Origin: Chloroflexota bacterium
GTDB lineage: Bacteria; Chloroflexota; Dormibacteria; CF-121
Length of the DNA: 64,000 nt
Assembly: GCA_005882775.1 (NCBI GenBank)
Contig: VBDY01000122.1
Span: 9,317 to 73,316, forward strand
Reading direction: 5' to 3'
Shown here: piece after piece, positions 1-64,000 of the stretch
How the letters are laid out: every line of letters begins with the position of its first letter
How positions within the stretch are numbered: position 1 is the stretch's first letter
Notes under the pieces: model-generated
Databases searched by the model: none
What the model saw: only the letters and a program-made list of their open reading frames with translations
Told to the model about the DNA's origin: nothing
Made by a program: the position numbers and the translations under genes

Positions 1-991
1 TGTCGACGATGACGTGCTCAAGCGAGCCCGCGAGCTTGGCACCGCGTGGGACAGCCTGGCCCGCGAAGAGACCGCGCTTTACCAGGCGGACATGGCGGCG
101 CTCAATGTGCTGCCTCCCGACGTGTTTCCGCGTGCCAGCGAGAGTATCCCCAGGATCATCGCCCTGGTTGCCCGGCTGCTGGCACAGGGCCACGCCTATG
201 TCAGCGGCGGGAACGTCTATTTCCGGGTAAACAGCCGGGCAGACTATGGCCGGCTCAGCCGGCTGCCGCCGGAGCGCATGGTCGAGCTATCCGCTCAACG
301 TGGCGCCGACCCGGACGATCCCCACAAACATGACCCGCTGGATTTCATCCTCTGGCAGAAGAGCGCGCCTGATGAACCCAGGTGGGAGAGTCCCTGGGGA
401 CTGGGCCGTCCGGGCTGGCACATCGAGTGCTCTGCGATGGTGCTGCAGTTCCTGGGTGACCAGGTCGACATCCACGGAGGCGGCCACGACCTCGTGTTCC
501 CCCATCACGAGAGCGAGATAGCACAGTCCGAATCGGCCACCGGGGTCTCGCCCTTCGCTCGCATCTGGATGCATGTCGGCATGCTCCGTTATCAAGGCGA
601 AAAGATGAGCAAGTCACTGGGAAACCTTGTCCTGGTGCATGACCTGCTGGGTCAGTACGACGCGGACACCCTGCGCGTGCTCCTGCTCGAGCACCACTAC
701 CGCGAATCGTGGGAGTACTCGGACGGGCTGCTGCGGTCCGCGGCAGGCCGGGTCGCCAGTCTCAGACAACAGGTTGCGTCCCTGCCCGACGGCTCGGGTT
801 CCGGTCGCGCCGGCGAGGTCTCCGCAGCCCTTGACGACGACCTGGACACGCCCCGGGCGCTGTCCGCCCTCGAAGTCAGCGTTCGGGGTGGCGGCCGGGG
901 CTGGCGTCGCGATGCCGAGCTGCTCGGCCTGCGTCTGCAGCCCGAAGCGGCACAGGCGAAGCCGCGGCCCAGCCGCTATCCTGTAAGTTGA
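1..991 (+). CDS. Class-I cysteine ligase (CysS/MshC family), 5'-truncated at window edge
   Basis: ORF 14..991 is open to the window start. GWHIECSAM and KMSKSLGN motifs are present. Only ~120 aa follow KMSKS, a short C-terminus as in MshC-type ligases; a canonical CysS is not excluded. Confidence 0.8.
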   Translation, partial: VDDDVLKRARELGTAWDSLAREETALYQADMAALNVLPPDVFPRASESIPRIIALVARLLAQGHAYVSGGNVYFRVNSRADYGRLSRLPPERMVELSAQRGADPDDPHKHDPLDFILWQKSAPDEPRWESPWGLGRPGWHIECSAMVLQFLGDQVDIHGGGHDLVFPHHESEIAQSESATGVSPFARIWMHVGMLRYQGEKMSKSLGNLVLVHDLLGQYDADTLRVLLLEHHYRESWEYSDGLLRSAAGRVASLRQQVASLPDGSGSGRAGEVSAALDDDLDTPRALSALEVSVRGGGRGWRRDAELLGLRLQPEAAQAKPRPSRYPVS

Positions 992-1090
992 CTTTCTCGA
1001 TCGCCCTGATCAACATCCCGCTGGACCGATCGTAAGGAGGAGCATTAACTGGTCGATCGCGCTGCACTGAAGACCAACCAGGCTGGGATC

Positions 1091-1426
1091 GTGCTCACGA
1101 TCCTGGTGGCTTTCCTGCTCGGGGCGCTCTGGCCAGGAGCGACGATCCTGATACCGGTCCTGGCAGCCGTGCTGCTGCTGGGCACCTTTGTCCCTGAGGC
1201 GGCGCTCTTCAAGCAGGTCTACGCACGTTTGCTGCGACCCGCCGGGCTGGTGCGAGCCCAGCCGGTTGCGGAGAGCCCCAAGCCCCATAACTTCGCCCAG
1301 CTGCTGGGTGGGATCTTCCTGGCCCTGTCCTCGCTCGTATTTTTCTTCTCGGTTCCACTCATCGGCTGGGCGCTGGCGCTGATCGTGCTGGCGCTGGCCG
1401 CGCTCAACCTCTTCTTCGGGTTTTGA
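1091..1426 (+). CDS. Small polytopic membrane protein (DUF4395-like)
   Basis: 111-aa ORF, 3-4 hydrophobic helices, no catalytic motif. Confidence 0.5.
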   Translation: MLTILVAFLLGALWPGATILIPVLAAVLLLGTFVPEAALFKQVYARLLRPAGLVRAQPVAESPKPHNFAQLLGGIFLALSSLVFFFSVPLIGWALALIVLALAALNLFFGF

Positions 1427-1479
1427 CTCGGCTGCCAGATTTATTACCGCCTTGAGCGGTATGGAGTGATTACGAAAAC

Positions 1480-1899
1480 ATGAGCGATCCGCTCCAGGCC
1501 CTCGTCTTGCGGCTGGGCGTTCTCGTCCTGGTGGCGGCGATTACCCTGGGAGCCTGGGCTGCTCTTTTAACCTGGAGCGCGTATCGCCGGCGTCGGGCCA
1601 TGCGAGCGTCCGCCGTGCCTGAGCTGGCCCAGGGAAAGCCGACCATTCTCCTCTTTACCGGGACCCTCTGCAGCGAGTGCCAGACCCAGAAGGAGATCAT
1701 CGACGGCCTGCTGAGCGAGGCTGCCAATGGCTGGCGCCTTCGGGAGGTCCACGCGGCCCGCGAGGTCATGGTGGCCCGCCGCTTTGGCGTGGAGACCGTC
1801 CCTGCCACGGTCGTGATCGACGCGGGGGGCCGCCCTCGGGCGGTCAATTACGGACTGATCGACGCTGGTAGTCTCCGCGAGCAGCTAGCGGCCGGCTAA
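1480..1899 (+). CDS. Thioredoxin-fold protein with N-terminal membrane anchor
   Basis: N-terminal TM helix followed by a CSEC (CxxC) redox motif in a Trx-like context. Confidence 0.6.
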   Translation: MSDPLQALVLRLGVLVLVAAITLGAWAALLTWSAYRRRRAMRASAVPELAQGKPTILLFTGTLCSECQTQKEIIDGLLSEAANGWRLREVHAAREVMVARRFGVETVPATVVIDAGGRPRAVNYGLIDAGSLREQLAAG

Positions 1900-2325
1900 C
1901 TTCTCAGCCGGCCTGACCCGATGGACCTGCGGCAGCCCAGCCGCTGGGAAGGGGAGCAGGTCCGCCGCACCCCTGCGCTCGAGCTCCTGTTTGAGACTGG
2001 TGGTCTCGGTGATCAGGCGCTCCACGTCGATCGTCATGCAGCTCGGCCGGTAGGACTCGAGCTTCTCCAGGCCCTGTCGGAGCTTGGCCACCGCGCCTCG
2101 CCAATTGCCCCGGCGCCAGTGGTAGAAGCCAACACCGACCTGCAGAATCCCCTGGTAGAGGTAGCGGACCGGGTCCGGCTCTTTGATCCAGATCGCTTCC
2201 AGGGTTTCGTGCTGCTCGAAGAATTCGCCCCGGTTGAACTCCTCGATCCCGCGGAGCAGCCCGTCGGGCGGCGCGTCGGAGCAGCGCAGGCTGGGGCCTG
2301 GCTTCGATTTACGGATCGGCGTCAC
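1885..2325 (-). CDS. DUF309 domain protein
   Basis: FNRGEFFEQHETLEAIW...YQGILQVGVGFYHWRRGNWRGA matches the DUF309 signature. Convergent with the Trx-like gene, with a 15-nt overlap. Confidence 0.6.
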   Translation of the reverse strand: MTPIRKSKPGPSLRCSDAPPDGLLRGIEEFNRGEFFEQHETLEAIWIKEPDPVRYLYQGILQVGVGFYHWRRGNWRGAVAKLRQGLEKLESYRPSCMTIDVERLITETTSLKQELERRGAADLLPFPAAGLPQVHRVRPAEKLAGR

Positions 2326-3557
2326 GCCCGGGCTTGGGCGGCGGAAGCCGAAACGCGCGCGGTGTCGCCGTCCGGCGAAGCCGCTGGCAGCTCCAGATAG
2401 AAGGTTGTGCCCTTGCCCTCCAGGCTGTTCGCCCAGGCGCGGCCGCCGTGAGCTGCGGCCACCCGCCGGAGCAGGTAGAGGCCCAGCCCCTGGCCGCGCG
2501 CCGGCTGCTGGCTGGCCGAAGGCAACGGCCCGAACAGCTCGGCCAGCCGCTCCGCCGAGATGCCCGGACCATCGTCCTTGACGATCAGCTGAAAGCGGTC
2601 GGCTGTGGGCTGGCGCAGCCGCAGCTGGACAACGGTGGCCGATCGGGCATGCGCAAACACGTTCTGCAGCATCTCGTCCAGCGCAGCCTCGAGCAGAGCG
2701 GCGTCGCCCCAGACCTCGCCCTGCACGTCCAGCTGGACGCGAAGCTCCACGCCTGCCTCATCCATGCGCTGACGCACTCTGTCGGCCGATGCGCGCGCCA
2801 CCGAAATCAGGGAAACGCGGACGGTGAAAGCGAGCTTGAGGGGTAGCCGCGACATGAGCATCACCTGGTCCGCGATCCGCATCACCGTTTCGGACTGCAT
2901 GGCCAGGCGGCGGGCGACCAGCGGCATCTCCTCGGCGGGCACCTCGTTGTGGCTGAGCATGTCTGCATAACCTCGGATGATCGCCAGCGGCTCCTCCACT
3001 TCATGCGAAGCCAGCCGGACCGCCGATACCGGAGTGCGCGCACCGGCGCGATCGGTGGACTCTGTTCCTCCGTCGGCGTCAAGGCGCGGACTGATCAAGC
3101 CGGCGACCACGAGCAGAAGATCAACGTCCCGTTCGCTGAAGATCCTGGCGCCCTTTCCGAGCACCGCCAGCGTGCCGTACGGCGTCCCATCCGCCACGGT
3201 GATCGGGACGCCCAGGTAGCTGGTCACGTGCAAGAGGTGGCGCATGGGCAGGTCCCTGAAAGGCTCCCGCTTGGCGGCGTCGCGGACATTGACCGGGGCG
3301 CCGTCCTCGCCCGCGCCCGCGAAGGTGTCGTCGAGGGGTATCCGGAGCCCGATCTCGATGGTCGGCCCCTCGGCGCTGACCGCATCCACCATCTCGAGTG
3401 CGCCGTCGTCGATCCGCGCCACAAATGCGGCGCGTACGCCCAGAGCCTCCACCAGGCACTCGAGCGACCGCTGAATCAACTCGGGCAGCGGCCGGCTCAA
3501 ATGCGGCAGCAGCATGCGGCGCACGTGGGACAGGTGCGACTGCCGGTCAGGGCTCAT
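2322..3557 (-). CDS. Sensor histidine kinase with GAF domain
   Basis: GAF-like N-terminal region, a HisKA helix (ASHEVEEPLAIIRGYADML) and a HATPase_c segment (DDGPGI...GQGLGLYLLRR...GKGTTFYLELP). The start is taken at the internal Met (MSPDRQ); the ORF extends to 3665. Confidence 0.8.
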   Translation of the reverse strand: MSPDRQSHLSHVRRMLLPHLSRPLPELIQRSLECLVEALGVRAAFVARIDDGALEMVDAVSAEGPTIEIGLRIPLDDTFAGAGEDGAPVNVRDAAKREPFRDLPMRHLLHVTSYLGVPITVADGTPYGTLAVLGKGARIFSERDVDLLLVVAGLISPRLDADGGTESTDRAGARTPVSAVRLASHEVEEPLAIIRGYADMLSHNEVPAEEMPLVARRLAMQSETVMRIADQVMLMSRLPLKLAFTVRVSLISVARASADRVRQRMDEAGVELRVQLDVQGEVWGDAALLEAALDEMLQNVFAHARSATVVQLRLRQPTADRFQLIVKDDGPGISAERLAELFGPLPSASQQPARGQGLGLYLLRRVAAAHGGRAWANSLEGKGTTFYLELPAASPDGDTARVSASAAQARA

Positions 3558-3588
3558 AGGGGGCGCCCAGTTTATAACACGAGTTACC

Positions 3589-3616
3589 GCCTCTATTGCG
3601 CGCGTTACGGCGCGCG
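3589..3616. repeat. 28-nt GC-hairpin motif gcctctWttgcgcgcgttacggcgcgcg, copy 1
   Basis: Near-identical copy (1 mismatch) at 54436-54463. It contains the self-complementary GCGCGC-ttacg-GCGCGC. It lies 32 nt from the divergent kinase start and ~60 nt upstream of the PHP gene. Confidence 0.6.
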
Positions 3617-3676
3617 CTTTGGGCCGGCGGGCACGGCTCGGGCCTGGATCGGCCCTCGCCTCCATAATGTCCCAAC

Positions 3677-4552
3677 ATGGCTGACCTTTCCAACGGTCAC
3701 GCCAACCTGCACCTGCATACGGTCTTCAGCGACGGCGAGCTCCAGCCTGCGGATGTCGTCAGGGCGCACGCCCGGGCCGGGTTCGCTGCAATCGCGCTTA
3801 CCGACCACGACACCCTGGCCGGGGTTGACGCCCTCGGCGATCTGCAGGGTTGGGGCGTGCGCATCCTTTCCGGCGTGGAGCTGTCGATCGAGGACGAGCC
3901 CGACCGCGGCCTGATCGAGGCACACCTGCTCGGCTATGCCTTCGACCTGGACGACGCCTCCATGCGTCTCCGCCTCCGCCTGGCGAGCGAAGAACGGGAG
4001 ACGCAGAAGCGCGAGACCGTCCGGCTGCTCGCGGAGGCCGGGTATCCAGTCGACTGGGAGGCGGTGCGCAGGCGCGCGCTGGGGAACGTGGGCAAGCCAC
4101 ACATCGTAGCTGCGGTGGAGGCGGCCAGTCGCCAGGTCTCGCGCGAGGAGCTTTACGCCGTCATGGGTCCGGGTGGCCGGGCCCACGTCGGCCGAGCCCA
4201 GGACCTCCGCCTGGACGACGCCGTGGCGCTGGTGCGTGCCGCAGGCGGCGTTGCCGTGCTCGCCCACCCGGGAGTCTATGACCACGTGGAAGACCTCGAG
4301 CTGTCGTTTCGGACCTGCGCGGCCGCTGGTGTGGGCGGTCTTGAGGTCACCTACCCGCAAGACCCGCAGGATCCCTACGGAGAACGAAGCAGGAAGTTGA
4401 TGGACCGCTTCGCTGAGGTCGCCCGCCGATATGGTTGGGTCGCGACCGGAGGCGATGATTTTCACGGACCGGTGGTCACCCCTCGGATCCGGCTGGCAGC
4501 CTGGACAGCCACCCCGGCCTCATGCGTCGACGAGCTACTGGCTCGGGTCTGA
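3677..4552 (+). CDS. PHP-domain phosphoesterase
   Basis: NLHLHTVFSDG...ALTDHDT...GVEL...HP...GGDDFHG histidine-rich PHP motifs. Confidence 0.8.
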   Translation: MADLSNGHANLHLHTVFSDGELQPADVVRAHARAGFAAIALTDHDTLAGVDALGDLQGWGVRILSGVELSIEDEPDRGLIEAHLLGYAFDLDDASMRLRLRLASEERETQKRETVRLLAEAGYPVDWEAVRRRALGNVGKPHIVAAVEAASRQVSREELYAVMGPGGRAHVGRAQDLRLDDAVALVRAAGGVAVLAHPGVYDHVEDLELSFRTCAAAGVGGLEVTYPQDPQDPYGERSRKLMDRFAEVARRYGWVATGGDDFHGPVVTPRIRLAAWTATPASCVDELLARV

Positions 4553-4559
4553 CCGGCGG

Positions 4560-5975
4560 TCAGCTGGCAGTTAGGAATTCGGTCACGGCGGCGCTCACCA
4601 CGTCCGGCCGGTCCAGCGGAAGGAAGTGCCCGCCGGGATCGATCACCTGCAATTTCGCGTTTCGCAGCTTTCCCTTCAGATGCTCGCCCCAGCGCGGCTC
4701 CAGGAAACGATCGTTCGCTCCCCAGAGGACGAGGGTGGGAATGTCGAGCTCATCGATGTGGCGCGACCGGCTGACCAGGTCGCGGTTGTTGAGCGCCCGG
4801 GCCGCCCGCAGGTAGGCTCGCCGGCCGGCCACGTCGTTGAATGGTCGGACCCATTCGTCCACCAACTCATCAGTCACGCGGTCGGGTGTGGTGATGCCGG
4901 CTTCGAGTCCCTTACGCAGCCCGGCGCGCAGGTCAAGCCCGACCATGATCTGGTCCCAGGCGGGCTCCTTTAGCCGGGCGATCTCCGGGATGGGCCAGGC
5001 GTTGTCGACGATGCTGTCGATCAACACCAGCTTGGCCACCCGCCCGGGCGCGTCGACGGCGATCAGCTGGGCGATGCCGCCACCGATGTCGTGGCCGATC
5101 ACCGCGGCTCTGTGTACCCCGAGCGATTCCATGAACGCGACCAGGTATCGCGCCTGGGCGGCGACGGACAGGTCCGCATCCAGGCGCTTGTCGGAATCGC
5201 CGTACCCGACCAGGTCTGGCGCCAGCACATCGAAATGCTCAGCCAGCGGGTCGATCAGGTCGCGCCAGAGATATGACGAGCTGGGAATGCCGTGGATGAG
5301 GACTACCGGCGGCCCCTGGCCTTTGCGCAGATAGGCAATGTCGCCGACGGACACCCGGACGCGGCGCTTGCCCTGGGCCAGGGGCGCGGCGGCGATGGGT
5401 GGCAGACTGGGTTGAGACGGCGTGGCGGAGGCGGGTGAATGCTCGAGCGGCGACGGCGGGGCGTCAAACCTGGGTGCCGGCGGCTGAGCGACCTCGGTTG
5501 GAGCCTCGACCACGCTGAGCTCCGCGCGACGGGGCAGGATGAGATTGGTGGACGTCGCGTAGGCGACCAGCTGGTTCTTGCCGTCCACCACATTGGCCTC
5601 CGCGACGGCAACCTGGCGCCCGCGGTGGATGACCTTCCCCGTGCCTCGCAACGTGCCCGACTCGACCGTGAGCGGCCGCAGGAAATTAACCTTGAACTCC
5701 GCGGTGGTGAAGTTCTCGCTCGGGGCAAGGGTGCTGAAGACCGCCAGGCCCATGGCGCTGTCGGCAAGCGACGCAATCGCCCCGCCATGCACAACCTGGT
5801 TGGGGTTGTAGTGCTCCTCCCGAATCGGCATCTCGAAGGTCGCGCTGCCCTCGGCGAAGGCGGTCAGTCGCATGTTGAGGAGCGAGGCGTAGGGTGGACC
5901 CGGGATTCGACCGGCGAGCACGGCCGCCAGGTAGTCCCGGCCTGAAGGGCCTTCCGGCTCGGGCATGGCCCGCAT
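4560..5975 (-). CDS. Fusion protein: PaaI-type hotdog thioesterase (N-term) plus alpha/beta-hydrolase (C-term)
   Basis: YNPNQVVHGGAIASLADSAMGLAV hotdog motif, a Pro-rich linker, then HGIPSSSYLWRDL...GHDIGGG... alpha/beta-hydrolase fold. The start is placed at MRAMPEPEG (the ORF is open to 6215). Confidence 0.7.
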   Translation of the reverse strand: MRAMPEPEGPSGRDYLAAVLAGRIPGPPYASLLNMRLTAFAEGSATFEMPIREEHYNPNQVVHGGAIASLADSAMGLAVFSTLAPSENFTTAEFKVNFLRPLTVESGTLRGTGKVIHRGRQVAVAEANVVDGKNQLVAYATSTNLILPRRAELSVVEAPTEVAQPPAPRFDAPPSPLEHSPASATPSQPSLPPIAAAPLAQGKRRVRVSVGDIAYLRKGQGPPVVLIHGIPSSSYLWRDLIDPLAEHFDVLAPDLVGYGDSDKRLDADLSVAAQARYLVAFMESLGVHRAAVIGHDIGGGIAQLIAVDAPGRVAKLVLIDSIVDNAWPIPEIARLKEPAWDQIMVGLDLRAGLRKGLEAGITTPDRVTDELVDEWVRPFNDVAGRRAYLRAARALNNRDLVSRSRHIDELDIPTLVLWGANDRFLEPRWGEHLKGKLRNAKLQVIDPGGHFLPLDRPDVVSAAVTEFLTAS

Positions 5976-6014
5976 TGTAGTTGTAAGCGCCACGCAAAGT
6001 GCTAACTTGCGAGG

Positions 6015-6386
6015 ATGAGCATTGAGACCAGCCGGCCCGTTCAGCAGCGAACGGTCGAGACCGTTTCCGCCCGGGCGGTGACCGATGAAGGTGCCGCCCA
6101 GATCCAGATCCGCGAGGTCTTCACCGGAAAGGACGGCGCCCCCACATTTGCCATGCGCCGGTTCGATGTCGCTCCCGGCGGCCACACGCCCTTTCACGTC
6201 CACGCCTGGGAGCACGAGGTCTACATCCTCGATGGCGAGGGTGAGCTTCGGTTGGAGGACGGCGTGCGACCGTTCAAGAAGGGCGACGCGCTAATGGTCC
6301 CCGCCGGCGTCCGCCACCAGTTCGCCGGCACCCAGCGCGGCTCATTGCAATTCCTCTGCATGATTCCCGTCCAGGAGAACTGCTAA
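6015..6386 (+). CDS. Cupin-2 domain protein
   Basis: GGHTPFHVHAWEHEVYILDGEG...GDALMVPAGVRHQF cupin motifs. Confidence 0.7.
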   Translation: MSIETSRPVQQRTVETVSARAVTDEGAAQIQIREVFTGKDGAPTFAMRRFDVAPGGHTPFHVHAWEHEVYILDGEGELRLEDGVRPFKKGDALMVPAGVRHQFAGTQRGSLQFLCMIPVQENC

Positions 6387-6559
6387 CTACCTACGCGAAG
6401 AAACTAAGCCGGCGATTGCGCTCCGTTCCGGCCGGCGCCGCGGCACTCGCACCAAATTTGATGTGCTCGTTTGCCTGACGCCGGCCTACTCCGCGCTCGC
6501 CGGACGCTAAAGCTCGCTCCGCTCGGCTAAAGGCCGCGCCTGCGGCGCGGCTGCGTCTT

Positions 6560-6700
6560 TCTAAGCCCGCGCACCCCTGTAACGGTGGGGTCACGATGGG
6601 GTGATAGAGCGTCACGCCGATGCAAGGCATGGCCAACTTCCCGAGTTCAGAGCATATAGGCCCGTGACCAGCGCGGGTCGCCGGAGATCAAGGGGGAATT
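6560..6700 (+). ncRNA. Candidate ydaO-type (c-di-AMP) riboswitch in the 370-nt leader of the LysM-CHAP hydrolase gene
   Basis: Ordered elements resembling ydaO conserved blocks: acgGUGGGGUCAc, gaUGGGGUGAUAga, CCCGAGuucag, uAGGCCCGug, gCCGGAG. The leader is long and the downstream gene is a cell-wall hydrolase, a typical target. This is a pattern-memory match only. Confidence 0.25.
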
Positions 6701-6757
6701 TCTCTGAAGAACGCTGCGCCACGCTATGCGACGCACTCGGCCGTTCTGATAGCGGCC

Positions 6758-7666
6758 GTGGCGTTGCCCTGGCTCGTGCTCCACGTGCCGGTCGGCGCCG
6801 CGCCCGCACTTGCCCAGAACCGCGCCACGCCAGCCCTGGGCGTGCGCTCATCGATGGCGGGACCCGTGGTGGACGGCATCAGCTGGTCGACCAGCGGATC
6901 CCTGGTCATCCCACCCCTGACGGTCACCCCGCCGGCGGTGAAGCACCGCGACGTCATCCGGTATCGGGCCGTCCAGGGTGATAGCCTGCGCGCCCTCGCC
7001 TCGACCTACGGCCTGAGCGTCAATACCCTCGTCTGGTCAAACCCGGGGGCGGTCGACCGCCTGACAGCTGGACAGGAGATCCTGATCCCTCCGGTGGACG
7101 GGGTGCTGGTGACCGTCCAACCAACTGACAGCGTCGATGCGCTGGCCCGCAAGTACCGGGCCGAGTCGGACGCCGTCATCGAGTTCAACTTCCTCGAGCA
7201 CCCCGAGAGGCTGGCCGCCGGCAGCTACCTGATGATCCCGTACGGCGTCGGGCCCGAGCCTCCGGCCGCGCCGCCCGCCTCGCCCCACAAGGTGGCGGCT
7301 GGGCATCGGGCGGTTTACGTGACCCCCATCTACTCGGCGGGCGTCGGTACCAGTTATCCCTTCGGACAATGCACCTGGTACGTCAACACCCGACGAGCCG
7401 CGCCCTGGGGCGGCAATGCCTGGCAGTGGTACGGGCGCGCCCGGGCGTGGGGCCGCCCGGTTGGCTCCACCCCCCGGGTGGGCGCCATCATGGTGACCTG
7501 GGAATCCCCCTACTGGGGGCACGTCGCCTACGTGGAGCAGGTCTACTCCGACGGCAGCTGGTTGGTGTCGGAAATGAACTACTACTCCAACGGTGGCGGC
7601 TGGGGACGCGTCAGCTACAGGCACGTGATTCCGGGCACGATTCCGCTGATCGGCTTCATCTACTAA
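6758..7666 (+). CDS. Secreted peptidoglycan hydrolase: two LysM domains plus a C-terminal CHAP domain
   Basis: Signal peptide, two LysM-like repeats (YRAVQGDSLRALASTYGLSVNTLVWSN and VQPTDSVDALARKYRAESDAVIEFN), then a CHAP domain with QCTWYV...GHVAYVE (Cys/His). Confidence 0.8.
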   Translation: MALPWLVLHVPVGAAPALAQNRATPALGVRSSMAGPVVDGISWSTSGSLVIPPLTVTPPAVKHRDVIRYRAVQGDSLRALASTYGLSVNTLVWSNPGAVDRLTAGQEILIPPVDGVLVTVQPTDSVDALARKYRAESDAVIEFNFLEHPERLAAGSYLMIPYGVGPEPPAAPPASPHKVAAGHRAVYVTPIYSAGVGTSYPFGQCTWYVNTRRAAPWGGNAWQWYGRARAWGRPVGSTPRVGAIMVTWESPYWGHVAYVEQVYSDGSWLVSEMNYYSNGGGWGRVSYRHVIPGTIPLIGFIY

Positions 7667-9042
7667 GCCTCCAGCGCTCGGCCCGCGGCGAACAACCTGC
7701 TTTCCTCTCCCCAGGGCGCGACCAGCTGCAGGCCCACCGGCAGCCTCGAGTCAACCGGGCAGGGCACCGATAGCGCCGGCAGGCCGGTCAGGTTGAAGGG
7801 CAGGGTCAGCCGTACCAGCGCGGCGTCGACGGCTTCCTCCTTCGAGCCCCAGCGCACGCGTCGATCGCCTACCGGCGGCGCGACGATCGCTGTGGTCGGC
7901 ATGGCGAGAACGTCCACCTGGTCGAAGGCGCGTCGAAGCGCTTCGCGTAACCGGACCCGGGCGCGTTGGGCTAGCACGTAGTCGGACGCGGGAATAAGGG
8001 CGCCGAGCTGGAGCCTGGTTCGGACGTCCTCTCCGTAGGACCGCGGGCGGCGGCGCAGCCATTCGGCGTGCACAGCGGCTGCCTCCGCCCGCAGCGTCAC
8101 CAGCTGGATGGTTTCCGCCCAGGCCAGCTCGGGGATCTCGAGCCTCCGGGTGCGCATCCCGGCGCGGCGCAGCTCAGCCACGGCGGCCTCGACCGCGCTT
8201 GCGACAGCTGGTTGGACCAATCGGAAAGTCGGCCCTTGCAAAACGCCGAGCCGTAGCTCGCGCAGCGCCGGCCGTCGTGTCCGTGTACGAGAGGTGAGGA
8301 CCTCGAGCAAGAGCTCGGCATCGTCGACGGTCCGGGTGAGGGGACCGGCATGGTCGAGCGTCCATCCGAGCGGAAAGGCGCCCTCCACGGGGACGGAGCC
8401 GTAAGTTGGCTTGAGGCCGACGCACCCGCACAGTGCCGCCGGGATCCGGATCGATCCGCCCGTATCGCTTCCCAGTGCCGCGGCCGACATCCCGGCCACC
8501 ACCGCGATCGCCGAGCCGCCGCTCGACCCGCCCGGAATCCGGGCGGGATCAACCGGGTTGCGCGCCGTGCCCCACCAGGGATTCGCATTGGTGACTCCGT
8601 AGGCGAACTCGTGGAGGTTGGTCTTGCCGAGGATGAGAGCGCCCGCGCCGCGCAGCCGGGACACGACCGCGGCGTCCGTCCGCGGGACCCAGCTTCGCAG
8701 GATCCGCGACCCCACCGTGGTTCGCACACCGGCGGTGGCGAACAGGTCCTTGATCGCGAGCGGAACGCCGAGCAACGGCCGGGCGTCCCCGGCCAGGAGC
8801 CTACGCTCCGCCAGGCGTGCCTGCCGTCGAGCGGACTCCGCGGATACGGTGATGAACGCTTTCAGGTCACGCCCCGCTGTGATGCGCTCTAAGTAGGCGT
8901 CGACCAAATCTATGGGGGACGCCTGGCGCGACTGCAGCAGCCGGGCGATCCGCGTCAGCGGCGCGCTGGTCAGGTCAGTCGCTGCCAAGTGGATCCGCGG
9001 TCTCGTGGAGCGCATCACGCAAAGAGGTGACCAGCGCGGCAT
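7663..9042 (-). CDS. Amidase (amidase-signature family)
   Basis: GGSSGGSAIAVVAGMSAAALGSDTGGSIRIPAALCGCVGLKPTYG is the amidase signature. The start could alternatively be 9015 (MRSTRP); neither has a good SD. Confidence 0.85.
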   Translation of the reverse strand: MPRWSPLCVMRSTRPRIHLAATDLTSAPLTRIARLLQSRQASPIDLVDAYLERITAGRDLKAFITVSAESARRQARLAERRLLAGDARPLLGVPLAIKDLFATAGVRTTVGSRILRSWVPRTDAAVVSRLRGAGALILGKTNLHEFAYGVTNANPWWGTARNPVDPARIPGGSSGGSAIAVVAGMSAAALGSDTGGSIRIPAALCGCVGLKPTYGSVPVEGAFPLGWTLDHAGPLTRTVDDAELLLEVLTSRTRTRRPALRELRLGVLQGPTFRLVQPAVASAVEAAVAELRRAGMRTRRLEIPELAWAETIQLVTLRAEAAAVHAEWLRRRPRSYGEDVRTRLQLGALIPASDYVLAQRARVRLREALRRAFDQVDVLAMPTTAIVAPPVGDRRVRWGSKEEAVDAALVRLTLPFNLTGLPALSVPCPVDSRLPVGLQLVAPWGEESRLFAAGRALEA

Positions 9043-9310
9043 AACGCTGCCACGGTTTGACCAGGCGATCGAGGTCCGCCGCGGTGAGTCGCAGCCCCGC
9101 GGCCTCGGCGCGCGCGGCCAACTGCTCCCTCTTCGTCACGCAAACAGTATGCCAACGGGCTGGTCGTGGTTCTGACAGTGACCGCGTTTGACAAGCGCAT
9201 GTGAGGGTCCTAAGCTGCGCATGGCCATTTCGCCATCCCGCTGGGGAAGGTGCTGGCTGGCGGGCCGTCGCTGTACCGTTTCAACCACTTGGTGTAAGGA
9301 GCCCTCAACG

Positions 9311-10732
9311 ATGCTGCTGGTAGAAGTCCGCCGCCTTGACGTCGCGCCCTCGAGCGAGCAGTTCTGGACCATCGTCTCCCGGATCAACGGCCCCGAGTTC
9401 ATGGGGGTCCTCTATCGGGCCCGTGAAGCAATTTTCGACAGCGCGGGGATCAGCTTCACCATCGACCTGCTCAGCAAGTTTCTCCAGTTCGACGTCACCC
9501 GCAGCTGGTCTGCCGCCGACGAAGGCGAGCTTTTCTTTGGATCGGCGGCTGTGGTGGGTTGGCTCCGGGTCCGCCGGCCGGGGTCGGCCACACTCCGCGA
9601 GCTGCGCTCCGACGACATTCACTTCATGGAGCTGGAACACGCTGCCAAGCCGGCGTTCCTCGAGGTGGGACTCGCCTACCGCCCGGGCGGAGAAAAGATC
9701 AGGACCGATTTCCTCAAGCGGATCCGCTCTGCCGCGGGAGAGGTGATGGGCCAGGAGATCGGTACGCCATCGTCCTGGCCGGTGCTGGCCCCGATTGGAA
9801 CGCACAACTTTGAGGCCATCCGCAAGTCCCGACAGGCAGCCTACGAGGCCTCGCCCGAAGAGAGCGCGGCGATGGCCGCGTTCACCACGCCTGAGATTCG
9901 GGCCCTGATTCGCGACCTGGAGCGAGTGGGGTCACTGACGGTTTCGGATCTACCCAAGATCCTGGGGGAGGCCCAGGGCACCGCCGTCGCCGGCCGGCTG
10001 GGTGAGCTGCGCAGCCTCGGCCTGATCCAGTCCGAGTACGTCATCGTCTGTTCCCGGACCGGCAACGCCGTCCTGCGTACCGACGACCCCAACAAACTCT
10101 CCAAGATGGCGCCGGACTGGATGAAGTGCGCCTGCGGCCGCGCCCTCAACGAGGAGCGGGTCGACCAGGTGATCATGCCGACCGAGCGCTCCGCCGAGCT
10201 GAACGACAAGAGCAAATGGATGACCACCCTGGCGCTCACCGCGCTGCCGCGGATCGGAATCAGCCGGGACTCGGTGATCGTCGAGGGCACGCCCTCGTCG
10301 ACCGACATCGTCCTCGATCTCAGCGGCGACCTGGTCCTGGTGGTTCTCAAGGACCGCGAGTTCAACCTGTCGGATGCGTACTCGTTCAATGCCAAGGTCT
10401 CCCGGATCAAGGCCAGCGAGGGCGTGATCGTGGCCAACGAGGGTATGTCCAGCGATGCCAAGAAGCTGGTCCAGGAGGAGCTCGGTCCCCAGCGCGCCCG
10501 GGTATCCGATCCGTTCCGGGTCACCTATATCGAGGGGCTGCAGAACCTCGAGCACGAGCTCGGCCGGGTGGTCGAGCGGCGGCGCAGGCAGTATTTCCTG
10601 CGCGCAATCGGTGACCTGGCCACCATCCAGGGTCTCAACATCGGCCAGCTGGCGCTGGCCAAAGTCGAGGCTGGCGGCCGGTCGGCTAAAGATGCCGTGA
10701 TCGCAGCGGAGGCGGTCGCCGCCGAGGCTTAG
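9311..10732 (+). CDS. Hypothetical 474-aa multidomain protein with a central winged-helix-like segment and a possible nuclease-like C-terminal region
   Basis: ATG at 9311 is preceded by AAGGAG. A central HTH-like segment (EIRALIRDLERVGSLTVSDLPKILG...GLIQSEYVIVCSRTGNAVL) is present. The C-terminal beta-rich block TDIVLDLSGDLVLVVLKD is loosely PD-(D/E)xK-like. I do not recognise the family. Confidence 0.6.
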   Translation: MLLVEVRRLDVAPSSEQFWTIVSRINGPEFMGVLYRAREAIFDSAGISFTIDLLSKFLQFDVTRSWSAADEGELFFGSAAVVGWLRVRRPGSATLRELRSDDIHFMELEHAAKPAFLEVGLAYRPGGEKIRTDFLKRIRSAAGEVMGQEIGTPSSWPVLAPIGTHNFEAIRKSRQAAYEASPEESAAMAAFTTPEIRALIRDLERVGSLTVSDLPKILGEAQGTAVAGRLGELRSLGLIQSEYVIVCSRTGNAVLRTDDPNKLSKMAPDWMKCACGRALNEERVDQVIMPTERSAELNDKSKWMTTLALTALPRIGISRDSVIVEGTPSSTDIVLDLSGDLVLVVLKDREFNLSDAYSFNAKVSRIKASEGVIVANEGMSSDAKKLVQEELGPQRARVSDPFRVTYIEGLQNLEHELGRVVERRRRQYFLRAIGDLATIQGLNIGQLALAKVEAGGRSAKDAVIAAEAVAAEA

Positions 10733-10850
10733 TTTCTCTAGGGCAAGAGGCACCTACTCAGAGTGACGTCTCAAACGCGGGTGTGGCACGTCCCGCGCCA
10801 CCCGCGTGGGGCGACGCCCCGCCTGTAACGTTGCAGCAGAGTAAGTAAGG

Positions 10851-11042
10851 ATGCGTGTCTGGAGCCTCACCCTGGGCGTGATCTGCCTCATCACCGGAGG
10901 GATCTGGTTCTTGCAGGGGGCGGGAGTGATCAAGGGCAGCTTCATGACCGGGCAGCAGCTCTGGTTGATCATCGGAATCCTGGTCGCCCTGGTCGGGCTG
11001 GGGCTCGCATTCAGCGGTCTGCGCCGGCCGGCGCGACGGTGA
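10851..11042 (+). CDS. Small two-helix membrane protein, translationally coupled to the downstream Mo-enzyme
   Basis: 63 aa, hydrophobic; its stop overlaps the next start (ATGA at 11039). Confidence 0.5.
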   Translation: MRVWSLTLGVICLITGGIWFLQGAGVIKGSFMTGQQLWLIIGILVALVGLGLAFSGLRRPARR

Positions 11043-12472
11043 GACTCACCCGGCGCGAGGCCCTCGTCACCGGCCTGAGCACGGGCGCGATCGCGCTCGG
11101 CCTCAACTACCTGGGCGTCTGGCTGATCGGAGTGCCCCTGCTTCCGGAACAGGCGGGCAACCTCCTGATCAAAGTCCTTCCGCTCGGCGCCTTCGAGGGC
11201 TTGCTCCATACCTTCGGTGTCCTGGCCCGCCCCCTGCTTCTGGTCGGTGCCTCCGTGGTCGTCGTCCTGGTGTTTGGGGTGGCCGCGGTCCTGGTCGACC
11301 GCGTCAGCCGGCGCGGCCAGTCGCTCATCCTGGGTCTTGCGGCTGCGGTGGTGACTGCCGCCATCGGCCTGATCGCTGCTTCACCCGCCAACTCGGTGAT
11401 CTCATTGCTGATCGAGATCGCGATCTTTGGCGGGTCCCCGCTCGTCGTGTATGCCGCGCGCCAGGAGTACGCTCCCACGACGGCAGTTAGCTCCGACCGC
11501 CGGCTCTTGATGCGAAACCTCTTCTACGGCGCAGTCGGTATCGCCCTGCTCGGCGTTGCCTATGCCGATGTGCGGCGATTCGTCACTGCGCTCGCGGTTA
11601 AGGAGGGCAGCCGCGCCATCCAGGAGATCACCCCGGTCAGCGACTTTTACGTGGTCTCCAAGAACCTGGTCGGCGACCCCGTGGTGGATTCGGGCTCCTG
11701 GCGGCTGAACCTGCCTACCCGATCGATCACCTACGCGGAGCTGCTCGGCCTGCCGGCCCAGCGCCTCGAGCTCACCCTCGAATGCATCAGCAACGACGTC
11801 GGGGGAACCCTGATCAGCAACGGAGCCTGGTCGGGCCCGCGCGTGCAGGACGTTCTGGCGCTGACCACAGTCCCGGCCGACGCCCGCTACATGTTGATGG
11901 AGAGTGCCGATGGATACACCGAGAGTTTCCTGTTGAGTGAGCTCACCCCGGATCACCTGCTGGTCACCCACCTCAACGACCAGCCGCTGACGCCGGCCCA
12001 TGGTTTTCCGGCCCGATTCATCTTCCCCGGCCACTACGGAATGAAGCAGCCGAAGTGGGTGGTAAAGGTGCGGTTCTCGAGCGTTGACCAGCAGGGTTAC
12101 TGGGAGAACAACGGTTGGGACGAGCGGGCCATCGTCAAGACCATGTCCCGGATCGACGCTCCGGCGGACAGCGCCCTGGTCTCAGCCGGCCGGGTCAACT
12201 TTTCCGGCATCGCGTTCGCCGGCGCCCGTCGTATCAGCGGCGTCCAGCTCACCTGGGCCGGGAACGGGGAGTGGCATGACGCCACCCTGGCGGACGAGTT
12301 TTCACCGTACGCCTGGCGTTTCTGGAACCTCAACACATCCCTTACGGCTGGCCATTACCAGGTATCAGTGCGCGCCCTCGACGGCGCGGGCAACTGGCAA
12401 ACATCCACTCCGACCAGCACCCTCCCGAACGGGGCCGACGGCCTGCACTCGATCGGCATCGACGTCCGCTAG
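11039..12472 (+). CDS. Membrane-anchored molybdopterin oxidoreductase of the sulfite-oxidase/MsrP (YedY) family
   Basis: ~5 N-terminal TM helices, then a Mo-co binding fold (ISNDVGGTLISNGAWSGPRVQDVL...HGFPARFIFPGHYGMKQPKWVVKV) and an Ig-like C-terminal domain. Confidence 0.75.
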   Translation: MRLTRREALVTGLSTGAIALGLNYLGVWLIGVPLLPEQAGNLLIKVLPLGAFEGLLHTFGVLARPLLLVGASVVVVLVFGVAAVLVDRVSRRGQSLILGLAAAVVTAAIGLIAASPANSVISLLIEIAIFGGSPLVVYAARQEYAPTTAVSSDRRLLMRNLFYGAVGIALLGVAYADVRRFVTALAVKEGSRAIQEITPVSDFYVVSKNLVGDPVVDSGSWRLNLPTRSITYAELLGLPAQRLELTLECISNDVGGTLISNGAWSGPRVQDVLALTTVPADARYMLMESADGYTESFLLSELTPDHLLVTHLNDQPLTPAHGFPARFIFPGHYGMKQPKWVVKVRFSSVDQQGYWENNGWDERAIVKTMSRIDAPADSALVSAGRVNFSGIAFAGARRISGVQLTWAGNGEWHDATLADEFSPYAWRFWNLNTSLTAGHYQVSVRALDGAGNWQTSTPTSTLPNGADGLHSIGIDVR

Positions 12473-12597
12473 CTCGCTGGTTTCCTCAGATTGGCCTAAG
12501 CCGATCTCAGGGACTGGCGTGCACGGCCCGATTACCGTAAGGTTCGAGGCCGTCGGAAACCATGCGAAAGCCCGTTGTTTTAAGTAGGGAGAGGACG

Positions 12598-12771
12598 ATG
12601 TCCTCCAATACGGCGCTGCGTCGAGCGTCGATGCTGGGCACGCTGCTGCTGGCCGCGCTCTTTTCCGGGTTGGTGATCGCATCGCCCAAGCCGGCGCAGC
12701 CGCCGCTTCATCCAGCGGTCAAGCCCCTGCCCAGCGATGCGGCGGTCCAGAGCCAAAGCTATGTCTCTTGA
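12598..12771 (+). CDS. Small exported protein (57 aa)
   Basis: GGGAGAGGA SD before the ATG; RRASMLGTLLLAALFSGLVIA is a signal/Tat-like N-terminus. The 3' end overlaps the apbE start. Confidence 0.35.
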   Translation: MSSNTALRRASMLGTLLLAALFSGLVIASPKPAQPPLHPAVKPLPSDAAVQSQSYVS

Positions 12772-13609
12772 GGTGGTGGCGCGGCACTTCGACGCGCTCG
12801 GCTCGACCTGCGAGCTCCAGGTGGTGGCAGGCAGCCAGGCGGCGCTCGAGCGATGCGAGCAGCAGGTCCGTCTGGCGGAAGCCCGGTTCACCCGGTTCGT
12901 CCGGGACAGCGAGCTCAGCCAGCTGAATGCCAGCCATGGACGGTACACGCCGGTCAGCCCGCAGATGTTCTCGATGCTCGAGGCCGCGGTCTGGGCCTAC
13001 CAGGAAAGCGGGGGGCTGGTCAACGCTGCCGTGCTCCCGGCCTTGATGGCGGCGGGATATGACCGGCCGTTCATTGAAGGTCTCAGCCAGCCCGCGTCTG
13101 TGGTCGCGGTGCAGCCCGCGCCTCTTGTCGAGGTGCTGGCGCTCGATCGCCCGACCCGGTCCGCGGCTGTTGCGCCCGGCGTCGCCCTCGACCTGGGTGG
13201 GATCGCCAAGGGCTTCCTCGCCGACCAGCTTATCGATGAGCTCGGTGACAACGCCGTCTGCAACCTGGGTGGAGATCTCCGGCTGCGGGGCGGCGGTCCG
13301 GAGGGAGATGGCTGGCACATCGGCCTGTGCGATCGGAGCGCAGTGGCGCTCACCGATGGCGGGGTCGCCACCAGCGGTGTCACCCGCCGGCGCTGGGGAC
13401 AGGGGATGCACCACCTGATCGACCCGCGCACCGGCCTGCCTGCCAGGACCGACCTGCTCGAGGTCTCGGTAGTGACCGACTGCGCCCTCCGAGGTGAGGT
13501 TTATGCCAAGTGCGCGGTCCTCCTGGGTGCTGTCGACGGGGCCGCATTCCTCGAGGCCCGGGGCGTGCACTACGCCATGCTGCCGGCGGAGGCTTCAAGG
13601 GCCGCGTGA
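12761..13609 (+). CDS. apbE: FAD:protein FMN transferase ApbE
   Basis: ApbE family hallmarks: FHHLIDPRTG-like MHHLIDPRTGLP and GIAKGFLAD. Confidence 0.8.
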   Translation: MSLEVVARHFDALGSTCELQVVAGSQAALERCEQQVRLAEARFTRFVRDSELSQLNASHGRYTPVSPQMFSMLEAAVWAYQESGGLVNAAVLPALMAAGYDRPFIEGLSQPASVVAVQPAPLVEVLALDRPTRSAAVAPGVALDLGGIAKGFLADQLIDELGDNAVCNLGGDLRLRGGGPEGDGWHIGLCDRSAVALTDGGVATSGVTRRRWGQGMHHLIDPRTGLPARTDLLEVSVVTDCALRGEVYAKCAVLLGAVDGAAFLEARGVHYAMLPAEASRAA

Positions 13610-14154
13610 GCACCGACCAGCTTCTCTGGCTGACCTCGCGCACGGCTGCGCTGACCGCTTTCGTAGTGTTGCTAGCCGCGATCCTGACCGGCCAGGCCCT
13701 GCGCACCTCGCTGCTCGACGGCTGGGTACGCAAGCGCGCGGTCGCCGACCTCCACCAGTTCCTGACAGTTTGCTGGCTCCCCCTGGTCGCGGTCCACGTC
13801 GCGGCCGTGACCCTGGACGCGGTTTCCCGACTCAGCTGGTTGGACGTCCTTGTTCCGTTTCGCTCCTCCTATGCTGCCCTACCCATCGGGCTGGGGACCT
13901 GCGCCTTCGACCTCTTGATCGTGGTCACGGTCACCAGCTACCTTCGGGATCGAATCAGTCCGCCGACCTGGCGCTGGCTGCATCGCCTGAGCTATCTGAT
14001 GTTCGCCCTGTTTGGCTTGCATGCCCTGCTTGCCGGGACGGATATGGCGAAACCGCTGGTCGCCGCAGGTTTCTGGGCATTGCTCGCCTTCACCGTCATC
14101 CTGACCCTGGCCCGGGTGGTCGTCGGCCGCCTGGCAGTCCCGGCGGCGAGGTAA
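13606..14154 (+). CDS. Ferric-reductase-like transmembrane heme domain protein (MsrQ/YedZ-like)
   Basis: GTG start overlaps the apbE stop (GTGA). Six TM helices carry conserved His (WLPLVAVHVAAV, LHRLSYLMFALFGLHALL). Confidence 0.7.
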   Translation: MSTDQLLWLTSRTAALTAFVVLLAAILTGQALRTSLLDGWVRKRAVADLHQFLTVCWLPLVAVHVAAVTLDAVSRLSWLDVLVPFRSSYAALPIGLGTCAFDLLIVVTVTSYLRDRISPPTWRWLHRLSYLMFALFGLHALLAGTDMAKPLVAAGFWALLAFTVILTLARVVVGRLAVPAAR

Positions 14155-14178
14155 CCGCCGCCGCTACCATTCCAGGGA

Positions 14179-15432
14179 ATGGGTGCGCCCGCGGCTGCGG
14201 TGCTGGATCTGCAATCGATCCGCCGGCAATTCCCGGCGCTTGGCCTGCGAGTCGACGGTGACCCGGTGGTCTACCTGGACAACCCGGCCGGCACCCAGGT
14301 TCCGCAGCAGGTGATCGACCGGACTGCGGAGTACTGGCGGTCCATGAACGCCAACCATGGCGGCGTCTTCATCACCTCCCAGCGCTCCGACGCCATGGTG
14401 GACCGGACCCGATACGCGGCCGCCGCGTTCCTTAACGCCTCCAGCCCCGAGGAGGTCATCTTCGGCGCCAACATGACCACCCTTACCTTCGCGGTCAGCC
14501 GGGCGATGGCTCGCGAGTTTCAGCCGGGAGACGAGATCGTTCTTACCCGGCTTGAGCATGACGCCAACATCTCGCCCTGGATGGCGCTAGAGGAACGCGG
14601 CGTTCGCGTCCGATTTGCCGACATCAAGGTCCCCGAGTGCGTCCTGGACCTGGCCGACCTCGAACGTCAGGTCAATCCGCGGACAAGGGTGGTCGCGATC
14701 ACCCACGCCTCCAATGCGGTCGGCACCATCCCGGATCTCAAGGCAGTCGCACAGATCGCGCATCGGGTGGGCGCCTGGCTCTGGGTAGATGCGGTTCACT
14801 ACGGACCGCACGGCCTGATCGACGTGCAGGCCGTCGATTGCGACTTCCTGGTCTGCTCCTCATACAAGTTCTACGGCCCGCACCTGGGACTCCTCTACGG
14901 AAAGCGAGACCTGCTGCGCCGTCTCCGCCCCTACAAGGTGCGGCCCGCGACCGAGGAGCTGCCCGGCCGCTGGGAGACCGGCACCCAGAACCACGAATGC
15001 CTGGCCGGACTCTACGGCGCTTTCGAGTACCTGGCCGACCTGGGCGGTTCCACCGCACCGGAGCGGGCGGCCTTCGAACGCGCCGCCGCCCGAATCCAGG
15101 CTCATGAGGGTGCGCTGGTGGCGCGCCTGATAGATGGGCTGCTCCAGCTGCCAGGGGTCAAGATCTATGGCATCACCGACGGCGAAAGGCTGAACCAGCG
15201 GGCACCCACGGTTTCGCTCAGATGGGATCCGCACCGGCCGGAGGATCTCTCACGCTGGCTGGCCCGGCACCAGATCTTTACCTGGCACGGCGACCACTAT
15301 GCGCAGGTGCTGATAGAGCGGCTTGGCCTGGCCGATCGCGGCGGTACGTTGCGCATCGGGATCGCGCATTACAACACCGCCAGCGAGATCGACCTGCTGC
15401 TCGAAGTCCTCGCCGGATTTCCTGGTGCCTAG
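14179..15432 (+). CDS. Class-V aminotransferase (cysteine desulfurase / selenocysteine lyase-like)
   Basis: Fold type I PLP enzyme; SSYKFYGPHLGLLYG is the PLP-lysine region, typical of the SufS/CsdA family. Confidence 0.8.
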   Translation: MGAPAAAVLDLQSIRRQFPALGLRVDGDPVVYLDNPAGTQVPQQVIDRTAEYWRSMNANHGGVFITSQRSDAMVDRTRYAAAAFLNASSPEEVIFGANMTTLTFAVSRAMAREFQPGDEIVLTRLEHDANISPWMALEERGVRVRFADIKVPECVLDLADLERQVNPRTRVVAITHASNAVGTIPDLKAVAQIAHRVGAWLWVDAVHYGPHGLIDVQAVDCDFLVCSSYKFYGPHLGLLYGKRDLLRRLRPYKVRPATEELPGRWETGTQNHECLAGLYGAFEYLADLGGSTAPERAAFERAAARIQAHEGALVARLIDGLLQLPGVKIYGITDGERLNQRAPTVSLRWDPHRPEDLSRWLARHQIFTWHGDHYAQVLIERLGLADRGGTLRIGIAHYNTASEIDLLLEVLAGFPGA

Positions 15433-16504
15433 CCCGGCCACAATTCGCCACGCCCAGGAAAGCGACGCGAACGGCCTCGCGGCCCTCTGGCTCGAGTTGG
15501 GGAGACACCTGGTTGAGCTGAATTCGTCTGCCTTCAAAGTGCCCGAGCTCCCCGGGCTCGCCGAATGGTTCCGAACAGTGCTCGCGACGTCACGCAGCGA
15601 CGAAAGCGGTACGTTCGTCGCCGAGGTGGATGGTGCCGTGGCGGGCATGGTCAGCGTTCGCCTGGTACCGCCCATGAAGGACGCGCCCCGCCAGGTGCTG
15701 CAGGACGTGGGGGTCGTCCGTGCTGAGATCGATGCTCTCGCGGTACTCGAGCCCTTCCGTCGGCACGGGATTGGACGGCTCCTGATGGAAGCAGCCGAAC
15801 GGTGGGGGAGAGAGCACGGGGCCAGCCTGTTCTTCCTCGATACATATGTCATGAGTCCGCTGAGCGTCCCCTTTTATGAGCGGCTCGGATACGCGCGCAG
15901 GTCCATCAGGTTCGTTAAGCCGCAAGAGTACGGCGTGGCCGCCGGGGTCATCGTGGGCGAGGGAGCCCTGTCCATCCGTCGGATGAGGGACGAGCCCGGG
16001 GAATTCGAGCGGATGGCCCGGTGGCGAAACCAGCCGCACGTGCGTGAGTGGTGGGACCCGGACGAGCCCCCGCTATCGTCCGAGGCGGCCCGCAACGAGT
16101 ACGGCCCTGACACGCGTGGCGAGGCCCTGACCACCGTCTGTGTCATCGAGTTCGATCGCCGGCCGGTCGGGTTCCTCCAGTTTTACCGGTGGGCCTCCTT
16201 CGCCGACGAAGCCCAGACCATCGGCATCCCTTTCGACCGGGACACCTGGGGCCTGGACATCTTCATCGGTGAGCCGGACCGGATCGGCCAGGGCCTGGGT
16301 TCGGCGGCCGTCGACCTGCTCTGCCGCCACCTGTTCGAGCGGGGCGCCACCGCGGTGGCGCTGGTCGCCGCGAAGGAGAATGCCAGAGCGCTGCATGCTT
16401 ACGAGAAGGCGGGCTTCCGCCGGGACGCATCCGTGCTGGACCTGGACACAAGGCATGGCCGGCGGGTCGAATCCTGGCTGATGGTGCGCCGGCGCGATTC
16501 CTGA
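15425..16504 (+). CDS. Tandem GNAT N-acetyltransferase (two GNAT domains fused)
   Basis: Two acetyl-CoA binding cores (RRHGIGRLLMEAAERW and RIGQGLGSAAVDLLCRHLFE). The GTG start overlaps the upstream stop. Confidence 0.7.
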   Translation: MPSPATIRHAQESDANGLAALWLELGRHLVELNSSAFKVPELPGLAEWFRTVLATSRSDESGTFVAEVDGAVAGMVSVRLVPPMKDAPRQVLQDVGVVRAEIDALAVLEPFRRHGIGRLLMEAAERWGREHGASLFFLDTYVMSPLSVPFYERLGYARRSIRFVKPQEYGVAAGVIVGEGALSIRRMRDEPGEFERMARWRNQPHVREWWDPDEPPLSSEAARNEYGPDTRGEALTTVCVIEFDRRPVGFLQFYRWASFADEAQTIGIPFDRDTWGLDIFIGEPDRIGQGLGSAAVDLLCRHLFERGATAVALVAAKENARALHAYEKAGFRRDASVLDLDTRHGRRVESWLMVRRRDS

Positions 16505-16513
16505 GCCGGCCGT

Positions 16514-17341
16514 TCAGACGCGCCGGCCTGCGGTCCCCTGGCTCCATTGAAGGTATCGATCCGCCGACCGCTTGATGGCATCCTTTCCATCCCTGGCCAC
16601 GACCCGGTCCCACCAGCCACCGTAGACGCGGTCGAAGCGATAGGGCTCGACGGTCGAAACGATCCGTCGAATCTCCGCCTCGGACAGTGGAATCAGGTTG
16701 GGGTAGCTTCGCATGAAGCTGACGAAGCGGCGGTCCGGGACCACCGTGATCGAGTCACCGGTGAGCAGGGCGCCGAGACCGTCCGCTCCCTCCGCCCAAT
16801 GGAGGACGGCGCTCCCTTCGAAATGGCCTCCGCACTGGATCAGCGTCAAACCGGGCAGCGGCTTGAGGATTCCCTCCCAGATGGTGACTGCCGGGTCGGG
16901 TCGCATCACCCATTCGCGGTCGGCCGCCGGGATATAGATCGGAGCGCCACCGAATGCCTGGCTCCACTCCACGCAGACTCCGTAAAAATGCGGGTGCGAC
17001 ATGGCAATGCCATGCAGGCCACCGCGTGCGCGCACTGCGGCGACACCCTGCTCGTCGATGAAGCCCAGGCAGTCCCAGAGAAGATTTCCGGCGGCGGTCT
17101 GCACGAGAAGGGCGCGCTGGCCGATGCCGATGGTGGGATCGGCACCGATCCCGCTGAGCCCGGGCTCCAGGTCTCGGACATCGATCCGGCGCCCCTCGGC
17201 GGACAGCTCGTTGAGGGTCGCCCACCGCTGGCCTCCGGGGGGCACGTATTGCCGCTCGTCCTCACAGACGGCGCACCCCGGCGGCGGTGCCGGGCTGGCC
17301 GCGTGCTGCACTCCGCAGGTGCGGCAGACAAAAGCTTCCAC
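16514..17341 (-). CDS. MBL-fold metallo-hydrolase
   Basis: GTG start (VEAFVCRTCG...), 6 nt after the upstream stop. HxHxDH-like motif MSHPHFYG plus additional His/Asp ligands. Confidence 0.75.
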   Translation of the reverse strand: MEAFVCRTCGVQHAASPAPPPGCAVCEDERQYVPPGGQRWATLNELSAEGRRIDVRDLEPGLSGIGADPTIGIGQRALLVQTAAGNLLWDCLGFIDEQGVAAVRARGGLHGIAMSHPHFYGVCVEWSQAFGGAPIYIPAADREWVMRPDPAVTIWEGILKPLPGLTLIQCGGHFEGSAVLHWAEGADGLGALLTGDSITVVPDRRFVSFMRSYPNLIPLSEAEIRRIVSTVEPYRFDRVYGGWWDRVVARDGKDAIKRSADRYLQWSQGTAGRRV

Positions 17342-17346
17342 GGCTC

Positions 17347-18450
17347 TCAGTCGGCCACCCGGCGCACGGTCGTCCCACTCACGTACTCGGCAACCCGCTG
17401 GCGCCGGCGCCCGGTGAGGAGGAGGACCGCATCGGCCAGCCACAGCACAGGCACGAGGGCGAGGATATTCCTGAGCGAGGCCCGCCACAATCCCGGGACG
17501 CTGCCATCGGGTCCGTGGACGGAGATGCCCATCATGCGTTTGCCCAGCGTCTGCCCGGTAGCAGCCTCCATCGGAATCCGGTAAAGGAGCGCCACCAGCA
17601 CCACGAGGAGGAGCCCCTCCGGGTCGAACACGACCTCGGTGTTCTCGAAGCCGGCCAGCGCCGTCAGGGCGAAGACGGTAAATCCAAAGATCAGGGCGAG
17701 GTCGAGGAAGCCGGCCCAGAAACGCCGCAGGAGTGGGTATTGCCGCCAGCGTGCGCCGGCGCCACCGTGCCAGGGCAGGCGTGCCTCGACCGAGTCGGCG
17801 AGGTCGCGGCGGAGTCCGAGCACGATCGGCTCGAGGGTGGTGAGCGCGCCCCGGCGCGCCAGAAACCGGATCGAGAGGACAACCGCGAGCGCCAGCAGGA
17901 GAGAGACGATCACAACGAACAGTCGGTGCTGCACCCGGTGGAACATGCCGACGATGCGGTCGCCGGCAAGCACCCCCGCGCCGATGAACACGGCCATGTA
18001 GACGACCACCGAAGGCACCAGCCCGGCAAGGAATGTGAGCCGGGGGATCTTGCTCACCCCAGCCACCTGGGTGGTGCTAATTCGCAGACCAGGCGTCAGA
18101 CGACCGATGAAGACGGCCTTCGCCCCGCCTCGACGCAACGTCTCCGTGGCCCGCTCGACCGCCTGTCGAAAGCCGAGTGCTTCCGCCGCCTTCAGCAAGG
18201 CCGGCCGCCCCACCAGCGAGAAGATCTCGCGGCCCAACAGAGATCCCAGGACGGTGGCCGCCGCCACCCCGGCCAGCATTGGAAGGGGATCCGCGTTATC
18301 GCTCGCGATTGCAATCCCGGCCAGCAGCAACAGCAGGTCACCCGGCGCGAATGGGACGGGCACGCCGATCTCCTCGATGAAGATCAGTCCGCAGATGGCG
18401 GCCACCAGCAGGTCGCCGCTCAGGTTCTGGAGGGATCCGAGTGGATTCAT
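17347..18450 (-). CDS. Fusion membrane protein: DedA/SNARE-associated domain plus RDD domain
   Basis: N-terminal DedA core (GVPVPFAPGDLLLLLAG) and C-terminal RDD (FLDLALIFG...GQTLGKRMMGI). Confidence 0.7.
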   Translation of the reverse strand: MNPLGSLQNLSGDLLVAAICGLIFIEEIGVPVPFAPGDLLLLLAGIAIASDNADPLPMLAGVAAATVLGSLLGREIFSLVGRPALLKAAEALGFRQAVERATETLRRGGAKAVFIGRLTPGLRISTTQVAGVSKIPRLTFLAGLVPSVVVYMAVFIGAGVLAGDRIVGMFHRVQHRLFVVIVSLLLALAVVLSIRFLARRGALTTLEPIVLGLRRDLADSVEARLPWHGGAGARWRQYPLLRRFWAGFLDLALIFGFTVFALTALAGFENTEVVFDPEGLLLVVLVALLYRIPMEAATGQTLGKRMMGISVHGPDGSVPGLWRASLRNILALVPVLWLADAVLLLTGRRRQRVAEYVSGTTVRRVAD

Positions 18451-18474
18451 AAGGATGCCCGAGCCCGGGCGGGT

Positions 18475-26274: not shown

Positions 26275-29200
26275 GTTTAGCGTGGCGGCCATGGGCAACG
26301 TCATACCGTGGTCGCAGATTCACCCCACCGTCAAGAGCGAGGCGCCCTTCGTCAGCGTCCTGATCATCGACCCCACCCGCCAGCTGTGCGTCAGCGAGCA
26401 GATCCCGCTGGACCAGGAGGTCCTGGTTCATCCTGATGTCGCTGCCTCCGAGACCATCGCGGCGGCGCAGCAGGCTGCCGCCCGGGTGGCCAGCATGTAC
26501 CGTCAGCGTCTCAAGCAGGCGCCGACAGGGCCGGCATCCCCGGGCAGGCCTCGAATGGCGACGCCAGATCAGACACCGCCCCGATTCCGTGTGCTCAAGG
26601 GCGGATTGCGCCCGGCGCGCTAGCCCTAAGCGTTCGAGACCTGGTGCTCCTCTTCCAGAGAGTGCTCCGGGGCTGAGCCGTCCTCCGGTCCCCTTCTCCG
26701 CACGCTCCGCGAGTGAATCGTCCTTGGAGAAGAGGACGATCTGATGGTCCTGGCCGAGCCGGCCCAGCTCATCGAGCGCAGCCCGCATCCGGCGCCGGTC
26801 GGCATGCACCAGGGCCTCGTCGAGGAGCAGGGGAGGGGGTTCGGCGTTGCCTCCGATGATGCGGGCCAGTGCCACCCGCTCCAGCAGGTAGATCAGCGAG
26901 CGCGTTCCCAGGCTGAGGTTGTCCACGTCTCGGAAACCGCGCTGCTCCTGGGACTTTACCTGCAGAGTCAGGTCGTCCCCGACCTGGACGTCGCGATAGC
27001 GCCCGTTCGTGATCGGCGACAGCTGTCCCTGTAGTTGCGACTTGAGGCGGGGGATAACCGCGCGACGGACGGACCGGGCAGCCGCTTCCAGGGTTTCGAT
27101 GGCGAGGTCGTACGCGTGCGCCTCGACCTCCAGATGTTGGAGCTGTTCCCTGACGGCGCTGATCTCTTCTTCCAGGGAGGCGACGTCCCCGATCTGCATG
27201 AGCCGGTCGTTGAGCAGACCCTCGGCCCGAGCCCGCTCCTCCTGGGCCCGCTCCTTGGCCGCCCGGTGCTGGTCTCGCTGACGCTCCAATTCCGCCAGCG
27301 GCAGGGCGCGGTACTCGGCGACCCGCTGCGGGTCGAGGCCACGCATGGTTTCGGCGAGCTGCGATTCGAGGTCGGCCACCAGCTTGGCGAGTGAGGCGCT
27401 CTCCTGTTCCCCGGCGACCGTCTTCAGCTGATCGTCCAGGTCGCTCAGCCGGGCGGTCGAGCCGCGGTGCGCCTGGGCCCGGTCGACCGCCGCATCCCAC
27501 GCCTGTGCCGCCGCTTCTGGGTCCGTGGCATTGATACCGGCCGGTCCGTAGATGGCGGACAGCTGGCGGGTGTAATCCTCAGCCTTTGTCTGCTCGGCCT
27601 GGGCGCGCTCGGCCGGCTGCCGGAGCTGTTCGAGCTGGGCGTCGAGCTGCTCGATCCGGGTGCGCACCTGCTGGGCGGCACGGGCTGCTTCACAGGAGAT
27701 GATGAAGTCGCGACCGGCCGCGAGCGCCTCTCGCCGGTCGAAGCCTAAGCGGTCGAGGACGCTGTGCAGTCGCTGCCGAAGCTGCTCGCGCTTCTCGTCC
27801 AGAGCCGCCTCCGCGCGCGAAGCGTCCTGGGCCCTCTGGCTGGCTGCCGCCCAGGCGAGCCCGTCCTGGGCGAGCACATCGATCAGTTTGGCCGTCTGTT
27901 CCACGGACTCGTCCGTCGGGGCCGGCTGCGAAAGGCCCCACGACCCGACCATCTCCCGCAACGCCCGGCCGGCTGTCTGGGCCTTCTCCTCGAGCTCGGT
28001 CGCCTGCCGGTCCAGCTCCAGCCTGGTGGCGTCGTAGCGGACCTTCTGCAGGTGCTCCACCAGCGCTTGCTGGAGCTCCCCGGATGACCGAACGCCCCAG
28101 GCCGAGAGAATCTCACGGCGCTTGGTCCGGGCTTCGTCTTTGGCCCGGAGCCGCCGGTCCACCTCGCGGTGAGCGGCCGCCCGGACCCAGATTCCGATAC
28201 CGGTCGCCAGCACCCCCATGCCCAGGAGGAAGAAGGCGGTGCCGACCAGGGCCAGCGGCATGCCGCCCGAGAGTGCCAGGAACGCGATCAGGATGGCCAG
28301 CGCCGTGAGTAGCAGCCCGCCGAGCCAGGCGCCCAGGAAAATGTTCTGTCGCGCCCGGGCCCGCTCCGCCATCGCTTCCTCCCGTCGCATCGCCTCTTCC
28401 GCCTGCTGGCCGGCCTTGATCACGTCCGGCACTTCCTTGTAGCGGGCGATGTCGTGCTTGAGCTGCTCCAGCCGCGGCGGCAGCTCGGCTCCGGCTCGGG
28501 TACGTGCCTCGAGGGCGACGATGTGCCGCTCGCGCCACTCCGCATAGTGCCGCTGAAACTCGATCTGCCGGGCGGTCCAGTCCAGGTTTTGCCCGATCAT
28601 GCCGGGATGCCGCTCAGCGATCCGTCGCACCTCCTCGCCGGCGGCGTGCGCGCGCAGATGCACGTCTGGCGCCTGGGTGTCGGCGTAGGTCAGGGACGAG
28701 ACCAGCTCACGAACGAGCGGCTCTTCTTTCAGGGCCAGCTCATCGACGCCGCGGGCCCGGTTTTCCTGGCCCTGCGCTTCCGAGTCCAGCCGGGCGCGCT
28801 CGGCCTCGAGGTCCTTGACCTGGTCGGCAACCTCGGCAGCGCGCTTTAAGAAATCGTTCTGGGCTTCGCGAGCCGCGCGGAGGTGGCTGCGAAGCTCGAG
28901 CACTTTTGGATGGCGCTCCACCGCGAGCGAGGCAAATGTGGCGTGGTCCTGCTGGCGCTGGGTTTCCTCGCGAATTGCGCCCTGCAGCTGTGCCACATGG
29001 TCGAGCCGGCGGCGCGCCTCCTCCAGGCGCGAGCCGAGCACGGCGGCTTCCAGCATCTGCACGATCGACAGCTCAGCCTCGGTCAGGGCGGCCACCGCCT
29101 CCCGTTTCTGAGCGAGCTCATCCACGGCGGAGCGGGCTTTGCGGGCGGCCGTGATCTGGCGCTCCAGGTCGTTCAGGCGGGCTTCGAGATCGTGCAGTGG

Positions 29201-29794
29201 TCCACTCCTGGCCCGCGGCCGCCCGATTCTGTGGACCCGCTCCTGCCGGAGCCGGTCGAGCACCTTGGAGGCGGTGCGGTCGGGATGGGCCGAGTCCGCC
29301 AGGGCGGTGATCGCCTCCTTGATGCTGCCCGCGTCCTCGAGCCGCATCACCTCGCTGCGCGAGATGCAGGCGGTGTTGCCGTAGATCTCCCGCGTGACGC
29401 CGAGCAATTGCCGCCCCACCTGGAGACTTCCCCAGGGGTCGCGCTCGAACCGCTCGGTGATATCGTCACCGGCCGAGAGGTCGGTGACACGGACCGTCTC
29501 GGCATCGAGGTCTCGATCGATTCGCAGACGGGTCCCGTCGTCGAGCTCGACCTCGAGTCCGAGGCCAAAACCGCCACCCTGCCAGGGCCGCCACCGGTCG
29601 CTGTTCTCAACCGCTGCCGCCCGGCTTCGCTGGCGGTCGGACGCTAACCCGTAGAGCCCGGTGAGGATCGCCTCCTGGAGGGTGGATTTCCCCGCCTCGT
29701 TGGGTCCGACGACCAGGTTCATGGACTTTCCGAACCTGAGGTCTGTGCCCCGAAGGCTGCCAAAGCCGTCGATCTGGATCCGGGTGAGCCTCAT
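26264..29794 (-). CDS. SbcC/YhaN-like SMC-fold ATPase with two TM helices in place of a zinc hook
   Basis: Walker A GPNEAGKST at the N-terminus, long coiled-coils, a central hydrophobic hairpin (NIFLGAWLGGLLLTALAILIAFLALSGG...LVGTAFFLLGMGVLATGIGIWV), a C-terminal Walker B LLLDEAL and an H-loop-like HQIVLFSK. The ATG overlaps the upstream stop (ATGA). The ORF continues ~150 aa of low-complexity sequence past the expected end. Confidence 0.8.
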   Translation of the reverse strand: MRLTRIQIDGFGSLRGTDLRFGKSMNLVVGPNEAGKSTLQEAILTGLYGLASDRQRSRAAAVENSDRWRPWQGGGFGLGLEVELDDGTRLRIDRDLDAETVRVTDLSAGDDITERFERDPWGSLQVGRQLLGVTREIYGNTACISRSEVMRLEDAGSIKEAITALADSAHPDRTASKVLDRLRQERVHRIGRPRARSGPLHDLEARLNDLERQITAARKARSAVDELAQKREAVAALTEAELSIVQMLEAAVLGSRLEEARRRLDHVAQLQGAIREETQRQQDHATFASLAVERHPKVLELRSHLRAAREAQNDFLKRAAEVADQVKDLEAERARLDSEAQGQENRARGVDELALKEEPLVRELVSSLTYADTQAPDVHLRAHAAGEEVRRIAERHPGMIGQNLDWTARQIEFQRHYAEWRERHIVALEARTRAGAELPPRLEQLKHDIARYKEVPDVIKAGQQAEEAMRREEAMAERARARQNIFLGAWLGGLLLTALAILIAFLALSGGMPLALVGTAFFLLGMGVLATGIGIWVRAAAHREVDRRLRAKDEARTKRREILSAWGVRSSGELQQALVEHLQKVRYDATRLELDRQATELEEKAQTAGRALREMVGSWGLSQPAPTDESVEQTAKLIDVLAQDGLAWAAASQRAQDASRAEAALDEKREQLRQRLHSVLDRLGFDRREALAAGRDFIISCEAARAAQQVRTRIEQLDAQLEQLRQPAERAQAEQTKAEDYTRQLSAIYGPAGINATDPEAAAQAWDAAVDRAQAHRGSTARLSDLDDQLKTVAGEQESASLAKLVADLESQLAETMRGLDPQRVAEYRALPLAELERQRDQHRAAKERAQEERARAEGLLNDRLMQIGDVASLEEEISAVREQLQHLEVEAHAYDLAIETLEAAARSVRRAVIPRLKSQLQGQLSPITNGRYRDVQVGDDLTLQVKSQEQRGFRDVDNLSLGTRSLIYLLERVALARIIGGNAEPPPLLLDEALVHADRRRMRAALDELGRLGQDHQIVLFSKDDSLAERAEKGTGGRLSPGALSGRGAPGLERLGLARRAQSALEHTESGRCLIWRRHSRPARGCRPCRRLLETLTVHAGHPGGSLLRRRDGLGGSDIRMNQDLLVQRDLLADAQLAGGVDDQDADEGRLALDGGVNLRPRYDVAHGRHAKRRL
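26291..26623 (+). CDS. Hypothetical protein (conflicts with the 3' extension of the YhaN-like ORF on the opposite strand)
   Basis: Diverse, protein-like composition, preceded by the palindromic motif. The overlapping minus-strand tail is low-complexity. Which of the two is real is unresolved. Confidence 0.25.
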   Translation: MGNVIPWSQIHPTVKSEAPFVSVLIIDPTRQLCVSEQIPLDQEVLVHPDVAASETIAAAQQAAARVASMYRQRLKQAPTGPASPGRPRMATPDQTPPRFRVLKGGLRPAR

Positions 29795-30885
29795 GTGTCG
29801 AAGGCGTCCAGTGCCAGCTGAAGGGCGCGGTCGACGGTCTCGTGGGTTTCGCCTTTTGCGCTGCGCTGGTCGACCAGCTTGCGGACGAGCTCGCCACGGC
29901 TGGTGAATTCCTGGGCCATCGCGTCCACGTCGTGAGCGATCCGGGACTGGTCCCGGAACTCGAGATGGGCGAAGCCGTCTCCGCACTCGAGCGTGAGCGC
30001 CTGGGGGTCCATCTCCAGTGACCTGGAGCGCTCGCCGGTGAGGACGGCTCGGATGACCGCGCCCTGTAGACCCCTACTCTCCCTCAATGCCTGGAGGGCC
30101 TGGCGCACGTGTTCGGGGCTGGTCATGCCGGTGATATCGATCGTCTCCTCGATGAAGCGTCGCTGGTTGATGTCCTCCAGGTTCACCACCACCGACCCGT
30201 CGTCGCCCACCGTCACCAGGGCAACGCAGTGTCTGCCAGCTTCGTCCCACCCCAGCGGCTCGGGGCTTCCCGGATAGGTGATCCACCTGTCGGTCTGGGC
30301 GGCGTGGTAGTGGCCCAGCAGGGCGTGCTGAAAACCGTTCTCCTTCACCTGGGTCGGAGTGATGGGCGCGAAGGGCGTCGTGCCCTCGGGCAGCTGGCTG
30401 ATGTCAGAAGCGTGGAGCAACAGAAGGTTGTGCCCACCTTCCACCGGGGTCGCGTCCCGAAGCGGCGCTTCGGCCACGTCGGGCCGGGTGAAACCGGCCG
30501 CCCAGACGGTGACGTCGTGAAAGGGATAGGCGCGCAACTCCTCGTGCGCCGCGATCGTCACGTTCTCCGGCCAGCGCAGGTAGCGGTAGGGCGAGCTGGG
30601 GACCGCCGGGTCCCGGTTGCCGGGCGCGATCAGGACCGGCCGCCCGGCATCGCCCAGGGTCTCGACCACGAAGGCCGCCGTCTCGCGCGTGATGTGGTCG
30701 TGTTCAAAAAGGTCGCCACCGCAGGTGATCAGGTCGCTGTCCTCCTGGCGCGCTCGGTCGACTATGCGGCTCAGCGCTGCCCGTAGGTCCTCGCGCCGGC
30801 GCTGTCCTGCCGCCCCTAAGAGCCGCTGTCCGGCAAACGACCGATCGAGATGCAGGTCAGCAAAATGCAGCAGGCGAAGGGCCAC
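29791..30885 (-). CDS. SbcD/YhaO-like Mre11-family nuclease (calcineurin-like phosphoesterase)
   Basis: GTG start (VALRLLHFADLHLD), GDLFEH, and the GNRD and GHYH metallophosphatase motifs. Confidence 0.8.
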   Translation of the reverse strand: MALRLLHFADLHLDRSFAGQRLLGAAGQRRREDLRAALSRIVDRARQEDSDLITCGGDLFEHDHITRETAAFVVETLGDAGRPVLIAPGNRDPAVPSSPYRYLRWPENVTIAAHEELRAYPFHDVTVWAAGFTRPDVAEAPLRDATPVEGGHNLLLLHASDISQLPEGTTPFAPITPTQVKENGFQHALLGHYHAAQTDRWITYPGSPEPLGWDEAGRHCVALVTVGDDGSVVVNLEDINQRRFIEETIDITGMTSPEHVRQALQALRESRGLQGAVIRAVLTGERSRSLEMDPQALTLECGDGFAHLEFRDQSRIAHDVDAMAQEFTSRGELVRKLVDQRSAKGETHETVDRALQLALDAFDT

Positions 30886-30998
30886 AAAACCCCCGTAGGA
30901 ATTCGATTTCTGCCCGACGAAGACGCGGTCGGACGGCGAAGCAGCGCCAATTATAGAGGTTGTGCGGCAGCACCAAGACAACTTGGTAACTTGACCGC

Positions 30999-31994
30999 AT
31001 GGGCTCGTTCGAGAAGGGCGATCGGGGCGCCCGCATCTTGAAGCTGCAAACACTGCTCCAGGGCAACCCCCGAGGGCTCTTTCCCAGGGAGATCGCCCGC
31101 CGGACCGGGGTAACCACTCGCACCACATATCGCGACATCGCCGCGCTCGAGTCCATGAATGTCCCGATCTACGAGGACGAGGGGCGAATCATCATCGACC
31201 CGAACTACTTCGTCGCGCCGGTCAAATTCACGCTGCGTGAGGCGATGGCGCTGCTGATCGGGGTTCGGCTGATGCATCGTCATTCGGACGAGGCGGATCC
31301 GGACATCGCGGATGCGTTTACCAAGCTGGCCGCGGTTCTGCCGGCGCCGGTGGCCGAGTACGTACACGCGACCGTGCGCCAGATGGCCGAGCGTCCGTCC
31401 AACCCGGGCTTTTCCCGGGTATTCCAGGCCATCGCCCTGGGCTGGGCCGGACGCAAGGTGGTACGCATCTGGTATCCGTCGGCATCCGGCGACCTCAAGC
31501 CGCGCCTGATCGAACCGTATTTCGTCGAACCATCGCTAATCGGTCACAGCAGCTACGTGGTGGCTCGCGATCGCGACCTCCAGGAAATGCGCACCTTCAA
31601 GCTGGAACGGATTGACCGCGCCGAGTCGACGCACCAGACCTACGACATCCCCCGCGAGTTCGACATCAATGCTTATTTGTCAAAAGCCTGGGGCATCTTT
31701 CACTCAGGCGAACCGGTTGAGGTGCGCCTCCGGTTTTATCCGCCGGCCGCCGCCCGTGTGCGCGAGACGATCTGGCATCCGTCACAGCAGCTCAGCCCCG
31801 GTCCTGAGGGCGCGGTCGACATGAGCGTGACCGTCGCCGGCACGGTTGAGATCACACCCTGGATCCTGGGATGGGGAGATGCTGTCGAGGTCCTGGCGCC
31901 GGTCGATCTGCGCGGGCGGATTGCAGAGACAGCGTCGAGACTGGCGGATCGCAACGGCGCCGTTGTGGCGCGCCGGGCTACGGTCGGCGGTTAG
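30999..31994 (+). CDS. HTH-WYL-WCX transcriptional regulator (PafBC-like)
   Basis: N-terminal HTH (TGVTTRTTYRDIAALE) and a WYL domain (VRIWYPSASGDLKPRLIEPYFV). It is divergent from the sbcD/sbcC-like pair, separated by 113 nt. Confidence 0.8.
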   Translation: MGSFEKGDRGARILKLQTLLQGNPRGLFPREIARRTGVTTRTTYRDIAALESMNVPIYEDEGRIIIDPNYFVAPVKFTLREAMALLIGVRLMHRHSDEADPDIADAFTKLAAVLPAPVAEYVHATVRQMAERPSNPGFSRVFQAIALGWAGRKVVRIWYPSASGDLKPRLIEPYFVEPSLIGHSSYVVARDRDLQEMRTFKLERIDRAESTHQTYDIPREFDINAYLSKAWGIFHSGEPVEVRLRFYPPAAARVRETIWHPSQQLSPGPEGAVDMSVTVAGTVEITPWILGWGDAVEVLAPVDLRGRIAETASRLADRNGAVVARRATVGG

Positions 31995-32197
31995 GCAGCC
32001 GCCTGGGGCGACTTTCCGCACTTAGGGCAGACGCTCTTGGCCTTCAGCTCCGCCCTCCGAAACGCGTGGCCGCCGCAGTGCGGGCACAAACCGCCCGGGC
32101 GCAGGCTGTGCTTGCGCTCCTCCTGCTGGATCCGCTCGCGGACCCGGCTCTCCTGCGGTGTGTCGACGTAGCGTGGGTCCGAAGGGTCGTGGGTCAC
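31991..32197 (-). CDS. Small zinc-ribbon protein
   Basis: CPHCG...CPKCG. ATGA overlap with the upstream UDG-like gene. Confidence 0.5.
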   Translation of the reverse strand: MTHDPSDPRYVDTPQESRVRERIQQEERKHSLRPGGLCPHCGGHAFRRAELKAKSVCPKCGKSPQAAA

Positions 32198-32940
32198 GCT
32201 GCCTTCATCTCCCCAGGCTCCAGGTCCGAGGCGCGCATCGAATCCGCAAGCGCCCTCCCGATCACCTCGGGCCGGTACGCCACGTCCTTCTGATATGGGT
32301 GAACACTCAGAATGACCGGAACGGACCGATTCTCCTGGCTATAGGTCAGCCGCTGGCCGTGCATCGCGGTCATCGGCTTCCATCCCTCCCAGCTGTTCTG
32401 GTTGCGCCACCAGAAATAGCGGGCCATCGGGCCGCCCATGGCGACGATCGCGCGTGGGGCAAGCGTGGCAAGCAGGCCTTCCAGGTGGCGCTCGCCGCAC
32501 TGGTTAACCGCCGCCTCCGTCACCCGGTCGGGGTTCTCGGTGGCGCAGCGGACCGACCAGCTATGAAAGGCGAAGTCGAAAGGGTCGTGCTTGCCGGGCG
32601 TCTGGCCAAACCGCCGGCGCAGCTCGAGCAGCACCGCCCTGACGAAGCGGAAGTAGGGCTGCACGGTCTCGGATGCCAGGTGCTGCTGGAGAGCCGACTC
32701 GCGGTCGAGCCAGGTCTGAAAAGCCTCGTTGCTCGTGCTCGCCGGATCCAGCGGGCTCGGGCTCAGGAACAGGATCGGAGCATGCGGGTTGCCCAGACCG
32801 ATCTGGGGGCGCCGCAGTGGGCGGGCCAGATCGTGGCAGGGGCTATCTGAGCCGCGGTCGGCTTCAGCGATCGCGCATCCGTGCAGCCTCTTCAGGGCGT
32901 CCGAACCGAAGAATTGCAGGTACTCAGACGCTTTGCTCAT
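32194..32940 (-). CDS. Uracil-DNA glycosylase superfamily protein (divergent family)
   Basis: UDG-fold order of motifs: APILFLSPSP (motif-A position) ... AIVAMGG ... VPVILSVHPYQ (motif-B position). The start is chosen at MSKASEY; the ORF is open to 33126. Confidence 0.5.
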   Translation of the reverse strand: MSKASEYLQFFGSDALKRLHGCAIAEADRGSDSPCHDLARPLRRPQIGLGNPHAPILFLSPSPLDPASTSNEAFQTWLDRESALQQHLASETVQPYFRFVRAVLLELRRRFGQTPGKHDPFDFAFHSWSVRCATENPDRVTEAAVNQCGERHLEGLLATLAPRAIVAMGGPMARYFWWRNQNSWEGWKPMTAMHGQRLTYSQENRSVPVILSVHPYQKDVAYRPEVIGRALADSMRASDLEPGEMKAA

Positions 32941-33018
32941 GCTTGTAGGGACGCGCGCCACGGCCGCATCTTGCACGCGCGCCGGGGCCATTTCTGGGAC
33001 CGGGCCTACCATGAGCCC

Positions 33019-33336
33019 GTGAACGTACCCTCGATCACGGCCGAGGAGGCGCACCGGCAATTGCAGCTCGACCCCCGCCCGCGGGTGCTGGATGTCCGGG
33101 AGCCGTGGGAATACGCCGCCGGCCACGTACCCGGCGCCCAGCTGATTCCGCTCGGCGAGCTGGAGGCGCGAGTGGCCGAGGTTCCCCGTGACCAGCCGAT
33201 CCTGTCGATCTGCCAGGTGGGCCAGCGAAGCCTGGCCGCGGCCGCCTTCCTGATCAGCCAGGGGTACCGGGATGTCACGAATATCGATGGCGGTACGACT
33301 GCCTGGCTCGAACGCGGCTACCCCGTCGATTTCTGA
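33019..33336 (+). CDS. Single-domain rhodanese (sulfurtransferase)
   Basis: GTG start. Active-site loop CQVGQRS, with REPWEYAAGHVPGA and a GG..AW tail. Confidence 0.7.
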   Translation: MNVPSITAEEAHRQLQLDPRPRVLDVREPWEYAAGHVPGAQLIPLGELEARVAEVPRDQPILSICQVGQRSLAAAAFLISQGYRDVTNIDGGTTAWLERGYPVDF

Positions 33337-33355
33337 GCCTTTGGCCTGATTCTGC

Positions 33356-33378
33356 GACAGACAGCTGTCGCAACCGCC
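33356..33378. repeat. 23-nt GACAGCTGTC-containing motif, copy 2
   Basis: gacagacagctgtcgcaaccgcc, ~85 nt upstream of the rmuC TTG start. Confidence 0.6.
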
Positions 33379-33452
33379 CGCTTGACTTTACCCGTGCACA
33401 ACACCACCATTGACCGGACGGATCGTCCTCTAAGCGTCTTGAAGGAGTCCTC

Positions 33453-34562
33453 TTGAACGTCCTGGTATTCGTCCTGGCGGTCGTCGCCCTCGCCGCGGTA
33501 GCGGTAGCGATCTTCCTGGCCCTCAGCGGTCGCCGGACGGAGGGAACGGTCTCCACCGAGGCGGTTTTGCGTGCCGTGGCGGAACTCGGTTCTCTTAAAT
33601 CACAGGTCGAGACGGTTTCCTCTCAGCAGGTCTCCTTTGCCCAGACGCTTGGCAATCTTCACCTCGCGATGCAGGGGGTTGAGAGCAAGGTCCTGGAGAG
33701 CTCGGCGGGTGTGAAAGATGCCCTCGGCCGCGAGCTGCAGGAGGCGCGGGTGGCGGTGGAGCGGATCAAGGTCGACGCCGAGTCGCGTCACCGGATGGAG
33801 GAGGAGGTTCAGGCCTCGGCCCGGCGAATTGAGACGGTCCTGCTGGGGAGCCGCACGCGGGGCGCCGCCGGCGAAAACATCCTCGAGGACGCTTTCCGGC
33901 AGTTTCCAGCCGAGATGATCGAGAGCAACTTCCGGGTGAACGGCAAGGTGGTCGAGTACGCGCTCATCCTGGCTAATGGCAAACGGCTCCCGATCGATAG
34001 CAAGTGGCCGCTGCCCGAGCTCCTCGATCGGCTTCCCGACGAACTGTCAGACCCGGCACGCGAGGCAGCCGCAATCAACGAGGTGGAGCGGGTGCTCCGC
34101 ACCAAGGTGCGGGAGGTTCGCCAGTACATCGATCCAGCCTGCACCCTCGGGTTCGCGGTCGCGGCCGTTCCGGACGCGGTCTTCAATGCCTGCCGGCGCG
34201 GCCACCTCGAGGCCTACCGGGAGGGCGTGATCCTGATGCCCTACAGCATGACCGTCCCCTACGTGCTGGCATTGTTCCGCCTCCACCTCCAGTACGCACG
34301 GTCGATCGACGTCGAGAACCTGGAGGGCTACCTGCAGCAGATCGAAGACAGCATCGGGGCGTTGGACCGATCTCTCGAGAACAGTATTGCCCGGGGCAGC
34401 ACCATGATCCAGAACGCCTTCAACGATTGCAAACGCACCCTGGGACAGATGCGTGGGGCGGTGGCGGCGCTGCGGGCCATTCCGCAAGAGGCCTCGGCCG
34501 AGGGAGCGGCCGGCGATCTACCGTTTCCGGCAGAGGCCGAGCGGCTCACCCTGATTCGTTAG
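33453..34562 (+). CDS. rmuC: DNA recombination protein RmuC
   Basis: TTG start with GAAGGAG SD. N-terminal TM anchor plus coiled-coil, then the RmuC core (GENILEDAFRQFP...YALILANGKRLPIDSKWP). Confidence 0.85.
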   Translation: MNVLVFVLAVVALAAVAVAIFLALSGRRTEGTVSTEAVLRAVAELGSLKSQVETVSSQQVSFAQTLGNLHLAMQGVESKVLESSAGVKDALGRELQEARVAVERIKVDAESRHRMEEEVQASARRIETVLLGSRTRGAAGENILEDAFRQFPAEMIESNFRVNGKVVEYALILANGKRLPIDSKWPLPELLDRLPDELSDPAREAAAINEVERVLRTKVREVRQYIDPACTLGFAVAAVPDAVFNACRRGHLEAYREGVILMPYSMTVPYVLALFRLHLQYARSIDVENLEGYLQQIEDSIGALDRSLENSIARGSTMIQNAFNDCKRTLGQMRGAVAALRAIPQEASAEGAAGDLPFPAEAERLTLIR

Positions 34563-35023
34563 GAGAGACCAGGGGTGCGGGCGAGCCGCATCACCAGCAC
34601 GAATAACGCCAGGAAGGCGCCGCCTGCCAGGAACACCATGTTGTTCGGGCGTGCGTCGCCATCGACCACGAGGCTGTCATCGGCCATCACCGTGCCGGCC
34701 TCGTTGCTCACCTGAATTCGGTAGGAACCCTGGGGAAGGTCGGGCGGAAGCTTGGCCAGCAGGTGGTACCCGTCGCTCACGTCAACCGTGGTCGCGGCTC
34801 GGCTCCCAATCTCGACCTGGGTCGTCGGCGTGAAATTCTGGCCGAGGATCATGATGTTGGGCTGGAGACGGAGATTGACTCTTACCGGGCTCACCTGAAA
34901 GATCTGGGGAGTCTTGCGGAGCGGCGAAGCCGGCTTCGAGGACGCGGCCGCGGCCACTGTCCCGAGAGCCATCACCAGCCAGGCGATGGTCACGGCGCCG
35001 AGCAACCGCTGAATCAACCTCAT
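34559..35023 (-). CDS. Exported hypothetical protein with C-terminal membrane anchor
   Basis: Signal peptide, a beta-rich middle, and a hydrophobic C-terminus. Confidence 0.5.
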   Translation of the reverse strand: MRLIQRLLGAVTIAWLVMALGTVAAAASSKPASPLRKTPQIFQVSPVRVNLRLQPNIMILGQNFTPTTQVEIGSRAATTVDVSDGYHLLAKLPPDLPQGSYRIQVSNEAGTVMADDSLVVDGDARPNNMVFLAGGAFLALFVLVMRLARTPGLS

Positions 35024-35161
35024 CCGATTCCTCTACTGAAGTAAACGACAAGACCGCGAAGGGACTCGTGACGAAGTGGACCATTGGTCCTGCGCAAATG
35101 GACGTATCCGTAACCCCGGGCGCAACCTGTCGACCGGTTTGTAAGCCGGGCCGTTAGAAAA

Positions 35162-35198
35162 GAAAAAACCCCTGGCCCGGCCAGGGGTTTTTGGTTTT
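35162..35198 (-). terminator. Rho-independent terminator (bidirectional hairpin) immediately after the histone-like gene
   Basis: aaaaaaCCCCTGGcccggCCAGGGGtttttggtttt, with A-run and T-run flanks. Confidence 0.6.
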
Positions 35199-35200
35199 GG

Positions 35201-35704
35201 TCAGCGGTTGGAACCGCCCGGCCAGGACTGCTCCGGCGGGCGCTCGCCGATCTTGATGCGCTCGGCTCCGCCGCTGCCAAACGATGGCGATTCCGGCTCG
35301 GACGGGGAACCCAACCCGGATCCAAAGCCTGAGCCCCCCATCGGCTCAACCGGTCTCGCCACCGGCCGCGCGGGCTGTGCCGCCAGAGGGGCAGCCGGCC
35401 TGGGTAGGGCGGCAGGCTTTGGCAAGGTCATCGCCGCGGCGGCTGGCTTCCGGCTGGCCGCCTTCGGTCGCGCCGCGCGCTTGGGCGCGGCTTTCTTCGG
35501 AGCCGCCTTCCTGGCCGTGCTCCGCTTGGCCGTCGACTTCTTCGCCGTGCTGCGCTTCGCCGTGCTGCGCTTCGCGCTGGTGCGCTTTGCGGTGGTGCGC
35601 TTCGAGCCCGTCCGCTTGGCGGTGGCCTTTTTGGCGGTCCCTCGCCTGGCCGTCGAGCGCTTGGCCGTGGACTTCTTGCTCGAGGATTTCTTCTTCGCCG
35701 GCAT
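35201..35704 (-). CDS. Histone H1-like, Lys/Ala-rich nucleoid-associated protein with tandem (S/T)AKR(S/T) repeats
   Basis: ATG at 35704 preceded by GGGAGGAG. MPAKKKSSSKKSTAKRSTARRGTAKKATAKRTGSKRTTAKRTSAKRSTAKRSTAKKSTAKRSTARKAAPKKAAPKRAARPKAASRK..., then a Gly/Ser-rich acidic tail. Confidence 0.7.
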   Translation of the reverse strand: MPAKKKSSSKKSTAKRSTARRGTAKKATAKRTGSKRTTAKRTSAKRSTAKRSTAKKSTAKRSTARKAAPKKAAPKRAARPKAASRKPAAAAMTLPKPAALPRPAAPLAAQPARPVARPVEPMGGSGFGSGLGSPSEPESPSFGSGGAERIKIGERPPEQSWPGGSNR

Positions 35705-35779
35705 AACTCCTCCCTGTGGACAAGCTGATAAGGGCTGGATTCGAACGCTGCGGGCAGTACCCGCCCGTTTTCCCTGCGT

Positions 35780-35808
35780 GTTATAGCATCGCGGTTGCGC
35801 AAAGACAA
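35780..35808 (-). promoter_or_regulatory. Putative sigma-70-type promoter for the histone-like gene (TTGTCT-17-TATAAC on minus strand)
   Basis: Reverse complement reads cTTGTCTttgcgcaaccgcgatgcTATAACac, ~70 nt upstream of the ATG. Confidence 0.3.
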
Positions 35809-35828
35809 GCCAGGTTGGCGGGCCGGGT

Positions 35829-37409
35829 CTAGAAGCCGAGAACGGTGCTGGTTCCAGGCCGAGGGTCCCCGGCGCCGGTGAGTCCATCCGCCCCGATCTG
35901 AATCAGTTGCGCGGCGCCCCCGGCGGCCCAGTCGCCCGTCAACTCGACCTGATGACCGCGCCGGCGAAGCCCCGCAGCGGTCTCCTCGCCGAAGCGCCCC
36001 TCCAGCCGCAGCCAGGCCTGGTTCACCTCGGTCTGATCGCCCATCGTCCATCGCGGCCAGTCCACCGCCTCCCGGGGACCGGCGCCCCGATCCAGCAGGG
36101 TGCTGATGAGCTGGAGGTTGATCTGGACCTGCCAGAAGGAGCCGGGGGTGCCACCCACGTAGCGTGGCTCCCCGCCATCAAGCAGCATCCAGGAGTTCAG
36201 CGTGTGCATGGGACGGCGCCCGGGCCCGAGCACGTTGGGACTCGATGCGTCGAAGGAGAAGCACCGCATTCGGTTGTTGAGCAGGACTCCGGTCTCTCCC
36301 GCCACCACGCCATTCCCGCCGTAGAGGCTGTGGATGTAGGAGACCACGTTGCGGTGCGAATCCACCACGCACAGATAGGTGGTGTCTGCGCCGGCTTGTG
36401 TGGGCACTCCGGTTGGGGCGGCCCGACCGGGATCGAGACGACCAGCCATCTCATCCGCTCGACCGCCGGACAGCAGCGCCCTGACATCGACGTCCACAAA
36501 GCGAGGGTCGCCCAACGCCTCGAGGCGCCGCGCCAGGGCCAGCTTGTGGGCTTCGACCTGCAGGTGGACGGTCTGGTCTGATGGCGCCTTCGCCAGCTCG
36601 AATCGATCGAGAATGGCCAGTGCCATCAGCACGATGATTCCTTGCGACACCGGAGGTTGCTCGAGTACGTCCAGCCCCCGGTATCGCACAGTCAGGGGAG
36701 GGATTACCTCGGATCGGTGTTCCGAAAAGTCCGTCCGGCTGAAGAGTCCACCCGCGTCTGAAGAAGCCGCAACCATGGCCTCGGCCACCTCTCCCCGGTA
36801 GAAAGCATCCGGGCCACCTCGGCTGATCGCTCGCAGGGTCCGAGCGAGATCCGGCTGCTTGAGCAGGTCTCCAGCGCCCGGAGGCCGGCCGGCCGGAAGA
36901 AAAATCGCCGCGGTCTCCGGAAACCGGCTCGAGACCTGGGCCATCTCGGCGTTCAAGGCGGCTTGCCTTTCGCTAAGTGCGAAGCCGCTCTCCGCGTAAT
37001 GGATGGCCGGCTCCAGCAGGCTGGCAAGTGGGCGAGTGCCAAACCTCTTTGCCGCCACCGCCCAGGCATCGACCAGGCCGGGCACCGTGGCTGCCAACCA
37101 ACCTGCCTGCGGTATCCCACCGACCTCGCGGTAGCGCGCCAGGGTGGCAGCGGCCGGAGCCGCGCCGCTGCCATTGATCGCCCAGCTCTCCCCCGAGCCG
37201 GTGCGGATCAGAAGGAAGCCATCGCCACCGAGCTGGCCGCTCCATGGCTCGACCACGGTGAGGACGGCCCCTGCGGCAATTGCCGCGTCGACTGCGTTAC
37301 CTCCCTGCCGCAGCACCTCCAGCCCGGCCGCGCTCGCCAGTGGGTTGACGGTAGCGATCATCGCGCTGGGGGCGCGGGCCGGCTCCTGGGCTGGCCAGCC
37401 CTGCCTCAA
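35829..37409 (-). CDS. ggt: Gamma-glutamyltranspeptidase
   Basis: TTYLCVVD, the catalytic Thr context, and a GGNG-like motif. A TTG at 37409 overlaps the upstream stop (TTGA); the alternative ATG is at 37361 (MIATVNPL). Confidence 0.85.
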   Translation of the reverse strand: MRQGWPAQEPARAPSAMIATVNPLASAAGLEVLRQGGNAVDAAIAAGAVLTVVEPWSGQLGGDGFLLIRTGSGESWAINGSGAAPAAATLARYREVGGIPQAGWLAATVPGLVDAWAVAAKRFGTRPLASLLEPAIHYAESGFALSERQAALNAEMAQVSSRFPETAAIFLPAGRPPGAGDLLKQPDLARTLRAISRGGPDAFYRGEVAEAMVAASSDAGGLFSRTDFSEHRSEVIPPLTVRYRGLDVLEQPPVSQGIIVLMALAILDRFELAKAPSDQTVHLQVEAHKLALARRLEALGDPRFVDVDVRALLSGGRADEMAGRLDPGRAAPTGVPTQAGADTTYLCVVDSHRNVVSYIHSLYGGNGVVAGETGVLLNNRMRCFSFDASSPNVLGPGRRPMHTLNSWMLLDGGEPRYVGGTPGSFWQVQINLQLISTLLDRGAGPREAVDWPRWTMGDQTEVNQAWLRLEGRFGEETAAGLRRRGHQVELTGDWAAGGAAQLIQIGADGLTGAGDPRPGTSTVLGF

Positions 37410-38197
37410 TGGGCGTCGAGCCAGCGGGCCACGTCCTGGTTGAGCCGGTCCTTCTCGAGGTCGACCGTGATGGCGTGACCCGACCGCTCGAACCAGCGAA
37501 GTGTCTTGTCGGTCGAGCCCAGGCGCTCCAGGATGAATGGCGCGTTCTCCGTCGCCACCGTGCGGTCGTGGCGTCCATGGAGCACCAGCGTCGGGACGCG
37601 TACCCGGGGAAGCTCGTCTTCCAGGATCCGCAAAAACTGGAGCAGGCTTTCGATGCAGACGGTCGGCCGGCGGGCATAGCTGTGCAGGGTAAGGACTGCC
37701 TCCCTGTCACCAAGATCCACGTCGTCTCCGGGCACGTGCCAGCGGACCAGGTACTTGAGTCCTCGCAACATGCGCAGTCGCCAATCCCGAAAGAACCGGG
37801 GCGAGCCCATTGCACCCATGGCGACCACGCCGCGGATGCCGGAATGGTTGGCCGCCAGGTGCAAAGCCATGCTGCCCCCCAGGGACTGTCCAGCCACGAA
37901 GACCGATCCGCAATCGCCCTGCAAGCTGGCCAGGGATTGCTCGGCTGTACGTGCCCAGTCACGCCAACGGGTCCGGGCCATCGCCTCCGGGGTCAGGCCG
38001 TGCCCGGCGAAGACCGGCGCCATCACGTCGTAGCCACGGCTGGCCAGGTGCTCAGCCAGCTCGCGTACTTCCGGGGGGGTCCCCGCGAATCCGTGCATGA
38101 GCAGGCAGCCACGCGTCCCGCCGCGCAGCCGAAAGGCCTGCAGGTGGCTCGGCTCGGTCGGGCTGCTCCAGATCGATCCGGTGGTTCGAACTGCCAT
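37406..38197 (-). CDS. Alpha/beta-hydrolase (carboxylesterase-like)
   Basis: GQSLGG nucleophile elbow, with HG and D..H triad contexts. The start is chosen at MAVRTTG (the ORF is open to 38230). Confidence 0.75.
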   Translation of the reverse strand: MAVRTTGSIWSSPTEPSHLQAFRLRGGTRGCLLMHGFAGTPPEVRELAEHLASRGYDVMAPVFAGHGLTPEAMARTRWRDWARTAEQSLASLQGDCGSVFVAGQSLGGSMALHLAANHSGIRGVVAMGAMGSPRFFRDWRLRMLRGLKYLVRWHVPGDDVDLGDREAVLTLHSYARRPTVCIESLLQFLRILEDELPRVRVPTLVLHGRHDRTVATENAPFILERLGSTDKTLRWFERSGHAITVDLEKDRLNQDVARWLDAH

Positions 38198-38277
38198 CAG
38201 CTTCGAGTTTACGGGCCCCAGCGGGCGCAAGTTCGATCGGCAGAGCCCGGTTATACGGCCTGAGGGGTGATGACCTG

Positions 38278-38598
38278 ATGGCAGTCGTGGGATGGGTGGT
38301 GGCCCTGGTGCTGGGCATCGTGCTGGCCCTGTTCTCCGTGCAGAACCAGCAGGCCGCCTCTGTCAACCTCTTCGGCGCTGTCTACGACAACATCCCTACC
38401 TGGGTGGTGATGCTTGGCGCCGCGACCCTCGGCGCCCTGATGGTGATCGTCATCAGCGTGGTTGACCGGCTTCGCTGGTTTGTCAGCAGCCGTCAGAGCA
38501 AAAAGCTACTCACCGAGCACAAAAAGATGATCGTCCAGCGTGACAACCGGATTCACGAGCTGGAGCAAGAGGTCTTCAGGCTCCGCGGAGCCGCGTGA
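38278..38598 (+). CDS. LapA-like (DUF1049) membrane protein
   Basis: Two TM helices followed by a basic coiled-coil tail. Confidence 0.5.
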   Translation: MAVVGWVVALVLGIVLALFSVQNQQAASVNLFGAVYDNIPTWVVMLGAATLGALMVIVISVVDRLRWFVSSRQSKKLLTEHKKMIVQRDNRIHELEQEVFRLRGAA

Positions 38599-38608
38599 CC
38601 ATCAGCCG

Positions 38609-39028
38609 ATGACTCTTAAGGCCTGTCCGCAGTGCGGCTATCGCTACAATGCGCCCGAAAACCAGACCTGCGGGAAATGCAAGGGCTGGCTCGGCGGTGC
38701 CGCAGCAGCGGCGGCGGCGGCGCCGGCGCCGCGTCGATCGCTGATCCCCCAGACCATACCCGAGGCTCTCTGCTACCTGGCCCTCCCGGTGGGCGCCCTG
38801 TTCGGTTGGCCGTTGCCTTTCGGGGCCGCCTTTGGCCTGGTGGCGGCGGGCTTGATGGTGAAAGTTGTTCGGCTCGATATGGAGCGCTTTTCAAAAGGGC
38901 TGCTGCTGGGCATCGTGGCGGCCGGGATCTTCTTCACCTACCTGATGTTCCTGCTCGTGTTCAGCTTCTTCTACGGCTTGCTTGAACCGGTCCTCCAACC
39001 GATAGTAGGAAGGGCTTTCAAGCACTAG
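38609..39028 (+). CDS. Zinc-ribbon plus membrane protein
   Basis: CPQCG...CGKC zinc ribbon, a poly-Ala linker, then three TM helices. Confidence 0.5.
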   Translation: MTLKACPQCGYRYNAPENQTCGKCKGWLGGAAAAAAAAPAPRRSLIPQTIPEALCYLALPVGALFGWPLPFGAAFGLVAAGLMVKVVRLDMERFSKGLLLGIVAAGIFFTYLMFLLVFSFFYGLLEPVLQPIVGRAFKH

Positions 39029-39086
39029 GCGAGGCCACCTGTCCTCGCGCTGGGCGGCTGCCCTCCCGGTCGCGCTTCTGGTTGCG

Positions 39087-40286
39087 GTGGTCAGCCTGCC
39101 GGCTTCGATTGGTCCGCGTGCCTCGCAGGCTGCTTCCGTCAGCATCGGCGTGAGGCAGGACAACTCCTTCCCTCTCCGGGGAAGGGCCAGGGTGGGGGAT
39201 CCCGCGCTCCTCTCACTCGACATGGCGGCGGGGCAGGTGGTGGCAGCCAGCTTCTTCGGCCCGCGGATCACCCCCGGCCTTCGGCACCTGATCGTGGACG
39301 ACAAGGTGGGAGCCGTTCTGATCTTTCGTGACAACTTCACCGATGCCGCGGGACTCAAACAGCTGACCTCAGACCTGCAGGCATTGGGCCGCGAGGCCGG
39401 CCTGCCCGCACCGCTGCTGGTGACCGTGGACGAAGAGGGCGGTCGAGTGATGCGAATCACCGACGGTGTGGCGCCCTTGCCGGCGGCCGCCGAACTGGGC
39501 GCCCAGGGGCCCGCCGCGGTGCGGACCGCCACCGCCGCCACCGCCACCGGTCTGCACGGCCTCGGCATCCAGCTGGACCTGGCGCCGGTCGCGGACCTGC
39601 GTACCAATCCGGCAGACGCTGTGATCGGCGACCGCTCGTTCGGTTCGGATCCGGCCCGGGTGGGGCCGCTGGTGGCAGCGGCCGTGGGAGGCATGCACGA
39701 TGCCGGGATCGCGGCGACTCTCAAGCATTTCCCGGGCCTGGGCGGCGCCGCCGGGGATCCCCACAGCGCCATACCCACAGACCCGGAATCGCTGGCACAG
39801 TGGCAGGCGACCCAGGCGCTCAGCTTCAAGGCGGGGATCGATGCCGGCGCGGACGCGGTCATGACCACCGCCGTTTATGTGCCCGGTCTCGACCCGAGCC
39901 GTGTCCCGGCGCTCTTCTCGCGCCCGGTGGTCACCGGTCTGCTACGCGAGCGGCTTGGCTTTCAGGGGGTGATCGTGAGCGATGGCCTGGGCATGGGCGG
40001 GATCACCGCCCGCTACTCGCTGCCACAAGCAACCGTGGCGGCACTGCAAGCCGGTAACGACCTGGTTCTGCTGAACAGCGGCGACCCGGGATACCAGGAG
40101 CAGGCGATCCTCGCGGTCAAGCGTGCGGTCGCCGGCGGCGTGATCCCGATGTCTCAGTTGCAGGATTCCGCTCAGAGGGTGATCGCGCTCCGGACTCGAT
40201 GGCCGGCCTGGGCCCCCGCGCCCGACGACCAACCGCCCGCATACGAGCCGAAATCTTCGGAAGTCGTGATCGGACACCGCTACTGA
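39087..40286 (+). CDS. Glycoside hydrolase family 3 beta-N-acetylhexosaminidase (NagZ-like)
   Basis: KHFPGLGG with a D/H catalytic context and VSDGLGMGG. Confidence 0.8.
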   Translation: MVSLPASIGPRASQAASVSIGVRQDNSFPLRGRARVGDPALLSLDMAAGQVVAASFFGPRITPGLRHLIVDDKVGAVLIFRDNFTDAAGLKQLTSDLQALGREAGLPAPLLVTVDEEGGRVMRITDGVAPLPAAAELGAQGPAAVRTATAATATGLHGLGIQLDLAPVADLRTNPADAVIGDRSFGSDPARVGPLVAAAVGGMHDAGIAATLKHFPGLGGAAGDPHSAIPTDPESLAQWQATQALSFKAGIDAGADAVMTTAVYVPGLDPSRVPALFSRPVVTGLLRERLGFQGVIVSDGLGMGGITARYSLPQATVAALQAGNDLVLLNSGDPGYQEQAILAVKRAVAGGVIPMSQLQDSAQRVIALRTRWPAWAPAPDDQPPAYEPKSSEVVIGHRY

Positions 40287-40300
40287 GTTCCCAGGCAAGG

Positions 40301-41233
40301 TCAGCTACCGAGCAGGGGCTCGATGACCGGCGCCATCGCCTCCATGTTTTTCTCGAACACCGTGACGTAGGAAATCCGCAGCCGGTCCCTGATCCGGCGC
40401 AACTTCTGCCGGATCTGGTCCCCGGTGCCGATCAGCAAGAGGGGAGACTCGAGGATCTCGTCGACGCCCAGCTTCCAATCGCCTATCAGCTTTGCGGCCG
40501 CGCCGGCTGCGTCATCTGTGACGATCACCTCCTGGACCAGGGTATTGAACTCGAGCTCTTCAAAGCGGGAGCCGGCCGCATCGCGTATCACCTCGAGCTT
40601 GTGATCGAATGCCGCCGCGGTCGCGTCCCCATCCTCGAGTGCCGACCCGTCTCGTTTTGAGCGGGGCATGATGCTGATGATGTCGGCCTGTGCGGCGGCG
40701 ATGGTCAGCAAGCGGGTGCCGCCTCCGCCGATCAGGATCGGTGGGTGCGGTTGCTGGATCGGCTTGCAGGTCCCCTCCAGTCCGCTGACGGTGTAATGCT
40801 TTCCGTTCAAGGTCACCGCTTGGTCACCGAAGAGGCCCTTGATGATTGTGAGCGCCTCCGCCATCCGGTCGACCCGAGCGCCGCCATCGACGAATGGGAT
40901 CCCTGTTTTGTCGTACTCCTCGCGCATCCATCCGGCGCCGATCCCGAACTCGAACCGGCCCGCGGTCAGGACGTCGACGGTGGCCGCCTCCTGGGCAAGG
41001 ACGGCGGGATGCCGGAAGTCGTTGTCGAAGACGAAGCTGCCCACCCGCAGCCTGGTGGTGACCTCGGCGGCCAGCACCAGCGCCGGCCCGACCGACATCC
41101 GGGTGCCGATCAGATGGTCGGGCATGACCAGGCTGGAAAAGCCGAGTGCCTCGGCCCGACGAGCCTTGGTCACCCACTCCGCCTTCGACCCCGCGCCTCT
41201 CATCGAGACACCGAAGCGGAACGGTTTGCTCAC
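40301..41233 (-). CDS. LLM-class (luciferase-like) F420-dependent oxidoreductase
   Basis: LLM fold (GFSSLVMPDHLIG...GRFEFGIGAGW). The GTG start overlaps the ogt stop (GTGA). Confidence 0.8.
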   Translation of the reverse strand: MSKPFRFGVSMRGAGSKAEWVTKARRAEALGFSSLVMPDHLIGTRMSVGPALVLAAEVTTRLRVGSFVFDNDFRHPAVLAQEAATVDVLTAGRFEFGIGAGWMREEYDKTGIPFVDGGARVDRMAEALTIIKGLFGDQAVTLNGKHYTVSGLEGTCKPIQQPHPPILIGGGGTRLLTIAAAQADIISIMPRSKRDGSALEDGDATAAAFDHKLEVIRDAAGSRFEELEFNTLVQEVIVTDDAAGAAAKLIGDWKLGVDEILESPLLLIGTGDQIRQKLRRIRDRLRISYVTVFEKNMEAMAPVIEPLLGS

Positions 41234-41865
41234 GCAATCACGAATCCAGCCCGTTGCACCCGCACATCGATTCCCTCCCAGCGAAGGATCCGAGCCTTGA
41301 CCTCGCTGCCGCCACCCGAGTACTCGCCGAGCACCCGGTCGGTGCGGACGACCCGGTGGCATGGGATCAGGATGGGGACCGGGTTGCGTGCCAGGGCGGT
41401 GCCCACTGCGCGTGCCGCGGCGGGCGCGCCGATCTGGACGGCCACCGCGCTGTAAGACCTGACCTGGCCGCGCGGGATGGCGCGGGTGGCATCCAGCACG
41501 CGCCGCTGGAATTTGCCCAGGCGCCCGGTGTCAACCGGATAGTCGAAGCGCGACCCTCCCTCGACCAGCGCGTGAATCGCGGTCCGAAGAGCGACCGGCG
41601 CGTCGGCCCGGCTGGGCTGATAGCCCATGTCCAGGATCCGACCCTCGAAGTTGATGCCGTGTCCACCAACCTGAGACAGGAGGACCGCGTCATCGAAGGC
41701 CACGAAAAGGGTGCCCACCGGCAGGAGAAACTCCGCGTAGCGGAGCCGGCCACCGGCCGGCTTGAACGGCCGCTCCAGGGCCCGGCCGACGAAATCCGCT
41801 TTCACCGATGGCGCCTCAAGCGCTCCGATCAACGCGTGCAGGACGTCTGTATCGCTACCGCTCAC
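41230..41865 (-). CDS. ogt: Methylated-DNA-protein-cysteine methyltransferase
   Basis: PCHRVV active-site motif. The GTG start overlaps the sigma-factor stop (GTGA), with a GGAGGGAGG SD inside the upstream gene. Confidence 0.8.
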   Translation of the reverse strand: MSGSDTDVLHALIGALEAPSVKADFVGRALERPFKPAGGRLRYAEFLLPVGTLFVAFDDAVLLSQVGGHGINFEGRILDMGYQPSRADAPVALRTAIHALVEGGSRFDYPVDTGRLGKFQRRVLDATRAIPRGQVRSYSAVAVQIGAPAAARAVGTALARNPVPILIPCHRVVRTDRVLGEYSGGGSEVKARILRWEGIDVRVQRAGFVIA

Positions 41866-42437
41866 TGATAACCTCCCTCCACGATGTCGTCGGGCAATGC
41901 TGCCCGAACGCGGCGCGTGCCGCGATGAATCCATGCCTTGATGGTCCCGCTGGGGCGGTCGAGGATCTGCGCGATCTCCTCCGGTGGGTAACCGGCGTGA
42001 TGGCGGAGCAGGATCGCCGCGCGCCAGTCCCTGGGGAGCTTTCGCAGCTCTGCATCGACCACAGATAGCAGGGCGCGCCGTCCGGCCGTTTCCTCGGCGT
42101 CGGGGCTGTGGCCCGCCTCCAGCGATAGACCGACGGGGACTTCACGCCGCTGCCGGCCCATCCGGCGCAACCGGTTGATCACCGATCGAAAGAGCCACGG
42201 CCGGATGTCCAGCTGCGAAAGCTGATCCGCGGGTTTACGCTGGAGCGTCTGAAACGCCTGGCTCAGGACATCCTGGAGCGCATCCTCACCGGCCGCGTGG
42301 TCCGGGGCGACCCGGACGGCGAAGGCGAGCAGGCCCGAAAGATGTGGGCGGACGAGTGTGCCGAAAGCCTCCCGATCGCCCGAGGCGACCTGCTCTAGCA
42401 GGGTTTCCTCGCCGGCCGCGGTCGCTGTCACCACCAT
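41862..42437 (-). CDS. ECF-type RNA polymerase sigma-70 factor
   Basis: Region 2 (FGTLVRPHLSGLLAFAVRV) and region 4 HTH (GYPPEEIAQILDRPSGTIKAWIHRG). Confidence 0.85.
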   Translation of the reverse strand: MVVTATAAGEETLLEQVASGDREAFGTLVRPHLSGLLAFAVRVAPDHAAGEDALQDVLSQAFQTLQRKPADQLSQLDIRPWLFRSVINRLRRMGRQRREVPVGLSLEAGHSPDAEETAGRRALLSVVDAELRKLPRDWRAAILLRHHAGYPPEEIAQILDRPSGTIKAWIHRGTRRVRAALPDDIVEGGYQ

Positions 42438-42473
42438 GGGATACAGTCGTTGAGGCCCGGTCTGGTTGCGGGG

Positions 42474-43385
42474 CTAGCTGCTGGCGGCCGCCGCGGTCGA
42501 GGCGGGGGCGACGCCCCGCTCATCCCGCACCAACCAGTTGAGCGCGTTCACGTAAGCCTTGACTGCCGCCTCGAGCACATCCACGGACACGGCTTTCCCA
42601 AGCACCACCCGGCTCCCCTGGCTCAGGGTGACAACCGCCTCGCCCAGGGCGTCGCTACCGCGGGTGGCGGCGGCCAGGCTGAAGTCTTCGAGCTCGGGCG
42701 CAAGCCCGGTGATTTCCTGGACGGCGCGAAACGCCGCGTCCAGGGAGCCTGAGCCTGAGGCGCTCGCGCTCCGCAGCTCGCCGTCGATCTCGAGGGAAAC
42801 GGTGGCGGAGCTGGAAACCCCGCTCTCGGCGTGGACCTGGAACTCGATCAGGGCAAACCGCCCGGGTGCCGCCCGGCCAAGCGCCTCGTCGGCAGCCAGC
42901 CGCAGGTCTTCTGGGTAGAGGGCGCGTTTGCGCTCCGCCAGGTTGAGGACCAGGGAGTAGACCGCGCCCAGGTCTCCCTCTGCCAAATCGATCCCCATCG
43001 CCGACAGTTCCTCGGCCAACCGGCGGCGGCCGGCGGGGCTGCCAACCTGCCCGAACTGCGGAGCGTAGCCGATGTCGGCCGGATCGATGAACGCCGGCGC
43101 CAGCGACTTGGGACGGCGTGGCGGGCTGAAGGCGGCCCGCGGAAAGGCGCTGCGTACGTCTTCGATCCATCTCTCCCAGCCGGAGTAGTCCATGGTGGCG
43201 AGCATCGCGACGTAAGCGTCGAACCGCACCAGCAGGGCTGCGGGCTGGTCGTGGTGCTTGACGATCAAGCTGGTTCCGCTCTCCTCGAGCGCCTTGAGGA
43301 TGGGGTCGAGGTTTCGAGCGAGCTCCGAGGCGGGGATGACCTTTAACACGCCAGCCATCGTAGTCCCGTCCATGCGCTCGGTCAA
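42474..43385 (-). CDS. Fusion: Phd/YefM antitoxin-like N-domain plus LeuA allosteric (dimerisation) domain
   Basis: N-terminus VIPASELARNLDPILKALEESGTSLIVKHHDQPAALLV follows the Phd/YefM pattern. The C-terminus SGSGSLDAAFRAVQEITG...VVLGKAVSVDVLEAAVKAYVNALN resembles the LeuA C-terminal regulatory domain. No toxin gene is adjacent. The start may be the internal MAGVLK (43358). Confidence 0.7.
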   Translation of the reverse strand: MTERMDGTTMAGVLKVIPASELARNLDPILKALEESGTSLIVKHHDQPAALLVRFDAYVAMLATMDYSGWERWIEDVRSAFPRAAFSPPRRPKSLAPAFIDPADIGYAPQFGQVGSPAGRRRLAEELSAMGIDLAEGDLGAVYSLVLNLAERKRALYPEDLRLAADEALGRAAPGRFALIEFQVHAESGVSSSATVSLEIDGELRSASASGSGSLDAAFRAVQEITGLAPELEDFSLAAATRGSDALGEAVVTLSQGSRVVLGKAVSVDVLEAAVKAYVNALNWLVRDERGVAPASTAAAASS

Positions 43386-44565
43386 ACCCGAAACGGCAGG
43401 CCGCCCCTATGATCAGATCAGGCAGGTGCCCGCCCGAGCGACGACCGCGATTCTGCTTTCGGTGACGCTTGTCGCAGCCTGCCAACCGTCGTCGAGCTCC
43501 AGCCGCCAGACGCCTACGCCGACGGCGACCGCTGTCATGACCTGTCCGGCACGGGCCGCTTCCCCGGGAGGCCAGGTCATGCTTTCAGGCCTGGCGTCGC
43601 CGGACGACCTGGCCTTCGACGCTGAAGGCCGGCTGCTATTCGGCGACATCAAGAACGGCACCGTCTCGCGACTCAGCAGCACCGGGGTGGTCGAGCAAGT
43701 GGGGACCGGCCTGCAGGTGCCCGAGGGTATCGTGGCGCGACCTGACGGCCGGCTGCTGGTGGCCGAGCAGGGTCGCAACCGGATCGTGCTGCTCGATCCC
43801 TCAAACCAGGCTGTGACCCTCTGGCGGACGTTTGCAAACCGGACCGGCAAGGAGGGGATCGATGGTATCGGCCTGGACCCGCTCAGCGACGAGGTGATCG
43901 TGCCGGACAGCCCGAACGGAATTCTCTGGCGTGTCAGTCCGGACGGGGCGACCGCCCGCCGGATCGGAGCCGGCATGACCCGACCGGTCGGCACGGTCGT
44001 CGACCAGCAGGAGGCGGTGGTGGTCGCCGACGAGGGTGGGAGCGTCTGGAAATTCAGCGCCCCCTTCCAGCAGCGGCGGATTGCCAGGCTGCCCACACCG
44101 GATGACGTGGTGGTCGATCACGGCGGCAACCTGTTTATCAACACCCTGGGCGATGGGTCGATCCACATGATCGATCCGGCCGGCCACCAATCGGTGGTTC
44201 TGCGTGGCTTGCAGAGTCCGCAAGGACTGGCGCTCGACGGAGCCGACAACATTGTCTATACGGATACCGGCGGGTCGATTGGCCGGCTTGCCCGGACCTT
44301 CTTTCTGGACCGGCCCGTGGTCACCAAATCCGGCCAGGGGCTGGTAGTGATCTGTCCCGCGCTGCGGCGGGCTGGCGGATATACCGACCCACTCGAGTTG
44401 AGTGTGGTGCCGTCTACCGGCGTGACTGTGGTCAGCCTGGTTCAACCCAGCGGCGATCAGTCGGGCCAGGTCGAGGTCCGGCGGGCCGCCGGGGCGGCCG
44501 CCTTCGTCGACCTACGATTGCGGGCCGGCTTGCTTGAAATCCGGCAGCGCGTCCCGCTTCCCTGA
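43372..44565 (+). CDS. Beta-propeller lipoprotein (SMP-30/gluconolactonase/NHL-repeat-like)
   Basis: Lipobox LVAAC, and repeated blade motifs (DDLAFDAEGRLLFGD, PEGIVARPDGRLLVAEQGRNRIVLLD, PDDVVVDHGGNLFI, PQGLALDGADNIVYTD). Start position uncertain (43258-43372). Confidence 0.6.
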   Translation: MRSVKPETAGRPYDQIRQVPARATTAILLSVTLVAACQPSSSSSRQTPTPTATAVMTCPARAASPGGQVMLSGLASPDDLAFDAEGRLLFGDIKNGTVSRLSSTGVVEQVGTGLQVPEGIVARPDGRLLVAEQGRNRIVLLDPSNQAVTLWRTFANRTGKEGIDGIGLDPLSDEVIVPDSPNGILWRVSPDGATARRIGAGMTRPVGTVVDQQEAVVVADEGGSVWKFSAPFQQRRIARLPTPDDVVVDHGGNLFINTLGDGSIHMIDPAGHQSVVLRGLQSPQGLALDGADNIVYTDTGGSIGRLARTFFLDRPVVTKSGQGLVVICPALRRAGGYTDPLELSVVPSTGVTVVSLVQPSGDQSGQVEVRRAAGAAAFVDLRLRAGLLEIRQRVPLP

Positions 44566-44578
44566 GTAGACTTTCCAC

Positions 44579-45715
44579 ATGCCCCTGACCAAGGCGGGCC
44601 TTGAAGATGTGATCGCGGCCAACTCGGCCATCTGCGACATCATCGGCCCCGAGGGCAAGCTCACATATCGCGGTATCGACATCCACGACCTGGCCAGGCA
44701 CTCCTCGTTCGAGGAGACCACCTACCTGCTCTGGTTTGGCCATCTGCCATCGCAAGAGGCGCTTCGGCAGTTGTCTTCGGACCTGGCGGCCCATCGGGCC
44801 CTACCCCGCGAGGTTCTCGAGCTGATGCGGCAGTTTCCCCGGGGGGCGACTCCGATGGATTCTCTTCGGACGGCGGTGTCCGCCCTTGCCTTTTACGACC
44901 CTCAAGCGCACGACGCCTCCAACGACGCGAACGTACAGAAGGCGATCCGGGTCACCGCCCAGACCGCCACCATCGTGGCGGCGTTGGAACAGCTCCGCCG
45001 CGGACGCCAGCCGGTGGAGCCGAGTGCCCGGGGCAGCCACGCGGAAAACTTCCTGCGGATGCTATTCGCCGCCGAGCCAGAGCCGATCCAGGTGCGCGCC
45101 ATGGACCTGGCCCTGATCCTGCACGCCGACCACGAGCTGAACGCCTCGACATTCGCGGCGCGCGTCACCGCAGCCACCCTGGCGGACATGTATTCGGCGG
45201 TGGTCTCCGCCATCGGAGCCCTGGCTGGCCCCCTCCACGGCGGCGCCAACGAGCAGGTGATGAAGATGCTGCAGAAGATCGGCGAGCCGGCCCGGGTCGA
45301 GGCCTTCGTCACCGAGACGCTCCAGGCACACAAGAAGGTCTCCGGTTTTGGCCACCGCGTGTATCGGACGGAGGATCCGCGCGCCACTCACCTGCGGCAG
45401 ATGTCACGGGAGCTTGGTGAGAAAGCTGGCAACCTGCGCTGGTATGAGATCTCACGCAAGCTCGAAGAGGTGGTCATGGCGCAGAAGCACCTGTATGCCA
45501 ATGTCGACTTCTATTCCGCTTCGACCTACTTCATGATGGGCATCCCGACCGACCTCTTCACGCCCGTCTTCGCGGTCAGCCGGGTGTCGGGCTGGACCGC
45601 GCACATCCTCGAGCAGTACGCGGACAACCGGCTGATCCGTCCGCGTGCCGAGTACATCGGGGAGAAGAACGTCCCCTACGTGCCCATCGACCAGCGGGTC
45701 AAGGCTGCCAGCTAG
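44579..45715 (+). CDS. Citrate synthase / 2-methylcitrate synthase (short, type I-like)
   Basis: GFGHRVY motif, 378 aa. Confidence 0.85.
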   Translation: MPLTKAGLEDVIAANSAICDIIGPEGKLTYRGIDIHDLARHSSFEETTYLLWFGHLPSQEALRQLSSDLAAHRALPREVLELMRQFPRGATPMDSLRTAVSALAFYDPQAHDASNDANVQKAIRVTAQTATIVAALEQLRRGRQPVEPSARGSHAENFLRMLFAAEPEPIQVRAMDLALILHADHELNASTFAARVTAATLADMYSAVVSAIGALAGPLHGGANEQVMKMLQKIGEPARVEAFVTETLQAHKKVSGFGHRVYRTEDPRATHLRQMSRELGEKAGNLRWYEISRKLEEVVMAQKHLYANVDFYSASTYFMMGIPTDLFTPVFAVSRVSGWTAHILEQYADNRLIRPRAEYIGEKNVPYVPIDQRVKAAS

Positions 45716-45739
45716 CCCGCCCACCTTCCGTTATATTAT

Positions 45740-46318
45740 TTGCGCTCGGCTGAGGCCGGGCCAGGAGTCGCAAGGAGGTCGTTCAAGCTCGTCCTACTGC
45801 TAAACGCTTCACTTCAGCCGCTGAACGTAATCAGTAAGCGGCGGCTGGTCGTCCTGCTGACCAAGCAGCGCGTCACCTTCATAGACGACGCCGCTCGGCA
45901 GGCTGTCGAGCTGGCTATCGAACGCCGTTGCTTTGGTGAGGATGTCGTTATCGTCCGGCTCCTCGCCAACATCCAGATCCCCCGCCGGATGTTGCGCGCC
46001 AACCGGCGTAACCTTCTCCTCCGCGACGATGGCATGTGTCAGTACTGCGGGAAGTCCATGCCCTCTTCCCACCTGTCGGTCGACCACGTTGTCCCGACCT
46101 CACGTGGCGGCTCGGCGAGGAGCTGGGAAAACCAGGTGATTGCCTGCCGCCGCTGTAACGGACGCAAGGGCAACCGGTTGCTGAGCGAGGCGGGGATGCG
46201 GCTGGTGCGTCCTCCACGGGCGCTCACCCAGGAGTACGCGCATCTGATCTTCCTGCGCTACCCGCAGCTAAAACACGCCTACGACCGGCTGCTCACCAGC
46301 GCCCGCGCCCTGGCCTGA
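45740..46318 (+). CDS. HNH endonuclease (standalone)
   Basis: CQYCG...DHVVP...N...CRRCN is an HNH ββα-metal motif with a zinc knuckle. Confidence 0.75.
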   Translation: MRSAEAGPGVARRSFKLVLLLNASLQPLNVISKRRLVVLLTKQRVTFIDDAARQAVELAIERRCFGEDVVIVRLLANIQIPRRMLRANRRNLLLRDDGMCQYCGKSMPSSHLSVDHVVPTSRGGSARSWENQVIACRRCNGRKGNRLLSEAGMRLVRPPRALTQEYAHLIFLRYPQLKHAYDRLLTSARALA

Positions 46319-46360
46319 TCCAGGCCCGAAAGTTCCCGCCGTCCCGCCGGTTATGACGAT

Positions 46361-47134
46361 GTGTCGGTGCGGCTGCTCGGGGTCTTCGCGCATCCGGACG
46401 ACCAGGCCCTGCTTTGTGGCGGCACCCTTGCCCGCTATGCAGACGGCGGCGCAGACATCGTCACCGTCTGCCTGGCAGGTGCAGGAGCAGATCGGGGAAG
46501 CACCATCGCCAGCGCCCACCGTCTGGGAATCCGTGACGTGATCGTCACGGACTACGCGAGCGGTGAGCTGCCGGAGCGTGGGACCGAGCTCGATGCGATC
46601 TGCATCGACCTGCTCCGCTCTCTTCAGCCGGATGTGGTAATCACGTTCGGGCCGGATGGGATGAACCGGGAGCAGGACCACCTGGCAGTCCACGCCAGCA
46701 TGGCACGCGCCTTTTTTTCGCTAGACCGAGGACGCCGCTCGACTAGTCCCCTGACCAAGCTCTACTACGGGGCCTGGCCGCAGCAGCATCTGCGACGTGC
46801 GCTCGGTGCTTTGCGCGCTCGCGGAGTGAGCACCGATTTCGTTCCCGACCTCGAGCGCTGGGGCACGCCCGACAGCTCGGTCACGACCATCATCGACGTC
46901 GGAGGTCAGCTCGACCGCAAGCTGGCGGCCATCCTGGACCAGTCTCCGCCGTCCTCCCCGTCCCCGTTCCGGAATCTCTCGGGGGACATGCTGGCCGACC
47001 TCTGGGGTCACGAGTTCTACCGGCGGGCGTACCCGGATCCTTGGGTGACCGGGGTGATCGAGCGTGACCTGCTCCGGGGCCTGGCCACCCGGCCGCTCGG
47101 CGCGTCGGCGCAGGATACCGCGAAGGCGTCCTGA
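46361..47134 (+). CDS. PIG-L/LmbE-family N-acetylglucosaminyl deacetylase (MshB/Mca/BshB-like)
   Basis: VFAHPDDQ motif, with HxxH contexts. Confidence 0.8.
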   Translation: MSVRLLGVFAHPDDQALLCGGTLARYADGGADIVTVCLAGAGADRGSTIASAHRLGIRDVIVTDYASGELPERGTELDAICIDLLRSLQPDVVITFGPDGMNREQDHLAVHASMARAFFSLDRGRRSTSPLTKLYYGAWPQQHLRRALGALRARGVSTDFVPDLERWGTPDSSVTTIIDVGGQLDRKLAAILDQSPPSSPSPFRNLSGDMLADLWGHEFYRRAYPDPWVTGVIERDLLRGLATRPLGASAQDTAKAS

Positions 47135-47180
47135 AGCCGCCATTGCCGCGCCGGGGCATCCAACTTTCCTGATAGTGTCA

Positions 47181-47210
47181 TTGACATATTTACCCGAAAC
47201 CGGGTACAAC
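47181..47210 (+). promoter_or_regulatory. Putative sigma-70 promoter (TTGACA-17-GTACAA) in an AT-rich patch upstream of the GlsB-like gene
   Basis: ttgacatatttacccgaaaccgggtacaac. Local AT enrichment is unusual for this genome. Confidence 0.35.
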
Positions 47211-47244
47211 TAGGTTGAAGTCTTTCAACCATGGGAGGAGTCAT

Positions 47245-47502
47245 ATGGATCTCATCGTCTTTCTGATCATTGGCGGTCTGGCCGGGGCCGTGGCCGGGCG
47301 GGTCGTCAGTGGGCACGGATACGGAATTTTGATGGATATCGTGGTGGGCGTCATCGGGGCATTCATCGGAGGCTGGATCTTCTCGCGGTTGCTGAACCTG
47401 ACCGGCGGCGGGCTCATCATCAGCTTCCTGGCGGCTCTTGTCGGGGCCGTCATCCTGCTTTGGGTTATCCGGTTGGTATCCGGGGGTTCGGCCAGGGTTT
47501 AG
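47245..47502 (+). CDS. GlsB/YeaQ/YmgE-family small stress membrane protein
   Basis: GGGAGGAG SD. MDLIVFLIIGGLAGAVAG...GVIGAFIGGWI is the glycine-zipper TM pattern. Confidence 0.75.
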   Translation: MDLIVFLIIGGLAGAVAGRVVSGHGYGILMDIVVGVIGAFIGGWIFSRLLNLTGGGLIISFLAALVGAVILLWVIRLVSGGSARV

Positions 47503-47520
47503 CCATTACCTCCTTCGCTG

Positions 47521-47558
47521 AAAAGGCGGGTGCACGACAGCGCCCGCCTTTCTTTTTG
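47521..47558 (+). terminator. Rho-independent terminator after the GlsB-like gene
   Basis: aaaaGGCGGGtgcacgacagcgCCCGCCtttctttttg. Confidence 0.5.
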
Positions 47559-47570
47559 ATCGGACTGCTG

Positions 47571-48215
47571 GTGGTCGTGCTACTCGCCGGGGCGGCCTAT
47601 GCGGCCTATGCGGGGGCCTCGCTGTACGTTCACCTGCACCATGGGGGAGACGGCCTGGTCAGCGCCCAGGCCAAGCTCTCCGCCGGGCTGCGGTCGGGCA
47701 CGCCGGAAGCGATTCGGGGCGCCCAGTCCGACCTGGCCGGAGCCGGTCATGACTTCTCAGCGGCGTACGGCAGCGCTCGCGACGACCCGGCGTTCAGGCT
47801 GCTGGGCGGCTTGCCCGCCACAGGCGGGCAGGTGGAGGCCAGCCTGCACCTGGCAGCCATCGGAGAGGACCTCACCCGGGCGGGGCAGGCGGTCGCCCAG
47901 ATCAGTCTCGAGATCGTAAACCTCAGGCAGGCCTACGCAGGCCGCAGCCTCACGCCCGAGGACCTGCAGGCCCTGCTCCAAAAAGCGGAGGAGCTCACCC
48001 GCCTTTACGGTGCGTCAGCCCGCCTCATAGGTGATGACCTGCGAGCTGCTCACCAGGAGCGCAGCCAGGTGGTGACGGCCAACCTGGTGCCGCCGCTCAA
48101 AAGCGCCTACTACAGAGTTGATGAGGCGCTCAGCCGGGCGGACCAGGCCTTCGTGCGGTTCCAGGACGTGCGGCTGCTGCTCTCTCAATTGCTGGGGGTG
48201 TCGATTCCCGGCTGA
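47571..48215 (+). CDS. Hypothetical exported/anchored protein
   Basis: The ORF-track start at 47460 runs through the terminator above, so the start was moved to the GTG after it. Signal-like N-terminus. Confidence 0.35.
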   Translation: MVVLLAGAAYAAYAGASLYVHLHHGGDGLVSAQAKLSAGLRSGTPEAIRGAQSDLAGAGHDFSAAYGSARDDPAFRLLGGLPATGGQVEASLHLAAIGEDLTRAGQAVAQISLEIVNLRQAYAGRSLTPEDLQALLQKAEELTRLYGASARLIGDDLRAAHQERSQVVTANLVPPLKSAYYRVDEALSRADQAFVRFQDVRLLLSQLLGVSIPG

Positions 48216-48321
48216 GGGGCGGGTTTAGCGGGCCCGCGTCCAAAAACTCGTTGTGCCCGTGGCAATGGCGCGACCGATCTGTAACGCAACCTGTCACAGT
48301 GCTCTCAGATAATTCTCGGCG

Positions 48322-49578
48322 ATGGCCGCTGCCCGAAATGCCCTGCGCAACGCCCGGCGTCGCACCCAGGACCCAGCAGAAAGCCTGATCAACCTCGGCA
48401 ACGAGCGGCTCACCGGCCTTTTCCGCTGGACCCTGCTGATCTTTGCGGTCATCCTCAACAACCTGAATGCCGCCCCCGGCTACGATCAGGGACAGGTCAA
48501 CGCCATCCTGGCCGCCTGGGGCGTGGTCTGTCTGTCCACCCTGCTCCTGCTCTTCCTCCACCGCACGCCCGGGCGCGCCTTCAGCTACACGACCACCGGC
48601 GTGGACATGCTGGTCGCCACCATGATCACCTACGCCTCGGGCGGATACACCAGCCCGCTGGCAAGCCTGTTCTTCCTGGTGATCACCGTGTCGGCGCTGA
48701 GGTTCGGGGCCGCGGGGTCGATCCTCACCGCGGCCATCGTCGCCATCCTCTACCTGACCGCGGGTGCGGTAGCACCTCTGCAGGCCGGGACCTATATCGC
48801 CACCTTCGGCCTCGACCGGGTCACCATCCTGCAGCGTCTGTTCCTGTTCGTGGTGGTCGCCGTGCTCGGATCGGTGATGGCCAAAGCGGTCTCCGCGCAC
48901 CAGGAGCTGATCACCCGGCGTGACCTCGAGGCCAAGCTGATGACCGAGGTCAACATGGCCCTGGCCAATGCCATCGAGGCCAAGGACTCCTACACCCGCG
49001 GCCACTCCGAGCGGCTGGCCAAGCTTGCCGGCGCCTGCGCCGAGCGGATGGGGCTCTCCCGGGACGAGGTTAGCGCGGTCCGGCTCGGCGCCATTCTCCA
49101 CGACGTGGGAAAGATCGGGATCCCCGACCGTATCCTGCGTCAGTCGATGGCGCTCACCGAGGACGAGATGGCGTGGATGCGGCGGCATCCGCAAATCGGT
49201 GCCGACATCATCGGGCCGGTCGAGGGTTTGCATCACGTCGCGCCTCTCATCCGCCATCACCACGAGAAATGGGATGGTACCGGCTATCCGAGCGGTTTGA
49301 AATCGGAAGAGATTCCGCTGGGCTCGCGCATCATCTCGGTGGCCGACGCCTTCGAAGCCATGGTCGCCGACCGAATCTATCGTCCCTCCCTGGGCTTGAA
49401 CAAGGCACTCGACGAGCTTCGCACGGGCCGGGGGAGCCACTTCGATCCGAAGGTCGTCGACGCATTCCTGGACCTGATCGCGACGGACACGGTCCACCTC
49501 CCGCTGCCCACCAAGGAACAGGGTCAGCGGCCGTTGCCGGCCCGCCCGGACGAAGCCCCGGCACAGACAGCGGCTTAA
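48322..49578 (+). CDS. HD-GYP c-di-GMP phosphodiesterase with N-terminal polytopic membrane sensor
   Basis: HD..H and HHEKWDGTGYP motifs, with 6-7 TM helices at the N-terminus. Confidence 0.85.
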   Translation: MAAARNALRNARRRTQDPAESLINLGNERLTGLFRWTLLIFAVILNNLNAAPGYDQGQVNAILAAWGVVCLSTLLLLFLHRTPGRAFSYTTTGVDMLVATMITYASGGYTSPLASLFFLVITVSALRFGAAGSILTAAIVAILYLTAGAVAPLQAGTYIATFGLDRVTILQRLFLFVVVAVLGSVMAKAVSAHQELITRRDLEAKLMTEVNMALANAIEAKDSYTRGHSERLAKLAGACAERMGLSRDEVSAVRLGAILHDVGKIGIPDRILRQSMALTEDEMAWMRRHPQIGADIIGPVEGLHHVAPLIRHHHEKWDGTGYPSGLKSEEIPLGSRIISVADAFEAMVADRIYRPSLGLNKALDELRTGRGSHFDPKVVDAFLDLIATDTVHLPLPTKEQGQRPLPARPDEAPAQTAA

Positions 49579-49618
49579 TCGCGGCCTCACTGGGGCGCCC
49601 GGCTCAAAGGGAACGCTA

Positions 49619-50593
49619 GTGTTACTCCGCATGGAAGTGGCGAGCGGGGTGATCCGAATACAGCTCCCGATGCCCTTCGAGCTCAAGCACGTCAACGTCT
49701 ACCTGCTTCGCGACGGAGACGGCTACACGCTGGTGGACACCGGCCTTCAGACCGAAGAGTCGCGACAGGCACTGACCCGCGGGCTGGACGAGGTCGGCGT
49801 CCCCCTCAAGCGGATCACCCGCATCCTGATCACCCACATCCACCCGGACCACTTCGGCCTGGCGGGCGAGCTTCGGGAGCGCTCTGGGGCTGAGCTGGTG
49901 ATCCATCGCCTGGAGGTCGCGCTGATGGAGCCGCGCTATGCGGGGGCGGAAGACCTTGTCCAGGATGTCGCCCGCTGGCTTCACGTCAACGGGGTTCCAG
50001 AGGCGGAGGCGGAGTTTCTCAAGTCAGCCTCGATGGCAGCCAGGGAATTCGTGTCGGTGGTAGAGCCCGATTCGCTCCTGGAGGGCGCCGAACGCCTGGC
50101 CCTGGATGGCGAGGACATCCAGGTGGTCTGGACGCCCGGCCACTCACCGGGCCACTGCTGCTTCTTTCTGCCCTCGCGCAGGCTGCTCCTCTCTGGCGAT
50201 CATCTCCTCCCGAAGATCAGCCCGAATATCGGCCTGCACCCGCAGTCGAGCGCCGATCCGCTGGGCGACTACCTCCTATCGCTCGATCGGGTGGCGCGGC
50301 TGGACGTCGACCTGGTACTGCCCGCCCACGGTGACCCATTCAGTGACCACACCGGTCGGATTGCGGTCATCAAGAAGCATCACGAGGAGCGCAAGCTGAC
50401 CCTCCTGGGGCTGGCGACTTCTCCGCAAACCGGTTGGGAGCTGGCATCGAAGCTGTTTCACGGCATCATGGAGCGCAATGTCTTCCAGCAACGCCTCGCC
50501 CTGCAGGAGACACTGGCTCATTGCCAGTCTCTTGCCGATGACGGCCGGATGCAGAAGCGTTTTACGCGGGACCGGGTGCGCTGGCAGGCCTGA
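49619..50593 (+). CDS. MBL-fold metallo-hydrolase
   Basis: ITHIHPDH (HxHxDH) motif. Confidence 0.75.
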   Translation: MLLRMEVASGVIRIQLPMPFELKHVNVYLLRDGDGYTLVDTGLQTEESRQALTRGLDEVGVPLKRITRILITHIHPDHFGLAGELRERSGAELVIHRLEVALMEPRYAGAEDLVQDVARWLHVNGVPEAEAEFLKSASMAAREFVSVVEPDSLLEGAERLALDGEDIQVVWTPGHSPGHCCFFLPSRRLLLSGDHLLPKISPNIGLHPQSSADPLGDYLLSLDRVARLDVDLVLPAHGDPFSDHTGRIAVIKKHHEERKLTLLGLATSPQTGWELASKLFHGIMERNVFQQRLALQETLAHCQSLADDGRMQKRFTRDRVRWQA

Positions 50594-51377
50594 CCGCACG
50601 CTCGGCTTCGACCTCGAAGACGAAGCGGAGCACCCGATCAACAACCGCATCGAACTTCTCGGAGTGAACCTGGTGCGCCGCGCCGTCGAAAATTTCGATG
50701 GTGGAATGAGGAAGGATCCGGTGTAAGGCTTCGGCCTCCTTGACCGGCACCATCCGATCCTGGCTCCCGTGAACGATGAGCACCGGCGCGCCAACCGCCT
50801 TCAGGCGGTCGCAGGCATCGTGATTGCGGGCGGCCTGGTCCTGGCGCTGGACCGCGTGAAGGGGCATCTTGCCGAATCGTTTTGCGTCTTCGCTCACCCA
50901 GTCGGGGTGCCGGAGGATGAACTCCGGCGCATAGAGGCCGGCAAAGCGGCGGAGCGGATTGTTGGCGAGCGCGGGATTCGCCTGGTTTGGCGATCCGGTT
51001 TCGCTCGAACCCCGGCAATGGGTGGCGCCCAGGATCAAGCTGCGGACGGACTCAGGGTGGGCGAGGGCAAGTTCCTGCAGGATCATTCCGCCGAGCGAGA
51101 GACCAAACCAGTGTGCCGAGCGCTCGCCCGCGGCCTCGAGCACGGCCAGGGCGTCATCCGCCATCAGCCGGGTCGTGTATGGAGTGTCCGGTTTGTCGGA
51201 GGCTCCGGAACCGCGGTTGTCGATTGCGATCACGCGGAGCCGCTTGGCGAGGACCGGGATGTATCGCCACCAGGCTCCCTCGATGTCCGAGGTCTTTCCG
51301 CCGACCAGCACCAGAGGCGGACCATGGCCCTCGACCAGGTAGTGCAGCCTGGTGCCGTCGGGCGCGGTGGCGATCAC
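50562..51377 (-). CDS. Alpha/beta-hydrolase
   Basis: GLSLGG nucleophile elbow. Its 3' end overlaps the 3' end of the MBL gene convergently by 32 nt. Confidence 0.75.
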   Translation of the reverse strand: MIATAPDGTRLHYLVEGHGPPLVLVGGKTSDIEGAWWRYIPVLAKRLRVIAIDNRGSGASDKPDTPYTTRLMADDALAVLEAAGERSAHWFGLSLGGMILQELALAHPESVRSLILGATHCRGSSETGSPNQANPALANNPLRRFAGLYAPEFILRHPDWVSEDAKRFGKMPLHAVQRQDQAARNHDACDRLKAVGAPVLIVHGSQDRMVPVKEAEALHRILPHSTIEIFDGAAHQVHSEKFDAVVDRVLRFVFEVEAERAVRPASAPGPA

Positions 51378-51400
51378 CGGCGAGCGACTAGCATTGCTTC

Positions 51401-51712
51401 ATGGAGGGGCCGCCTGTGCAGCCCAGCAGCGTGCCCGATACGGCCTGGCGTGCGCTCCGCGAGTTGGATCCGCAGGTTGAGGAGATGGCCGACCTCGCCA
51501 GCTGCCTGGCGCTTGCCGAGCTCCGGTTTCGGATGTTGTTCGGTGACATCCTGCCGCGGTTCGGCGAGGCTGACTCAACCGACCTGGGGGGTGAGGCGGA
51601 TGTGCTCGCCGATGCCCACCACGCCCTGACCCTGTTGCAAGAGAGCCTGCACGTGAGCTCCAAGCGGATGCTCGACGTGCTGGATCGTGTCAGTCGTGAG
51701 CTCGGGGAGTAG
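51401..51712 (+). CDS. Hypothetical acidic helical protein
   Basis: 103-aa ORF, no family recognised; coding status uncertain. Confidence 0.3.
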   Translation: MEGPPVQPSSVPDTAWRALRELDPQVEEMADLASCLALAELRFRMLFGDILPRFGEADSTDLGGEADVLADAHHALTLLQESLHVSSKRMLDVLDRVSRELGE

Positions 51713-51718
51713 CCGGCC

Positions 51719-52036
51719 CTAGAGGCCCTGGCGGTCGAGCCGCTCCCAGGGTGGGTGCTCGCTTCCCAGCTCGCGCTTGATCTCGGTCGCGCGGTCCACA
51801 TTGTCGAGGCTGTCCTCAGCTGATTGTGGCGGCGTGACCTGCCAGGGGGCAGGTTCGTAATGCGAATGCTGTACCGGCGGGCGAAAACCCCAGGCCCGAT
51901 CTGGCATCACGCCGGCTCGCTGGCGTAGTTGCAGGGCGGGCTGATCTTCCTCGACGGTGACGAGCTCGCCACCCGCCCCGGTGCGTAGTGTCATTACCAG
52001 GCCGGCGGCGATGATGACCAGCACGTAGCCGCCCAT
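51719..52036 (-). CDS. Hypothetical membrane-anchored protein
   Basis: The start is chosen at MGGYVLVIIAAGLVM (the ORF is open to 52177). Confidence 0.25.
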   Translation of the reverse strand: MGGYVLVIIAAGLVMTLRTGAGGELVTVEEDQPALQLRQRAGVMPDRAWGFRPPVQHSHYEPAPWQVTPPQSAEDSLDNVDRATEIKRELGSEHPPWERLDRQGL

Positions 52037-52152
52037 GAAAATGACGGCGATGTCGACCAGGTTCACCGAGTGACCATTGTAGGGTGTCGAATTCGGGGCC
52101 GGCTGCTTGACGCCTACACTGGAGATGCGCGAACTCGCGCAGGAGGACGACG

Positions 52153-53229
52153 ATGGCCACAGCGACCGCGACCACACGCAGCCGGCTCGAGGAGATCCTC
52201 GGAGCCGATGCCAAGCCTCTTCTCGACCATGAGTGCAAGACGGTCCTCAAATCGCAGCTCCACCTGCCGGGGCCTACGTTCGTGGACCAGGTCTGGACGC
52301 TGAGCGACCGGCCAACCCGCGTCCTTCGCAGCATTCAGTCTCTGTTTGACAACGGCCGGCTCGCCGGAACCGGTTACCTGTCCATACTGCCGGTCGATCA
52401 GGGGATCGAGCATTCCGCCGGCGCATCCTTCGCGGCCAACCCGGAATACTTCGACGGCGAGAAGATCGTCGAGCTCGCCCTGGAGGGGGGTTGCAATGCG
52501 GTGGCATCAACCTTCGGAGTGCTCGGCTCGGTGGCGCGCAAATATGCGCATCGAATCCCATTCATCTGCAAGATAAACCACAACGAGCTCCTCACCTATC
52601 CCAACAAATACGACCAGATCATCTTCGGCACGGTGAAACAGGCCTGGGAGCTGGGCGCCGTCGCCCTGGGCGCCACCATCTACTTCGGCTCGGCCGAGTC
52701 CGACCGCCAGATCCAGGAGATCGCGGTTGCCTTCCAGGCGGCCCACGAGCTGGGCATGGCGACCGTGCTCTGGTGCTACCTGCGCAACTCCGCCTTCGTC
52801 AAGGACGGCGTCGACTACCACCTGGCCGCGGACCTGACCGGCCAGGCCAATCATCTGGGCGTGACCATCGAGGCCGACATCATCAAGCAGAAGCTGCCCG
52901 AGACCAACCGCGGCTTCGAGGCCTTGAAGTTCGGCAAGACCACCTCAAAGGTCTACGACAAGCTGTCCAGCGACAACCCGATCGACCTGACCCGCTACCA
53001 GGTGATCAATTGCTATCTCGGCCGCAGCGGCCTGATCAATTCCGGTGGTGCATCCTCGGGCGAAAGCGACCTGAAAGAGGCGGTCAAGACCGCCGTCATC
53101 AACAAGCGAGCGGGCGGTATGGGCCTGATCACCGGGCGCAAGGCCTTCATGCGGCCCATGCGTGACGGGGTTGCCATCCTGAACGCGGTGCAGGACGTCT
53201 ACCTGATGGACGAGGTCACGGTCGCCTAA
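52153..53229 (+). CDS. fbaB: Class I fructose-bisphosphate aldolase (DhnA/FbaB type)
   Basis: Near-collinear match to my memory of E. coli FbaB, e.g. [86 protein letters not shown] and [10 protein letters not shown]. Confidence 0.85.
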
Positions 53230-53312
53230 ACTTCGCGACACGACCGCTATCACGCAATCCGCACCTGAGGCTGCCTGATCACGTGCCGGAGCCGTGAGAA
53301 TATTCGAAGCCG

Positions 53313-54431
53313 ATGGCTCTGGCGGCTCGCCTCGATGCGTTCCGGCGCCGCTGCGATGAGCTGACCAGCCTGCATGCGGGCTATCCCTACAACCTGGCCT
53401 ACGACTACACGCCTCTGCTGCCCTTCTTCCAGTACACCATCAACAACCTCGGCGATCCCTACGTCAACGGCAACTACGGCATCCATTCGCGCGAGTTCGA
53501 GCGCGAATGCCTGGCCTGGTTTGCCCGGCTCTACGGCCTGGAAGACCACTGGGGTTACGTCACCAGTTGCGGAACCGAAGGCAACCTGTACGGCATCTTC
53601 CTCGGCCGCGAGCGGTATCCGGACGCTGCCCTCTACTTCTCAAGGGATACGCACTACTCGGTCCACAAGGCCGCCCGGCTCCTCCAGATCGCGCCCGTGG
53701 CGATCGATTCGCAGTCGAATGGCGAGATCGACTACGCGGACCTGGAGGCGCAGGTGGCGCGGCGCGGAAGTCGTCCCGCCATCGTGAACGTCAATCTCGG
53801 GACTACTCTGAAAGGCGCGGTCGATCGCATCGACCGGGTGGCGACCATCCTGGACGGGGTCGGCGTGCCCTTTCACCTCCACTGCGACGGGGCGCTCGGC
53901 GGGTTGCTACTTCCCTACATTCAGGGCTCGCCGGCAATCGACTTCACCAATTACCCGATCGGCAGCATCGCGGTCAGCGGCCACAAATTCATCGGATCGC
54001 CGATCCCGTGCGGGATCGTCCTGGCCAGGCGGGCACACGTCAAGCAGATCGAAACCGCGATCGAGTACATCGGCAGCACCGACACCACCATCATGGGCTC
54101 GCGCCAGGGCCTGGCCGCGCTCTTTCTCTGGTACGCGATTACCGATCGCGGTGATCGCTTCGCCGAGGAGGTGGCGACCTGCGTGGGAAATGCCGAGTAC
54201 CTGCGCGATGGGCTCGCCGAGCTGGGCCTGGACCCGCTGCTGAACGCCTGGTCCAACACGGTCGTCTTCCGCAAGCCGTCCGCCGACCTGTGCCGCACAT
54301 GGCAGCTGGCCACCCAGGGCGAGCTCGCTCATGTGGTGGTGATGCAGAACATCGGCAGGACCAAGATCGATTCGCTGCTCGAGGACCTATCCGGAGCCCG
54401 CGACCGCCAGCCCCGGGCCGCAGTCTCCTAG
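53313..54431 (+). CDS. PLP-dependent histidine-decarboxylase-family (group II) decarboxylase
   Basis: WGYVTSCGTEGNLYG, YFSRDTHYSVHKAARLL and the PLP-Lys context SGHKFIGSPIPCGIV match the bacterial Hdc family. The substrate is unknown. Confidence 0.8.
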   Translation: MALAARLDAFRRRCDELTSLHAGYPYNLAYDYTPLLPFFQYTINNLGDPYVNGNYGIHSREFERECLAWFARLYGLEDHWGYVTSCGTEGNLYGIFLGRERYPDAALYFSRDTHYSVHKAARLLQIAPVAIDSQSNGEIDYADLEAQVARRGSRPAIVNVNLGTTLKGAVDRIDRVATILDGVGVPFHLHCDGALGGLLLPYIQGSPAIDFTNYPIGSIAVSGHKFIGSPIPCGIVLARRAHVKQIETAIEYIGSTDTTIMGSRQGLAALFLWYAITDRGDRFAEEVATCVGNAEYLRDGLAELGLDPLLNAWSNTVVFRKPSADLCRTWQLATQGELAHVVVMQNIGRTKIDSLLEDLSGARDRQPRAAVS

Positions 54432-54435
54432 TACT

Positions 54436-54463
54436 GCCTCTTTTGCGCGCGTTACGGCGCGCG
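54436..54463. repeat. 28-nt GC-hairpin motif, copy 2
   Basis: gcctcttttgcgcgcgttacggcgcgcg, 21 nt before the ATG of the small ORF. A TAGAAT -10-like hexamer lies between. Confidence 0.6.
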
Positions 54464-54484
54464 GGGCCGGACTAGAATCGGCGC

Positions 54485-54667
54485 ATGCCGCGCCTTCGCG
54501 CTACCGACTCAGGACAGGTCTACAACATCGACCTCCCCGAGCTGAAGGTGACCCGCGACCAGGACGGGATCTATGTCCTCCATGGCCGTGGCCACTTCCA
54601 GGCCTTCGAGACGCGCGAGGAGGCCTTCGCCCGTAAGAAGGAAATCGACTACGCGACTTTTCGCTGA
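54485..54667 (+). CDS. Small conserved-looking hypothetical protein (60 aa)
   Basis: ATG start, charged composition, no family recognised. Confidence 0.5.
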   Translation: MPRLRATDSGQVYNIDLPELKVTRDQDGIYVLHGRGHFQAFETREEAFARKKEIDYATFR

Positions 54668-54671
54668 GTAG

Positions 54672-54908
54672 CTAGGGGTCGCCCATCCAGTCGGCAGCGT
54701 GGGGGAGGGGATGGTGGCCGTGGGTGGGCTGGAAACGCAGCACACGTTCGATATCTCGCTCTCGGTAAAGGCGCTCGCGGCGGATCCCCTGCCTGTAGCT
54801 CTTGAGGACCCCGCGGCTGACGTAGGCGTAGAGGGTGGCTGGCTTGACGCCGAGCATGGCGCAGGCCTCGGTTGAACTCAGATACGGCTCACCCTGTATT
54901 TGGATCAC
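54672..54908 (-). CDS. Small HTH DNA-binding protein (excisionase/MerR-AlpA-like HTH_17)
   Basis: LSSTEACAMLGVKPATLYAYVSRGVLKSYRQG. Divergent from the HMGL synthase gene. Confidence 0.7.
   Translation of the reverse strand: MIQIQGEPYLSSTEACAMLGVKPATLYAYVSRGVLKSYRQGIRRERLYRERDIERVLRFQPTHGHHPLPHAADWMGDP

Positions 54909-64000: not shown

Follow-up and report, generated by a model that had tools for sequence, protein, structure and literature searches.

A duplicated GC-rich hairpin in an uncultured Chloroflexota genome is probably the 5' part of a small PATE-like mobile repeat

A 28-nt GC-rich hairpin motif occurs twice, some 51 kb apart, in the 64,000 nucleotides of Chloroflexota DNA analysed here as a whole (the window). 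Our analysis revealed that this motif is the 5' third of a repeat unit of about 76 nt. We read it, with a probability of roughly 78%, as the 5' subterminal hairpin of a non-coding, non-autonomous mobile repeat of about 76-83 nt that is PATE-like, that is, of the IS200/IS605 type. Dispersed near-identical copies, sharp ends, empty orthologous sites, nesting, a remnant and assembly breaks combine into a pattern characteristic of non-autonomous mobile repeats.

The first-pass annotation of the window had placed the motif, gcctctWttGCGCGCgttacgGCGCGCg, at 3589-3616 and 54436-54463, and both positions were borne out on the plus strand. The repeated segment is slightly longer than described, comprising 32 nt on the same strand (3585-3616 and 54432-54463) with 30/32 positions identical. 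Its 19-nt core, GCGCGCGTTACGGCGCGCG, was present exactly twice compared with 0.14 occurrences expected from shuffled sequences, only 1 of 100 shuffles reaching two matches, and two matches to the 5' 20-mer of the repeat, allowing up to three mismatches, were seen in none of 100 shuffles. The duplication of the hairpin motif is well beyond chance. The reported gene context was likewise confirmed: copy 1 lies between a GAF/HATPase histidine kinase gene on the minus strand and a PHP phosphoesterase gene on the plus strand, and a 60-aa ORF preceded by a TAGAAT box follows the second motif after 21 nt. Copy 1 is a full-length unit, laid out as follows.

2322-3557, minus strand: GAF/HisKA/HATPase histidine kinase, most likely start at 3557
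3584-3587, plus strand: TTAC directly 5' of copy 1, a target-like tetranucleotide that is flank and not element
3588-3663, plus strand: copy 1, full-length unit (nhmmer 80.5 bits, E 4e-23; covariance model 102.7 bits)
3598-3617, plus strand: hairpin 1, the core of the annotated motif, GCGCGCGT-TACG-GCGCGCGC, starting 10 nt from the element 5' end
3621-3639, plus strand: hairpin 2, GGGCCG-GCGGGCA-CGGCTC, its loop carrying a 6-nt indel polymorphism among copies
3640-3655, plus strand: hairpin 3, GGGCC-TGGATC-GGCCC, stem invariant and two loop positions variable among copies
3656-3663, plus strand: 8-nt 3' tail TCGCCTCC, so that hairpin 3 ends 8 nt from the element 3' end
3663-3668, plus strand: CATAAT, -10-like box of the PHP gene, abutting the element 3' end; ancestral flank, not element
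3677-4552, plus strand: PHP phosphoesterase, given in some sources as 3',5'-nucleoside bisphosphate phosphatase/TrpH

Folded as RNA or as single-stranded DNA, the 76-83-nt unit forms three GC-rich hairpins on one strand and a 2-bp closing helix, with G-T pairs among its stems. Between a preceding AC and a following GG, its consensus reads C, T or no base, then GCCTCTATT GCGCGCGT TACG GCGCGCGC TTT GGGCCG GCGGGCA CGGCTC GGGCC TGGATC GGCCC TCGCCTCC. Identity among copies is about 90% or higher, with an abrupt loss of similarity on both sides; copy 1 aligns end to end with the copies at four loci outside the window (L026; L028/L039; L029/L032/L034; L031/L033/L035), whose flanks are unrelated. The annotated hairpin is real, but not with the 6-bp stem and 5-nt loop first proposed, as folding predicts for copy 1 an 8-bp stem (GCGCGCGU/GCGCGCGC) with a U-G closing pair and a 4-nt UACG loop, and 7 bp for copy 2. 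This stem is invariant in seven of the eight aligned copies. Apart from the two known copies, neither nhmmer nor a covariance model run with its filters off detected the unit in the window, the next best score being 14.6 bits. Two weak covariance-model candidates, 10764-10844 and 43111-43187, were inspected and discarded as unrelated. The former (plus strand, 13.7 bits) is a separate GC-rich hairpin cluster, ACGCGGGTGTGGC...GCCACCCGCGT followed by GGGGCG-AC-GCCCC, in an intergenic region bounded by a gene end at 10732 and a small membrane-like ORF starting at about 10852.

An exact 20-mer scan (TTGCGCGCGTTACGGCGCGC) of JGI metagenomes uncovered four more loci. The 14 contigs retrieved comprised four chance matches and ten contigs with the longer block; nine of the latter represent the four non-window loci named above, and the tenth (L037) is the copy-1 locus of the window. 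Flanks are unrelated among these four loci and the window, and in each case the motif runs on into the same unit of about 76 nt. All copies among the 20-mer matches were short, none being a long element with these ends. The annotation had argued that 27/28 identity across unrelated loci implies selection. With the same unit, at over 90% identity, at four further loci with unrelated flanks, and with orthologous sites that lack it, this argument is unsupported, and the identity between the window copies is explained by a recent common origin of dispersed-repeat copies.

In 185,579 species-representative genomes, the exact 20-mer gave five matches with unrelated flanks and hosts, which is chance level, and no family member, so that either the family is narrow or the host genome is unrepresented there. 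Viral contigs yielded no match to the 5' 20-mer or to the 3'-end pattern. Proteins identical to those of the window were found on ENA and JGI soil metagenome contigs, with close homologues labelled Chloroflexota or Candidatus Limnocylindrales, and the host of the unit is an uncultured soil Chloroflexota lineage (matches named Limnocylindrales-like). One locus sampled from two populations (L028:2277-2353 and L039:1839-1921) differs by a 6-nt indel and one substitution in the hairpin 2 loop (GGGCCG-T-CGGCTC versus GGGCCG-GCGGGCA-CGGCTC), and the short variant is identical to that at the unrelated locus L026:7734-7813. Gene conversion between copies, recurrent deletion or replacement by re-insertion are all possible origins of this pattern.

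The presence or absence of the unit at orthologous sites is the decisive evidence of insertion polymorphism. Contigs from strains nearly identical to the window were uninformative on conservation, and the comparison is with more distant relatives. At the kinase-PHP spacer, the window carries the element, as do L040 (PHP protein 90% identical), where it is composite, and L053 (78%), a contig that starts inside the element, as is typical of assembly breaks at repeats. It is absent from the same spacer in L052 (90%), L041/L042 (89%), L043/L044 (76%) and L054 (74%). Whether or not they carry the element, relatives have retained CATAAAATGGG or CATAGAATGGG 9 nt upstream of the PHP ATG, and the -10-like box CATA(A/G)AATGGG together with the ATG persists in L040, L052, L053, L043/L044 and L054. 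L041/L042 retain the -10 region only in a merged, compacted version; L041 was therefore set aside as a clean empty site, being probably a deletion derivative that merged two -10 regions, and L052, L043 and L054 are the better references. The element 3' end abuts the PHP -10 box in the window (0 nt) but is separated from it by 7 nt in L053 and by 16 nt in L040, which points to a hot spot with either independent events or subsequent indels. At the position homologous to the 5' flank, element-free relatives read TGAC (L041) and TGGC (L052); the TGAC of L040 compared with the TGGC of L052 shows that the AC before the element is target and not element.

The composite in L040 consists of nested or tandem copies, which nhmmer resolved into segments covering model positions 3-26, 3-48, 4-80 and 54-82. 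One full copy lies inside another, and a further 5' fragment stops exactly at the TTAC of the hairpin-1 loop, where the next copy begins. The element-free spacer of L052 holds a small hairpin of its own (L052:1025-1060, GGCCGA-AGATC-TCGGCC), loosely like hairpin 3, a resemblance that may be fortuitous; the hairpin may also be left over from a copy that was excised or decayed, or be native and draw insertions to the site. In the output of some gene callers the histidine kinase begins at the ATG at 3665 and has 447 instead of 411 aa (extension 3558-3665, minus strand; L014, L015), and this 36-codon extension, read through the element, is probably an annotation artefact of the insertion.

Copy 2 is a 5' fragment that retains hairpin 1 only. 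Its surroundings are as follows.

ending at 54431: PLP-dependent, histidine-decarboxylase-like gene, stop codon TAG at 54429-54431
54431-54434, plus strand: GTAC directly 5' of copy 2, overlapping the last base of the decarboxylase stop codon
54435-54464, plus strand: copy 2, 5' fragment with hairpin 1 only, stem 54445-54452 / 54457-54463 (nhmmer 26.2 bits, covariance model 33.8 bits)
54473-54478, plus strand: TAGAAT, -10-like box 6 nt before the ATG of the 60-aa ORF; not element
54485-54667, plus strand: 60-aa ORF, with TAGAAT-N6-ATG upstream

This fragment is present in L046 (96%) and absent from L047-L049 (89%), which nevertheless keep TAGAAT-N6-ATG and the 60-aa ORF. Immediately after position 54464, the window sequence GGCCGGAC TAGAAT CGGCGC ATG aligns with GGCGGGAT TAGAAT CGGCCC ATG of the element-free L047. 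The 60-aa ORF itself has no Pfam match, and an identical protein occurs in 89 collection blocks. It is convergent with a gene for a 61-78 aa HTH_17/MerR_1 protein (54672-54857/54908, minus strand) that is excisionase/BldC-like, and the pair is conserved in the relatives L046 and L047. The decarboxylase is clustered at 52153-56278 with a DeoC/LacD-family aldolase and an HMGL-like gene (isopropylmalate/homocitrate synthase-type). Its closest homologues outside the Chloroflexota are cyanobacterial, and the group could be a small specialised-metabolism cluster. A little further downstream, a 103-nt direct repeat of 74% identity (56814-56916 and 58606-58708) is accounted for by two tandem paralogous DUF3352 genes (56312-58363 and 58557-60149).

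These orthologous sites bear directly on the main idea of the first-pass annotation, a shared transcription-factor site, as an operator or promoter element through which the PHP gene and the 60-aa ORF would be co-regulated. Both copies do lie upstream of plus-strand genes in which a TANNNT box precedes the start codon by 6-8 nt, and the core is palindromic. However, the motif is 9 nt from the -10 box at copy 2 and 46 nt at copy 1, other copies sit between convergent genes or after stop codons, and the conserved block is 76 nt long and asymmetric, far beyond operator size. Orthologous promoters keep their -10 boxes and starts without the motif in L041/L042 (compacted), L043/L044, L052, L054 and L047-L049. 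Conservation of the TAGAAT box and ORF start in a motif-free relative means that the promoter of the 60-aa ORF is independent of the motif, and the proposed co-regulation loses its footing; we consider a shared operator very improbable. Boxes of the TANNNT type 6-9 nt before an ATG or GTG without a Shine-Dalgarno sequence (TAGAAT-CGGCGC-ATG, CATAAAATGGGCGCACC-ATG and TAAGAT-GGCCGC-GTG) were noted in the window at 3663-3679 and 54473-54487 and in L031/L033, L040, L043, L047, L052, L053 and L054. Judged from their sequence, they suggest that mRNAs of this lineage are commonly leaderless or nearly so.

Two direct repeats on the same strand, 50.8 kb apart, might also be the attL and attR sites of a 51-kb integrated island. 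The stretch between them includes an IS110-family transposase and defence-like genes, and the small HTH_17, excisionase-like gene adjoins copy 2. Against such an island, the unit is also found at four unrelated loci elsewhere, neither end carries an integrase, base composition is flat across both boundaries, the genes on either side of the boundaries are housekeeping genes kept in synteny in repeat-free relatives, and each copy has been gained or lost independently among relatives; we give this reading next to no credence. A tRNA-linked att site was dismissed, the window containing no tRNA or tmRNA genes, as was an integron attC site, for which the core sites RYYYAAC and GTTRRRY and a cassette array context are absent.

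The IS110-family transposase (DEDD_Tnp_IS110 + Transposase_20) is encoded at 24990-26009 on the plus strand, with non-coding flanks at 24904-24989 and 26010-26263. Its 3' non-coding region of about 250 nt could, by analogy with other IS110/IS1111 elements, encode a bridge-type guide RNA. The unit as an IS110-family derivative was tried and rejected: it has no similarity to the IS110 flanks within 24904-26263 (nhmmer, covariance model), and the flanks of its copies share only ..AC. IS110 elements use a long, specific target of about 11-14 nt, and so short a target as ..AC is incompatible with IS110-type specificity. Adjoining the transposase, 26264-34562 holds genes for a 1240-aa AAA_23/SMC-like ATPase (minus strand), a WYL/WCX/HTH_11 regulator (30999-31994), a weak UDG-superfamily protein (32194-33126, minus strand) and an RmuC-like protein (33453-34562). 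This defence- or repair-like patch may be a small mobile or defence island within housekeeping synteny.

AC precedes the unit at every one of eight independent 5' junctions (TTAC, GTAC, GAAC, GTAC, AAAC, ATAC, TTAC, TAAC), and seven of the eight read [A/T]AC, with only two to three target bases fixed. No terminal inverted repeat was found on comparing the 5' end, GCCTCTATTGCG, with the reverse complement of the 3' end, GGAGGCGAGGGC, nor any complementarity between the outermost 20 nt of the two ends. Similarly, the flanks of five full copies revealed no target duplication, there being no direct repeat across them (for example, ..GAGTTAC / ATAATGT and ..CAGTAC / GGGTCAG). At five of the six loci, a co-oriented gene ends 3-30 nt before the unit begins, the distances from its stop codon being 3 nt (copy 2), 10 nt (L028/L039), 18 nt (L031/L033/L035), 21 nt (L026) and 30 nt (L029/L032/L034). 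Genes downstream of these five copies are co-oriented or convergent, and copy 1 alone sits between divergent genes. The annotation had named non-conservation in relatives or a generic REP element, and random orientation relative to genes, as refuting its reading; the former was largely observed and the latter was not, all six loci being co-oriented with a flanking gene. An insertion or retention bias of the repeat fits this co-orientation equally well as regulation does.

The same placement could point to an RNA kept by selection for its function, be it as a terminator or stabiliser in the 3' UTR or as a small RNA, whose copies resemble one another by functional constraint and not by recent transposition. 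Strand-consistent placement after stop codons (5/6 loci) agrees with this, as do three stable hairpins with a folding z-score of -2.6 (plus strand). Variable columns are also richer in unpaired positions (13/31 unpaired versus 7/42 paired; Fisher p = 0.03), a bias that is only suggestive among eight closely related copies, and one compensatory change, G-C to C-G, occurs in the 2-bp closing helix. Evidence to the contrary came from several sides. Rfam 15 gave no match in the window at gathering thresholds and, around copy 1 at E up to 10, only chance-level eukaryotic RNAs. Simple scans found neither a canonical sigma-70 promoter nor a U-tract terminator inside the unit in either copy, and the single terminator-like match near copy 2 (54420-54437) is weak and spans the stop codon. 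The unrelated flanks leave no conserved upstream promoter, orthologous sites flanked by proteins of 74-90% identity lack the element and yet retain the flanking promoters, and copy 1, lying between divergent genes, cannot be a 3' UTR. The nested self-insertion in L040 would be hard to explain on this account. A functional RNA, which includes the small structured RNA of the first-pass annotation, is thus quite improbable.

Returning to the mobile repeat, the lack of inverted repeats and target duplication, the subterminal hairpins on one strand, the target on the 5' side only and the insertion at a TTAC loop lead us to infer mobilisation in trans by an HUH/Y1-type enzyme. Such a transposase would recognise the hairpins in single-stranded DNA, and insertion would take place 3' of a short target, as in IS200/IS605 elements and PATEs, REP/RAYT being a related case. 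Copies might be tolerated, or perhaps be mildly useful, after stop codons, where hairpins at the mRNA 3' end would serve as terminator or exonuclease block. The preference for sense orientation after stop codons is compatible with target choice and also with selection for mRNA 3'-end hairpins that do no harm or are of help, as proposed for REPs. GC skew at the loci was too weak and inconsistent to show a replication-strand bias. Searching by tblastn with three queries, IS608, IS200 and ISDra2-like TnpA, returned no Y1 transposase in 562 kb of highly redundant DNA, a tiny fraction of any genome, and no cognate autonomous IS with the same ends appeared in those 562 kb or among the 20-mer matches. 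A more far-reaching version, in which the unit would be a new single-strand-transposed micro-element with unlike end hairpins and a central hairpin, moved by an enzyme other than a classical TnpA, homing to post-stop sites and exposed TTAC loops, its own among them, and rewiring promoters at leaderless -10 boxes, strikes us as improbable.

Together, these findings describe a previously undescribed family of PATE/REP-like small mobile repeats, of a known kind, in uncultured Chloroflexota. The window copies are alike through shared origin and not through co-regulation of the PHP gene and the 60-aa ORF, so annotation need not invoke such co-regulation; the repeat also explains the 36-residue extension of the kinase and the breaks in metagenome contigs. 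The findings thereby record a small non-autonomous repeat, seemingly active until recently, in soil Chloroflexota of a lineage that has no cultured member. Populations with flanking proteins about 90% identical differ in their insertions, and the element could consequently be used as a strain marker. Should the cognate transposase be found, the unit would lend itself, as a compact natural substrate, to work on single-strand transposition and on the choice of targets in a GC-rich genome, where insertion follows TTAC-like sequences, those in hairpin loops included.

Among known systems, classical MITEs carry terminal inverted repeats and usually a target duplication. The unit has neither and is like them (Correia/NEMIS, ERIC, RUP) in being short, non-autonomous, intergenic, structured and insertion-polymorphic, and in abutting promoters or gene ends.

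A REP-like element was the one among the three roles offered by the first-pass annotation that came near the evidence. As in REP, BIME and REPIN sequences, the palindromes are GC-rich, extragenic and probably transcribed, with uneven abundance between close relatives (PMC3733652, PMC3337134). Most REPs are found shortly downstream of coding regions in the same orientation, and they bear a GTAG or CGTC tag at one end of the palindrome (PMC3733652). Taken strictly, this relationship would make hairpin 1 a palindrome kept by a domesticated RAYT and the 76-nt unit a BIME-like mosaic of palindromes, which suits intergenic GC-rich palindromes of 20-40 nt that mostly sit just downstream of co-oriented genes, the solo hairpin-1 copy in the window (copy 2) and G-T stem pairs fitting folding at the RNA level. 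In contrast to REPs, however, hairpin 1 has no GTAG/CGTC tag or degenerate form of one beside it (flanks CTATT / CTTTG; other strand CAAAG / AATAG), every copy is single or direct with none of the inverted dimers of REPINs, the whole 76-nt, three-hairpin unit moves as one block with fixed ends, and no RAYT gene was seen by tblastn in the 562 kb compared. A strict REP/RAYT assignment is therefore unlikely, and the PATE-like reading is kept.

IS608 inserts 3' of TTAC, and IS608 and ISDra2 transpose by single-strand 'peel and paste'. The unit likewise inserts 3' of a short sequence (here TTAC, GTAC, TGAC, TAAC, ATAC, AAAC or GAAC), has subterminal hairpins in place of inverted repeats and includes a copy at a hairpin-loop TTAC, which fits a single-stranded target. 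Unlike IS608 and ISDra2, it is 76 nt long without a transposase gene, and only the last two target bases are invariant. Targets in the IS200/IS605 family are typically 4-5 nt, compared with which the two to three fixed bases of the unit are weaker. IS200/IS605 ends are otherwise characterised by subterminal hairpins, a conserved target tetranucleotide flanking the left end and no duplication (PMC6006769).

PATEs are short non-coding derivatives of IS200/IS605-type elements described in Haloquadratum walsbyi (PMC3119063). Unlike them, the present unit resides in a Chloroflexota bacterium and not in a haloarchaeon, has a third, central hairpin, and comes with no same-ended IS200/IS605 element or tnpA/tnpB among the DNA compared. 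The end palindromes of IS608 and of homogeneous PATEs resemble each other (PMC3119063), whereas hairpin 1 (GCGCGCGT/GCGCGCGC) and hairpin 3 (GGGCC/GGCCC) differ in sequence, stem length and loop. In all else compared, the unit follows the PATE pattern (PMC3119063): it is too short to encode a protein, lacks terminal inverted repeats and target duplication, carries palindromes near both ends on one strand, has a short conserved oligonucleotide directly 5', and displays strain-specific insertions, element-in-element insertions, terminal-only remnants and the identity above 90% of the 'homogeneous' PATEs.

Follow-up and report, generated by a model that had tools for sequence, protein, structure and literature searches.

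The window (the whole stretch of 64,000 nucleotides that was analysed) encodes on its minus strand a fusion protein in which an N-terminal domain of the Phd/YefM antitoxin type is joined to accessory and regulatory parts of 2-isopropylmalate synthase (LeuA); the open reading frame of 303 codons at 42474..43385 was confirmed. On the same strand, this gene is followed by genes coding for an ECF sigma factor, an Ogt-like methyltransferase (the 211-aa form of which is on record in databases) and an F420-dependent LLM-class oxidoreductase (Table 1). The earlier note had placed the fusion gene 36 nt upstream of these three genes, and both this gap and the gene identities were confirmed. The sigma/Ogt and Ogt/LLM junctions are GTGA overlaps, the first being preceded by a GGAGG Shine-Dalgarno sequence. 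A GH3 gene converges on this group of genes, and the divergent upstream side comprises genes coding for an NHL/SGL lipoprotein, a type II citrate synthase, an HNH protein and a PIG-L protein. No leu or ilv genes were found near the fusion gene in the window. As previously remarked, no toxin gene (Doc, YoeB, RelE/ParE or PIN) adjoins the fusion gene, either in the window or in any related locus examined; indeed, the gaps on its two sides (less than 70 nt to the NHL lipoprotein gene and 36 nt to the sigma gene) are too short to leave room for one.

Table 1. Features of the fusion locus and of a distant candidate partner gene (window coordinates; domain residues follow the numbering of the 303-codon reading frame)
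Feature	Position	Strand	Details
Fusion coding sequence, revised	42474..43349	-	291 aa, GTG start, TAG stop; revision based on GTG conservation and homologue lengths
Predicted sigma-70-type promoter of the fusion gene	43357..43385	-	TTGACC-N17-TACGAT; -10 element ends 7 nt before the GTG
Phd/YefM-fold N-terminal domain	43146..43349	-	Residues 13-80; b1-a1-b2-b3-a2-a3
Basic linker (low confidence)	43089..43145	-	AFSPPRRPKSLAPAF; residues 81-99; pLDDT below 50
LeuA accessory-domain remnant	42921..43088	-	Residues 100-155; end of subdomain I and subdomain II
LeuA allosteric/dimerisation domain	42531..42920	-	Residues 156-285; two b-b-b-a units
Candidate ECF-type promoter (tentative)	42443..42469	-	GCAACC-N17-CTGTAT, in the 36-nt gap before the sigma gene
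ECF sigma factor	41862..42437	-	191 aa; Sigma70_r2/r4_2 and TIGR02937 matches
Ogt-like methyltransferase	41230..41865	-	211 aa; PF01035/TIGR00589; intact PCHRV; GTG overlaps the sigma TGA
F420-dependent LLM-class oxidoreductase	40301..41233	-	TIGR03621, 330 bits against a cutoff of 213; GTG overlaps the Ogt TGA
Homocitrate-synthase-like (HMGL-like) protein	54872..56278		468 aa, no PF08502; candidate trans partner

Start codon and promoter of the fusion gene

The GTG at 43349 is kept in all 36 of the non-redundant upstream sequences that were aligned, and many of the fusion homologues of 290-291 aa among database proteins begin at V/MLKVI. The TTG at 43385, which had been read earlier as the start of the reading frame, is on these sequence grounds the -35 hexamer of a sigma-70-type promoter. 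Indeed, a scan of positions 41700-43700 for sigma-70-like sites returned exactly one, at the start of the fusion gene, where 0.1 would be expected by chance. The upstream consensus over the 36 loci is GTTTGACC-N16/17-CTAC(G/C)ATGGCGTC-GTG, with a distance of 6-7 nt between the -10 element (CTAC(G/C)AT) and the invariant GTG. Since the -10 element lies 7 nt from the GTG in the window, the fusion transcript is very likely leaderless and produced from a housekeeping-type promoter. Some database homologues carry an N-terminal extension with an apparent 'FD....Y(D/H)G' conservation; this is a pseudo-conservation, because the underlying DNA is the promoter, and protein-like conservation upstream of the true start thus turned out to be a promoter signal. 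A palindromic operator was also sought in the 36 aligned upstream regions; no clear palindrome was found, the conserved elements being the -35 hexamer, the -10 element and the start codon only.

Family and domains of the fusion protein

More than 120 cluster representatives are close to the fusion protein (identity 72-95%, length about 290-310 aa). All of them come from metagenome-assembled genomes (MAGs) or metagenomes, chiefly of Candidatus Dormibacterota. This phylum is abundant in soil; to our knowledge none of its members has been cultured and hardly any of its regulators has been characterised. The family consists of two deep sublineages within Dormibacterota, sharing 35-38% identity with each other. 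Members of sublineage 2 come from Dormibacterota MAGs, have a length of 241-290 aa and are 35-38% identical to the window protein, which belongs to sublineage 1. An exhaustive search of 50%-identity representatives returned only three kinds of matches: the window cluster, ordinary LeuA C-termini and a few full-length but distant relatives, from which sublineage 2 was then traced; matches of 260-300 aa that resembled a separate 'LeuA C-terminus' were fragments of full LeuA and were not counted as family members. Identity within sublineage 1 (70-95%) is comparable to that of the citrate synthase and GH3 proteins. The gene is single-copy in each locus examined and is present in 35 of the 37 GTDB species-representative loci, which were retrieved by means of the fusion's own sequence motif. 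These comparisons show strong purifying conservation of the fusion protein across a phylum and identify its gene as a syntenic, phylum-wide core gene, neither mobile nor decaying.

The N-terminal domain was assigned to the Phd/YefM type by sequence and by fold. PF02604 (PhdYeFM_antitox) is matched by residues 15-66 of the full protein with an E-value of 8.4e-6 and 25.9 bits, just below the cutoff of 29.8. When isolated N-terminal domains of 14 family members were searched, 13 matched PF02604 (E below 1), the best with 6e-7 and 29.1 bits, still under 29.8, and no other family was consistently matched; the match is absent from P0125, a distant member. Taken alone, this sequence evidence for a Phd/YefM identity is borderline. 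Searches of PDB sequences returned (i) no antitoxins but only spurious matches to designed repeat proteins with the N-domain profile, (ii) nothing at E <= 0.01 with the full-length protein in phmmer and (iii) only weak matches, to 3F6G, 6E1J and 1SR9, with the full-length family profile. As these searches were uninformative, fold comparison was used, and both folds of the fusion protein, the Phd/YefM head and the LeuA module, are confirmed by sequence and fold comparison together, although the confidence of the predicted structure is modest in the N-terminal domain (pLDDT 65). The PF02604-type head proposed from the sequence alone is thereby upheld, with a sub-threshold Pfam score and with the reservation that the motif string quoted for it was only approximate, the actual sequence being PASELARNLDPILKALEESGTSLIVKHHDQPAALLV.

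In YefM, DNA is read by the dimer of N-terminal domains, the contacts being made by Arg10-Gln11 of helix a1 and by the b2-b3 wing; the C-terminal part exerts allosteric control over this head by way of helix a3 (PMC7544224). In sublineage 1, the N-terminal domain is the most conserved part of the fusion protein (about 90% identity), with a near-invariant A-R-N in a1 and K/R at the b2-b3 hairpin, at positions matching the YefM contacts. In sublineage 2, the YefM-like basic positions are not conserved, and its shortest members consist of b1-a1-b2-b3 directly followed by the LeuA part, a2-a3 being missing. Family-wide, almost no residue of this domain is invariant (A38 only). The motif PPRRxK in the linker is likewise nearly invariant in sublineage 1 and absent from sublineage 2.

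The N-terminal fold is shared with type II antitoxins (YefM, Phd, RelB/RelJ of M. tuberculosis and the N-domain of VapB46). The fusion protein differs from them in having no cognate toxin gene, a PF02604 score just under the gathering threshold, a folded LeuA module of 200 aa in place of a disordered toxin-binding tail, the status of a conserved chromosomal core gene of its phylum and a promoter at which no palindromic operator was found. In Ada (Ada_Zn_binding-Ogt) and, in parallel to it, in Phd/YefM-Ogt fusions, a sensor or enzyme domain likewise carries a small DNA-binding head at its N-terminus. These Phd/YefM-Ogt fusions occur in other phyla, have a methyltransferase as C-terminal domain and are themselves uncharacterised; their existence suggests that the Phd/YefM head serves repeatedly as a DNA-binding module outside toxin-antitoxin systems.

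The C-terminal part is matched by PF08502 (LeuA_dimer) with an E-value of 4.5e-31 and 107.9 bits (cutoff 24.9; residues 156-285). The LeuA regulatory C-terminus announced in the earlier note is therefore present, but the length of about 130 aa given for it was too short: residues 100-290 correspond to positions 311-506 of the NCBIfam LeuA profiles, and the LeuA-derived part amounts to about 190 aa in all, comprising accessory subdomain II, the end of subdomain I and the regulatory domain. No match to the catalytic DRE-TIM barrel (HMGL-like, PF00682) was found in the fusion protein, the LeuA models aligning only from position 311 onwards, and it therefore cannot be a synthase. The full-length predicted model matches the Leu-bound LeuA of M. 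tuberculosis (3FIG, E 2e-9) as well as 1SR9; it also matches the isolated regulatory domain of citramalate synthase (3F6G/3F6H, TM 0.72-0.78).

The motifs GxGxLDAxF, TxGxDAxGEA and AYxNALN are retained in the regulatory domain and, in the forms GxGxLDA, TxGxDAxxEA and AYxNALN, are invariant family-wide despite the 35-38% identity between sublineages; they are the same motifs that are conserved in bona fide LeuA. Nearly all family-wide invariant residues lie in the LeuA-derived part. Outside the regulatory domain, the most conserved part across the whole family is the accessory subdomain, with invariant G106, P109, G112, G115, G119, R120, Y143 and K153 in the numbering of the reading frame (respectively G94, P97, G100, G103, G107, R108, Y131 and K141 when counted from the revised GTG). 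In LeuA, the accessory subdomain contacts the catalytic barrel, and its conservation in the fusion protein hints at a protein partner.

In brief, the fusion protein shares with LeuA and CimA the accessory subdomain II, PF08502, the doubled b-b-b-a fold and the ligand-loop motifs GxGxLDA and TxGxDAxGE, but lacks the DRE-TIM barrel, and its identity to LeuA C-termini does not exceed about 40%. In isopropylmalate synthase (IPMS), the Leu site lies in the paired regulatory domains (PMC9860122), and experiments have shown that a PF08502 domain, when isolated, works as an autonomous ligand-recognition module (PMC13381585). Whereas this domain pair dimerises and hosts a Leu or Ile site in LeuA, the correspondence in the fusion protein is one of motif conservation only. 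The architecture had been called unusual, and this holds: both domains are present, and no mention of LeuA_dimer together with an antitoxin was found in the searchable literature. The two-domain architecture is real and conserved and, as far as that literature goes, appears to be undescribed. Annotation is corrected on two counts, namely the mis-called start and the relatives labelled 'antitoxin' and '2-isopropylmalate synthase'.

Gene neighbourhoods across the family

The divergent side with NHL, citrate synthase, HNH and PIG-L genes is conserved in the species-representative loci. Directly 3' of the fusion gene, these loci have an LLM gene in about half of the cases and convergent GH3 or other genes in the rest. 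The setting differs in sublineage 2, in which FakA-Asp23-L28-HDAC / amidohydrolase-FTCD genes precede the fusion gene, itself followed by a gene coding for a small PPOX-class protein and then by patatin and the rib operon; no sigma gene and no toxin gene were found in the sublineage-2 loci.

A gene predicted to code for an F420-dependent oxidoreductase is a recurrent neighbour. Indeed (i) the next same-strand gene, at a distance of 0-70 nt, codes for an F420-dependent LLM protein in about half of sublineage 1, (ii) it codes for a PPOX-class F420-like protein in three of the four sublineage-2 contexts, the best NCBIfam matches of these neighbours all being F420-dependent PPOX families, each below its cutoff, and (iii) only one of the approximately 56 genes of the window codes for an F420-dependent oxidoreductase. 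The LLM and PPOX classes have unrelated folds. This association, which is a post hoc observation, is the sole functional association that crosses both sublineages, and it suggests the F420-dependent oxidoreductase gene as a candidate regulatory target of the fusion protein.

Possible functions of the fusion protein

The fusion protein could be a dimeric, ligand-responsive DNA-binding regulator, a reading that is proposed here tentatively, at somewhat short of an even chance, from sequence, predicted structure and analogy. According to this proposal, a Phd/YefM-type head would have replaced the catalytic TIM barrel of a LeuA-type synthase. The product would be a free-standing homodimer in which the C-terminal LeuA regulatory domains pair and hold a small ligand at their interface. 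Leucine is the first guess for this ligand, along with other branched-chain amino acids and related acids. The change would be passed on by helix a3 and by the accessory subdomain, which has been retained, to the paired N-terminal domains; these would bind DNA as in YefM and Phd, so that the state of the C-terminal part would tune the head. The protein would be made from its own leaderless, housekeeping-type promoter and would act independently of the ECF sigma factor; its likely targets would include the gene immediately 3' of its own, often a predicted F420-dependent oxidoreductase. We infer dimerisation, ligand identity, DNA binding and target genes alike.

A DNA-binding-type fold and a ligand-binding-type fold are here carried by one polypeptide, with DNA-contact residues conserved in sublineage 1 only. 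The regulator model is the most economical one; the accessory and regulatory parts are strongly constrained, the head sits where LeuA has its barrel and YefM-like contacts occur in sublineage 1. The divergence of N-domain residues between the sublineages, the short forms without a2-a3, the modest confidence of the N-domain model, the failure to find an operator and the lack of nearby leu or ilv genes that could anchor the choice of ligand are points against a regulator, and the conservation of the accessory subdomain would suit a protein-protein role just as well. The proposed principle, an oligomeric DNA binder set by a C-terminal sensor of branched-chain amino acids, resembles that of Lrp/AsnC (RAM domain) and CodY (GAF domain), but the DNA-binding and sensor folds are unrelated and the regulatory role of the fusion protein rests on inference. 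Among known kinds of proteins, it is best classed as related to one-component regulators, antitoxin-fold DNA binders and LeuA allosteric modules.

The main alternative, although unlikely, is that the protein is a detached allosteric subunit. Its accessory and regulatory parts would either dock, in trans, onto a synthase of the DRE-TIM type that has no regulatory domain, or heterodimerise with LeuA, and would thereby exert feedback control, the Phd-like domain merely replacing the barrel as a dimerisation scaffold. The clustering of the family-wide invariants in the accessory and regulatory parts, not in the N-terminal domain, favours such a role, as does the fact that the accessory domain of IPMS caps the active site of the other chain and relays the allosteric signal (PMC9860122). 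Furthermore, the window encodes a possible partner, an HMGL-like enzyme of 468 aa (nifV/LEU1_arch-like) without PF08502. However, an HMGL-like gene adjoins the fusion gene in none of about 60 loci, the window copy being 12 kb away, and a trans subunit would leave no role for a DNA-binding-type fold that is about 90% conserved within sublineage 1. If the fusion protein acted in trans on a catalytic subunit, its analogues would be IlvH/IlvN of acetolactate synthase; these have ACT folds and are encoded beside their catalytic partners, whereas the fusion gene has no adjacent partner gene. A tblastn search with LeuA catalytic domains against the 64 retrieved sequences (660 kb) did not find a canonical leuA.

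It had also been suggested that the fusion protein is the missing partner of the ECF sigma factor, i.e. an anti-sigma factor or co-factor that couples the sigma factor to a metabolite; this is now highly improbable. The sigma-Ogt pair directly follows the fusion gene in only four lineages (window/L050, L008, L056/57 and L059), of which the last three were found by searching from the Ogt side. In these, the pair is always immediately 3' of the fusion gene (36-55 nt) and on the same strand, an arrangement kept over a divergence as deep as that of sublineage 1 and despite an upstream rearrangement in L056. No terminator-like site was found between the fusion and sigma genes, so that read-through from the fusion promoter into the sigma gene is possible, and Pfam sees no classical anti-sigma domain in the operon, in agreement with the earlier remark that none of the genes after the sigma gene looks like an anti-sigma. 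Against a partnership, no sigma or ogt homologue (E <= 0.01) was detected in any of the 35 fusion-bearing species-representative loci, searched over 12 kb each (within 6 kb), the sigma gene is absent from all sublineage-2 loci, and the expected synteny thus fails in most relatives. Since most lineages keep the fusion gene without the sigma gene, the core function of the fusion protein is sigma-independent, and the sigma factor is, from these gene neighbourhoods, a lineage-specific neighbour and not a universal partner. The fold of the fusion protein is not that of an anti-sigma domain either; no such domain (zf-HC2/RsrA-like ASD) was found in it, the Pfam matches being limited to PF02604 (weak) and PF08502.

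The view of the fusion gene as the head of a dedicated sigma operon is likewise not supported: the fusion gene lies upstream of the sigma gene under its own conserved sigma-70-type promoter, and it is to Ogt that the sigma gene is coupled. In loci with the sigma gene, 1-4 nt are shared between its stop and the start of the Ogt gene. The Ogt-like proteins of these loci keep the PCHRV active site and, unlike ordinary Ogt proteins, have a conserved extension of about 38 aa at the N-terminus. The partner of an ECF sigma factor is conventionally sought in a protein that is encoded downstream, translationally coupled and equipped with a dedicated extension, and the Ogt-like protein is a better and more conventional candidate for this role than the fusion protein. 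No relevant report on an ECF sigma factor together with an alkyltransferase was found in the literature. The motif GCAAC(C/G)-N17-CTG is conserved in the fusion-sigma gap in all four lineages and may tentatively be a separate ECF-type promoter of the sigma gene; the reading stays tentative, as the motif is not enriched in the window (two found, two expected). In a neighbour-joining tree of the fusion protein, the four lineages form one basal clade beside the outgroup branch, and their pairwise identities are 69-81% for the fusion protein, 63-74% for the sigma factor and 52-64% for the Ogt-like protein. These values fit an old, clade-specific insert that has co-descended vertically; alternatively, the pair could be an ancestral module lost in the crown group. 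A metagenome scan with the sigma factor, which returned two close and four distant loci, was uninformative for synteny.

That the protein is an orphan or degenerate type II antitoxin with its toxin elsewhere, or a functionless, decaying leuA fragment, is scarcely credible: its N-terminal domain is structurally of the Phd/YefM antitoxin fold and some pipelines annotate its relatives as antitoxins, but no toxin gene is adjacent in any locus and the toxin-neutralising tail is replaced by a folded module, while decay is contradicted by a phylum-wide syntenic core gene with intact motifs and 70-95% identity, in whose relatives neither frameshifts nor relaxed constraint were seen. A pseudogene or leuA remnant was ruled out by this phylum-wide conservation and by the intact motifs.

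The ligand-responsive regulator proposed above could further be extended to an undescribed, Dormibacterota-specific class of metabolite-sensing transcription factors, although this wider reading is doubtful. Such factors, in which the allosteric module of LeuA would have been co-opted to gate the Phd/YefM head, would be the sensors of branched-chain amino acids or related acids in this phylum and control F420-dependent redox genes and, in the basal clade, also the ECF sigma/Ogt-like module, in which the suicide methyltransferase would possibly serve as an alkylation-sensing anti-sigma factor.

If the proposed mechanism is true, an allosteric domain that once belonged to an enzyme would now serve a stand-alone regulator as its sensor, and the head of an antitoxin would have found a use outside toxin-antitoxin systems. 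LeuA-type sensor scaffolds have already been engineered for biosensors (PMC13381585), and the fusion protein offers a natural and compact scaffold of this type. With such a mechanism, it would also provide a first way into the study of how Dormibacterota regulate genes in response to metabolites.

Start codon and gene neighbourhood of the fusion

The gene coding for the fusion of a Phd/YefM-type head with a LeuA regulatory module is often called too long at its 5' end, in the window as in the equivalent region of about 36 loci. A motif FD....Y(D/H)G in this extension appears to be conserved as protein, only because the underlying DNA carries the promoter elements TTTGAC (-35) and TAC(G/C)AT (-10) upstream of the gene.

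In both deep sublineages of the fusion family, the next gene after the fusion often codes for a predicted F420-dependent oxidoreductase, the folds being unrelated. In sublineage 2 (L060, L062), a histidine-utilisation-like amidohydrolase-FTCD pair is followed, 13-23 nt further on the same strand, by the fusion start, which makes co-transcription of this fusion with amino-acid catabolic genes probable.

Six loci retrieved with the fusion's own sequence motif (L018, L029, L044, L047, L049, L032) are fully syntenic with Dormibacterota loci, at 76-88% identity, and their record titles read Candidatus Acidoferrum, Binatus, Limnocylindria, Eisenbacteria or Actinomycetes; these labels probably reflect mis-binned contigs or mislabelled MAGs.

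Coordinates of the features discussed
Feature	Locus	Position (strand)	Remark
PPOX-class gene after fusion	L060	6727-7038	score below NCBIfam cutoffs
PPOX-class gene after fusion	L061	6903-7148	score below NCBIfam cutoffs
PPOX-class gene after fusion	L062	6849-7154	score below NCBIfam cutoffs
Amidohydrolase-FTCD pair, fusion start	L060, L062	3700-6850	
LLM-class gene	window	40301-41233	TIGR03621
ECF sigma-Ogt chain	window	41230-42437 (-)	
Over-called 5' end of fusion gene	window	43350-43385 (-)	
IS110/SbcC-like region	window	24990-31994	
Aldolase cluster	window	52153-56278 (+)	DeoC/LacD family
DUF3352 pair	window	56312-60149 (+)	683 and 530 aa

Other genes of the window

Besides the aldolase, the aldolase cluster codes for a PLP enzyme resembling histidine decarboxylase (NF002748, 443 bits) and for a divergent protein of 468 aa that resembles homocitrate/isopropylmalate synthases and is devoid of the LeuA regulatory domain. 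The two large DUF3352 proteins are encoded in tandem, the first having an N-terminal region that is rich in Pro and contains a CxxC...CxxC motif reminiscent of a zinc ribbon. Elsewhere, an IS110-family transposase adjoins an SbcC-like AAA/SMC protein (1240 aa), together with a Metallophos (SbcD-like) protein and a divergent HTH-WYL-WCX regulator.

The sigma-linked Ogt-like protein and the Phd/YefM head

Stop/start overlaps chain the ECF sigma gene to an Ogt-like methyltransferase gene in the window and in the related loci L008, L056, L057 and L059; in the window, where the overlap reads GTGA, the F420 LLM gene is joined to this chain by a further GTGA overlap. All these sigma-linked Ogt proteins retain PCHRV, and they have a conserved N-terminal extension of ~38 aa and a short C-terminal tail, both of which ordinary Ogt lacks. 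Such a suicide alkyltransferase could possibly serve as an alkylation-sensing anti-sigma; a literature search for this role found nothing.

Phd/YefM-Ogt fusions, with PF02604 above threshold (proteins P0383, P0394, P0402, P0412, P0413, P0415 and P0419), are encoded in other phyla, for example in Armatimonadota MAGs, and Ada_Zn_binding-Ogt fusions exist in parallel. The antitoxin head seems to serve here once more as an N-terminal module.
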